A stretch of DNA of 39,944 bases. Source: a virus. Lineage: Duplodnaviria > Caudoviricetes. Where the stretch lies: positions 1 through 39,944 of the IMG/VR virus record IMGVR_UViG_3300033407_000052. One strand, written 5' to 3'. The notes beneath the pieces are model-generated. The model was given only the letters and a program-made list of their open reading frames with translations, was not told the origin of the DNA and did no database searches. This document shows, piece after piece, positions 1 through 39,944 of the stretch. Every line of letters begins with the position of its first letter. Within the stretch, counting starts at the first letter, position 1. A program made the translations under genes and the position numbers.

Positions 1-1
1 T

Positions 2-754
2 GCGGCTACAGGAACCAAAGCTATCCTTGATGTTAGCAGTTCTGGTGACACCAACCCCGATTTTCACATCAGAGCTGGCAAAGGAACTGGCAAACTCTAT
101 ACTAGCAACCTCTACGAGTGGCAAATAGGGGCTGGAACCTGGACATACGTTTCAGCCACAACTTTCACCGTCCCCCAAGCAGACGCTGATTTAATGTCGG
201 CTGGAACTAAACTCTGGTTCACCCAAACTACTTCTAAATACTTCTATGTAGCCTCTGTTTCAGGTACTACAGTAACAATAGACGCTAACGCCGACTACAC
301 CCTAGCTAATGCTGCTATCACTGCTCCTTACTTCTCTAATGCTGCTACGCCGATAGGGTTTCCGCAATTCTTTGCTTGGACTCCAACATTCGACAATCTT
401 TCTGGGGGTACACTAAACGTCTCTAAATATACCCAAATCGGTAAAACCGTTCACTATAGATGGACATATACTTTGGGTGGTGCGGGTGTGGCTGCCACCA
501 TTACATTTACCTTGCCAGTTACTTCAGTTGCTACTCCAGGTGCTTTTTCTCCGATTGGTCAAGCAAATTATGTGGATGCAACTGGCAGTAAATATATCGG
601 TCTTGCGGGATGGGAGAGTACGACAACTTCAAGACTCTATGTTGCTCAGGCGGCGGGAACCTACTTAATTGAGAATCAGTTGACAAGTACAGTACCCTTT
701 ACTTGGGCCATTAACGATATTATTGAAGTCCAAGGGACTTACGAGGCAGCCTAA
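2..754 (+). CDS. Tail fibre / receptor-binding protein, C-terminal part (5'-truncated)
   Basis: Frame open from position 2 through ORF 194-754. Thr/Gly/Ala-rich beta sequence with 'SKYTQIGKTVHYR...ITFTLPV', typical of tail-fibre C-termini. Confidence 0.7.
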   Translation, partial: AATGTKAILDVSSSGDTNPDFHIRAGKGTGKLYTSNLYEWQIGAGTWTYVSATTFTVPQADADLMSAGTKLWFTQTTSKYFYVASVSGTTVTIDANADYTLANAAITAPYFSNAATPIGFPQFFAWTPTFDNLSGGTLNVSKYTQIGKTVHYRWTYTLGGAGVAATITFTLPVTSVATPGAFSPIGQANYVDATGSKYIGLAGWESTTTSRLYVAQAAGTYLIENQLTSTVPFTWAINDIIEVQGTYEAA

Positions 755-822
755 GGACCACCTCACCCACCCCTAAGCAGGAAAGACGATGAGTAAAATT
801 AAATAAATTAAGGAGAATTATC

Positions 823-1203
823 ATGGCAGATTTTGAACAAGGGTCATTTACAAGAGGAAGCACTGGGTCAAGTGTTATATCAATGGAGGGAGCTTTTACC
901 CCTAGTTACTTCGAGTTTTCTATTGGGCCGAGAACTAGCACTAACGAAACCCACGTTATCTATTCATCTGGTTCTCAGGACATCAACCTAGACCGCAAGC
1001 AAGCTTGCTCTATTTTCGATGATGGAACAGTCAGAGGAACTAGAGAGACGACTTCTTACGCCATCACTCACTATAAAAATGTTTCGGGGACTTTGACTAA
1101 GGTTATCTCTGGTTCAGTTACTGCCGTTGATGCTGGGGAGTTTACCGTAAACTTCGATACCGTTGATGTCAACTACACAATTAGATTTAGAGCTTTTGCA
1201 TGA
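823..1203 (+). CDS. Hypothetical beta-rich protein, probably virion/tail-associated
   Basis: AAGGAG RBS, 126 aa, Thr/Ser-rich, follows the tail fibre gene. Confidence 0.55.
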   Translation: MADFEQGSFTRGSTGSSVISMEGAFTPSYFEFSIGPRTSTNETHVIYSSGSQDINLDRKQACSIFDDGTVRGTRETTSYAITHYKNVSGTLTKVISGSVTAVDAGEFTVNFDTVDVNYTIRFRAFA

Positions 1204-1646
1204 AACTCCCTTGGGCGATAACACTGATTCTAATATTGAATGTGTTGTCGCTCGTCATATTGACGGCTTTACTGATTGAAGACTCCCAGCAGAAAAATAT
1301 TATTGTTAGAGAAACGATAGTAGGAACCCAAGGGCCGATCGGCCCATCAGCCTACACCCCAGTCAAGGGAGTAGATTACTTTGACGGACGGGACGGTAAG
1401 CCTGGGCCTATAGGCCCTACAGGGCTTCCAGGCTATACGCCAATTAAAGGCATAGACTATGTTGACGGTAAGGACGGCGAACCAGGGTCTAAAGGAGAAC
1501 CAGGAGAACAGGGTAAAGCTGGAAAAGAGGTGGAGTTTCGTTGTCGGGATTTCCCAGTTAAACCATCAAGGGTAGAATGGCGGTATGTCGGAGATGATTC
1601 ATGGACTATTCTCCATGAATTAAAAGATAAGTGTAAGGTGGGATAA
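1200..1646 (+). CDS. Membrane-anchored collagen-like (Gly-X-Y) protein
   Basis: N-terminal hydrophobic helix, GPIGP/GEPG triplets, two 'YTP.KG.DY.DG.DG' repeats. ATGA coupling. Confidence 0.7.
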   Translation: MKLPWAITLILILNVLSLVILTALLIEDSQQKNIIVRETIVGTQGPIGPSAYTPVKGVDYFDGRDGKPGPIGPTGLPGYTPIKGIDYVDGKDGEPGSKGEPGEQGKAGKEVEFRCRDFPVKPSRVEWRYVGDDSWTILHELKDKCKVG

Positions 1647-1993
1647 TGGATATTGTGGCTGGGGCAGCTTTAACATTAGCTGGAAGTACCGTAGCTGGTT
1701 TAATCTGGGTGGTTAAATATGTCTTAAAAGAAGTCAAACCAGCTCTCGATAAATTAGTGGAAGTCACAAAGAAAAACACCGTTGCTACCGAGAAAGCCGA
1801 CAGTTACCTCAGAGAGCGTAATGGTAGAGACATTGAGAAACATACTGAACTACTAAAGGCTACCCAGAAAATCCCTCAAGTGATGCAACAGATAGCCAAC
1901 ACTCAATCCAAGGCAATTATCCAGGCCGTAAAAATCAAAGAGCAACATATCGAACACCAGCATGTAGACAAGCAGGACGTAAGCAAACTATGA
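1646..1993 (+). CDS. Membrane protein, holin-like / lysis accessory
   Basis: Single N-terminal TM segment plus charged tail, upstream of the endolysin. Confidence 0.5.
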   Translation: MDIVAGAALTLAGSTVAGLIWVVKYVLKEVKPALDKLVEVTKKNTVATEKADSYLRERNGRDIEKHTELLKATQKIPQVMQQIANTQSKAIIQAVKIKEQHIEHQHVDKQDVSKL

Positions 1994-2409
1994 GTGATTT
2001 CACCGTAGATTCGCTGAAAGAGTTCATACTAGCGGAACTTAATTCGTTTAAAGCTGAAACCGACAGGCGCTTCGGCGCTCAACAGAAAGAAGTTGAGACA
2101 GCTTTCAATGCCGCAAAAGAAGCGGTTTTGAAGTCGGAGCTTGGCGTAGAAAAGCGTAGCGATGCCGTTTACGTCACGATCGCCAAACTTCAAGATGCCC
2201 TAGCCTTGGTGATGCCCAGGGCTGAAGCTGAACAACGGTTTTCTTCCCTGAACGAAAAAATAGACGAGCTTAAGTCCAGTCGTGATACCAACGAGGGGCG
2301 AACTACAGGTGGCGATATTACAATGACCAAGATAGTTACCACAATTGGGGTAGTTGGTACAATACTAGGTATTATTGTGCTGCTCGCCAATAATGTTTTT
2401 GGTAAGTAA
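1990..2409 (+). CDS. Coiled-coil protein with C-terminal TM helix (lysis cluster)
   Basis: Heptad-rich body, hydrophobic C-terminus IVTTIGVVGTILGIIVLLA. Confidence 0.55.
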   Translation: MSDFTVDSLKEFILAELNSFKAETDRRFGAQQKEVETAFNAAKEAVLKSELGVEKRSDAVYVTIAKLQDALALVMPRAEAEQRFSSLNEKIDELKSSRDTNEGRTTGGDITMTKIVTTIGVVGTILGIIVLLANNVFGK

Positions 2410-2440
2410 TGTATAATAGAGCCATAAGGACTAATGCCCT

Positions 2441-3082
2441 ATGACAATGAGAAGGTTAATCGACCAATATGGCATCCCAGCAGGAGGTTATTTCGGAGAC
2501 CCGAGAGATGGCGGTAAGCGAAAACATATCGGACTTGATATAAAAACCCCTAAGCGGACTCCCCTAAAGCCAGTCCGAACAAGCCGAATTACAAAGGTCT
2601 ATTTTACTAAAACTGGAGGAAAATCTCTTAACATGGTGGCTGGAAACAAAGAAACCAGATGGTTACACTTAGATTCAATCGGCTTTAAGGTTGGGGATAT
2701 TGTCAATTCTAGTCAGACGGCTGCCTTGTCTGGGAACTCTGGTACGCCGAGTGGAGGAGGTGTTTATGGTTATCATCTACACACCGAGGAATACGAGAAC
2801 GGTATTGCGGTTGACCCGCTAAAGGTATATAAGAATAACGAGGAGAATATTATGAAACCGACAGACGCACAAATAGACGCAACAATAAGCTATTTGCATT
2901 ATGCTTATTTTGGGAAGCCAGCCCCTAATGCTGTTTTTGATAGCTGGAGAGGATTGTTAAAAAATAATTATGTCAACGGGCTACAGACAATCTTCGAAAA
3001 TACTGACAAAAACTCCGACGCTCTAAAGAATAAGTCCAGCACTGGCAATTATAGAAAAATAGAAGCCTACATTAAGGAGTAA
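2441..3082 (+). CDS. Endolysin, M23 family metallopeptidase
   Basis: HxxxD (HIGLD), 'WLHL', 'SGNSG' and HxH (YHLHTE) motifs of M23 peptidases. Confidence 0.85.
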   Translation: MTMRRLIDQYGIPAGGYFGDPRDGGKRKHIGLDIKTPKRTPLKPVRTSRITKVYFTKTGGKSLNMVAGNKETRWLHLDSIGFKVGDIVNSSQTAALSGNSGTPSGGGVYGYHLHTEEYENGIAVDPLKVYKNNEENIMKPTDAQIDATISYLHYAYFGKPAPNAVFDSWRGLLKNNYVNGLQTIFENTDKNSDALKNKSSTGNYRKIEAYIKE

Positions 3083-3084
3083 TT

Positions 3085-3261
3085 ATGAATATCAATTTTC
3101 CACCAAAAGTCCGTATCTCCCTGTACATCCTAGTAGTTATCGGCGGCCCAATAATAACCTACCTACTAGCTAAAGGGTTTATAGGTGAGTTGGAGATGGG
3201 ACTGTGGGCTGGACTGACGAGTGCTGTTAGTGCTTTGGCCGCTTTCAATATCGCCAAGTAA
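3085..3261 (+). CDS. Holin-like small two-TM protein (58 aa, not in ORF track)
   Basis: AAGGAG RBS. MNINFPPKVRISLYILVVIGGPIITYLLAKGFIGELEMGLWAGLTSAVSALAAFNIAK, directly after the endolysin. Confidence 0.7.
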   Translation: MNINFPPKVRISLYILVVIGGPIITYLLAKGFIGELEMGLWAGLTSAVSALAAFNIAK

Positions 3262-3293
3262 GAGTAGACTAAAGAAGTAAAAGGAGAGATAGA

Positions 3294-3500
3294 ATGTTGA
3301 ATCGAGTAATCAGAAGTGTAGTTATCGGAGTCGTAGTAACTTTAATTTGTATCCTAGTCGGAAGCCTGTTCCTGACATTGAATGTCGGACTGGCAGTCAC
3401 CGTTGGCGGGTTCTTGCGGACTTACGCCGCCGCTCTAGGTGTCTTGGCGGCTCTGTATGTGTTCGCAACAGGTGGTGGGTTAAACCTCAAGAACAGCTAA
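3294..3500 (+). CDS. Small two-TM membrane protein
   Basis: AAGGAG RBS, two hydrophobic segments. Confidence 0.65.
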   Translation: MLNRVIRSVVIGVVVTLICILVGSLFLTLNVGLAVTVGGFLRTYAAALGVLAALYVFATGGGLNLKNS

Positions 3501-3504
3501 TGAC

Positions 3505-3669
3505 ATGGAAGCTCTCGACCCTGACGATGAACTGGTTGAGGGCATCCACCCCATCAGAAGGCTCTATGTGAGGCTTATTCTAGCTGGGATAGGTCAATAT
3601 GCTAAGTGGCATGAAGAACAATTAGAGCTAGGTGAGATTGAGGATGAGTTAAGTGATATAGTAGATTAG
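3505..3669 (+). CDS. Acidic hypothetical protein (54 aa)
   Basis: MEALDPDDELVEGIHP...SDIVD fills the gap after the membrane protein. Weak RBS. Confidence 0.4.
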   Translation: MEALDPDDELVEGIHPIRRLYVRLILAGIGQYAKWHEEQLELGEIEDELSDIVD

Positions 3670-4084
3670 TACTTTAAAACCACTGGGGAAGTTTAGTTTA
3701 GAAGGAGTTTAGTTATGTCAAATAAACCAGTAAGTCAAGACGACACCACGCTAGGACAAACTAGCGATACCTACGATGATACAGCCTCGTATCTAGCGGG
3801 TGAATTGAGAAGTAACGCAAGTTACACTCTAGGCAGTATCTTAACGGTACTCGAAGCGTCAATAGCCGATAAAAGTCAGCTAGAAGCCATTAAGTCACTA
3901 GTTCGTAAAGAGCTTTTCTTAATGACTGACCGCAACCAAGGAGCGGTATACGAACGAGCGAAGATGCAACGCAGTGGTCTTTCTCCTAAAAAGTACATAG
4001 AATTCAAAGACTCAAACGGTGAGTACGAGGCTCACTCAATCCAATAATAATTTATTAACCACTTCCCCAGTGGTTTTAGAGTAC
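3669..4084. repeat. 24-bp inverted repeat (3669-3692 / 4061-4084) enclosing one gene
   Basis: gtactttaaaaccactggggaagt versus the reverse complement of acttccccagtggttttagagtac: 23/24 match. Confidence 0.9.
3715..4047 (+). CDS. Hypothetical protein inside the inverted-repeat cassette
   Basis: GAAGGAG RBS, 110 aa, helical core. Confidence 0.75.
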   Translation: MSNKPVSQDDTTLGQTSDTYDDTASYLAGELRSNASYTLGSILTVLEASIADKSQLEAIKSLVRKELFLMTDRNQGAVYERAKMQRSGLSPKKYIEFKDSNGEYEAHSIQ

Positions 4085-4109
4085 ACCTTACATAAAATTT
4101 TTAGACATT

Positions 4110-4143
4110 AAAAAACCTGCCGAGGAAAAACCAAGGCAGGGGC
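4110..4143 (-). terminator. Intrinsic terminator (minus strand)
   Basis: cctgcc 4116-4121 / ggcagg 4135-4140 stem, followed by a U6 tract on the minus strand. Confidence 0.7.
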
Positions 4144-4164
4144 TACTAGATTAGTATAACAGAA

Positions 4165-4420
4165 ACAAAAAAGAACCCGACTTGTGTAATCCAACACTGC
4201 CGGGGCTCTTAAGTGGGCGGGTTTTGTTGATTTGTCCCGACCTTGGCGATTTACTCAACCGCCAGTAGGGAAGCCCGCTTCCGCAGTATTCCCCCATGAC
4301 CTCTCGTCTAAGTCCAGGGACTTTTAAGCGACGATTGGAACCTTTTATGGCTGGTTTTCTCCATTTGCCTTGTTCGTCGAGCTAACTTTTACTAGAAAAT
4401 CCGACCAACAAGCACCATCT
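4165..4420 (-). ncRNA. Candidate ~250-nt structured non-coding RNA
   Basis: Extended -10 TGgTAAAAT (4426-4434), consecutive and nested hairpins, terminal hairpin plus U tract, no convincing ORF. Confidence 0.5.
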
Positions 4421-4445
4421 TTTCTATTTTACCACCACCCATGAC

Positions 4446-4535
4446 TCAGGTGGAACTGATATGCTTTCTCCCAAGACCCATAACAGCCACTATTGCCCCC
4501 ACTACCATCACGATATTAACTGCTATCTCTGCCAT
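4446..4535 (-). CDS. Small hydrophobic peptide (29 aa)
   Basis: AGGAGG RBS. MAEIAVNIVMVVGAIVAVMGLGRKHISST. Confidence 0.55.
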   Translation of the reverse strand: MAEIAVNIVMVVGAIVAVMGLGRKHISST

Positions 4536-4539
4536 CTAC

Positions 4540-4689
4540 TTATCCTCCTATTACTTTTTGAAATTTAGTTATTCCTTCTACCTTGGCGGCTCGTTTTATG
4601 TAGTTAATAAAGGCCGGTGAATCCGATGTCCAAGTGTACCAATGTCCATCTTTAGGTGAGTATCCTTTATACATCATTAGTTCGCTCAT
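4540..4689 (-). CDS. Hypothetical protein (49 aa)
   Basis: ATGA-coupled to the upstream gene. MSELMMYKGYSPKDGHWYTW... Confidence 0.6.
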   Translation of the reverse strand: MSELMMYKGYSPKDGHWYTWTSDSPAFINYIKRAAKVEGITKFQKVIGG

Positions 4690-5012
4690 TGTTTTATTAG
4701 CCCTGCTTTAATTAGGTTCTGGCGAATTTTATAAGTTGCGGCATTGTGACCAGCTATATATCTTTTAGCCCCTTCGCCATCATCGCCCATTCCTTCTAGC
4801 TCTTTCGGCAACGCTGCTTCTATAAGCGACTGGATGGCTGCTTCGGCTTGGTCTATCATCGGTATTCTAACCTCATAGCAATACTGGCATTGAGCTGGCA
4901 TGAGGTCTCCATCCTCGTCTGCCTCGGGGTAGGTTCCTTCGCCATCACAACCAGCAGGACAGTAGGTTTTCGGCATCGACTGTTCTAGGATGTCTCTAAG
5001 CTTCTGGCTCAT
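4686..5012 (-). CDS. Helical-scaffold family protein with CxxxC...CxxC insert
   Basis: KLRDIL / QAEAAIQSLIEAALP / GHNAA framework around a Cys-containing insert. Confidence 0.7.
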   Translation of the reverse strand: MSQKLRDILEQSMPKTYCPAGCDGEGTYPEADEDGDLMPAQCQYCYEVRIPMIDQAEAAIQSLIEAALPKELEGMGDDGEGAKRYIAGHNAATYKIRQNLIKAGLIKQ

Positions 5013-5137
5013 GATTTACCTTTCTTCTTGCCATGATTAGCTATCGGCTGTCCACAAGCTACACAACAGGCTACGCCATCTATGACGGTAGCAGTATGAG
5101 CACCGCCATCGTTATAGTTTTTGGTGCAAGGTTTCAT
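5009..5137 (-). CDS. Small Cys/His protein (42 aa)
   Basis: ATGA-coupled at both ends. MKPCTKNYNDGGAH...CCVACGQP. Confidence 0.6.
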   Translation of the reverse strand: MKPCTKNYNDGGAHTATVIDGVACCVACGQPIANHGKKKGKS

Positions 5138-5394
5138 GGCTTTTCCTTCTGGTCTGAGAGGGCTTCGAGGCGGTAAATTCTATTAGCTATCATGTTTAGA
5201 TGCTTTGGGCGTGGAAAACCAGACGTGGCAAGTACCGATTTTAGCTCATCAATCCTAATTTCCCTCTCCCTCGCCTCCAGCTTCTTGGCTAGTTCGGGGA
5301 TAAACTCTCCAAGCTCGACTACCGCTTGTTTATGGTGGGCTCGGGTTAGCGTATCTTCTAGCCACTCTCTCAGGGTTTGTTCTAGGGTAGTCAT
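5134..5394 (-). CDS. Helical-scaffold family protein (EQTLREWL type)
   Basis: Start reassigned to ATG 5394 (ATGA overlap). Shares three blocks with 5974-6564. Confidence 0.75.
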   Translation of the reverse strand: MTTLEQTLREWLEDTLTRAHHKQAVVELGEFIPELAKKLEAREREIRIDELKSVLATSGFPRPKHLNMIANRIYRLEALSDQKEKP

Positions 5395-5507
5395 TGGTTT
5401 ATTCCCAAAAGATAGCCAATAGCAGCACCAAAGAGCATACAACCCAAACAAAGGTTTACTATTCTAGCTTTTAGTTTTTCTACATCATCTGTTTCGTAAT
5501 GGCTCAC
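5391..5507 (-). CDS. Small membrane protein (38 aa)
   Basis: GGGAG RBS plus GTG start, hydrophobic C-terminus, coupled at both ends. Confidence 0.6.
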   Translation of the reverse strand: MSHYETDDVEKLKARIVNLCLGCMLFGAAIGYLLGINQ

Positions 5508-5620
5508 GATTCACTCCCTTCAACCTTACGGGCTATAGATATGCCAATAAAAACACTCTTAAACCATATACCGTACACTCTATGCCATTCTCCTAGAGAT
5601 TGACCTGTAAAAACTTTCAC
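5504..5620 (-). CDS. Small protein (38 aa) bounded by 20-bp direct repeats
   Basis: MKVFTGQSLGEWHRVYGIWF...EGSES. tcacgattcactcccttcaa occurs at 5504-5523 and 5617-5636. Confidence 0.6.
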   Translation of the reverse strand: MKVFTGQSLGEWHRVYGIWFKSVFIGISIARKVEGSES

Positions 5621-5632
5621 GATTCACTCCCT

Positions 5633-5731
5633 TCAATTTATTAAGCAACGTTTTTTATGATAGGTGCAAGGTACAGTCATTTGAGCTAGACAGCTAGCCA
5701 CTTGGCATTGATGGCAACTATTTTGATACAT
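5633..5731 (-). CDS. Cys-rich peptide (32 aa)
   Basis: AAGGAG RBS. MYQNSCHQCQVASCLAQMTVPCTYHKKRCLIN. Confidence 0.45.
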   Translation of the reverse strand: MYQNSCHQCQVASCLAQMTVPCTYHKKRCLIN

Positions 5732-5960
5732 CACTCACTCCTTCCCAATGATTATTCCGCTCAAAAAAGTCATAGCAAGCGACAGGAACTTCGGTAATCG
5801 TATGCTTGGCATAGTAGGCACACCCTTGTTCTTCTTGTTTTTTCTCTCTAGCCTTTCCTTCTGAGTAGCCAGAGAAAGCAGCCCCAGCAATCAGCAAGAA
5901 CCCTACAATCATTACTGTTGCTAATGTTCCATTACTCATACCTTCTTCTACTACCATCAT
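5718..5960 (-). CDS. Small membrane protein
   Basis: One TM helix, two Cys. Start could be 5939. Confidence 0.65.
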   Translation of the reverse strand: MMVVEEGMSNGTLATVMIVGFLLIAGAAFSGYSEGKAREKKQEEQGCAYYAKHTITEVPVACYDFFERNNHWEGVSDVSK

Positions 5961-5973
5961 CACTCACTCCCTT

Positions 5974-6564
5974 CTAGTTGTTTACGTTCCTCTTGGATGA
6001 AAAGTCTGGCTTCTCCTTTGGGTCTGAGAGGGCTTTGAGTTCGGCTATACGTTTTCCTCTGGACTCATAGCTTGCAGTGTAGTCTCGTAATCGCTTGGCC
6101 GCATCTTGGGGTGTATGTCCATCCCATTCAGCCGCTTTATCACGCTCCTCTATGTCAAATAGATACCAATCTTTTTCCTCGTAATGGTTGGTAATTTGAC
6201 CTGTGGGTAATTGTGCCACCACCACAAACCAACCTCCACCAAAAGCTAACTCCCCATCGCTGTGTCTCCAACTCTTGTGAATGTCGTAGTTCTGGTGTGT
6301 GCGGAATAACTCATTGAACATGGCTGCATTGTAGAGCATCCGATATTCGTAAAGCTCATTGAAGGTATGATAACCATCGCTTGTTTCGCCTGTTATTTTC
6401 TCCCTTGCCTCTAGATTCTTGGCTAGTTCGGGGATGCGTTCTCGTAGTTCGTTTCTGAGTTGATTCTCTGCTCCAGCCATAGCATTAATGACTGATATAT
6501 TCTTGGATGGGTCAAGTTTTATATTTTCTCCTAGCCACTCTCTCAGGGTTTGTTCGATAGTCAT
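5974..6564 (-). CDS. Helical-scaffold family protein carrying an inserted 'SDGYHTF...WDGH' domain
   Basis: EQTLREWL / IPELAK.LEARE / ALSD.KEKP framework around a ~110-aa domain with a recurring phage motif. Confidence 0.8.
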   Translation of the reverse strand: MTIEQTLREWLGENIKLDPSKNISVINAMAGAENQLRNELRERIPELAKNLEAREKITGETSDGYHTFNELYEYRMLYNAAMFNELFRTHQNYDIHKSWRHSDGELAFGGGWFVVVAQLPTGQITNHYEEKDWYLFDIEERDKAAEWDGHTPQDAAKRLRDYTASYESRGKRIAELKALSDPKEKPDFSSKRNVNN

Positions 6565-6794
6565 AGCTCCTCCACTGGCATTATGGGTGCTCTTAATTCC
6601 AGTCGGTCAAACGAAACCATTGGCTTTGCAGAACTTATACCACGCTTCAGTCCTAACCACTCAAAGGGCATTTCACATTTCGCACAATTAACTTTTATAT
6701 CTACTGCGAACGCATTGACTGCTCCACCATCGACATCGGTTAGGCGATTAATTTCTGCATTTACCTTGAAGTTGGGGTGTTGGCATCTACTCAT
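6561..6794 (-). CDS. Zn-ribbon-like hypothetical protein
   Basis: CxH...CxxC, ATGA-coupled. Confidence 0.7.
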   Translation of the reverse strand: MSRCQHPNFKVNAEINRLTDVDGGAVNAFAVDIKVNCAKCEMPFEWLGLKRGISSAKPMVSFDRLELRAPIMPVEEL

Positions 6795-7060
6795 AATCCC
6801 AGCCCCCTACGTTCCTCTTGGATAGCAGAGTCGGGAATTGATTTAACTTGCAGGACTTTGCCGTCATAGAGTTTGTAGCTTCGGCTGCTTCGTTTCTTCT
6901 CCAGCCTATCCAATAGCTCGGCTTGGGCGGTGGTGAGGAGAGACATAATCTCGTCTAATCGGTAGCGACACATTTCTTTGCACCGCTTCTCTTCGCACAT
7001 ACCAGTAATTTTGCGTATCTTATCTCTCAGCTCATTGTTAGTATCTAGGGGCTTGGTCAT
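6791..7060 (-). CDS. Helical-scaffold family protein (MTKPLDTNNELR type)
   Basis: Start reassigned to 7060. Three blocks identical to 12089-12475. Confidence 0.8.
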   Translation of the reverse strand: MTKPLDTNNELRDKIRKITGMCEEKRCKEMCRYRLDEIMSLLTTAQAELLDRLEKKRSSRSYKLYDGKVLQVKSIPDSAIQEERRGLGL

Positions 7061-7260
7061 AATTTCCTCCATTGCTCTAGCCATTCAATTACTTCTTTAG
7101 CTTGGCATGAACCGCATCGTTGCCACTTCTTAGTACCCATGAGATTTTGTGGTTGGTCTGGGCTATCTTCATAGTCCATCGTTTTACAGTTTCCACCCCA
7201 GCCTTTACTTATCCGCCACTTGACGAAAATGATGGCTAAGTGGTCTAGTAAATTAGTCAT
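7057..7260 (-). CDS. Hypothetical protein
   Basis: 67 aa, C...CxxC, coupled. Confidence 0.65.
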   Translation of the reverse strand: MTNLLDHLAIIFVKWRISKGWGGNCKTMDYEDSPDQPQNLMGTKKWQRCGSCQAKEVIEWLEQWRKL

Positions 7261-7534
7261 GGCTTACCTCAATCGGTGTTCCATCCTTAGGCAGCTGAGT
7301 TGCTCCAATAACACCATATTCAGGGTCAAAGCCATCCATTCTCTCTCCGTACATTGTGTAGTCTTTCCCTAGCTCCTTTAGAACTTCATCTTTCGTCTTC
7401 CCTTTGGCTACAGCACTCTTAATAGATAAGATGCGTTTTGGCTTTTTATCGGACACTACCCGCTCGGCAGTCTCGTCCCATCCGTACCAAGTATCACCAA
7501 TCTTTTCAACTATCCAGACATTATTAGCACTCAT
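7253..7534 (-). CDS. Hypothetical protein
   Basis: Probable start MSANN at 7534 (TGATG overlap). Confidence 0.65.
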   Translation of the reverse strand: MSANNVWIVEKIGDTWYGWDETAERVVSDKKPKRILSIKSAVAKGKTKDEVLKELGKDYTMYGERMDGFDPEYGVIGATQLPKDGTPIEVSHD

Positions 7535-7671
7535 CAGCAAATCCCCCCCTTTACACATTTCCAATAGTCCTCATCAGATAGGGTACTCACCCATTGAGCA
7601 TAACCCAGCAAGCCGAAGATAACTCCGACGATTACGGCTAGGGTTAGGAGGATGCGGTCTTTGGGATTCAT
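7534..7671 (-). CDS. Small membrane protein (45 aa)
   Basis: MNPKDRILLTLAVIVGVIFGLLG..., fills the gap with coupled start and stop. Confidence 0.6.
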   Translation of the reverse strand: MNPKDRILLTLAVIVGVIFGLLGYAQWVSTLSDEDYWKCVKGGIC

Positions 7672-8057
7672 AAAATCCCTCTCTTTATAAGCTCAATCGC
7701 TAAAAGACATAGAGCGTCGGCGGGGGTGTCGGCAACTCCGAAACAGTATGCCGTAAAATCTTCCCCAACTGGATAACCTACATTCCATACTGGGTAACTA
7801 TATTGCAAAGTTAGCAAATATTTATAGGTAGACCCATTTGATGATTGGACTTTAGGCAACTTCTCCAGCAGACAGTCTGAGTCGTAGGCTGGAGTATTGC
7901 TAGTTATGGATTCTCCCGAGATTTTGGTTGGTGAAGGATAACTAAAACCAGCTTCTTTAACAGCACTTTCTGGCTCGTTATACCACCAGTAGGTATCATC
8001 CCACTCAGGCTTTAGCTCATATAAACGCTTTGAATTTTGAAGGCTAGCGACTCTCAT
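7668..8057 (-). CDS. Hypothetical phage protein
   Basis: 'SL..SKRL.E...PAY...LLEKLP...TPADAL..L.I.L' pattern common in small phage early proteins. Confidence 0.7.
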   Translation of the reverse strand: MRVASLQNSKRLYELKPEWDDTYWWYNEPESAVKEAGFSYPSPTKISGESITSNTPAYDSDCLLEKLPKVQSSNGSTYKYLLTLQYSYPVWNVGYPVGEDFTAYCFGVADTPADALCLLAIELIKRGIL

Positions 8058-8296
8058 TTCTGCTCCTTTGACTTGGCGGGGATAATACCTGATATTTCAG
8101 ATTCTCTTAATCTATCAACGTAGCTTTCTCTGGTCACAAGATAAGTCCATTCATCATTATCATATTCACCACTGCCCCAGTGGTAGCTAATTCCTATAAT
8201 CGACCCTGCATATTTTCTGCCATGTATACCAATTTCTGCATAGACAATATCGCCTATGCTATATTTTGGCGACCCTAGTTCTGATAGCTTTCTCAT
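8054..8296 (-). CDS. Small SH3/KOW-like beta-barrel protein
   Basis: 'PKYSIGDIV...G.I......Y.V......ESEI' pattern. Confidence 0.6.
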   Translation of the reverse strand: MRKLSELGSPKYSIGDIVYAEIGIHGRKYAGSIIGISYHWGSGEYDNDEWTYLVTRESYVDRLRESEISGIIPAKSKEQK

Positions 8297-8649
8297 CACT
8301 CCTCCAATCCTAGCTCACGCCTTAGTTCGGCTATATCCTGCTGAATTATATCTGCACAAACTTCGCCAATTTCCACTACTACATCTCTGGTTGGATTTTT
8401 TGCATCTTTAGGTATTTCAGTTCTTCGCAATACTCTAGATTTTGCCTGTTCCATGCCTTCTATCCTAGCCCTAATCTCAGCTTCCCTAACCTTCTCTTTG
8501 GAGATGTAGCGGTTGAGGATGGCTTGTTTGGCTTTGGCTAATCTTTCTCTACCAATTAAATCATCTACGAAGTCTTGACTTTCAAAGCCGAACATTAGTA
8601 TCTCATCTAGCTCTTGATCGTCTGTAGTAGGTAGAGGGGCTTTACCCAT
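8296..8649 (-). CDS. Helical-scaffold family protein
   Basis: Probable start 8649. LDEIL / AKQAIL / IAELR framework. Confidence 0.7.
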   Translation of the reverse strand: MGKAPLPTTDDQELDEILMFGFESQDFVDDLIGRERLAKAKQAILNRYISKEKVREAEIRARIEGMEQAKSRVLRRTEIPKDAKNPTRDVVVEIGEVCADIIQQDIAELRRELGLEE

Positions 8650-9013
8650 ACATTGCCTCGTTCTCTCTTTCAGTACCCTCGTCATAGCACTTCTGACAGT
8701 AATACATCCAGTTTCTAGGCAGACTATTATGCTCTTGGGCATCAATCCCTTTAGGCAACTGTCCTACTACCTTACGCTTGGTTCCACAAAAGGAACATTT
8801 GGGCATAAAATTGCTTTCAATATCGCCCTTCCACCAATCTAGGTGTTCTTTTATCGCCTCCACTTCTCTATCCTTAATGAGTTGGAGGATGGCTTCTTTG
8901 GTTTGGTTATCCGAAGCTCCGATTAAATGGTCGGTTCTTATACCTCGTATCCACTCCCTATGCTGTTTGAGTATCTCATCTATAGCTTCATCAGTATTGA
9001 GGGGTTTACTCAT
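8642..9013 (-). CDS. Helical-scaffold family protein with CxxC...CxxC domain
   Basis: MSKPLNT..IDEIL / TKEAIL framework followed by a Zn-finger-like region. Confidence 0.7.
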   Translation of the reverse strand: MSKPLNTDEAIDEILKQHREWIRGIRTDHLIGASDNQTKEAILQLIKDREVEAIKEHLDWWKGDIESNFMPKCSFCGTKRKVVGQLPKGIDAQEHNSLPRNWMYYCQKCYDEGTERENEAMYG

Positions 9014-9183
9014 TACTTCTCCTCAGCCTTAAGAGGCGTATAGGCTATGCCTACTTCGAGTTTTGATATTTTTGGCCATATTATGATTGTGTAGTTTTTT
9101 GTTTTTATTGTTTGTTTTTGTGTGACAGTGAATACATCTGTCTGCTCGCAGTTTGAGCGTTTCCATAAATTCTTAATACTCAT
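9013..9183 (-). CDS. Hypothetical protein (56 aa)
   Basis: Coupled at both ends. MSIKNLWKRSNC... Confidence 0.5.
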   Translation of the reverse strand: MSIKNLWKRSNCEQTDVFTVTQKQTIKTKNYTIIIWPKISKLEVGIAYTPLKAEEK

Positions 9184-9314
9184 GGCTTATCCTTTCTAGC
9201 CCAATCTGGTTTATGCCAGGGCTTCCAAAATAGATGGTTAAATAGTTCCCACCGATCCCAAAAGACCTTATGGCATTTCGGACATTCATGATTGTGGGTT
9301 TCGATGTAGCTCAT
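9180..9314 (-). CDS. Single C2H2-type zinc-finger peptide (44 aa)
   Basis: HECPKCHKVFWDRWELFNHLFWKPWH = C-x2-C-x3-F-x5-L-x2-H-x6-H. Confidence 0.6.
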   Translation of the reverse strand: MSYIETHNHECPKCHKVFWDRWELFNHLFWKPWHKPDWARKDKP

Positions 9315-9315
9315 A

Positions 9316-9426
9316 CTAGCCCTTCTTCCTAAACTTAGCTTTAATCTTGCTTAATAATCCGTAATCTTCAAGAAATAGCGGGTAGTCAGTGAGGGTGTAG
9401 AGTCCTTTGGTTGGTTTGGGTTTCAT
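9316..9426 (-). CDS. Small basic protein (36 aa)
   Basis: AAGGAG RBS, ATGA-coupled. Confidence 0.55.
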   Translation of the reverse strand: MKPKPTKGLYTLTDYPLFLEDYGLLSKIKAKFRKKG

Positions 9427-9692
9427 ATAAGTCTCCTTTGAATTGGAGTCACTTGCCAGAATTTAGCTGTTCTCCCTGTCCGAGACTTATCTTTGTAGGC
9501 AACCTCAATTTCGTTCATCTCAAACAGCTCCCTCGATCTTCCAGTCACTCGGTTTATCTCCCAACCTAAGCCGTCAGCTATATCTAAGTTGCAGACGGGA
9601 CCATGCTCCTGAATAAACTTAAAGACCGCTAGTTGTTTTTCGCCTACTCGTTGCAGGGTGTCATAGGCCTTTCGTGAAGTATCAGCTAGCAT
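9423..9692 (-). CDS. Winged-helix DNA-binding protein
   Basis: 'VCNLDIADGLGWEINRVTGRSREL' HTH plus 'SRTGRTAKFW' wing. Start at 9692 after GGGAG. Confidence 0.75.
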   Translation of the reverse strand: MLADTSRKAYDTLQRVGEKQLAVFKFIQEHGPVCNLDIADGLGWEINRVTGRSRELFEMNEIEVAYKDKSRTGRTAKFWQVTPIQRRLI

Positions 9693-9900
9693 TTTTTGAC
9701 TCCCCATTTTTAACGCCTTTACGACTACTGGCACTTCCCCCTTTAGCTCCAGCTAGCCTTGCCAGTTCTCGGTTAGCGGCGAATCCACCTGTTGTACCTA
9801 CCTTCCCGCCGACAGCCCCGATACGAGAGTAAAAGTCTTTTCCGTGTCGTTTCTTATTAGTCTCGCTTGCCTTTATCCCGCCTTGTTTTGTGCCTCCCAT
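9682..9900 (-). CDS. KGG-repeat stress-induced-like protein
   Basis: 'HGKDFYSRIGAVGGK...ELARLAGAKGG' KGG motifs. Confidence 0.75.
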   Translation of the reverse strand: MGGTKQGGIKASETNKKRHGKDFYSRIGAVGGKVGTTGGFAANRELARLAGAKGGSASSRKGVKNGESKNAS

Positions 9901-9901
9901 C

Positions 9902-10405
9902 TTATTCACTCTTTTCACGTTGCTTTAATATAATGTCCTCGATACTTGGGAAATTGACATGAAGCCCGAACTTTTCTCCTATGTGTCGGTTGATTGTTTC
10001 AAAGACCTCATCAATTTCTACAGTCGTTAATTCAGTAGTTGATTCCTTGCCTAGTTGCGCTTTTTGAACTGGTCGCCATAAATGTTCTTTGACGGTTTTA
10101 TCGTTCCAGTCGATAGCGATCTCCGGCTTTAGCACTACTCGCATATCAAGTCCAGCATCATTGAGTTCGTCTGCTAACAGTCTGAACAGGACGTGCAAGG
10201 CTTTGTTTTGCTGGTTTGTTCTTGGCGGATAGGTTTTAGGCTCAAGTTGGTCGTAAAGTTGCTTCTTTCTTTCAAGCTCGGCTCGTTCCCGTGCTAGGGC
10301 TGATCGGAATTGTGGAGTATCAGTTGGGTATTTTTCAGCACTCTCGATTTGGGCTTCCATCATTTCAATTTCCTGTTTCAGATCGTCACGGTTAGGACTG
10401 CTCAT
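9902..10405 (-). CDS. NinB/Orf-like recombination accessory protein
   Basis: 'RTNQQNKALH...STTELT..E' motifs, downstream of the exonuclease. Confidence 0.6.
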   Translation of the reverse strand: MSSPNRDDLKQEIEMMEAQIESAEKYPTDTPQFRSALARERAELERKKQLYDQLEPKTYPPRTNQQNKALHVLFRLLADELNDAGLDMRVVLKPEIAIDWNDKTVKEHLWRPVQKAQLGKESTTELTTVEIDEVFETINRHIGEKFGLHVNFPSIEDIILKQREKSE

Positions 10406-11016
10406 TAGAAGGCCAACCTTTCTACAATTTCGTCAACTTCTTTTAACTGCTTTAGTTGGAATTGCAAGTATTTCTCTGGCAAGTCTGCTAGTTGTTCACG
10501 AGTAATTATGATTACTTTAAATGGACAGGTGGCGATTCTATCGTCATAAAATACAAAGTATAGTTTTTCAAGGTCAGGGTTCACAATGAAGTATTGAAGC
10601 ATCTGAGCCTCGAACTCGTCAGGTACTTTGTCCTCAACCACCGCTTGCAAGTGCCGGGCCGAACTCAAGCATTTGATTTCTATGGCTTCGGTGTATTTAC
10701 CCTTGTTCTTGATTAGGCCGTCCGGTGAGTTGATGATATTCGGGTACTTGTCATGTACGCAGATACCGACTCGCTCAACCTTCTTGTCCATGCTCTTTTC
10801 AAACATATCGACTACGTGTTCCTCCAGTCTCAGTCCTCGATCCATGCGATTCTCGTCGTCAGGTTCGATGGCTAATCTTTGGGCTATTAGTTCATAAAAG
10901 CCAATCTTCCGCCCGCCTCTCTTTGAGTAGAGTTGGGATAGCATCGTGCCACTAATTTTGCCCTTGCGGTATTCTCTCCATTCGTCACTGCCTTGTTCAA
11001 CATCAATTACTTTCAC
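10405..11016 (-). CDS. YqaJ / lambda-exonuclease family nuclease
   Basis: 'QGSDEW..YR.G.I', 'SPDGL', 'EIKC' and 'Q...Y' motifs. GTG start 11016 after AGGAGG. Confidence 0.9.
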   Translation of the reverse strand: MKVIDVEQGSDEWREYRKGKISGTMLSQLYSKRGGRKIGFYELIAQRLAIEPDDENRMDRGLRLEEHVVDMFEKSMDKKVERVGICVHDKYPNIINSPDGLIKNKGKYTEAIEIKCLSSARHLQAVVEDKVPDEFEAQMLQYFIVNPDLEKLYFVFYDDRIATCPFKVIIITREQLADLPEKYLQFQLKQLKEVDEIVERLAF

Positions 11017-11497
11017 TGAGAGCCTCCTTGCGGACATTCTTGGCATCCACAACCTTCTGTTCGGCAATAAGTGGCCCAAGTCCCATAAATACCTTTTTTA
11101 GCTCGTCTAGGGTCTTAGCATCGTTGATCCGTTCGATGGCTTCGTCAATTTTCTGGTTCTGGTAGTCGTAGAACTCTTGCATTTCCTCACTTGATGCAAT
11201 TTCACCTGACGCTAGATACCCAAGCATAGCTAATGCTCTACCGACAGCGATACTCTCCAGCTTTTCAAAAGCCTTTGCTCCGGCGTTTTTACCGAGGGCG
11301 TGTCCGGTAGCTTCGCCTGATTCTGGTTTGGCCTTATCCTTGAGGACTCTAGCTTTGAACATAATTTGACCGTCTTCTTGGATCGTGGGGGTGGTTTCGA
11401 TTAGACCATTGGGACAATTCTCCCTAAACTCCTTGAGTCGATCTGCTACTTGTGCGTAGTTCTTGCCTTGTAGGTCGATTGTTTTTACTTTACTCAC
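11003..11497 (-). CDS. Single-strand annealing protein (Rad52/Sak-like)
   Basis: 'YAQVADRL..F...P.G.IET...EKLESIAVGRALAMLG', adjacent to the exonuclease. Confidence 0.7.
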   Translation of the reverse strand: MSKVKTIDLQGKNYAQVADRLKEFRENCPNGLIETTPTIQEDGQIMFKARVLKDKAKPESGEATGHALGKNAGAKAFEKLESIAVGRALAMLGYLASGEIASSEEMQEFYDYQNQKIDEAIERINDAKTLDELKKVFMGLGPLIAEQKVVDAKNVRKEALSESN

Positions 11498-11510
11498 GAT
11501 TCATCTCCTT

Positions 11511-12089
11511 CTAGTTGTTTACGTTGGTTGGTCCCCTTTTTAGCCTATAATCTTTTTTCTTAATCTTAACCATACGTCCGTCTGGGTGGTGCCAGACTAA
11601 GCCTTCAATGTCTTTATCTTCGAGCCACTGTTTAAGTGCTTCAAACTCAGTAGGTACATCTTCGTAAGTCTCGGCGTCACGCATGAAATCATGTAGGTAG
11701 TGTTTCTCGGAGTGTTCGGGGTTGCCTTGTACTTTTGGCCCTAGAAGTTCATACGGGCCGTCTGGTAGGTCAACTTTGTCAGGGTTGCCACCGACAGCTT
11801 CTCTGTGCCATTTATCTTCTGAGCCGTTACCGACCTCAACATAGCCCATGCTCTTACCCGTAGTTTCATCACGGTCTACTAGCTCGAAGCCATAGGGAGC
11901 TTCCCGTCCTTCCCTAAGCTCGTATCGCTTGTATAGTTTGCCATCTCGAACAAGGACATTAGTGCCGTCATACTTACGGGTAGCAACGCCCCCGCCAGCC
12001 ACGACCCAGTCAGTACCATCAGAATACTCAGCTATGATTGCTCCGTGGTTGCTAAAGTCTCGCTTAAATAGTGTTGGTATCTTTTTCAT
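11511..12089 (-). CDS. RLIG1/C12orf29-like (DUF5565) RNA ligase, copy 1
   Basis: Nucleotidyltransferase motifs KYDG, YELLGPKVQGNP and IEGLVWH..DG.MVK. Confidence 0.75.
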   Translation of the reverse strand: MKKIPTLFKRDFSNHGAIIAEYSDGTDWVVAGGGVATRKYDGTNVLVRDGKLYKRYELREGREAPYGFELVDRDETTGKSMGYVEVGNGSEDKWHREAVGGNPDKVDLPDGPYELLGPKVQGNPEHSEKHYLHDFMRDAETYEDVPTEFEALKQWLEDKDIEGLVWHHPDGRMVKIKKKDYRLKRGPTNVNN

Positions 12090-12475
12090 CACTTATCTCC
12101 TTTAAGTTGTTTACGTTCCTCTTGGATAGCAGAGCGAACTTCATGCTCAAATGTTATTGCCATTTTGCTTTGCTCAAATTGGTCATGTTGTTTGGCGAAA
12201 TCTATCGGGTCTTCGGGTCGCCCATAAATCATATTGGCTTCTGTTCGGGTTATATCGTACTTGTCTCTAATGCTCCTGACTTTAGGCTCCAGCCTATCCA
12301 ATAGCTCGGCTTGGGCGGTGGAGAGGAGGGTCAGAAGGCGTTCAACATGTTTATTTGGAGCATCATCTGATAGATTGCCAGCTCTAGCTTTAGCTATAAT
12401 CCATGAACCATATTCTGTGACCTCTTGATAGATTTTCCTTCTCAGCTCATTGTTAGTATCTAGGGGCTTGGTCAT
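12089..12475 (-). CDS. Helical-scaffold family protein (MTKPLDTNNELR type)
   Basis: Three blocks identical to 6791-7060. Confidence 0.8.
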   Translation of the reverse strand: MTKPLDTNNELRRKIYQEVTEYGSWIIAKARAGNLSDDAPNKHVERLLTLLSTAQAELLDRLEPKVRSIRDKYDITRTEANMIYGRPEDPIDFAKQHDQFEQSKMAITFEHEVRSAIQEERKQLKGDK

Positions 12476-12870
12476 TTTAGTAATTCTCCATTTTCGTAGA
12501 TGTTACCGATAACTTCAATACTAACTTCTTCATCACCGATGGCTTGTCCTAGTTGCTGAAAACCAAGAGGCAAGTACCAAGCCGTATAATCTTCGTCCCA
12601 CACCACTTCTGAATTTAAGTCTGAATAGTGTCCAGCGAATCCATTATCAGAATCTGTGATTATGCGTACCACGTCCCCCTCATAAATCTCTTTGCCGTTT
12701 TTGTCTTTTAGACCAGTGAATTGCATAAGTTCTACAATCTTATTGAGATTTTTTAGTGGGTCGGCGTTAGTGTAGATGTCGCCATCAAGACTTATACACC
12801 AGTTGGGAAATGCATAATACATCTTGTTATCGTCTTTATCCCACGCTCTAAATTTAATTGGTCTGCTCAT
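12472..12870 (-). CDS. YopX family protein
   Basis: 'IKFRAWD', 'MQFTGLKDKNGKEIYEGD', 'EVIGNIYEN'. Confidence 0.9.
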   Translation of the reverse strand: MSRPIKFRAWDKDDNKMYYAFPNWCISLDGDIYTNADPLKNLNKIVELMQFTGLKDKNGKEIYEGDVVRIITDSDNGFAGHYSDLNSEVVWDEDYTAWYLPLGFQQLGQAIGDEEVSIEVIGNIYENGELLK

Positions 12871-13136
12871 AATCTCCCCATTTCTACTCGATTAAAGGTT
12901 TCTGCCGGGCTTTCCTCGCTCCACTCCTCACGGGTCATACCGTACAATCCCCACAAGGTAGGCGAAGAAGCGTCACAATCCTCGCACTCGTACCAAGTCC
13001 CGTCCTCGTTCTCGTCTTTGAGGATGCGGTCATGTTCGCAAGCTGGTTGGTTAGGACAGTCGGACTGGTCGCAAGGGTAGTCCTCGCACAGTTCGTGCTT
13101 CATGTCGTTGATGGCTATTTGGTCTAGGTCGCTCAT
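12867..13136 (-). CDS. Acidic Cys-rich chimeric protein
   Basis: N-terminus identical to 13536-13766, C-terminus homologous to 13219-13536. Confidence 0.75.
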   Translation of the reverse strand: MSDLDQIAINDMKHELCEDYPCDQSDCPNQPACEHDRILKDENEDGTWYECEDCDASSPTLWGLYGMTREEWSEESPAETFNRVEMGRL

Positions 13137-13222
13137 CTGATTGCCTTAATTCTAGTTACGATGCCTTGATATACCTGTACTTTAGTAGTGCTGTTTAGTG
13201 GGGCTTTGGGGTAGATTTTCAT
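13133..13222 (-). CDS. Small peptide (29 aa)
   Basis: ATGA-coupled at both ends. Confidence 0.45.
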   Translation of the reverse strand: MKIYPKAPLNSTTKVQVYQGIVTRIKAIR

Positions 13223-13536
13223 AGCTGCCCCATTTCCGTCCGGCTATAGGTTTCGGCTGGGGTTTCTTCGCACCATTCTTCCCGGGTCATGTCGTATAGT
13301 TCCCAAGGCTCATCAGCAGTCTTGTCGCAGAGTAAGCAAGTGTAGCTGAACCCATCGCTATAGTCCGCCACTTCTACTTGATGTCGTGGGTGGTCGCAAG
13401 CTACGTTGTTCTCGTCCACACTCTCGTGAGCTATGTCTTCCATGAGATTGTTAAACCAGTTGCCGAGAGGATTGCTCCATTCGTCTGGTTGGCTAATAGT
13501 GTACGCATAGAGTTGAGTGGCTTTAGGCTTTGCCAT
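13219..13536 (-). CDS. Acidic Zn-binding-like protein
   Basis: CDH...CxxC, C-terminal 'MTREEW.EE.PAET'. Confidence 0.7.
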   Translation of the reverse strand: MAKPKATQLYAYTISQPDEWSNPLGNWFNNLMEDIAHESVDENNVACDHPRHQVEVADYSDGFSYTCLLCDKTADEPWELYDMTREEWCEETPAETYSRTEMGQL

Positions 13537-13766
13537 TATAAGCCTAGCCAGCCCTCTGCATAGGTCCGCGCTTCTTGCTCAGTATCAAATACTTGAGGCA
13601 AGGTGTAGGACTCTGCGCCGGACCAGTGCTTTTCTTGAATTCTTACGTGGAAGCCATAAGTACCATGCTCGATTTTGTAGGTAGGTGGCTTACACTCCCT
13701 GCATGGGTTAGTATCACAAAGCTCGTGCTTCATGTCGTTGATGGCTATTTGGTCTAGGTCGCTCAT
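13536..13766 (-). CDS. First gene of the early operon, hypothetical
   Basis: Directly downstream of the leftward promoter, AAGGA RBS. Confidence 0.75.
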   Translation of the reverse strand: MSDLDQIAINDMKHELCDTNPCRECKPPTYKIEHGTYGFHVRIQEKHWSGAESYTLPQVFDTEQEARTYAEGWLGL

Positions 13767-13796
13767 TTTGTTGATCCTTGCTTAGTTGATACCCCT

Positions 13797-13825
13797 ATAA
13801 TAAGCCTATGGATACTTAAAGTCAA
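13797..13825 (-). promoter_or_regulatory. Sigma70-type early promoter (leftward)
   Basis: TTGACT (13820-13825) - 17 bp - TATTAT (13797-13802). Confidence 0.8.
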
Positions 13826-13895
13826 TAGTAAGCGTAGACTTTTTTTGATGTTTATTTTAGGCTGGGGATAACTCAGAATGGTATATAATGTAGCC

Positions 13896-13967
13896 ACTGG
13901 TTCTGCCAGTAACCCCCAATCGAAAACCCCCCGAACAACTTGATCCTTGCTTGGGGGGTTTCTCTTT
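13896..13967 (+). ncRNA. Candidate antisense sRNA against the early-operon RBS
   Basis: TATAAT at 13884-13889, two hairpins. The terminator hairpin carries ttgatccttgctt (13940-13952), identical to 13771-13783. Confidence 0.55.
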
Positions 13968-13983
13968 ATGTTAAAATCAAAAA

Positions 13984-14116
13984 GCCGGAGGGTACGAGTA
14001 ATATGCCGAATATCTCGTATACGGCTCGATTGAGCGTAAGACACGCCCTCCGGAATGGTGAAACCGTTTTTATCCCCGGCTTCTGTTAGGAAACTAAGAG
14101 AGGCTGGGGAGTTTTT
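13984..14116 (+). ncRNA. Candidate branched structured sRNA with terminator
   Basis: TGtTAAAAT at 13969-13977. Closing stem 13985-13993/14045-14053 with two internal hairpins, then a long GAAA-capped hairpin 14073-14110 plus U tract. Confidence 0.55.
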
Positions 14117-14162
14117 ATAATATTAGCGTTGTAACTATAGGCAATTACTCTATATATGGTAC

Positions 14163-14191
14163 TTGTACTGGACAAATGCCAAGAGTATGAT
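14163..14191 (+). promoter_or_regulatory. Rightward sigma70-type promoter
   Basis: TTGTAC - 17 bp - TATGAT. Confidence 0.6.
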
Positions 14192-14263
14192 TGCAGTAAG
14201 ATATTATCACTACCAAAGTTTTAGTATCCTAGGCTCGAGCCGACACGTGTCATAAATGCAAGT

Positions 14264-14311
14264 AAAATTAAAACCCCCGCTGATTTAGCGGAGGCTTCTA
14301 CCAAAGTTTCA
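14264..14311 (-). ncRNA. Candidate cis-antisense RNA in the leader of the putative replication gene
   Basis: Leftward TTGACA (14341-14346) - 17 bp - CATACT (14318-14323), then a hairpin whose G-U pairs and U tract work only on the minus strand. Confidence 0.55.
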
Positions 14312-14327
14312 TAAATCAGTATGGGGC

Positions 14328-14624
14328 ATGGAGAATCGAATGTCAACCCCAATCTCGCAAGTTCTGAATTCAAACAACAATGTAACAATGTTAATTAAAA
14401 CTAAAAACAACAATGTAACAATGAACAATGTAGATCACTTGAAAGTAGATTACATTGCTAACAAGCTAGTCGAGCTGTTTAGTAACCCGGTAGCCAAAAA
14501 CTTTTATTGCAAGGTTGCCTATAAGCTACCAGAAGGCACTATTTGGGATTTAGTAGAGCAGTCCAAGACTGGAGATTATCCAGTTAAACTGTTTACTTGG
14601 TTATGCAAGCAAGCTGGAGTGTAG
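14328..14624 (+). CDS. Small putative replication/origin-binding protein
   Basis: Contains iteron-like repeats, helical C-terminus, first rightward gene. Start may be 14340. Confidence 0.5.
   Translation: MENRMSTPISQVLNSNNNVTMLIKTKNNNVTMNNVDHLKVDYIANKLVELFSNPVAKNFYCKVAYKLPEGTIWDLVEQSKTGDYPVKLFTWLCKQAGV
14372..14430 (+). repeat. Iteron-like repeats (possible origin)
   Basis: aaacaacaatgtaacaatg at 14372-14390 and 14405-14423 (33-bp period). Five AACAATG heptamers. Confidence 0.75.
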
Positions 14625-14646
14625 ATTAGGTATTTAATATCAAACT

Positions 14647-14655
14647 TGTTATACT
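14647..14655 (+). promoter_or_regulatory. Extended -10 promoter upstream of the packaging genes
   Basis: TGtTATACT in the intergenic gap. Confidence 0.5.
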
Positions 14656-14683
14656 TTAACCATATAACAAAGGTCTCAGCACC

Positions 14684-14932
14684 ATGAAGGTTCTCGACAT
14701 CCGGGGCATCCGATTAAAAGGGGAAAAACTCGCCAAAGAGATAGAGGAGTTAGTAAAAGATACCCAAAGAGTTATCATCCAACCCCTACCCAGTGAAATC
14801 TTAATGACTCAGGAGCAATTCAAAGACTTAGCCACACTAGCCCGAAAAGATACCACAGACGATATAGAATTACTGCCAAAAGACCAAGTTTACGGGACTC
14901 GTTATAATGCGATGGATATAAAGGTACAGTAA
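14684..14932 (+). CDS. Hypothetical protein
   Basis: 82 aa, coupled to TerS. Confidence 0.65.
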   Translation: MKVLDIRGIRLKGEKLAKEIEELVKDTQRVIIQPLPSEILMTQEQFKDLATLARKDTTDDIELLPKDQVYGTRYNAMDIKVQ

Positions 14933-15441
14933 TGCCCGGTGGACGACCATTAAAATTCAAGACAGTGGAAGAACTACAAGAAAAGATAGATGCTTATTTT
15001 GATAGTTGCGATCCGCACCTAGAAGAAGTAGTTGAATGGCTAGAAGCTAGAGACAAAGATGGCAAGCTGAAAAAGGACGAGCATGGCTATAACTATCTTG
15101 TAAAAGTTAAGCATTTAGTTATGACTGAACAGAAACCCTACACCATAACAGGGCTTGCTATTGCCCTTGACACTTCAAGAGAAACATTATTAGACTACAG
15201 AGAGAAAGAAGAGTATTCTGACTCGTTAAAAGCTGCCAAAGAAAAGTGCCAAGCATTTGTTGAGAAATCATTGTTTACTTTACCTAATGTTACGGGGCCA
15301 ATATTCAACCTGAAAAATAACTATGGCTGGAAAGATAAGACAGAAGTCGAGAGTAGTGGCGAAATAACCCATAAACACGAGGACTTAGACGATGAACAGC
15401 TTGAAAGAGCTATCAAGGCAAGAAAAGATAGAATTGCTTGA
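14932..15441 (+). CDS. terS: Terminase small subunit
   Basis: 'GRPLKFKTVEELQEKIDAYF...PYTITGLA.AL..SRETLLDY...IFNLKNNYGWKDK', precedes TerL. Confidence 0.85.
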   Translation: MPGGRPLKFKTVEELQEKIDAYFDSCDPHLEEVVEWLEARDKDGKLKKDEHGYNYLVKVKHLVMTEQKPYTITGLAIALDTSRETLLDYREKEEYSDSLKAAKEKCQAFVEKSLFTLPNVTGPIFNLKNNYGWKDKTEVESSGEITHKHEDLDDEQLERAIKARKDRIA

Positions 15442-16822
15442 ACTCTTAGACGAGAAGGAGCGTAGGGTAAAAGACGACCCTCTTAAGTATGCCAAACAAC
15501 ACTCTAAACAAATACAAGCCACTCAAAGCGATAAAGCTATTAGGTCGCTATTCTGGGGCAACCGTGTAGGGAAAACCGAGTGGGGAGCCTCAGAAACAGC
15601 CAGATACGCTACAAACAACCACCCACATAGAAATATAGGCGACCCAATAGAAATCTGGTGTGTATGCCCATCATACGAAGTCCAGGAAGAAACCACCCAA
15701 AAGAAACTCCTAACTTACTTACCAGAAAAAGAAATAGAACATATCAGTTACCTTAGAGGTCGGATTATCAAGAAGATACGGATGAAGTCTGGCACGATTA
15801 TAGACTTCAAGTCCTACGACCAAGGCCGGGAGAAGTTCCAGGGTACAGGTAAACGACTGATCTGGTTTGACGAAGAACCTCCTAAAGACATCTGGGAAGA
15901 GTGTTTTGTTCGTGTCGAAGCCGGGCAACAGTTAGATGTGATCCTAACGATGACAGCTATAAAAGGTTTAACATGGGTGTACGACTCTATTTATCTCGAT
16001 ACCAACAACCCCGATCTATACATATCTGAGGCCGGTTGGGACGATAACCCCTGGCTGACCGATAAACAGAAAAAGCAGATGAGCCGAGGTCTATCTGAAG
16101 CGGCCCTAAAAGTTAGGCGAGAGGGCAAGTTTGTCAAACGAGTAGGTATGGTTTGTGCTTGGTGGGACAGGGAGATACATCTTAAACATTATGACGAACT
16201 TAACCGAAGCTGGACATGGTACGAAGTATTGGACGGTGGTTATTCCGACCCGGCAGCGTGGCTTTTAGTAGGAGTTGATGGGGATAACAATGTTCATGTT
16301 GTAAATGGATTCAGGCGCAAGCAACTGACTACTGAGAGAATTAAGGAACTTCGAGACTCTAAGATTGGCGGGTTGACTATCACAAGGGGCTGGACAGATA
16401 ACGATGACCCTAGACTTCAAGAAGCTTTATACTCCGAAGGAATGAGGCTAGACCCTGTTGAGAAGCTACCGAATGAAACTAAAAACTGGGACGAAACCCT
16501 AGCAGAGAAGTTGGAAGAATACGGACAAATTCAACCCGGAACTGGCAAGCCAAGGCTATACATATCAGATAACCTAGTAGAGATAAACGAAATGTCCGGC
16601 AACGAGCAGAACTGGCTAGTGCAGGAGATCGAGAACCTGCTATGGCTTGAGAAGGTTAGCAAGCAAGGCGAGGAAATCAAACCGAAGTGGGACGACCACC
16701 GTAGATTCGGGCATCACTTTGACGGTATTAGGGCATTATCTTATTTCTTAGTAAGTTATATTAAACCAATTCATAAGAAACGTACTCGGCCAAAACCGAA
16801 AAGGAGTAAATTTCACCTATGA
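15392..16822 (+). CDS. terL: Terminase large subunit
   Basis: Walker A GNRVGKT, Walker B IWFDEE, nuclease acidic residues (LDGGYSDP, HHFDGIR). Confidence 0.92.
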   Translation: MNSLKELSRQEKIELLELLDEKERRVKDDPLKYAKQHSKQIQATQSDKAIRSLFWGNRVGKTEWGASETARYATNNHPHRNIGDPIEIWCVCPSYEVQEETTQKKLLTYLPEKEIEHISYLRGRIIKKIRMKSGTIIDFKSYDQGREKFQGTGKRLIWFDEEPPKDIWEECFVRVEAGQQLDVILTMTAIKGLTWVYDSIYLDTNNPDLYISEAGWDDNPWLTDKQKKQMSRGLSEAALKVRREGKFVKRVGMVCAWWDREIHLKHYDELNRSWTWYEVLDGGYSDPAAWLLVGVDGDNNVHVVNGFRRKQLTTERIKELRDSKIGGLTITRGWTDNDDPRLQEALYSEGMRLDPVEKLPNETKNWDETLAEKLEEYGQIQPGTGKPRLYISDNLVEINEMSGNEQNWLVQEIENLLWLEKVSKQGEEIKPKWDDHRRFGHHFDGIRALSYFLVSYIKPIHKKRTRPKPKRSKFHL

Positions 16823-17103
16823 ACAAGCACCAAAAAGTCACCACCTACACCTCTCAAGCTGATGGTTCAGTCAAGATACAAGCCGATTCTTACTATGAGT
16901 CTCTAGCTCATCAGTTAATAGAAATCGAAAAACAGCTCCCCACCTCAAAGCAGACCATCTTAAAAGACATCCTAACCTGTTTAGAACTCATCACCAAGGA
17001 TAAATCTATAGAGGTGAACATACGGATTAAAGCTAGAGATGGCGAACCTATCCAGTTGACTAAGCGGTGGACGGTGGTTAAGGAGAGTTTTAATATACGG
17101 TAG
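16819..17103 (+). CDS. Hypothetical protein
   Basis: AAGGAG RBS, ATGA-coupled to TerL. Confidence 0.65.
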   Translation: MNKHQKVTTYTSQADGSVKIQADSYYESLAHQLIEIEKQLPTSKQTILKDILTCLELITKDKSIEVNIRIKARDGEPIQLTKRWTVVKESFNIR

Positions 17104-17140
17104 ACATAGGTAGTACATACGTGGTAGTATGTATGTACTA
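17101..17140 (+). promoter_or_regulatory. Moron promoter with overlapping operator palindrome
   Basis: TAGACA - 18 bp - TAGTAT with TG extension. Perfect IR tagtacatac (17111-17120) / gtatgtacta (17131-17140). Confidence 0.65.
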
Positions 17141-17153
17141 ATTAGGAGCCTTT

Positions 17154-17708
17154 ATGAAGAAAATACCAACACTATTTAAGCGAGACTTCGCCAACAACGG
17201 TATGATAACCCCTGAGTATTCTGATGGTACTGAGTGGGTACTAAATGGAGAGGGCAAAGCTACCCGTAAATATGACGGTACTTCAGTACTGATTCGTGAC
17301 GGAGTAATGTACAAGCGATATGAAGTTAAACCAGGCCGTGAAGAACCATACGGATTTGAGCTTGCAGATGAAGACAAGACTACTGGTAAGAAAATGGGCT
17401 GGATTGAGGTTGGCAACGGCTCAGAAGACAAATGGCATCGTGAAGGCTGGGAAAACCTAGACGAAAGCCTAAAAATCAATGGCACATACGAATTGGTTGG
17501 GCCAAAGGTTCAAGGCAACCCAGAGAAGTATGAAGACCATAGGCTCATCTGGCATGAAGATGCTCAAATACTACTTGATGTTCCTGTTGAGTTTGAGGCT
17601 CTAAAAACATGGTTAGAAGACAAGGACATTGAGGGTATTGTTTGGCACCACCCAGACGGACGTATGGTCAAGATTAAGAAGAAGGACTACAGGTTAAAAC
17701 GTGCCTAA
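17154..17708 (+). CDS. RLIG1/C12orf29-like (DUF5565) RNA ligase, copy 2
   Basis: KYDG, YELVGPKVQGNP, IEGIVWH..DG.MVK. Roughly 70% aa identical to copy 1 by hand alignment. Confidence 0.75.
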   Translation: MKKIPTLFKRDFANNGMITPEYSDGTEWVLNGEGKATRKYDGTSVLIRDGVMYKRYEVKPGREEPYGFELADEDKTTGKKMGWIEVGNGSEDKWHREGWENLDESLKINGTYELVGPKVQGNPEKYEDHRLIWHEDAQILLDVPVEFEALKTWLEDKDIEGIVWHHPDGRMVKIKKKDYRLKRA

Positions 17709-18090
17709 AGCGACTATCTGGATCAGAAAAGACAACGAGAAAGCTTGGGAAGCTATTAAGAATAAGTCTGAGTGGGTTAATGAGCGATTGACTGTCGAGT
17801 ATCAGTTCAGTGAGCAAGGCTTCGCTAAAGTAACCGACGATCCGAACACAGTTAATGAGGTCAAGACTATTAAAAAACCAATCAAGTGGCGTGGCAAGCT
17901 TGGAGTTGATACCGTTACTGTGTACGCTGTCGATTCAGTTGAAGAAGGAGTAACAATCCCCGATGACAAAGACCTAGTTAAGCTAAACTCAAAGAAACCA
18001 GCTTATACATTGAAGGATAAACTCTGCAAAACCCACAGCCTACCAGTTTTAGTAGGTCGCACTATTTGTGGACAGAAAGGTTGCAAATGA
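17701..18090 (+). CDS. Ribbon-helix-helix-like protein with C-terminal Cys/His cluster
   Basis: 'MPKATIWIR...AWEAI.NKSEWVNERL' strand-helix-helix pattern, CxxH...CxxxxC tail. Confidence 0.55.
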   Translation: MPKATIWIRKDNEKAWEAIKNKSEWVNERLTVEYQFSEQGFAKVTDDPNTVNEVKTIKKPIKWRGKLGVDTVTVYAVDSVEEGVTIPDDKDLVKLNSKKPAYTLKDKLCKTHSLPVLVGRTICGQKGCK

Positions 18091-18368
18091 AAATCACCGA
18101 GATATTAGATGACTTAGGCGAATCCTTTTATCCATTACATGAATACCCAGACCAACCAATCTATACCGACAGAAATAAAGAGGCTATTGCGGAAGCCCGC
18201 CAAGCCCTACACGCAGCCACTATAGCGGTGTTGCCTGAACCCTATGATATGGAGTATGTGGTAGAAAGAAATATTGGCGGTACATCTATAGCAATCGCAG
18301 AGGGTTTTAATGAAGCACTAGACCAAATGAAAGCCGCTATAGATGAGCTTTATGAGGTAAAGGAATGA
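18087..18368 (+). CDS. Helical-scaffold family protein
   Basis: ITEIL / AEARQAL...VLPE / GFNEAL framework, like 4686-5012. Start 18087. Confidence 0.65.
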   Translation: MKITEILDDLGESFYPLHEYPDQPIYTDRNKEAIAEARQALHAATIAVLPEPYDMEYVVERNIGGTSIAIAEGFNEALDQMKAAIDELYEVKE

Positions 18369-18505
18369 GAAAACTATACTTAATCTGGAGAATATGGGCG
18401 CTCACTCGGAACCTAAGCAAGATAAGTAATTCCGAGGGGCATAACGTTCTAAGCACTTACTACCTTGAACTGTTTGAAGTAGAGTGGCCGCAGGAGAAGA
18501 AATGA
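18365..18505 (+). CDS. Small protein (46 aa)
   Basis: GAGG RBS, ATGA-coupled at both ends. Confidence 0.5.
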   Translation: MRKLYLIWRIWALTRNLSKISNSEGHNVLSTYYLELFEVEWPQEKK

Positions 18506-18669
18506 AAGAGAGATTCTTGAGAACAATCAGTATTATTAAACATTTTCTTACTAAGAAACGCCAGCAATTTTGTAGTAAAAGTTGTGCTGCAATTGAACGT
18601 GGCAGAAAGGGATTAAATGAACGACCAAGACAAGCAGAAACTGGGCGATTTAGCAAAGCAGTTGCCTGA
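18502..18669 (+). CDS. Small basic protein with FCSxxC half-site, possibly a remnant
   Basis: 'RQQFCSKSCA' lacks a partner CxxC. Overlaps the next ORF by 53 nt. Confidence 0.35.
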   Translation: MKERFLRTISIIKHFLTKKRQQFCSKSCAAIERGRKGLNERPRQAETGRFSKAVA

Positions 18670-18841
18670 GCTACAGCGTATTGCCAAAGCTCTTTGGGGA
18701 GAAGAATACATAGATACAGGCGTACCAAATGGAGCGGTGTGGCAAGAAGAAAACATTGAAGAGTTAGCATGGCAATACCACCTTCAGAACATGGTGATTA
18801 GTGAAGACCCCATAAAATACCTCGGAGATAACCTAGATTAA
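18617..18841 (+). CDS. Hypothetical protein
   Basis: AAGGGA RBS, 74 aa. Confidence 0.6.
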   Translation: MNDQDKQKLGDLAKQLPELQRIAKALWGEEYIDTGVPNGAVWQEENIEELAWQYHLQNMVISEDPIKYLGDNLD

Positions 18842-18918
18842 CAAACACCCCCAAGTATGATATAAAGTAACTAGAATCGTTCGCAGCTTTGTCTGACCGA
18901 TACCCAAAAGGAACAGAC

Positions 18919-20841
18919 ATGGCGTTTTACGACGAAAAAACACTCTACCAGCTCTACACCGTTTCTAGGGATGAAGCTTGGCAGTGGCGTAAGGATTACA
19001 AAGAATACGAGAGGTTGGCCGACAACGACCTCCTAGAAGACCTCGATCCCGACCTACCCGAAGTCAATGACGGCACACTAGCCGCCTCGCTATTCAAGCT
19101 ACCTAAGCGAATTGTATCCTCTAAGTTAAAAGGCCGAGCCAAAGCCCTAGACGTTGATGACGCTTGGATTACTGAACTTGCTAATATGCAGTGGACAAAC
19201 AACATTGTCCCCAACGCTAACTCTCAAGCACCATTCCACCGCAAATGGAAAGATGCCGTAAGAAAGGCTGCTATCTATGGCTCACAACCCATAATCAACC
19301 TATTCGTCAACAACGGCAATTACACCGGCTCAGATTTTATTGTCCCCCAAGCTACTGACGTTACTTTAGAAGCTGGTAAGGTGTCTGATTACGACTCCGA
19401 TGTTATCTTCTGGGACGTTTACCTGACCACAAAACAAGTCGAGGATATGATCGAACAAGCCGAGGAGGAAGAAGAGGGCGGTTATAACAAGTGGAACGTT
19501 CCTGCCTTAAAGGAAATCCTAGCATCTAAGCAGAAAGAAGACCGCCAATCCAACGAAGACAATCGCCAGAAAGACGGTAAGAGCGTTGAAAAGGGTGGGA
19601 TTAAGTTCTGTATCTCTTTCCAACGAGGTATCAAAGCACCGTTTTATATGTATCACAAAGCTACTAAGAAGACCGTCCGAGAGTGGGAGAACCCCGACCC
19701 AACAGGGGATATACCAGTCCACTACCTGTACTGTTACCAAGACTTTATCAATCCTTACGGCATCGGCATTGTCAAGCTAGCGGGTGGTACGCAGAACGTC
19801 CTCGACTATATGAGACAAGCCGATGTGTTAGGAACACAGATAGGTATGCGACCGCCTAAACTAATCGAGGGTAATGCCGATGATGTAGATTTAGATTCAC
19901 TGGTTTACGCTCAAGACGCTGAGTGGCTAGTCGGTCAGGCCAAAGTCACTAGACTGGAAATGACTACTGGAGTCTACAACCAACTACCTGAGCGAATGAG
20001 TATGTACAAGACCTCTCTTAACCAACTCATACCTACTGGTGATACTTCGATTGCTTCAGGTAGTGGCGACCCCCAGTATTCCAAGACTCCAGCTGGTGTG
20101 AAGTTCCAAGCCGCTAACCTGTCAATAGATGACGAGGACTTTAAAGATAATTTGTACATGACCTACGAAGCTGTAGCTAAGTCAATGATTAACACCCACT
20201 TTGCCAACATGCAAGGTACAGACTTGATGAAACTCTCTGACGAGGAGCGAGACATCTTAGCCAAGTCAGGTCTGGAGTTCCCATTAGACGAAGAAGGCAA
20301 TCCCACCAACGAACTAGAAATTATCTGGGAAGAAGCTAGAGCTACCTTTGACTTTGAGGTTGAAGCCGAGGAAGACGAAACCAGCGAGAACGACAAGAAA
20401 CTGGAAAGCCTACTCAAAATAGTGGAACTAAGAGCCGCCGATCCCACTTTGGAACAATCCTTAATGATGAGCGGTAAGAAACTAAACTTAGGTGAGTTAT
20501 TCTCGGCAATCATTAGATTAACTACCGACAACGACAAGATTATCGAAGACATCGACCCCGAAGACCAAGAGCAGATGGAAGCCGAACAAATGGCACAGCA
20601 AGGCATAGACCCTGAGACTGGCCAACCGATGCAAGCTGAACAACCAATCCAAGAGGAAGTACCCCAAGTTAATCCCGAAGACGAACAAGCCGCCATTAAT
20701 GTTCAAGCGGTAATGGATGAGCATGGAGTTAGTCAAGAGGTGGCAGCCACTATGTTAATGGCCGAGGAATCTGGATTTGCCCCTGATGAGATATTAGATG
20801 CGGTAAATCGCCTTAATCAACAGGAGAATATAAATGTCTGA
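18919..20841 (+). CDS. Portal protein
   Basis: ~640 aa, first large gene after TerL, helical, acidic Gln-rich tail. ATG 18919 after AAGGA. Confidence 0.8.
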   Translation: MAFYDEKTLYQLYTVSRDEAWQWRKDYKEYERLADNDLLEDLDPDLPEVNDGTLAASLFKLPKRIVSSKLKGRAKALDVDDAWITELANMQWTNNIVPNANSQAPFHRKWKDAVRKAAIYGSQPIINLFVNNGNYTGSDFIVPQATDVTLEAGKVSDYDSDVIFWDVYLTTKQVEDMIEQAEEEEEGGYNKWNVPALKEILASKQKEDRQSNEDNRQKDGKSVEKGGIKFCISFQRGIKAPFYMYHKATKKTVREWENPDPTGDIPVHYLYCYQDFINPYGIGIVKLAGGTQNVLDYMRQADVLGTQIGMRPPKLIEGNADDVDLDSLVYAQDAEWLVGQAKVTRLEMTTGVYNQLPERMSMYKTSLNQLIPTGDTSIASGSGDPQYSKTPAGVKFQAANLSIDDEDFKDNLYMTYEAVAKSMINTHFANMQGTDLMKLSDEERDILAKSGLEFPLDEEGNPTNELEIIWEEARATFDFEVEAEEDETSENDKKLESLLKIVELRAADPTLEQSLMMSGKKLNLGELFSAIIRLTTDNDKIIEDIDPEDQEQMEAEQMAQQGIDPETGQPMQAEQPIQEEVPQVNPEDEQAAINVQAVMDEHGVSQEVAATMLMAEESGFAPDEILDAVNRLNQQENINV

Positions 20842-21175
20842 AACCAGAGACGATAGTTTACTTTATTCTGGGCTTACAAGTGTAAGTGCTAAGAAAGTTC
20901 AGGAAGCTAAAGACCGCAAGAAAGAAACCAAGTCAGAGAAGCGTGGCCAGATTATCAACGTCGCCGAACCAGTATTTGCTGAGATTAAAAAAGAGAAAGC
21001 TATGATGGGTGAACTCCTATTAGCCATAGTTGACCCCGATACCCCAGAAGACAGAGTCTTGCAACATTTAGAAGCTATCCGACTACACCGAACTTGGCTG
21101 ATAGGTTTTGAAACCAGACTACGGAACGTCCTCAAATCTAAGCCCCAACCGAAGGAGATTGAAGATGAAGAATAA
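20834..21175 (+). CDS. Hypothetical protein
   Basis: AGGAG RBS, follows the portal. Confidence 0.7.
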   Translation: MSETRDDSLLYSGLTSVSAKKVQEAKDRKKETKSEKRGQIINVAEPVFAEIKKEKAMMGELLLAIVDPDTPEDRVLQHLEAIRLHRTWLIGFETRLRNVLKSKPQPKEIEDEE

Positions 21176-21392
21176 ACAAGCATATTTAGACGAGATGATA
21201 GAAACTATGGCCGCCGAGGAGGAAATAACCGTTGAACACGCCAGAGAACGACTACTCAAGAGCAGCGACCATGTTTTTGATATTAACAAAGTCCAGCCCA
21301 GCAACCATTTTTGGGTAGATCGTGGACAAGTAATGAGTTGCGAGGGCGCACTTCATCCGAACCACAGGGCTTTCAAAAGGAGTAAAGCATGA
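21165..21392 (+). CDS. Hypothetical protein
   Basis: AAGGAG RBS, start 21165, H/C cluster at the C-terminus. Confidence 0.65.
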   Translation: MKNKQAYLDEMIETMAAEEEITVEHARERLLKSSDHVFDINKVQPSNHFWVDRGQVMSCEGALHPNHRAFKRSKA

Positions 21393-21404
21393 AACAGTAG
21401 CGAT

Positions 21405-21571
21405 GATAGTTGCTTGGGTTGTCTAGCTTACCCTTCCAGACAACCCGAGGAGCTATCCTCCAATAGCTTCCGCTAGCATCGTACTGCATGGTTCAGCGAA
21501 CCTAAATCGCATGGGGTAGTTACCCTAAATAACAACATGGCTTTACCGCCTTTAAGAGTAAGGAGAACAAA
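21405..21571 (+). promoter_or_regulatory. Structured leader of the scaffold gene
   Basis: Long hairpin 21405-21457, then three catgg-spaced units, two with short stems and cctaaa loops. Confidence 0.55.
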
Positions 21572-22327
21572 ATGGCAGATGACATATCTACCACCGATGA
21601 AGATGACACATCAGTAGTCGCTTCTGAGGACACATCAACTAATGACGACACTCAGGACACAGAGGACGAGCTAGAAGACATCGAGGTTACACCCGAAGAA
21701 CTAGCCGAGGGCGAAACGAAAGAGGAATCCGAGGAAGACGATGAGTCTACCGAAGATAAGGAGTCAGAGGAAGATGCGGAGGCTGAGGAGGAAGACACAA
21801 CCTCTGAAGCAGACAAGCAACGGGCAGCTAAAATTGCTTTTGAGCAACGAGAAGCCCAACGCCGAGCCGAACAAACCAAAGCCCAACAGGAATACCTAGA
21901 AAAAGCTGAGGACGACAAGGATTTGGCACTACGTCAACTCCAAATAGATGCCTACACGAATCGAATAGAGACTAATACATCTAAATTGCAAACTGGCATT
22001 GATAAAGCGGTTGCAAGTATTGATCTCTTTCGGGAGGGTTCGCCAGAGGTCAAAGAAGAATTGGCCAACTCGCTAGACGACTTCGAGAGAATGTACGTTC
22101 AACGAGACCGCAATGGCAACCCGATAAGCGTTACAGGCGATGTGTACCAATATTTACAAAGTAAAGCGGACTCTATCGCTCGACTGACTGGAATTGGTGC
22201 AAGACAGCAAAGTAAGAACAAGGCTAATGAGAAATCACGAACCTTGAATAAACCCAGTCGAACACCGAAACAAGGGAAAGTCGATCCAGCGTTAGACGCT
22301 TTCGATGAAGAAGCGTCGAAACCATAG
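21572..22327 (+). CDS. Capsid scaffolding protein
   Basis: Very acidic N-terminus, coiled coil, directly before the capsid gene. Confidence 0.75.
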   Translation: MADDISTTDEDDTSVVASEDTSTNDDTQDTEDELEDIEVTPEELAEGETKEESEEDDESTEDKESEEDAEAEEEDTTSEADKQRAAKIAFEQREAQRRAEQTKAQQEYLEKAEDDKDLALRQLQIDAYTNRIETNTSKLQTGIDKAVASIDLFREGSPEVKEELANSLDDFERMYVQRDRNGNPISVTGDVYQYLQSKADSIARLTGIGARQQSKNKANEKSRTLNKPSRTPKQGKVDPALDAFDEEASKP

Positions 22328-22351
22328 AGTCCTAATTGAAAGGACCGACTA

Positions 22352-23212
22352 ATGGCTATTAACCTAGCATCAAAGTTCGAGTCTAAAACGACTGAACTAC
22401 TGAAAGCACGTGCCAAAACTTCTTCAATCGTCAACAGCGACTGGAGTTGGGACGGTGTGAACGCTATCAACATTTACACACTAACTGACCCGACTATGAA
22501 CACCTATACTCCATCAGGTGCTTACCGTTACGGTAACCCTCTAGAAGTACAGGACACTAAGCAAACATTTACGCTTAGTCGTGACCGTTCATGGACTAAC
22601 ACAATCGATATGTCTAACTACCAGGACACACTAGAAATCCGAAAGCCAGCCAAATTCTTGGCTCAAGCTACTAAGAACGTTCTAGTACCTGAAATTGACA
22701 CTTACCGATTGGCATCACTAGCAACCGCTGGTGCATTAACAAGTGCAGGACCTAACGGTACTATCACCGCTCGTAACGACATTGTTACTGCTGGTGCTAC
22801 TACTGCTTCTAACGCCTACACTAACTTCCTTACCCTAAATGCTGACATCACTAACAACGAAGCTCCAGAAGATGGACGTGTTGCTTTGATGACTGCTACC
22901 TACTACAACCTCCTCAAACAAGGTGGTTTCATACTAGATAGCGATTCAGGACAGAGTAAGTTAAGTTCAGGTAGCTTAGGTACAGTTGACGGAGTATCCG
23001 TCGTTCTCGTGCCATCAAGCCGTATGCCTAGTGCAACTGACTTGATAATCACGCACCCTATGAACATGGCTGCACCTGAGAAACTTAAGGACTATACTGT
23101 TCATAAGAACCCACCAGGTGTTAATGGTTGGTTAATCGAATTTCGCATGCGCTATGATGCGTTTTTTGACCTTGCCAAGATATTCAGTCTTGCGATTCAC
23201 AAAACCAGCTAG
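22352..23212 (+). CDS. Major capsid protein
   Basis: 'MAINLASKF...LSRDRSW...VLVPEIDTYR...HKNPPGVNGWLIEFR.RYDAF', 286 aa. Confidence 0.88.
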   Translation: MAINLASKFESKTTELLKARAKTSSIVNSDWSWDGVNAINIYTLTDPTMNTYTPSGAYRYGNPLEVQDTKQTFTLSRDRSWTNTIDMSNYQDTLEIRKPAKFLAQATKNVLVPEIDTYRLASLATAGALTSAGPNGTITARNDIVTAGATTASNAYTNFLTLNADITNNEAPEDGRVALMTATYYNLLKQGGFILDSDSGQSKLSSGSLGTVDGVSVVLVPSSRMPSATDLIITHPMNMAAPEKLKDYTVHKNPPGVNGWLIEFRMRYDAFFDLAKIFSLAIHKTS

Positions 23213-23237
23213 TAACTAATTAAGAAAGGAGCCAATA

Positions 23238-23699
23238 ATGGCCACAGGTAAATTACGACAAGTCGAAGAAGACGCTATGCGGATTCAAGCCCGTCGCTTC
23301 CGAGACCAAGAGGAAGACCGCCAGTACGAGGACCTAAAGAACAAACCTACTGAGGACGACGCAAAAACCCCAGAGGAAGTCTTGGCCGAAGTACAAAAAC
23401 AGAACAGCGAAACAGCAGTAAAAGCTGCCGTTGAACTGGTCTCAGCCGAAAACGTAAAAAGAGCTAAGGAATCTACTGAAGAAGCCGAGGATGAGGAAGA
23501 AGTCTCAGAACCAAAGCCTGAAGCTGACGAAGAAGCTACCGACGAAGAAAGCACCGAAGTGCTACCAGAAGATGACCCAAGGGCTAAACTCGTAGACCTC
23601 AAGGCACGAGCAACAGAACTGGGCGTAGAAGATGCTGAAAGCTTTACTAGAAAAGCTGATGTAGTTGACGCTATTAACGAGAAGAAGGAGAATAAATAA
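23238..23699 (+). CDS. Acidic protein with C-terminal Rho-N/HeH-like helical motif
   Basis: 'LVDLKARATELGV......KADVVDAI'. Confidence 0.6.
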   Translation: MATGKLRQVEEDAMRIQARRFRDQEEDRQYEDLKNKPTEDDAKTPEEVLAEVQKQNSETAVKAAVELVSAENVKRAKESTEEAEDEEEVSEPKPEADEEATDEESTEVLPEDDPRAKLVDLKARATELGVEDAESFTRKADVVDAINEKKENK

Positions 23700-24076
23700 T
23701 GGCTATCGATACAGCTGGAGCCAATCTAACGAATTTTGGCTACCGAACCAAAGAGGACATTACCGCCTCAACATTAACTACGGATTTAGCAGACAGTGGT
23801 AAGGTTTTGAACTTTACCCACGCTACTCCAACAGTTACCCTGCACGCAGTTGCTGCGGGTGAATGCCTAACACTTCGTGTTGGTGCAAACCCACAAACGC
23901 TCACAATCAGCCCTAATGCCTCTGACGGTATCAAGGGTTGTGACGCTACTGGAACTGATAACAAGGACATCGTATTTACTAACCAACCAATTGGCTCTTA
24001 TGTCACTTTGCAAGGTGGTAACACAGATGCTTGGATAATCACAGCAGTCAGCGGTGCCTTTACGGTGGAATCTTAG
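23699..24076 (+). CDS. Putative virion accessory/decoration protein
   Basis: 'LT..DSGKV...VTL......G....' beta-rich pattern, similar to 24192-24758. Confidence 0.55.
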   Translation: MAIDTAGANLTNFGYRTKEDITASTLTTDLADSGKVLNFTHATPTVTLHAVAAGECLTLRVGANPQTLTISPNASDGIKGCDATGTDNKDIVFTNQPIGSYVTLQGGNTDAWIITAVSGAFTVES

Positions 24077-24092
24077 TAACTAACTGAAATCC

Positions 24093-24150
24093 GCCTGGCC
24101 TACGCCACTAATAGCAGTAATCGTTGACAGCTAAGGCATAAAGGCCAGGC
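24093..24150 (+). other. Intergenic long stem-loop
   Basis: gcctggcct 24093-24101 / aggccaggc 24142-24150 with inner gcc/ggc and tagc/gcta pairs. No U tract. Confidence 0.6.
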
Positions 24151-24191
24151 TCCCCCAATAACAAGGAAAGTAATCAAGAAAGAAGGCTATC

Positions 24192-24758
24192 ATGCCAAAA
24201 TTTGTAAGACAGGGTGACAACACCCTAATAGGAAATAACACCTTTGAAGGCGACGACACTTTCAGTGGTACTACTACCCATTCGGGTACGCTAGATATTA
24301 CTGGAACGCTTGAATTAAGTGGAACGGCTTTAACAGCTACCGCCGCTGAACTTAACAACGCAGCTGACAACTCAGCAAACGTTGAAGTAGTAACTGCTAC
24401 TAACGTAATCACTGCCGCCGAATCAGGTAAGACATTTTACCTAAGCGCAGTGGCAGGGTTTGAATCTACCCTACCAACCGCAGCCGCAGGACTTAGATTC
24501 AAGTTCGTGGTTAAAACCGCCCCAACCTCTAACGGCTATACCATCACTGGTACGCCAGCAGCTAAGATACAGGGTTTAGTCTCGTCTAATGGTGCAGAAA
24601 CTGAAGCCAATGGTATTCTGGCTGCCGATGAAGATAACGTAATCTTCGTTGCTAACCAAGCTCTAGTAGGTGACTATGTAGAGTTCAACAGCGACGGTAC
24701 TAACTGGTACGTTTCTGGTATGGTTGCCGCATTGGCTGGCTTAACGGCTAACACCTAG
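24192..24758 (+). CDS. Putative head fibre / decoration protein
   Basis: 'LTATAAELN', 'ITAAESGKTFYL...LP.AAAGLRFKF', 'SDGTNWYV'. Confidence 0.6.
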   Translation: MPKFVRQGDNTLIGNNTFEGDDTFSGTTTHSGTLDITGTLELSGTALTATAAELNNAADNSANVEVVTATNVITAAESGKTFYLSAVAGFESTLPTAAAGLRFKFVVKTAPTSNGYTITGTPAAKIQGLVSSNGAETEANGILAADEDNVIFVANQALVGDYVEFNSDGTNWYVSGMVAALAGLTANT

Positions 24759-24771
24759 GAGTAACTTAAAC

Positions 24772-24799
24772 GACCCTATGGGAATAAGCTCATAGGGTC
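24772..24799 (+). other. Intergenic hairpin (stability/attenuation)
   Basis: gaccctatg / catagggtc perfect 9-bp stem. Confidence 0.6.
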
Positions 24800-24815
24800 A
24801 CAGGAAAGGAATATT

Positions 24816-25328
24816 ATGCCTACAATCGGAGAACTATTAAACTCAAAGTTTAACAAGGCTTCAAAGGCGCAAACTCTAACGGGTAGCAATGAAACTGTGG
24901 CGACAGCTTTGTTTAGGGTTACGGGTACAGTTAGGGTTACTGAACTATATGCAGTAGTTACAACGGTTCTTGGCTCTAACGTGACAGCTGCTTATTACCG
25001 CCTAAACGACCAAACAGCCCAAGTAGACATCACCCTAAGCACTGGTACTACGTTGTCGAGCATAGCAGTTGGCTCTACGATAGTTCGCAGGGCTTTGGCG
25101 ACAGCTGCTGTTTCAGTCTATAATGCGTCCGCTGGGCGGATTAGTGATACTTCTGGTGGAGCTGGTACGCAGGTAATGCAGTCATTCATTGCCGTTCAAA
25201 AGACCGCAGGAGTAAATACAGATATAGAATTTGTCTACTCAACTACTAACACTCCCACTTCTGGTGTAATTCAGCACTTTGTTGAGTGGCAACCGCTATC
25301 TGACGGAGCAACCTTAGTAGCCCTGTAA
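24816..25328 (+). CDS. Putative virion structural protein
   Basis: Thr/Val-rich beta protein in the structural cluster. Confidence 0.6.
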   Translation: MPTIGELLNSKFNKASKAQTLTGSNETVATALFRVTGTVRVTELYAVVTTVLGSNVTAAYYRLNDQTAQVDITLSTGTTLSSIAVGSTIVRRALATAAVSVYNASAGRISDTSGGAGTQVMQSFIAVQKTAGVNTDIEFVYSTTNTPTSGVIQHFVEWQPLSDGATLVAL

Positions 25329-25375
25329 ACGTAGTGGCTAGGGGCAATCCCGCTTCTAGCCTATAATGGAGTAAC

Positions 25376-26971
25376 ATGGAACCCATTCAACGCATAGCGC
25401 AAATAAACGCCGATAAAGCAGCTAAGAGCTTAGAAGATAAGCGGTATACCGAAGGTCAGCTGGCTAATATCCAGTCCCAAGAAGTAATTGTTAGGTCTTT
25501 TAAGTCTTTAGTTGATTTTTTAGATGGCAAAATTACCAAGACACAGGTAGTAAACCAGATTAAGAGTGTCGCTACTCCTGATGCCCTAAAAGTAGCAGAT
25601 GCGGTCAATGACCTACACAAAACCCTAAAAACCCATAAGAATACCGACCTAAGCGAAGTCACTAAGGTTATGAAGGGTATCTTAGCCGAGTCTAAAAAGA
25701 TACCTAAACAACGCCCTAAGCCCGAAAAACAACAATTTATAGACTACACCAAGCAGTTTAAGGCTCTAGGCCAAGCGGTCAAAGCTGTTGAAAAGGTAGT
25801 CAAAGCCCAGAAGCTGATCGCCGAAGCCCCGATAGTCAATGTCCCCGAAACTAAGGTACAAGTAGACGCACCCGACCTAAGACCCCTCCAGGACTCCATA
25901 CGGGACGTTGTAAAGGCTGTAACCAAGATAGTCATACCAAAGTACAAAACTGACAATAAAGAGGTAGAGAAGCTTATAAAGGCTTCGAACAAGCTACTAA
26001 AGGGTATCTTGAAGAAACCCGTTGGCGGTGGCGGTGGCGGAGGGCAAGCTTGGACGGCTGTTAATCCATCAGGTATTCCAATGCCACTTAATCTAGATGC
26101 TGATGGCAACCTGAAAATTGGTGCCACAGACCTAGATATTCGCGATCTAGACAGTGCAACAGACTCAGTAACAGCCGTGCCACAAGCCTCTGTTCCCTCT
26201 ACCGTTAACTCCACCACCACACCCCTAGCAGATAACGCTACCTTTACGGGGACTTGGGAAGACATTACAGATTATGACTTTATCGAGGCTACACTTTATA
26301 CTGACCAAAACTCAGCTACTAACGGTGCTAAGCTACAGTTCTCTACCGACGGGGGGACAACAACCGAGAAACAACTAGCCAACACCCTAACGGGGGGACT
26401 AGGGGCGTACAGTTATTCAATCCCAGTAACAGCATTTACCCACTTTAGAATCGTCTATACAAACGGTGTTGTCACCCAGACTGCATTTAGGCTAAGGGTA
26501 GTCAAGCAAAAGGGGTCTTCTCCAGTACCCATCGCACCCTTGGGAGCGGGGATTGATGCTACTTATTCAGCCATGCTTACGAGAGCAGTGCTGGCTGGTC
26601 AGCTTCCTAGCGGGGCCGTACAAAACCTATCGGTTAATGCCAGCGGTTATCAGGAGATAGCTATCGCTGAACACGACGCAGAAACTCCTATCAAGGCTTT
26701 GACATCGATTAAAGCTACTCAGCAGACTATCGCCACCACCGCCACTCAGATTACCTCTAGCCCTCTTGCTAGTAGAAAGACCATATCAATCAAACTTAAA
26801 TCCTCAGCGACTCAAAAGGTCTATATCGGAGAAGATAACACAGTAACTATTTCAACAGGGTATGAATTAAACGCTGGCGACTCAGTAGACATAGAGGTGG
26901 ACGGTACTTCTACTATCTGGGCAATAGCCGACACTTCATCTCAAACAGTATGCCTAATGGAGATAGCGTAA
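25376..26971 (+). CDS. Bipartite putative virion protein (Lys-rich helical N-half, Gly linker, beta-rich C-half)
   Basis: Sharp composition change at GGGGGGG. Confidence 0.65.
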   Translation: MEPIQRIAQINADKAAKSLEDKRYTEGQLANIQSQEVIVRSFKSLVDFLDGKITKTQVVNQIKSVATPDALKVADAVNDLHKTLKTHKNTDLSEVTKVMKGILAESKKIPKQRPKPEKQQFIDYTKQFKALGQAVKAVEKVVKAQKLIAEAPIVNVPETKVQVDAPDLRPLQDSIRDVVKAVTKIVIPKYKTDNKEVEKLIKASNKLLKGILKKPVGGGGGGGQAWTAVNPSGIPMPLNLDADGNLKIGATDLDIRDLDSATDSVTAVPQASVPSTVNSTTTPLADNATFTGTWEDITDYDFIEATLYTDQNSATNGAKLQFSTDGGTTTEKQLANTLTGGLGAYSYSIPVTAFTHFRIVYTNGVVTQTAFRLRVVKQKGSSPVPIAPLGAGIDATYSAMLTRAVLAGQLPSGAVQNLSVNASGYQEIAIAEHDAETPIKALTSIKATQQTIATTATQITSSPLASRKTISIKLKSSATQKVYIGEDNTVTISTGYELNAGDSVDIEVDGTSTIWAIADTSSQTVCLMEIA

Positions 26972-27447
26972 TGGGCTGGATTACTGACCCCATAACCGTA
27001 CAAGCTAAAGGTGGCAGGGTGTTTACTAGCGGTTCGGGGAGTCTTTTACTAACCACGGCCACAGGTGGTTCAGTGTTATTAAGCAACCCAGTAGGAACTG
27101 GCAAAAGGTTGTACTTATTCAGAGTAGTTTTATGTGCAGAGTCTAAGATAATTTTACACGCTGAGATGCGGTATAACCCAACAACTGCTTTGCCAACAGG
27201 CGTACAATCAATATCTAACGTTTTGATTGGTGGTTCATCCAGTATAGCCACGGTAAAGTCAGAACCGAGTGCCTCGTTGCCCAGTGGAGGTCAGACAGGG
27301 ATGCTAGGATTCCACGTTCCCGTGACTGGGATAGCAGATTACACTTTACCTCCAATTATTGTCCCGCCGGGCAATTCGGTTTGTATTATTTTTCCTAAAA
27401 TAGCGACGCTTATTACTTGTGACCTATACTGGTTTGAAGATATATAG
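26971..27447 (+). CDS. Putative structural protein
   Basis: GGAG RBS, ATG 26971, 'PIIVPPGNSVCI'. Confidence 0.6.
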   Translation: MGWITDPITVQAKGGRVFTSGSGSLLLTTATGGSVLLSNPVGTGKRLYLFRVVLCAESKIILHAEMRYNPTTALPTGVQSISNVLIGGSSSIATVKSEPSASLPSGGQTGMLGFHVPVTGIADYTLPPIIVPPGNSVCIIFPKIATLITCDLYWFEDI

Positions 27448-27455
27448 GGGGAACT

Positions 27456-28385
27456 ATCGCTACTCGAAAAAGAATTAAAAGCTACAACCCAAACGTCACT
27501 AACCCCGGTGGAGGTGTTGGGACTGTCGGAAACTTGCTTTGGGGGCCAGACTTCGGTGAAAGTTCAGATGGTAATACCTGGACAACGGGAGTATCGGTAG
27601 ACTTACCATCCCTTGCTTTAGTAGGTAATAAGGGCGTAGGCGTGAACGTAGCGATGCCAGCTTTGGCCCTAGCCGGAGGCAAGGGAGTTGGGGTTCACTG
27701 TGCCGGAACAGCTTTGGGTGCTCCCTTCTACCAATCCGTACAATCAGCCGACTCTACTGGCTCTGCGACTAGTCTAGTAGTAACTGCTCCTACCAGTATG
27801 GACAGTACCCAAAAAGACATCTTAATTGCTTTTGTTTGTAAGATGAATATTGGCGATGATGTAACTTCAACAGGCTGGACTAAAATCCTTCATACCTCTC
27901 GACTAGGAGTTTTGAACAACTCAGTAACTTCATTTTATAAGGTAGTAACAGGCTCAGAACCAGCCGACTATACCTTTTCTTGGACTACTGCTGGAGCTTC
28001 GTTTGCTAGTATCCATCACGTTAGAGGGGCAGATACAACGGGTACTCCTATCAACGTATCGGGAGGGAATAATGCCTCAGCAACCGACCCTGTAGCTCCT
28101 ACCATTACCACCACAGTAGATAACTGTATGCTTTTTGTAGCCTGTGTTCAGAACTCGGCAATCGGTATTACCTATACCCCTCCGGCTGGCTATACCGAGA
28201 GAACTGACCAAAACGGGCTTGGGGCAGCCGGAGCTCATTTGTTAGATGGTGAAACAGCCCAAAGAGTTTTAGCTGCTGCCGGGGCAACTGGTACACAGAC
28301 GATGGATTCTACCGCCCTGGCAGCCTCAGACTACTCAGCTCAACATCTAGCGGTGGCCCCGGGGCTAATCACTTTGGCTAGTTAG
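27456..28385 (+). CDS. Putative virion adhesin-like beta protein (start uncertain: ATC 27456 or TTG 27534)
   Basis: 'EPADYTFSW', 'APTITTT' and 'PPAGYTE' motifs. Frame open from 27438. Confidence 0.6.
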   Translation: MATRKRIKSYNPNVTNPGGGVGTVGNLLWGPDFGESSDGNTWTTGVSVDLPSLALVGNKGVGVNVAMPALALAGGKGVGVHCAGTALGAPFYQSVQSADSTGSATSLVVTAPTSMDSTQKDILIAFVCKMNIGDDVTSTGWTKILHTSRLGVLNNSVTSFYKVVTGSEPADYTFSWTTAGASFASIHHVRGADTTGTPINVSGGNNASATDPVAPTITTTVDNCMLFVACVQNSAIGITYTPPAGYTERTDQNGLGAAGAHLLDGETAQRVLAAAGATGTQTMDSTALAASDYSAQHLAVAPGLITLAS

Positions 28386-28400
28386 TGGTATAGTATGAAT

Positions 28401-28568
28401 ATGGAAACCGCCCTGAAACTGAAAATCGAACTCAAAGAAGCTTGGATGTATATTGCCAATCCAAAGCTAAGTATTGATGAGGCCGTAGATGTTCTTAAAG
28501 AACTCGGGAATAAAATTATCAAGATAGATAAAAAGAATCGCAGGATTCTAGTAGCGGAAGGAAAATAG
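28401..28568 (+). CDS. Small protein (55 aa), possibly leaderless
   Basis: TGgTATAGT at 28386-28394, ATG 6 nt downstream, fills the gap. Confidence 0.5.
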   Translation: METALKLKIELKEAWMYIANPKLSIDEAVDVLKELGNKIIKIDKKNRRILVAEGK

Positions 28569-28569
28569 C

Positions 28570-28992
28570 ATGGCATCAATAGTAGTTAATAATGGGCTTG
28601 CTCGTATCGGGGTTCAGGCTTCACAGGCTACATCAGGAGCGGGTCCAACATATAGTGCCTCCAGACAAATCCAAGTAGGGTCAGTGGATGACTCGAGCGT
28701 AGCTTTTGCTGCTGGTGATACAGCCCTAAATACGGGTGGAGCTGTCGCGACAATGTTTGATCAGGTATTAGTAACGCCAACTCGCACCGGTCAGGTCATA
28801 ACTCATACCTGGACGATAGCAACAGGCTCAGGAAACTTTACGATAAGACGGATTGCCTTGCATGATGATACGACTGCCAACGTTTCGGATTCCTCAGCGA
28901 CTCTAGTAGCCGGAATTGATGGGCAGACCTTGACTAAGACCAGTGATTTTACTTTGCAATTAACTGTTACCCTGACATATACCTCTGTGTAG
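28570..28992 (+). CDS. Putative tail/structural protein
   Basis: 'IVVNNGL...TLTKTSDFTLQLTVTLT' pattern of tail-associated beta proteins. Confidence 0.55.
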   Translation: MASIVVNNGLARIGVQASQATSGAGPTYSASRQIQVGSVDDSSVAFAAGDTALNTGGAVATMFDQVLVTPTRTGQVITHTWTIATGSGNFTIRRIALHDDTTANVSDSSATLVAGIDGQTLTKTSDFTLQLTVTLTYTSV

Positions 28993-29015
28993 TTGAAGGG
29001 GTTGTAGACCAAGGC

Positions 29016-29135
29016 TTGACATTATTGCCTAAGTTTGTTTAAATGCGGTCATGAAACCAACGGCAAAAATAGTATCAGTAATACGAAGCGACAGCTTTTC
29101 TTTGCCGTTGGGCTGTCGCTTCGTGGGACAGATAT
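29016..29135 (+). promoter_or_regulatory. Moron promoter and alternative-stem leader (A-B-A'-B')
   Basis: TTGACA at 29016-29021 (weak -10). A 29057-29067 / A' 29101-29111; B 29083-29095 / B' 29112-29124. Confidence 0.65.
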
Positions 29136-29708
29136 ATGAAAAAAATCCTTAAGTGGGGATTACTAATTGTAATTGCCTTCACTATCTTTATAGCTGGGGG
29201 CAGGATAGGTAGCTATGGCAACGCAGTTATCAACGGCTATCCGCCACCAACGAGCTTTGTCAAACCTTTAGAGCAAGACCCTCAGTTAGTCGAGGTCGCT
29301 AACCAGCTAGGCTTGGATATAAGCCATGTCAATCTTCGCTATAACCCTGAACTAAAAGCGAATGGTGAGGACGCTATCGGTGTGTTTACTTGGCCGAATA
29401 CTATCGAGATTAAACCAGGACTAGGTAATGAAGAAAAAGTTACGATAGCCCATGAGTATCTGCACTTTGTCTGGGCTAACCAGAGTAATGCCGAACGTGA
29501 AGCTGGTACGAAACTTTACCTAGATTACTATAATCAAAGTGCTTGGATGCAGAGACGGCTGAGTGAGTATCAAAACTGTAATGATGAATGTATGGCAAGC
29601 GAAGTCCATAGTTACGCTTGTACGGAGATTAGACCGTACCGATTGACAGATGAATTTAACCGTTATTGTAACTCCCACATTCCAGGAAGATATTTACTTT
29701 TTAATTAA
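29136..29708 (+). CDS. Membrane-anchored/exported HEXXH zinc metallopeptidase-like protein (moron)
   Basis: N-terminal signal/TM, 'TIAHEYLH', downstream 'SEVHSY', four Cys. Confidence 0.7.
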   Translation: MKKILKWGLLIVIAFTIFIAGGRIGSYGNAVINGYPPPTSFVKPLEQDPQLVEVANQLGLDISHVNLRYNPELKANGEDAIGVFTWPNTIEIKPGLGNEEKVTIAHEYLHFVWANQSNAEREAGTKLYLDYYNQSAWMQRRLSEYQNCNDECMASEVHSYACTEIRPYRLTDEFNRYCNSHIPGRYLLFN

Positions 29709-29818
29709 TCTGGTATAGTAGAGTCAGCAAGACCAACTAGCCGTGCCTTTGAGCAGCTAGAACACTCATTCTTGAGGAAACTGGAAGCTAATTAATAATT
29801 AGTTTACAGGAGTTTAAG

Positions 29819-30922
29819 ATGCCAATTAGAGATTTGTATAATGACTTGAAACAAAAAGCTGGGGGTGATTTAACGCCTGGGGTTGACGTTAGTGCTGGGG
29901 TTGACCAGTGGCTTACGGGAAGAGACAGAGATATTTTCCCTAGATTTTCACTTCCAGGTGGTGACAGGTCTCCAGCAGGGCCTGGGAGTCCTACGGGAAC
30001 TGACGGTAGCCCCCAGGATACTTCTCAGGATTCTTTCTCTCAACAGGACATGGCACGCCTCAACAGCCAACAAAGGTATAGTGGTGGCGGTGGTGCTGGA
30101 GCAGGTTCCAATTCTGATGACCTAGCTTACTTAAGCGATCAGGAAAGCCAACTAAGGCAATTACTACAGTCAGCCCAGAACACCCTATCACAAGGCTTAA
30201 CCAACCTCTCCGATAGTTACAATCGTGAGCAAAGTTCAGCTAATCAGCAACGAGGCAGAGCTTTGGAAAACTTCGGCATACAGCGAGAAGATACCACTAG
30301 AGGCAAGAATCAAGCACTAGGGGGCGTAGATAACAACGCCCGTACTCTGAACGACAGCCTAAGACGTATGCTTGGTATGGCTTCGGGTACAGGGTCATCT
30401 GCTTACCAGTACGCAGCTCCTAACGCCGTAGCCAGACTAGCCTCACAGAATAGAACAGGTGTACTTAGTGATTACGGTGCTAACGAACGAGACTTAGCTT
30501 TATCTGAGGATCGAGCTAAAACTGATTTTGAAGAGTTGCTAGAGGACTTAGCTAGACAACGAAGCCAGAAAGAAAGCGACCTAAGAGCTGGAGTGGCCGA
30601 GCGAGAGCAAGGCATCCAAAGAGACTTAGGAAACGTAGCCGGAGAGCGAGCTAGGTTGATGGGTGGCGGTTACAATCAGATACGGTCAGCCCAACAGCCA
30701 TTCCAAGACGCTATCGGCAACCGACAGAGTGAAATAGACTCACTGTTCGATAGGTTTAGAAGCCCTCAGTACAACGTAAATCCAGTTAATGTCCAAACAC
30801 CACAGTTGAGGGATTACATGGTGGATAGACAGGCTATAAACGCCAACAACCAAGAACCATCACGCTATAGCCCATATCGCCAGTTTTTGAACCCAAGAGA
30901 CGAAGAAGAACAGTTAGGTTAA
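29819..30922 (+). CDS. Putative internal virion / ejection protein
   Basis: Gln/Ala/Gly-rich coiled coil without Cys. Extended -10 TGgTATAGT at 29711-29719. Confidence 0.6.
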   Translation: MPIRDLYNDLKQKAGGDLTPGVDVSAGVDQWLTGRDRDIFPRFSLPGGDRSPAGPGSPTGTDGSPQDTSQDSFSQQDMARLNSQQRYSGGGGAGAGSNSDDLAYLSDQESQLRQLLQSAQNTLSQGLTNLSDSYNREQSSANQQRGRALENFGIQREDTTRGKNQALGGVDNNARTLNDSLRRMLGMASGTGSSAYQYAAPNAVARLASQNRTGVLSDYGANERDLALSEDRAKTDFEELLEDLARQRSQKESDLRAGVAEREQGIQRDLGNVAGERARLMGGGYNQIRSAQQPFQDAIGNRQSEIDSLFDRFRSPQYNVNPVNVQTPQLRDYMVDRQAINANNQEPSRYSPYRQFLNPRDEEEQLG

Positions 30923-30926
30923 ACCA

Positions 30927-33900
30927 ATGGCTTTTAGCCTTCGTAATTTCCTAGAAGAAGCCTACGCTGAGGTCAACCCTTTCGATGGGGGCAAGACTGC
31001 GACGACTATTCGAGCTAACCGAAATATCCCCCCAGCCCAAACCCAAAGAAGGTATGCCCCTGGCTCTAGTGTCAGAGGAACGGCTGCTCATCGACTAGAC
31101 CAGATACAGGCTTCTAAGATTCCTCAAGGTTTAAGTCGTGGTAGCCGATTGGCTGAAATGGCAGCTATTACTAGCCGTGATACTCCTTTGACTCCGGTCT
31201 CCACTCCTACACTCAATAACTTGAGAAATGCTACAAGAGAAACTTTTAGCCAGCGTAACCCAGTAGTAAAGGGTATGCAGTCAGTCCCTAGAGGCATAGA
31301 GGAGGCTAGTAGAACCCTGCTCAGGACTGGCTCTCAACTAGCCCCTATCAAACCTAATCGTATGCCGACATTTGACGCTCCTGCGCCAACCGGACTTCAC
31401 CGAGCATTAGTAGGGGGAGAGTCAAGCTTCACCGGAGAGCCAGGTATCAAGACTTTCCAAAGCCAAGGGGAAACCTTAAATAAGAGTCTGACAGGTGCTG
31501 GCTACCCTGGACTAGGAAAAGCTGCCGAAGATTATGCGCCTGTCGTGGGCTTTGGTTTGGTAGCCTCTGATTTCGTTACTGGTGGTGGAGGTTCACAACT
31601 GACAAAGCAACTCGCCAAGCAAGGAACGAAACAAGCCGTCAAACAAACTACTAAAAAAGCTGGATTGAATCTAACCGATGATGCTTTAGAACTAATCGCT
31701 AGAACCAAGAACAAGGGAGAAATAGACAATATTCTCCGTAGCGAATTAAAACCTAAGCCAACTACTAAGTTAGTGCCTCAAGCCACCTCCCCACAAGTAG
31801 GTAAGACAGGTAAGGGAGTGGGCGAAACTCCCCTATATAGAGGCATGACTTCTTCTGAGTGGAATGATATACAGAATGGCGGAGTAAGTGCTAACAAGAA
31901 AACGGGCAAGGCGTTTGTGGGTGCAAAAAGCGACGCTGAAATGACTGTTGAAGCTCATTCAAGAAGTGGCAAAAAAGGTAATGTGGTAGTTGAATACAAG
32001 CCAACAGCTAGAGGTAAGTTAGTAAGTGGCGAAAATCTAGGGACAAATACAGGCGGTAACTTGCCAGGCGAGTATCAAGCTAAAGGACTTGGTCTTTCAG
32101 ATATATCAAAAGTAACTGACGAAAACGGCAAAGTAATATACAGAGATTCCGCCCAACCTAAATCCCCTCCTATAACCCCCTTTGAACAAGACCTACAAAG
32201 AGCAGGGATTAAACCCACCCAAGCCAGAGTCCCATCCCAAACAAGGCGAACCCCATCAGTCCAGCCGCAGTCTTCCCAAATAGCCCCTCAACCAGTTGAT
32301 CGAGCTGGTAGTAAAGGTACATCCCCAACCCAGCGAGGGGCAGGAACAGGAGAACCAATACCAGGTCAGAAGCTTCTTCCATCTCCTGAGACTATACAAC
32401 TAACTCCAGCTCAAGCCAAACAACGCTTCAAGTCATTGAATAAGCAGGGCCGACCATTTGAAATCTCTAACCCGCAAAAAGATGTAGGTTACTTTACAGT
32501 TTCACCTAACGGAACAGTCAAAAAAGGTAAAGATGCCTTTAACATCAAAATCAAGCAAAGAGGTACTGAAAAATCTATTGTCGTTGACCCGAACAAGCCT
32601 TTACTGGATATAGACCCGAACAATATCGGGCCAGTCAAAGACATCACTAACTACGCAAAAGGCCTAAAAGACTTCTTTAGAAATACTGAACGGGTATTCG
32701 GCTCGATGGGCGAGAAACCCTTAAAAGAAGTTAAGGAGCAAGTTCTCAACCCGTTTGATGATAGCAAGGGTAAGTTTATAGATACCCAAAATCAGTTACT
32801 AGATGAATTAGACACCACGATAGTTAAGGGGCTTGGCATTAAGCCCAAGTCTAAGATGTCGGCTGCCGTGCAGACATTTGGAGAAGGGCTAAAAGGCGAA
32901 AAAGAAGTCGCTGGTCTAGTTGGAAAATTCGGACGAGACAAGGCTGTCAAGATCATCGAAGCGGACAGGTTCTTTAGGAGCAAATACGACTCGCTCTTAG
33001 ATGAGATAAACAAAGCCAGAGCCAAAACCTACCCTGGCCAACCCGATAAACTAATCCCTAAGAGAGGTAATTACTACCGTCACTTTACGGAACTTCAAGA
33101 AGGATTGGGGGCAATTAAGAACATCTTTGACACTCCTGCCAACATTGACCCCTCACTGGCTGGAGTATCCGATTTCACCCAACCCAAGAGCAAATGGCTG
33201 AGTATCGCTCAGAAACGGCTAGGCAATAAGACGGAAGTAGACGCAGTTAGCGGATATTTGAACTACGTCAGACAGGCTTCCTATGCTCAGAATATCGACC
33301 CCCACATTAAGCGAATACACGACCTGAGAGACCAATTAGTAGATTTGTTCCCAGAGGGCGATGTCCGCCGAGGTTCATTAAACAACTACATTGAATACCT
33401 GAGTGACTTCGCTAACGAACTAGCTGGTAAAACCAATCCCGCCGATAGAGTGGTACAAAAATTCATCCCAGGCGGACGGACAACTTTCAGAGCTATGGAC
33501 TGGATGAACCGTAGGGTGAAAGCTAATGTTATCTTAGGCAACGCCTCAAGCTCACTGGCACAGGTATTTAACCTCCCCCAGGGAATTTCTGACGCTGGAG
33601 TAGGAAATGCCAGCAAGGGGCTTCCCAACGCTATTAGAAGTATCTTGGGGCATAGCTCCCCCGCCGATAATTCTACATTCCTAAAAGAACGCTACTTTAA
33701 GGGTTATGACAAGTTTGACAGTGGAATTTTAACCAAGCCTAAAAAATTCGCTGCTTGGATGATAACCGTTGGTGATGAAATAGGGACAAAAATAATCCAT
33801 AGCGCAGAGTACCAGAAAGCCCTTAAAACAATGAGTCCTGCTGACGCTATTAAGTTCGCAGATAACCAGACTCGTAAAATGGTAGCTGGTAGGGGAATTG

Positions 33901-35276
33901 GCGAAGTGCCATTAATGCAAAAATCTCGTTTTGCACAGATGATTGCCCCATTCCAACTAGAAGTACAGAATATGTGGCACGTTCAAGGCGATTTTGTCGG
34001 TAATAAAGAGTTCGGCAAGTTAGCTAAAATGACTGCTCTGATGTTCCTTATGAACCGAGGGGCTGAGAAAATCAGGGGTTCGGATGTAGCATTTGACCCC
34101 ATCCAAGCCACTATAGAAGCCTTTGACGCTTACGCCGAAGAAGAAGATAAAAAGATTGGTGCGCTAAGAGCTGGTGGTAGGTTGGGCGGTGAGGTGCTAT
34201 CTAACGTAATAGGCGGACAGACAGTGGCTTCAATCTACCCTGAATACGGTATGGAGGTCAGAAAAGACGATCCCGATACTCCAGAGAGCGAACGTGAGGT
34301 AGTAACCCGCAAAGAGCTATTTGGCAAAGGCGACCCAACTAGATTCGGCGGTGGTGCTTTACTGACTAAAGGTATCTCCGACCCGCTATACAAGTTAGCT
34401 CCCCCATTTGGCGGACAACAAGTAAAACGTACACTTGAAAGCAAGGGAGTTTTCGATAAAGGTGTCAGCGAATCTAAGTCTGGTGCGATTCGTTTTCCCG
34501 TTGAAGACGACTTTATGAATCAACTACAAGGTTTAATTTTCGGACAATATGCCACAAAAGAGGGGCGCAAATACACCAGCGAAGACCTAGGAGTTCTAGG
34601 TAAAGACCAGTCCGAAATGATAAGAGACCTACCTAAAGACAAACGTCAACAGTATTATGACGCAGTTATCGGGCTAAGGGACTCTGATAAACCGGCTACT
34701 GGTAGAAACGTGGCTAAGGAACTGGGCAACCAAACAGGTGATTACAATTACTACGATCAAGGTTACGGACTGTCTACAAGCAAAAAACCAGCCCTGTCAA
34801 ATGCCAAGCAAATGCTCAAAGGGTCAGGTTTTGAGGGTATCCCAGACAAAGCAGTTGATGAATACCTGAAACGCAATAACCTAAAACGGGAAGATGTCCA
34901 ATATGCCGTTGATGCCGATCAAAACACTGATGAGAAACTAAAGTATATAGACAAGAACATTAAAGACCGTGAGCAACTACTATCTTACCTAAAAGATGGC
35001 CGAAAGAAATCCTTGTCAGGTGATTACCGAGCCAACGATAAATTATTGAGGACTTTATACGATAACGGGGTTTTATCTAATAAAGAATACTATGGCCTAA
35101 AAAACATAAAGGACGGGGTTTATGGGACATCATCTAAATCTGGCAAGAAATCGGGTGGAAAAGGCAGAAAAGGTGGCAAAAAGGGTAAGTATGATTACAA
35201 GATGTTCGGACTAATCTCCGATCCGCTAACTACTTCTAAATCATTAAGACAACTTTTGAAGGAGGCAAAATTATGA
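30927..35276 (+). CDS. Large putative ejection / polyvalent protein (1449 aa)
   Basis: No Cys, low-complexity N-terminal linkers, large helical core, 'APPFGGQQVKRT' pattern, embedded LYRG domain. Confidence 0.7.
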   Translation: MAFSLRNFLEEAYAEVNPFDGGKTATTIRANRNIPPAQTQRRYAPGSSVRGTAAHRLDQIQASKIPQGLSRGSRLAEMAAITSRDTPLTPVSTPTLNNLRNATRETFSQRNPVVKGMQSVPRGIEEASRTLLRTGSQLAPIKPNRMPTFDAPAPTGLHRALVGGESSFTGEPGIKTFQSQGETLNKSLTGAGYPGLGKAAEDYAPVVGFGLVASDFVTGGGGSQLTKQLAKQGTKQAVKQTTKKAGLNLTDDALELIARTKNKGEIDNILRSELKPKPTTKLVPQATSPQVGKTGKGVGETPLYRGMTSSEWNDIQNGGVSANKKTGKAFVGAKSDAEMTVEAHSRSGKKGNVVVEYKPTARGKLVSGENLGTNTGGNLPGEYQAKGLGLSDISKVTDENGKVIYRDSAQPKSPPITPFEQDLQRAGIKPTQARVPSQTRRTPSVQPQSSQIAPQPVDRAGSKGTSPTQRGAGTGEPIPGQKLLPSPETIQLTPAQAKQRFKSLNKQGRPFEISNPQKDVGYFTVSPNGTVKKGKDAFNIKIKQRGTEKSIVVDPNKPLLDIDPNNIGPVKDITNYAKGLKDFFRNTERVFGSMGEKPLKEVKEQVLNPFDDSKGKFIDTQNQLLDELDTTIVKGLGIKPKSKMSAAVQTFGEGLKGEKEVAGLVGKFGRDKAVKIIEADRFFRSKYDSLLDEINKARAKTYPGQPDKLIPKRGNYYRHFTELQEGLGAIKNIFDTPANIDPSLAGVSDFTQPKSKWLSIAQKRLGNKTEVDAVSGYLNYVRQASYAQNIDPHIKRIHDLRDQLVDLFPEGDVRRGSLNNYIEYLSDFANELAGKTNPADRVVQKFIPGGRTTFRAMDWMNRRVKANVILGNASSSLAQVFNLPQGISDAGVGNASKGLPNAIRSILGHSSPADNSTFLKERYFKGYDKFDSGILTKPKKFAAWMITVGDEIGTKIIHSAEYQKALKTMSPADAIKFADNQTRKMVAGRGIGEVPLMQKSRFAQMIAPFQLEVQNMWHVQGDFVGNKEFGKLAKMTALMFLMNRGAEKIRGSDVAFDPIQATIEAFDAYAEEEDKKIGALRAGGRLGGEVLSNVIGGQTVASIYPEYGMEVRKDDPDTPESEREVVTRKELFGKGDPTRFGGGALLTKGISDPLYKLAPPFGGQQVKRTLESKGVFDKGVSESKSGAIRFPVEDDFMNQLQGLIFGQYATKEGRKYTSEDLGVLGKDQSEMIRDLPKDKRQQYYDAVIGLRDSDKPATGRNVAKELGNQTGDYNYYDQGYGLSTSKKPALSNAKQMLKGSGFEGIPDKAVDEYLKRNNLKREDVQYAVDADQNTDEKLKYIDKNIKDREQLLSYLKDGRKKSLSGDYRANDKLLRTLYDNGVLSNKEYYGLKNIKDGVYGTSSKSGKKSGGKGRKGGKKGKYDYKMFGLISDPLTTSKSLRQLLKEAKL

Positions 35277-35343
35277 TACAATCTAAACAACAGACTGACG
35301 CTTCGACGAACTGGACGGTGAATTACACTACCAGGAGACAGAC

Positions 35344-36219
35344 ATGAAGCTCAGCACATTCTATACAAGAACATCGTATGCCTTGAGAGGTAACGATGAA
35401 GAAAGCCCTGAACACGGCAGTGAAGAAGCAACTTATTGGCTCTCCGTTCTTAATCAGAAGATTGAGGAGCTTGCTCAAGATGTCACAAAACAGTGGAGAT
35501 TTACGTTTAAGGAAACCGCCCCCAACGAACCCGGAACTGTAGCAACTACCGCAACCACTACCCTAACTGGAACTTCTACCAACTTCCTAGATTACCGAGT
35601 AGGGGATAAAATTACTGTATCCGGCGAAACTGTCCGCACGATTGCTACTATCACTTCTGACACTGTTTTAACTGTTACGGTAGCGTTTTCTAACACCGCC
35701 TCAGCTAAGACCTTTACTTTGGCTACGATCATCGCTACTGGTGTTGAAACCTACAGTCTACATAGGAACTTCCTAGCTCCCTCAGATAAGGTCTATATCA
35801 CGACCACCGGTGATAACAGGGTTTACTTTGACATAATCCAACCTCAAGAGCGTACTACTGAAACTCAAAATGTCTTCTTATCTGACGAAAGCCCCGAAAC
35901 TATCAACTTCTCAGATGACATAGAATCCACTAACAACATAGTGGGCGGGACTTTGACTGTGCCAGGATATTACTCTCCTGCGGCGGTAACGGCTACAACT
36001 GATGATTTACCTGTGCCTGACCCTAACTGGGCGGTGTATATCGTGGCAAGTGAAATCGCCGAAAACGACATCACATATGAAGACAAATCGGCCAATTTAA
36101 ATAATAAGGCCAACTCTTTATATAGCATGATGATTCGTAGAAATCGCAGGGGTACATATAACAATCCTAGAACATCTACTTACAACGTAAAAAGAATCAG
36201 AAACACGGAGACACAGTAA
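35344..36219 (+). CDS. Putative head-tail adaptor with inserted beta domain
   Basis: Helical termini, 'TGVETYSL' and 'TDDLPVPD' patterns, precedes the tail tube gene. Confidence 0.55.
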   Translation: MKLSTFYTRTSYALRGNDEESPEHGSEEATYWLSVLNQKIEELAQDVTKQWRFTFKETAPNEPGTVATTATTTLTGTSTNFLDYRVGDKITVSGETVRTIATITSDTVLTVTVAFSNTASAKTFTLATIIATGVETYSLHRNFLAPSDKVYITTTGDNRVYFDIIQPQERTTETQNVFLSDESPETINFSDDIESTNNIVGGTLTVPGYYSPAAVTATTDDLPVPDPNWAVYIVASEIAENDITYEDKSANLNNKANSLYSMMIRRNRRGTYNNPRTSTYNVKRIRNTETQ

Positions 36220-36905
36220 TGCCTAGTGGCTCAAAGAACGGAATGTTCGGCAAAAAACACTCCCCTGAGACTATTGAGAAGATACGACAGGCTCATTTAG
36301 GCAAGAAGCTGTCTGAAGAACATAAAAAAAAGGTAGGCTTAGCTGGAATAGGAAGAACCCCCTGGAATAGGGGCAAATCTCACACACCCGAGACGGTAGA
36401 AAAGATGAAATTAGCTAACACTGGCAATAACAACGGTATGTATGGTAAACGCCATTCACCTGAGTCCATAGAGAAAATGAGACAAGCCAAGCTAGGTAAA
36501 AAACACACAAAAGAGCATAACGAAAAGATTGGCATTAGTGGAAAAGGGATTAAACCATCCGAAGAAACTAGATTAAAAATGAGTCTATGGCAACGTGGTG
36601 AGGGACATTGGAACTGGCAGGGTGGCAAAACAACTAAAAATGCCCAAGAGCGTAAATACTTTTCTACCGTAATAGGTCCTAAAGTCTTTGCTAGAGATAA
36701 CTATACTTGCCAGATATGCGATGAATACTGCGGCGATTTACACGCTGATCATATCAAAAGCTGGGCTAAATATCCCGAATTACGCTTTGAGATTGACAAT
36801 TGCAGAACACTGTGCCGTCCTTGCCACTACTATGTAACCCTTAAAAAGAAAATGCCACCTGGCTCTAGGTGGGGGATTAAAAGACATGCCGTATACCCTA
36901 AATAG
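36219..36905 (+). CDS. NUMOD3-repeat HNH homing endonuclease
   Basis: Repeated 'GKKHS.E..EK.R.A', 'RDNYTCQIC...LHADHI...NCRTLCRPCH'. Confidence 0.9.
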   Translation: MPSGSKNGMFGKKHSPETIEKIRQAHLGKKLSEEHKKKVGLAGIGRTPWNRGKSHTPETVEKMKLANTGNNNGMYGKRHSPESIEKMRQAKLGKKHTKEHNEKIGISGKGIKPSEETRLKMSLWQRGEGHWNWQGGKTTKNAQERKYFSTVIGPKVFARDNYTCQICDEYCGDLHADHIKSWAKYPELRFEIDNCRTLCRPCHYYVTLKKKMPPGSRWGIKRHAVYPK

Positions 36906-38895
36906 CAAGCGTTCTTCCAGAAAAGCAAGAAAAAAGGTGGATTTACATCAAAATTCATTCAAAAAAGGATATATTTCTACAATCGCTCAATCTAGGCGAC
37001 CCCAAGACTCACTGTCAGACTTGACAAACATGGAAATTGTCCAGGATTTCGTAGCCCGCCCCCGTCCTCCAATGGAACGATACGGCACTCAACCCGCTAA
37101 CACTATTATAGGCAGAGGAATGATTAGATATGGCGGCAACAGGTCGATTATCTGGATGCAAGACACTGGAGCTAACGGACAGTTATTCAAACAAACCGAT
37201 GGTGGGAGTTTTACCGCCCTCGGCGGGACTTACGATGACGAGGCGTGGGCTTCCTGTGTCCAATCTAAGGCTAAGGCGTACGTTTGGAATGGGGTAGACA
37301 ACTTATCCTATATCGACCTTACAGACGACTCCATCAACACCTATACAGCCCTTACAACTCCCGCCATAACCTCAGTAGCCAAAACTGGTATGACTGGTAC
37401 GGCGTTTACTCATTATTACAGGGTGTCGGCTAACAACGAAGTGGGTGAGTCTATCGCTTCCGTAGCGGGTTCGGTGACTTCGGGAAAAGTTAGAGATGCG
37501 TGGATTGAAAACACCGACTATATAACTGTTACTTTAACAGCAGCCGTTACAGGGGCTACAAGCTACACCTACTACTACGGAGACTCTAGCGATACCCTAA
37601 ACGAGCTTTACACGGTAGCTGGTAACGGAAACCTGACCTTTATAGATTATGGCACTCTAGCTACTAATCCTTTCAAACTAGCCCCTGAAGGCAACTCTAC
37701 CGAAGGGGCGGTATTCCGCTGGATGTATGTCGATACTAAGAACTCTCAGATATTCGGCATAGACAACGAAAATAAACTATATTATTCGGCTCCAGGAACA
37801 GGCGATTTCTCACCTTACAACGGTGGTGGGTATGTGACGATAGATGAGGACGGAGACACGGAGCTAAACTTTGTATCAGGGTTTAGAGATGGTAAAGGCG
37901 ATCCGGTTATTACAGTTTCAGCTCGTGGAGCGGCGGGAAAAGGCAAACTTTATCATGTTACTTTTTCGACCTTAACTGTAGGCGACCAAGCTATTATTTA
38001 TGCGGATGTTTACGAAGCCAACGGACAAGCTGGAACTTACGCCCCCAGAGCTACTATCAAAGAACGGGACTCACTGTGGTATCCGACTGGAGAGGATTTT
38101 AAGAGTACCGGAACCTCCCAGAATATTTTGAATATTCTAACGACCAACACCGTTTCTCAAGTCATTGAGCCAGACGTAGACAAAATATCTACGATGTACT
38201 TAGACAAAGCTGTGGGTCTTGCGAATAAAGATAAATTATATTTTGCCCTACCAGTAGGCTCAACTGAGAATAACGAGATTTGGTACATCGACCTCTCTCG
38301 TAAAAACCTGTGGGTATTGAGATGGCTTGTGCCAGCTAAAGACCTATGGCTATACGAAGATAACGATGGAGCTACCCACTTCTGCGCTTTGGTGAACAAT
38401 GTAATCTTAGAGTTCACACGAGCAGGGGCTACTACTCATCAAGACGATGGGACAGCTTGGAGTAGCAGAATAGCTTACGAAACCCTAGTGTGGGACGAGG
38501 ACGGTATCACACTAGGGAAGATTAGACGACAATACTTCAAGTTTCTAAACCCATCAGGGGAAATAAACGTCAACGCTGTGGGACTCTCTCGGCGAGGTGT
38601 ACAGGCTTCGGCTGGTTCAGACACATTTGTTACCAGCACAACTTTTACAGGAATCGGCCAGTGGACATATTCAGAACTTGGCGGAGATAACTTCATAGGT
38701 GGACATCAGTACGGCGAAGACCCAGGCTCAATAGAAACCTATGGTAAGAGTGTGGCTATTTTAGAGATAAAACCCAAAGGACTCCTAGCCGAGTTAAGCT
38801 GGGAAGTTACCGCCGATACTTCGGGGACTGACTATATTTTGAGTGCTGTACGGACTAAGGGCCAGTCGCTTGACGATTTGGTATTAAAGACGTGA
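36886..38895 (+). CDS. Putative tail tube / nozzle (stabilisation) protein
   Basis: 669 aa beta-propeller-like composition, located between adaptor and fibre. Confidence 0.6.
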   Translation: MPYTLNSKRSSRKARKKVDLHQNSFKKGYISTIAQSRRPQDSLSDLTNMEIVQDFVARPRPPMERYGTQPANTIIGRGMIRYGGNRSIIWMQDTGANGQLFKQTDGGSFTALGGTYDDEAWASCVQSKAKAYVWNGVDNLSYIDLTDDSINTYTALTTPAITSVAKTGMTGTAFTHYYRVSANNEVGESIASVAGSVTSGKVRDAWIENTDYITVTLTAAVTGATSYTYYYGDSSDTLNELYTVAGNGNLTFIDYGTLATNPFKLAPEGNSTEGAVFRWMYVDTKNSQIFGIDNENKLYYSAPGTGDFSPYNGGGYVTIDEDGDTELNFVSGFRDGKGDPVITVSARGAAGKGKLYHVTFSTLTVGDQAIIYADVYEANGQAGTYAPRATIKERDSLWYPTGEDFKSTGTSQNILNILTTNTVSQVIEPDVDKISTMYLDKAVGLANKDKLYFALPVGSTENNEIWYIDLSRKNLWVLRWLVPAKDLWLYEDNDGATHFCALVNNVILEFTRAGATTHQDDGTAWSSRIAYETLVWDEDGITLGKIRRQYFKFLNPSGEINVNAVGLSRRGVQASAGSDTFVTSTTFTGIGQWTYSELGGDNFIGGHQYGEDPGSIETYGKSVAILEIKPKGLLAELSWEVTADTSGTDYILSAVRTKGQSLDDLVLKT

Positions 38896-38958
38896 AGTAT
38901 ACTTTTATGAATAATGATAAATCACTAGCAATAAGATATAATAGGAAAGGAGAATAAA

Positions 38959-39582
38959 ATGCCTAAACAAATAAACTACTGCAAAGTCGAAGATTGCGAA
39001 ACTCGTTGTCATGGTAATGGGCTTTGTGTAAGGCATTACAAGCAGGTGTATCGACATGGGAAAGTATTTACTACTATTTACGAACCTCGTAAAGCTATCC
39101 TTAGAAAAAATGATGCCCTTATCCCGTTGGGTGTAGAGGCGAAAGATGGCTATGCTATTGTGGACAGAGAATACGCTTACTTGGATAAGCACAAGTGGGT
39201 ACTCGTTGACGGTTACGCAAAGACTACCCCTAATCGTTCAGGGACTGTTGGTATGCACAGGTATATATTAGGCGATAAGACAGGGTTCGAGATCGACCAC
39301 AAGAATGGTAACCCCTTAGACAATCGAAAAGACAATCTGCGACACTGTACCCACCACCAGAACACGCTTAACGCAAGAGGTAAACGAAGCAATGAATATA
39401 AAGGCATTTACCTTCACAGTAACGGGAAAAAGTTTGCCGCACAGATTTCATTCAGAGGTAGAACTTATTATCTTGGGTTATTTATAGATGAAAAGGAGGC
39501 CGCACTGGCATACGATAAAAAGGCAAAAGAGCTACACGGAAAGTTCGCTAGACTGAACTTTACTGAAGGGGGGGTAGTCTAG
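38959..39582 (+). CDS. HNH endonuclease with AP2 domain
   Basis: 'MHR.I......IDHKNGNPLDNRKDNLR', 'YKGI......F.AQI......YLGLF..EKEAA.AYD..A..LHG.FA.LNF'. Own TATAAT at 38937-38942. Confidence 0.92.
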   Translation: MPKQINYCKVEDCETRCHGNGLCVRHYKQVYRHGKVFTTIYEPRKAILRKNDALIPLGVEAKDGYAIVDREYAYLDKHKWVLVDGYAKTTPNRSGTVGMHRYILGDKTGFEIDHKNGNPLDNRKDNLRHCTHHQNTLNARGKRSNEYKGIYLHSNGKKFAAQISFRGRTYYLGLFIDEKEAALAYDKKAKELHGKFARLNFTEGGVV

Positions 39583-39944
39583 TGGCCGCCTCTGCTAGCG
39601 ACAAGTTCCTTGAGGTGGGCAGCCCAGGAACCGCCACCACCCTATCTAGCCCAGGGTACACTTCAGGTGTAAGTACATCTATTACCGTAGCCTCTACTAC
39701 AGGCTGGCCTACGGCTACGGGCATTGTTTTCGCCATTGATGAAGCTACCACTAACGCCGCTGGGGAAGAAGTCCGAGTAGACGGCACTTATAACGAGTTC
39801 GTCGGTACAGTGGCTTCGGCTACCTCGATCACCAATGTAGATTACGTTGACGGTGACGCTGAGCGATCATATTCAGCAGGAGCTACTACTAGGGTTTATA
39901 TCCCAGTTTCAGCTACTAGGGAGAATAGATTAGCTCAGGGTATG
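39582..39944 (+). CDS. Tail fibre / tail protein N-terminal part (3'-truncated)
   Basis: GTG start overlapping the HNH stop. Open to the window end: MAASASDKFLEVGSPGTATTL...SITVASTTGWPT... Confidence 0.65.
   Translation, partial: MAASASDKFLEVGSPGTATTLSSPGYTSGVSTSITVASTTGWPTATGIVFAIDEATTNAAGEEVRVDGTYNEFVGTVASATSITNVDYVDGDAERSYSAGATTRVYIPVSATRENRLAQGM

Follow-up and report, generated by a model that had tools for sequence, protein, structure and literature searches.

Exact coding blocks alternating with unalignable segments in two small phage genes, and their likely place in a family of small helical proteins

Introduction

Two small genes of one phage are letter-identical in three places and have no recognisable likeness in the segments between, and the question is how such a pattern arises and whether the middles of these genes can be exchanged. 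The genes, here called A and B, lie in a near-complete 40 kb phage (IMG/VR record IMGVR_UViG_3300033407_000052), and the whole stretch of DNA analysed, 39,944 nucleotides, is referred to as the window. Its best matches among cultured phages reach 24-31% for the terminase and 35-38% for the capsid, one match in a genome collection reaches 49% on a 4.2 kb contig, and the host may, as a guess, be a member of the Patescibacteria. The original prediction, made from the letters alone, described a three-helix scaffold with two exchangeable loops, in which the constant blocks double as recombination arms.

Results

Three exact blocks and unalignable middles

Both genes are built as C1-V1-C2-V2-C3, and the three identical blocks on the minus strand were confirmed exactly (Table 1). 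The middles of A and B differ in length by 27 nt (V1) and 84 nt (V2), so that the reading frame is preserved. Their alignments are no better than those of shuffled sequences, neither as DNA (p 0.43 for V1 and 0.36 for V2) nor as protein (p 0.30 and 0.22), and together the four middles span roughly 141 codons without a stop, for which the chance is about 0.001. The description of unequal, unalignable inserts in two open frames thus holds. The blocks C1, C2 and C3 are mutually unrelated, all direct repeats, rich in Glu and Leu and with 1.7% Gly. Ten direct repeats of at least 18 nt were counted in the window, all between 5282 and 14423, and none in 20 shuffles. The end of gene B carries an AAGGAG ribosome-site-like motif. 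Gene A has no match in Pfam, PHROGs or NCBIfam.

That drift cannot explain the pattern, as had been argued, stands in part. A and B agree in every one of the 30 whole codons that the blocks contain, with a chance of about 10^-13.6 if synonymous sites are saturated. However, two RNA-ligase-like paralogues of the same genome, 71% identical and alignable end to end, still have exact runs of 26, 26 and 22 nt, so that exact runs alone are not decisive. The decisive feature of A and B is the alternation of exact blocks with unalignable segments.

Table 1. Positions of the genes, blocks and tails in the window
Feature	Position	Strand	Length	Remarks
Gene A	6791..7060	-	89 aa	C1-V1-C2-V2-C3; stop overlaps next start (ATGA)
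Gene B	12089..12475	-	128 aa	C1-V1-C2-V2-C3; overlaps next start
C1	7025..7060 (A, codons 1-12) = 12440..12475 (B)	-	36 nt	exact
C2	6899..6933 (A) = 12287..12321 (B)	-	35 nt	exact
C2, one mismatch allowed	6899..6940 (A), 12287..12328 (B)	-	42 nt
C3	6808..6830 (A) = 12112..12134 (B)	-	23 nt	exact
V1 of gene A	6934..7024	-	91 nt
V1 of gene B	12322..12439	-	118 nt
V2 of gene A	6831..6898	-	68 nt
V2 of gene B	12135..12286	-	152 nt
Gene C (second pair)	5134..5394	-	86 aa
Gene D (second pair)	5974..6564	-	196 aa
WDGH domain (PF25311)	6049..6390	-		occupies V2 slot of gene D
Third C3-tail copy	5957..5998	-		23 nt exact; 36/42 to gene B end
Fourth tail copy	11503..11525	-		21/23 to 12095-12117
Two further tail-like gene ends	5504..5636	-		20 nt identical, 5504-5523 = 5617-5636
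RNA-ligase-like gene	11511..12089	-		phrog_14301, E 3.7e-55; likely passenger
Further likely family member	8642..9013	-	123 aa	13-20 bits
Possible family member	18087..18368	+		borderline score; 36% relative in L023
Possible family member	4686..5012	-		judged by eye; scores below decoys
YqaJ-family exonuclease	10405..11016	-		PF09588, E 4e-16
Candidate annealing protein	11003..11497	-		inferred from position only
NinB/Orf-like protein	9902..10363	-		weak match to phrog_72, E 0.0045

A wider network of blocks in the same genome

The blocks of A and B belong to a larger network within the genome: a second pair of genes shares three blocks, and a tail at gene ends recurs. Genes C and D have three blocks in common (29 nt at 97%, 37 nt at 92% and 33 nt at 88% identity), and gene C is the best match of the window to the general family profile described below (22-25 bits vs decoys of at most 14.9). 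The V2 slot of gene D holds a WDGH domain with 82% identity to P0043, a protein without the blocks, over 114 aa; no literature joining WDGH with phages was found. This WDGH gene ends with the third copy of the C3 tail in another reading frame, likely the relic of a deleted family member. The fourth copy, likewise out of frame, closes an RNA-ligase-like gene, which therefore has a tail on each side and is likely a passenger gene.

A likely family of helix-variable-helix-variable-helix proteins

An unnamed family with the layout helix-variable-helix-variable-helix occurs in other phages, and A and B likely belong to this three-block helical family. With a subtype profile built from four outside proteins, which were hand-picked for their resemblance to A and B, gene A was the top non-seed among 4,170 sequences (16.7 bits) and gene B reached 11.9 bits, while the best reversed decoy scored 9.9 bits. 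With the general family profile both genes fall below the decoys (gene A 4.5-7 bits, gene B 3.7 bits or unlisted). Members have only about 30 residues in common, which is why profile searches miss such families, and an alignment of 30 members matched no common family in Pfam or PHROGs, nor any PDB sequence below E 0.02. The set of 82 family genes used here was curated, with 12 of the 77 profile matches removed and 17 genes added by eye, and its block statistics are partly circular since part of the set was found via the C2 motif.

The gene end is coupled to the start of the next gene in 57 of 81 family genes vs 223 of 485 other small genes, a trait found in both A and B, and a ribosome-site-like motif lies within the last 22 nt in 71 of 82 vs 226 of 517. 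Block sequences vary between lineages, and 30 of 47 stretches from relatives are without a dispersed repeat of at least 17 nt. Foreign domains occur as middles, and a WDGH and a HIT domain are carried; fused copies were seen in L099, L196 and P0010, and in L171 the first gene is cut.

Exchange of middles at the blocks in other phages

The claim that the constant blocks double as recombination arms finds support in the DNA of other family members; for the pair A/B itself, no other carrier was found. Between L134/G053 and L171/G061, C1 is identical in 30 of 30 nt, V1 is unrelated, and C2-V2-C3 is again 98-99% identical (98-100% from block 2 onward), with three synonymous and no replacement differences in 52 codons; the two genomes have little else in common. 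The reciprocal arrangement is seen in G011 and G012, mostly 97-99% alike, where C1-V1-C2 is identical over 162 nt and is followed by an unrelated V2. At protein level a V1 swap separates P0012 from L069:1164-1538 (siblings P0011 and P0013).

The comparison of whole genomes points in the same direction. When 40,000 of the 41,940 nt of G053 were compared with all 36,002 nt of G064, seven matches with a total of 299 nt were obtained, all of them blocks or tails of two family genes, and the three matches between G061 and G064 are all blocks. Blocks are thus 83-100% alike between phages with almost no other DNA in common, and they are common to phages of different capsid type. Within genomes, 16 of 104 pairs had exact words of at least 18 nt in common, while between genomes the figure was 18 of 3,217, and all 101 exact matches of at least 15 nt touch a block region in at least one partner, with such regions making up 46% of residues. 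At the level of the family, these sequence comparisons support the view that each middle can be replaced separately, with the constant blocks as exchange points.

For the blocks of A and B no second carrier was found, so that swaps were seen in these other family members only. A word search returned two candidates, both of them the window's own proteins, and a pair-profile search of 1.84 billion representatives gave three matches, namely A, B and a third that BLASTP did not confirm. A metagenome scan yielded 524 pattern matches and a single locus, the window's own record, and viral scans gave none. No RNA data set was listed as a carrier, a result with no bearing on expression. Cultured phages returned four weak matches (E 3-9), the pair profile had no match in 24 related-phage records, and DNA searches of 41 and 15 such records returned nothing over C1, C2 and C3 proper. 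A C2 peptide pattern hit 17 loci, all in unrelated proteins of about 500 aa with one common motif, and was discarded; one 35 nt match of 83% in related-phage DNA overlaps the ribosome-site tail of gene B and is taken as chance. A search for donors of the middles, with 61 segments against 2.57 Mb of DNA, gave as its only non-identical match one common N-terminal module.

Recombination genes

A YqaJ-family exonuclease and a NinB/Orf-like protein are encoded between genes A and B, together with a candidate annealing protein whose gene matched no family, including in searches for annealing proteins. In G025 the gene immediately preceding YqaJ is a Rad52/22 gene, and the relatives G032 and G018 have Rad52/22 or ERF genes. 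By Pfam, no reverse transcriptase, integrase or invertase was found among the 65 ORFs of this near-complete genome; the search thus gave no dedicated enzyme, and recombination of the general short-homology kind would suffice. The minimal pairing segment of Red-beta is given as 23-27 bp in the available text of PMC3945230, for which the blocks of 23-36 nt are long enough.

Predicted structure

AlphaFold predicts three helices for A and B (pTM 0.43), with C2 mid-way along one long helix, and the middles are predicted for the most part to extend the helices, with short turns. Of the proposed scaffold with two loops the three helices therefore stand as predictions, whereas the middles are mostly not loops and a bundle is unsupported at this pTM. 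Fold searches returned generic helical hairpins only (no E under 0.001, best Z 9.2), and all Atlas scores were under 0.9. The middles resemble ordinary, slightly acidic protein and show no enrichment in Tyr and Trp (5.9% vs 5.4%, p 0.37).

Discussion

Proposed mechanism and rival explanations

We consider it probable that A and B belong to a family of small helical proteins whose blocks act as short homology arms for recombination, and ordinary Red-like recombination at arms of 23-60 nt is the likely process by which middles are swapped. During co-infection, a Red-like exonuclease and an annealing protein would pair two blocks of 23-60 nt and exchange the intervening DNA, and through repeated exchange the blocks of a phage population would stay alike. 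Since the ribosome site of the next gene and the stop-start overlap usually lie in the last block, half-gene or whole-gene swaps would keep the operon translated.

The same tails suggest another reading, in which the blocks persist because they work as DNA or RNA signals (for translation start, for coupling or as a protein-binding site) and swaps are a side effect. C3 tails are indeed far richer in ribosome-site-like motifs and stop-start overlaps than other genes, and the tail copies of the window persist out of frame. However, the internal C2 is equally conserved, folding of the blocks is no better than that of shuffles (z -0.99 to +1.57), no Rfam match was obtained, promoter-like and terminator-like counts are at chance, and the blocks vary by lineage, unlike one fixed signal; we regard this reading as quite improbable. 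A dedicated site-specific or template-driven diversifier working on the blocks would account for breaks precisely at the blocks, but the gene content described above and blocks that are mutually unrelated, direct and lineage-specific make it very unlikely. Still less credible is an assembly chimera, to which one contig, probably from one sample, might give rise: both proteins are letter-identical in JGI/IMG and ENA (probably the same reads), and numerous independent phage contigs show the pattern as well. Moreover, in run X1, a possible source of the DNA, C1 and C2 form separate contigs with depths of 26 and 21.5 and the unique stretches have 8.5 and 10 (contigs from about 75% of the run), so that block depth is 2-3 times unique depth, as expected of two-copy repeats.

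It is also conceivable, though we think it unlikely, that the family is largely neutral or selfish, with common blocks that spread the genes and middles that are weakly selected filler and a nursery for new genes. Stubs, relics and fusions such as the third tail copy, the cut gene in L171 and the fused copies in L099, L196 and P0010 would fit this, as would several close relatives without clear arrays and the absence of aromatic enrichment in the middles; on the other hand, none of the four middles contains a stop or breaks the frame, and a conserved WDGH domain and a HIT domain are carried. Such neutrality would alter the function only and would leave the swapping mechanism unchanged.

Comparison with known systems

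That the layout differs from diversity-generating retroelements, shufflons and CRISPR, as first proposed, is borne out by gene content and block arrangement. Diversity-generating retroelements encode a reverse transcriptase and have template and variable repeats of equal length that differ at adenines, whereas here no reverse transcriptase is found and the middles are unalignable and unequal in length. Shufflon or invertase systems use a site-specific recombinase and one recognition site in inverted copies, in contrast to three different, direct blocks and no recombinase by Pfam. Integron cassettes depend on an integrase and hairpin-forming attC sites; here there is no integrase, and folding of the blocks with RNA parameters is no better than that of shuffles. 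A CRISPR array consists of one non-coding repeat with regular spacing, while A and B have three different coding blocks and no regular single repeat.

Closer likenesses are found among phage genes. In the T-even gp38 adhesins, glycine-rich motifs separate hypervariable segments and exchanges often lie in or near the motifs, so that conserved motifs alternate with variable segments in one gene as in the present family (PMC3157838, as far as its available part goes). However, each genome has a single gp38, a virion adhesin whose role in receptor binding is known, whereas the present family has several small non-structural helical paralogues per genome with unalignable middles, even whole domains; its blocks are Glu/Leu-rich, unlike the glycine-rich tail-fibre tip, and PHROGs gave no match. 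PeSLs are short repeated DNA elements that drive modular shuffling of non-essential T4-type genes, which is similar, but in the available text they are cassettes of promoter and terminator in T4-type hyperplastic regions (PMC2839356), while here the blocks are coding and intragenic and give half-gene swaps. PeSL-type sigma-70 promoters and terminator stem-loops are at chance counts in the window; one promoter-like site (9 of 12) overlaps C1 of gene A on the opposite strand. Boundary sequences of mosaic phages, at which homologous exchange occurs over about 25-35 nt near gene ends, resemble the C3 tail and C1 (PMC3029335, available text), and gene swaps at short repeats in mosaic phages are described as driven by Rad52-like recombinases (PMC3945230). 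Unlike boundary sequences, the present family has a third, intragenic arm, and its three arms encode one scaffold that is repeated in paralogues. Domain mosaicism of phage proteins also involves fragments common to otherwise unrelated proteins across taxa; its abstract singles out receptor-binding proteins, endolysins and replication proteins and does not mention fixed DNA arms in small unannotated proteins (PMC10684548). In the literature searched, mostly without subscription papers and without supplements, no account was found of this family, nor of small phage proteins with three coding DNA arms.

Possible function and significance

As to their job, it is suggested, at somewhat less than even confidence, that these genes form a fast-changing early protein set directed at the host cell or at its defences, in which the constant helices would provide fold and expression and the middles specificity. 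A further reading, which is tempting and rather doubtful, is that phages with a common host group and little else keep common coding arms as a plug-in library, by which captured peptides or domains would become folded early proteins and move between unrelated phages; anti-host or anti-defence proteins would then come from an enzyme-free, antibody-like source, one that arose more than once in phages.

A large part of the gene diversity of phages consists of small unannotated early genes, whose rapid origin calls for an explanation. In whole-genome comparisons, phages were seen to share only the blocks of family genes, with recent half-gene exchange there. This gives a testable route by which new small proteins may be assembled and moved across phage lineages, and it makes the family a natural candidate library for counter-defence screens.

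Constant blocks and variable middles of the pair

Two small genes of the window, genes A and B (together the pair), share three constant blocks, C1, C2 and C3 (36, 35 and 23 nt), which enclose two variable middles, V1 and V2. As the original prediction had stated, the blocks are exactly identical in both genes, at the coordinates it gave; the window holds 10 direct repeats of at least 18 nt vs none in 20 shuffles. The middles, described as unalignable with frames kept, indeed align only at shuffle level (V1 91 vs 118 nt, V2 68 vs 152 nt), and both length differences are multiples of three. The claimed lack of synonymous change in the blocks also holds, with 30 of 30 codons identical (about 10^-13.6 if synonymous drift were saturated). 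The RNA-ligase-like paralogues of the window, which might have an RNA-repair role in counter-defence, served as internal control; they align over their full length with exact runs of at most 26 nt. Long exact runs therefore also arise in ordinary paralogues, but the alternation with unalignable DNA is absent there. An assembly chimera as the source of the blocks is unlikely, as both proteins are present in two sources, and in run X1, maybe from the source sample, the blocks form separate contigs with 2-3 times the depth of unique stretches, which counts against it.

AlphaFold predicted three helices both for gene B modelled alone (4-32, 39-84 and 93-126; pLDDT 74) and for gene A with 30 sequences (7-20, 25-73 and 77-86; pLDDT 77), each with a pTM of 0.43. 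C1 begins helix 1, C2 lies midway in the long helix 2 and C3 in helix 3. Of the proposed three-helix scaffold with two loops, the helices are thus retained, but the middles are mostly helix extensions at short turns, and a compact bundle is unsupported at this pTM. Fold searches returned generic hairpins only, and RNA folding of the blocks gave nothing beyond chance.

Genomic setting and the second pair

The record (G000) is a single contig of 39,944 nt, all of which is covered by the window, and it is near complete, since a tail-type gene appears to span both contig ends. It encodes a terminase, major capsid protein, M23 peptidase, YqaJ exonuclease, YopX and two RNA-ligase-like proteins, and no close cultured phage was found (terminase 24-31%, capsid 35-38%). 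The blocks lie within a leftward series of small, tightly coupled genes, which is preceded by promoter-like sites that are no commoner than the chance count.

Features of the window
Feature	Position (strand)	Remarks
Gene A	6791-7060 (-)	C1-V1-C2-V2-C3
Gene B	12089-12475 (-)	C1-V1-C2-V2-C3
Gene C	5134-5394 (-)	second three-block pair
Gene D	5974-6564 (-)	second three-block pair; WDGH domain in V2
RNA-ligase-like paralogues	11511-12089 (-), 17154-17708 (+)	inverted orientation; phrog_14301, Pfam RLIG1; 71% DNA identity
Candidate annealing protein	11003-11497 (-)	phrog_11717; directly before YqaJ
Leftward series	~13,800 to 4,400	
Promoter-like sites	14346, 13825	
Inverted repeat	3669-3692, 4061-4084	24 nt (23/24)
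Enclosed gene	3715-4047	110 aa
Small conserved gene	18617-18841 (+)	
HNH homing-endonuclease-like genes	36219-36905 (+), 38959-39582 (+)	virion cluster; NUMOD3-HNH and HNH-AP2 types
Second patchwork	12867-13136, 13219-13536, 13536-13766 (all -)	three genes

Genes C and D share blocks that are 88-97% identical, with a few synonymous and replacement changes. The WDGH domain in the longer gene matches P0043 at 82% identity across 114 residues, and the flanks of P0043 lack the blocks. The tail, i.e., the gene-end C3 region with its ribosome-site-like motif, has out-of-frame copies behind the WDGH gene and behind an RNA-ligase-like gene, the latter bracketed by tail copies, one on each side. The copy after the WDGH gene would be the trace of a deleted family member, and the RNA-ligase-like gene may be an insertion at the tail.

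Further patterns occur elsewhere in the window. In the second patchwork, two of the three genes have an exact 44 nt start in common, and the Cys-rich C-terminal part of the first gene matches the middle gene (45% aa). The small conserved gene has close relatives in many related phages, with constant ends and a variable middle, and two copies in genome G012. The inverted repeat lies near the convergence point of the two transcription directions.

Relatives and family membership

Sequence searches revealed no further genome or protein with the blocks of the pair, so relatives were gathered via the candidate annealing protein (8 loci), terminase (18) and capsid (43). Forty stretches were fetched, and a C2-type motif taken from them gave 70 further loci; about half of its 34 matches in small ORFs were unrelated coiled coils by eye. 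Dispersed exact repeats of at least 17 nt in small genes or spacers were present in 17 of 47 stretches and absent from 30. In six genomes (G001, G011, G012, G025, G032 and G041) they sit in small helical genes that likewise have three blocks in this arrangement, with block versions particular to each phage. The curated family set comprises 82 genes from 34 genome groups, namely 65 profile hits (12 of 77 dropped) and 17 genes chosen by visual inspection, including 7 window genes; the separate contigs L152 and L163 count as one genome. Exact words of at least 18 nt occurred in 16 of 104 within-genome pairs vs 18 of 3,217 between-genome pairs, and in each of the 101 exact matches of at least 15 nt one or both partners touched a block window, figures that are partly circular because blocks were a selection criterion. 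Of 81 family genes, 57 overlap or adjoin the gene that follows (others: 223 of 485), and 71 of 82 end in the ribosome-site-like motif (others: 226 of 517). The family spans phage groups, since only 2 of 15 motif-found records (2 of 7 near-complete) have the window's capsid type.

With a general family profile built without window genes, gene C scored above the decoys (22-25 bits), and gene A (4.5-7 bits) and gene B (lower) scored below them. A subtype profile was seeded with four proteins from outside the window, chosen by eye, whose second block is of the LLD type. It placed gene A top of all non-seed sequences at 16.7 bits (E 0.0014) and gave gene B 11.9 bits; 2,085 reversed decoys reached at most 9.9, and the remaining top rows were family members. 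Together with layout, position and coupling, this makes it quite probable that the pair belongs to the family.

Some stretches show additional arrangements. L099 (G025) has the densest array, with 28 dispersed repeats, and in L099:6404-7093 the family scaffold is fused to a HIT domain downstream. An N-terminal module of 35-45 residues (58% identical) is fused ahead of family genes of two different phages (L030:4913-5569 and L167:3905-4282). In an AT-rich phage (L042:5080-8343), many exact repeats of 18-95 nt sit at junctions of small genes, a counterpart of the block theme at non-coding junctions.

Exchange of middles and its possible mechanism

Within the family, cases are seen in which either middle is replaced with block-bounded breaks, a foreign domain has been captured, and blocks are common to otherwise dissimilar genomes. 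L134 (G053) and L171 (G061) have the same 30 nt of C1 and unrelated V1 segments. From C2 through V2 to C3 they are 98-99% identical and differ only by three synonymous substitutions, all in C2; the genomes have four matches within these family genes and three weak ones elsewhere. G053 (40,000 of 41,940 nt compared) and G064 have 7 matches totalling 299 nt, all in blocks or tails of two family genes, and G061 and G064 have 3. In G011 and G012, mostly 97-99% alike, one gene is identical for 162 nt across C1-V1-C2, followed by a wholly different V2. P0012 and L069:1164-1538 have C2-V2-C3 in common with a different V1, and P0011 and P0013 carry the same blocks around different middles. L152 and L163 carry an identical 480 nt gene and, downstream, a family gene with blocks kept and both middles different.

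A Red-like system would perform homologous exchange at the blocks. The protein ahead of the YqaJ exonuclease belongs to a conserved unassigned family that also occurs in Lactobacillus and Bacillus phages, and it may represent an annealing protein of an unclassified type; related phages encode Rad52/22 or ERF genes, in G025 immediately ahead of YqaJ. The blocks reach the minimal pairing segment of Red-beta, cited as 23-27 bp (PMC3945230). A Pfam scan of 65 ORFs of the window revealed no reverse transcriptase, integrase or invertase. The family resembles gp38 adhesins in shuffling at conserved motifs (PMC3157838), PeSL in shuffling mode (PMC2839356) and boundary-sequence exchange in its mode (PMC3029335), but is a member of none of them.

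The family has no Pfam or PHROGs model in common, and the literature searches found no description of it. The block/middle pattern is real and probably reflects a variant form of recombinational shuffling of a known kind, in a family that is itself undescribed in the literature searched. The middles are slightly acidic and aromatic residues are not enriched. That the family is neutral or selfish is the less probable reading. Early position, fast turnover, horizontal spread and the passengers near or within family genes (WDGH, HIT, RNA-ligase-like) suggest action on the host or its defences as the most probable role of the family proteins.
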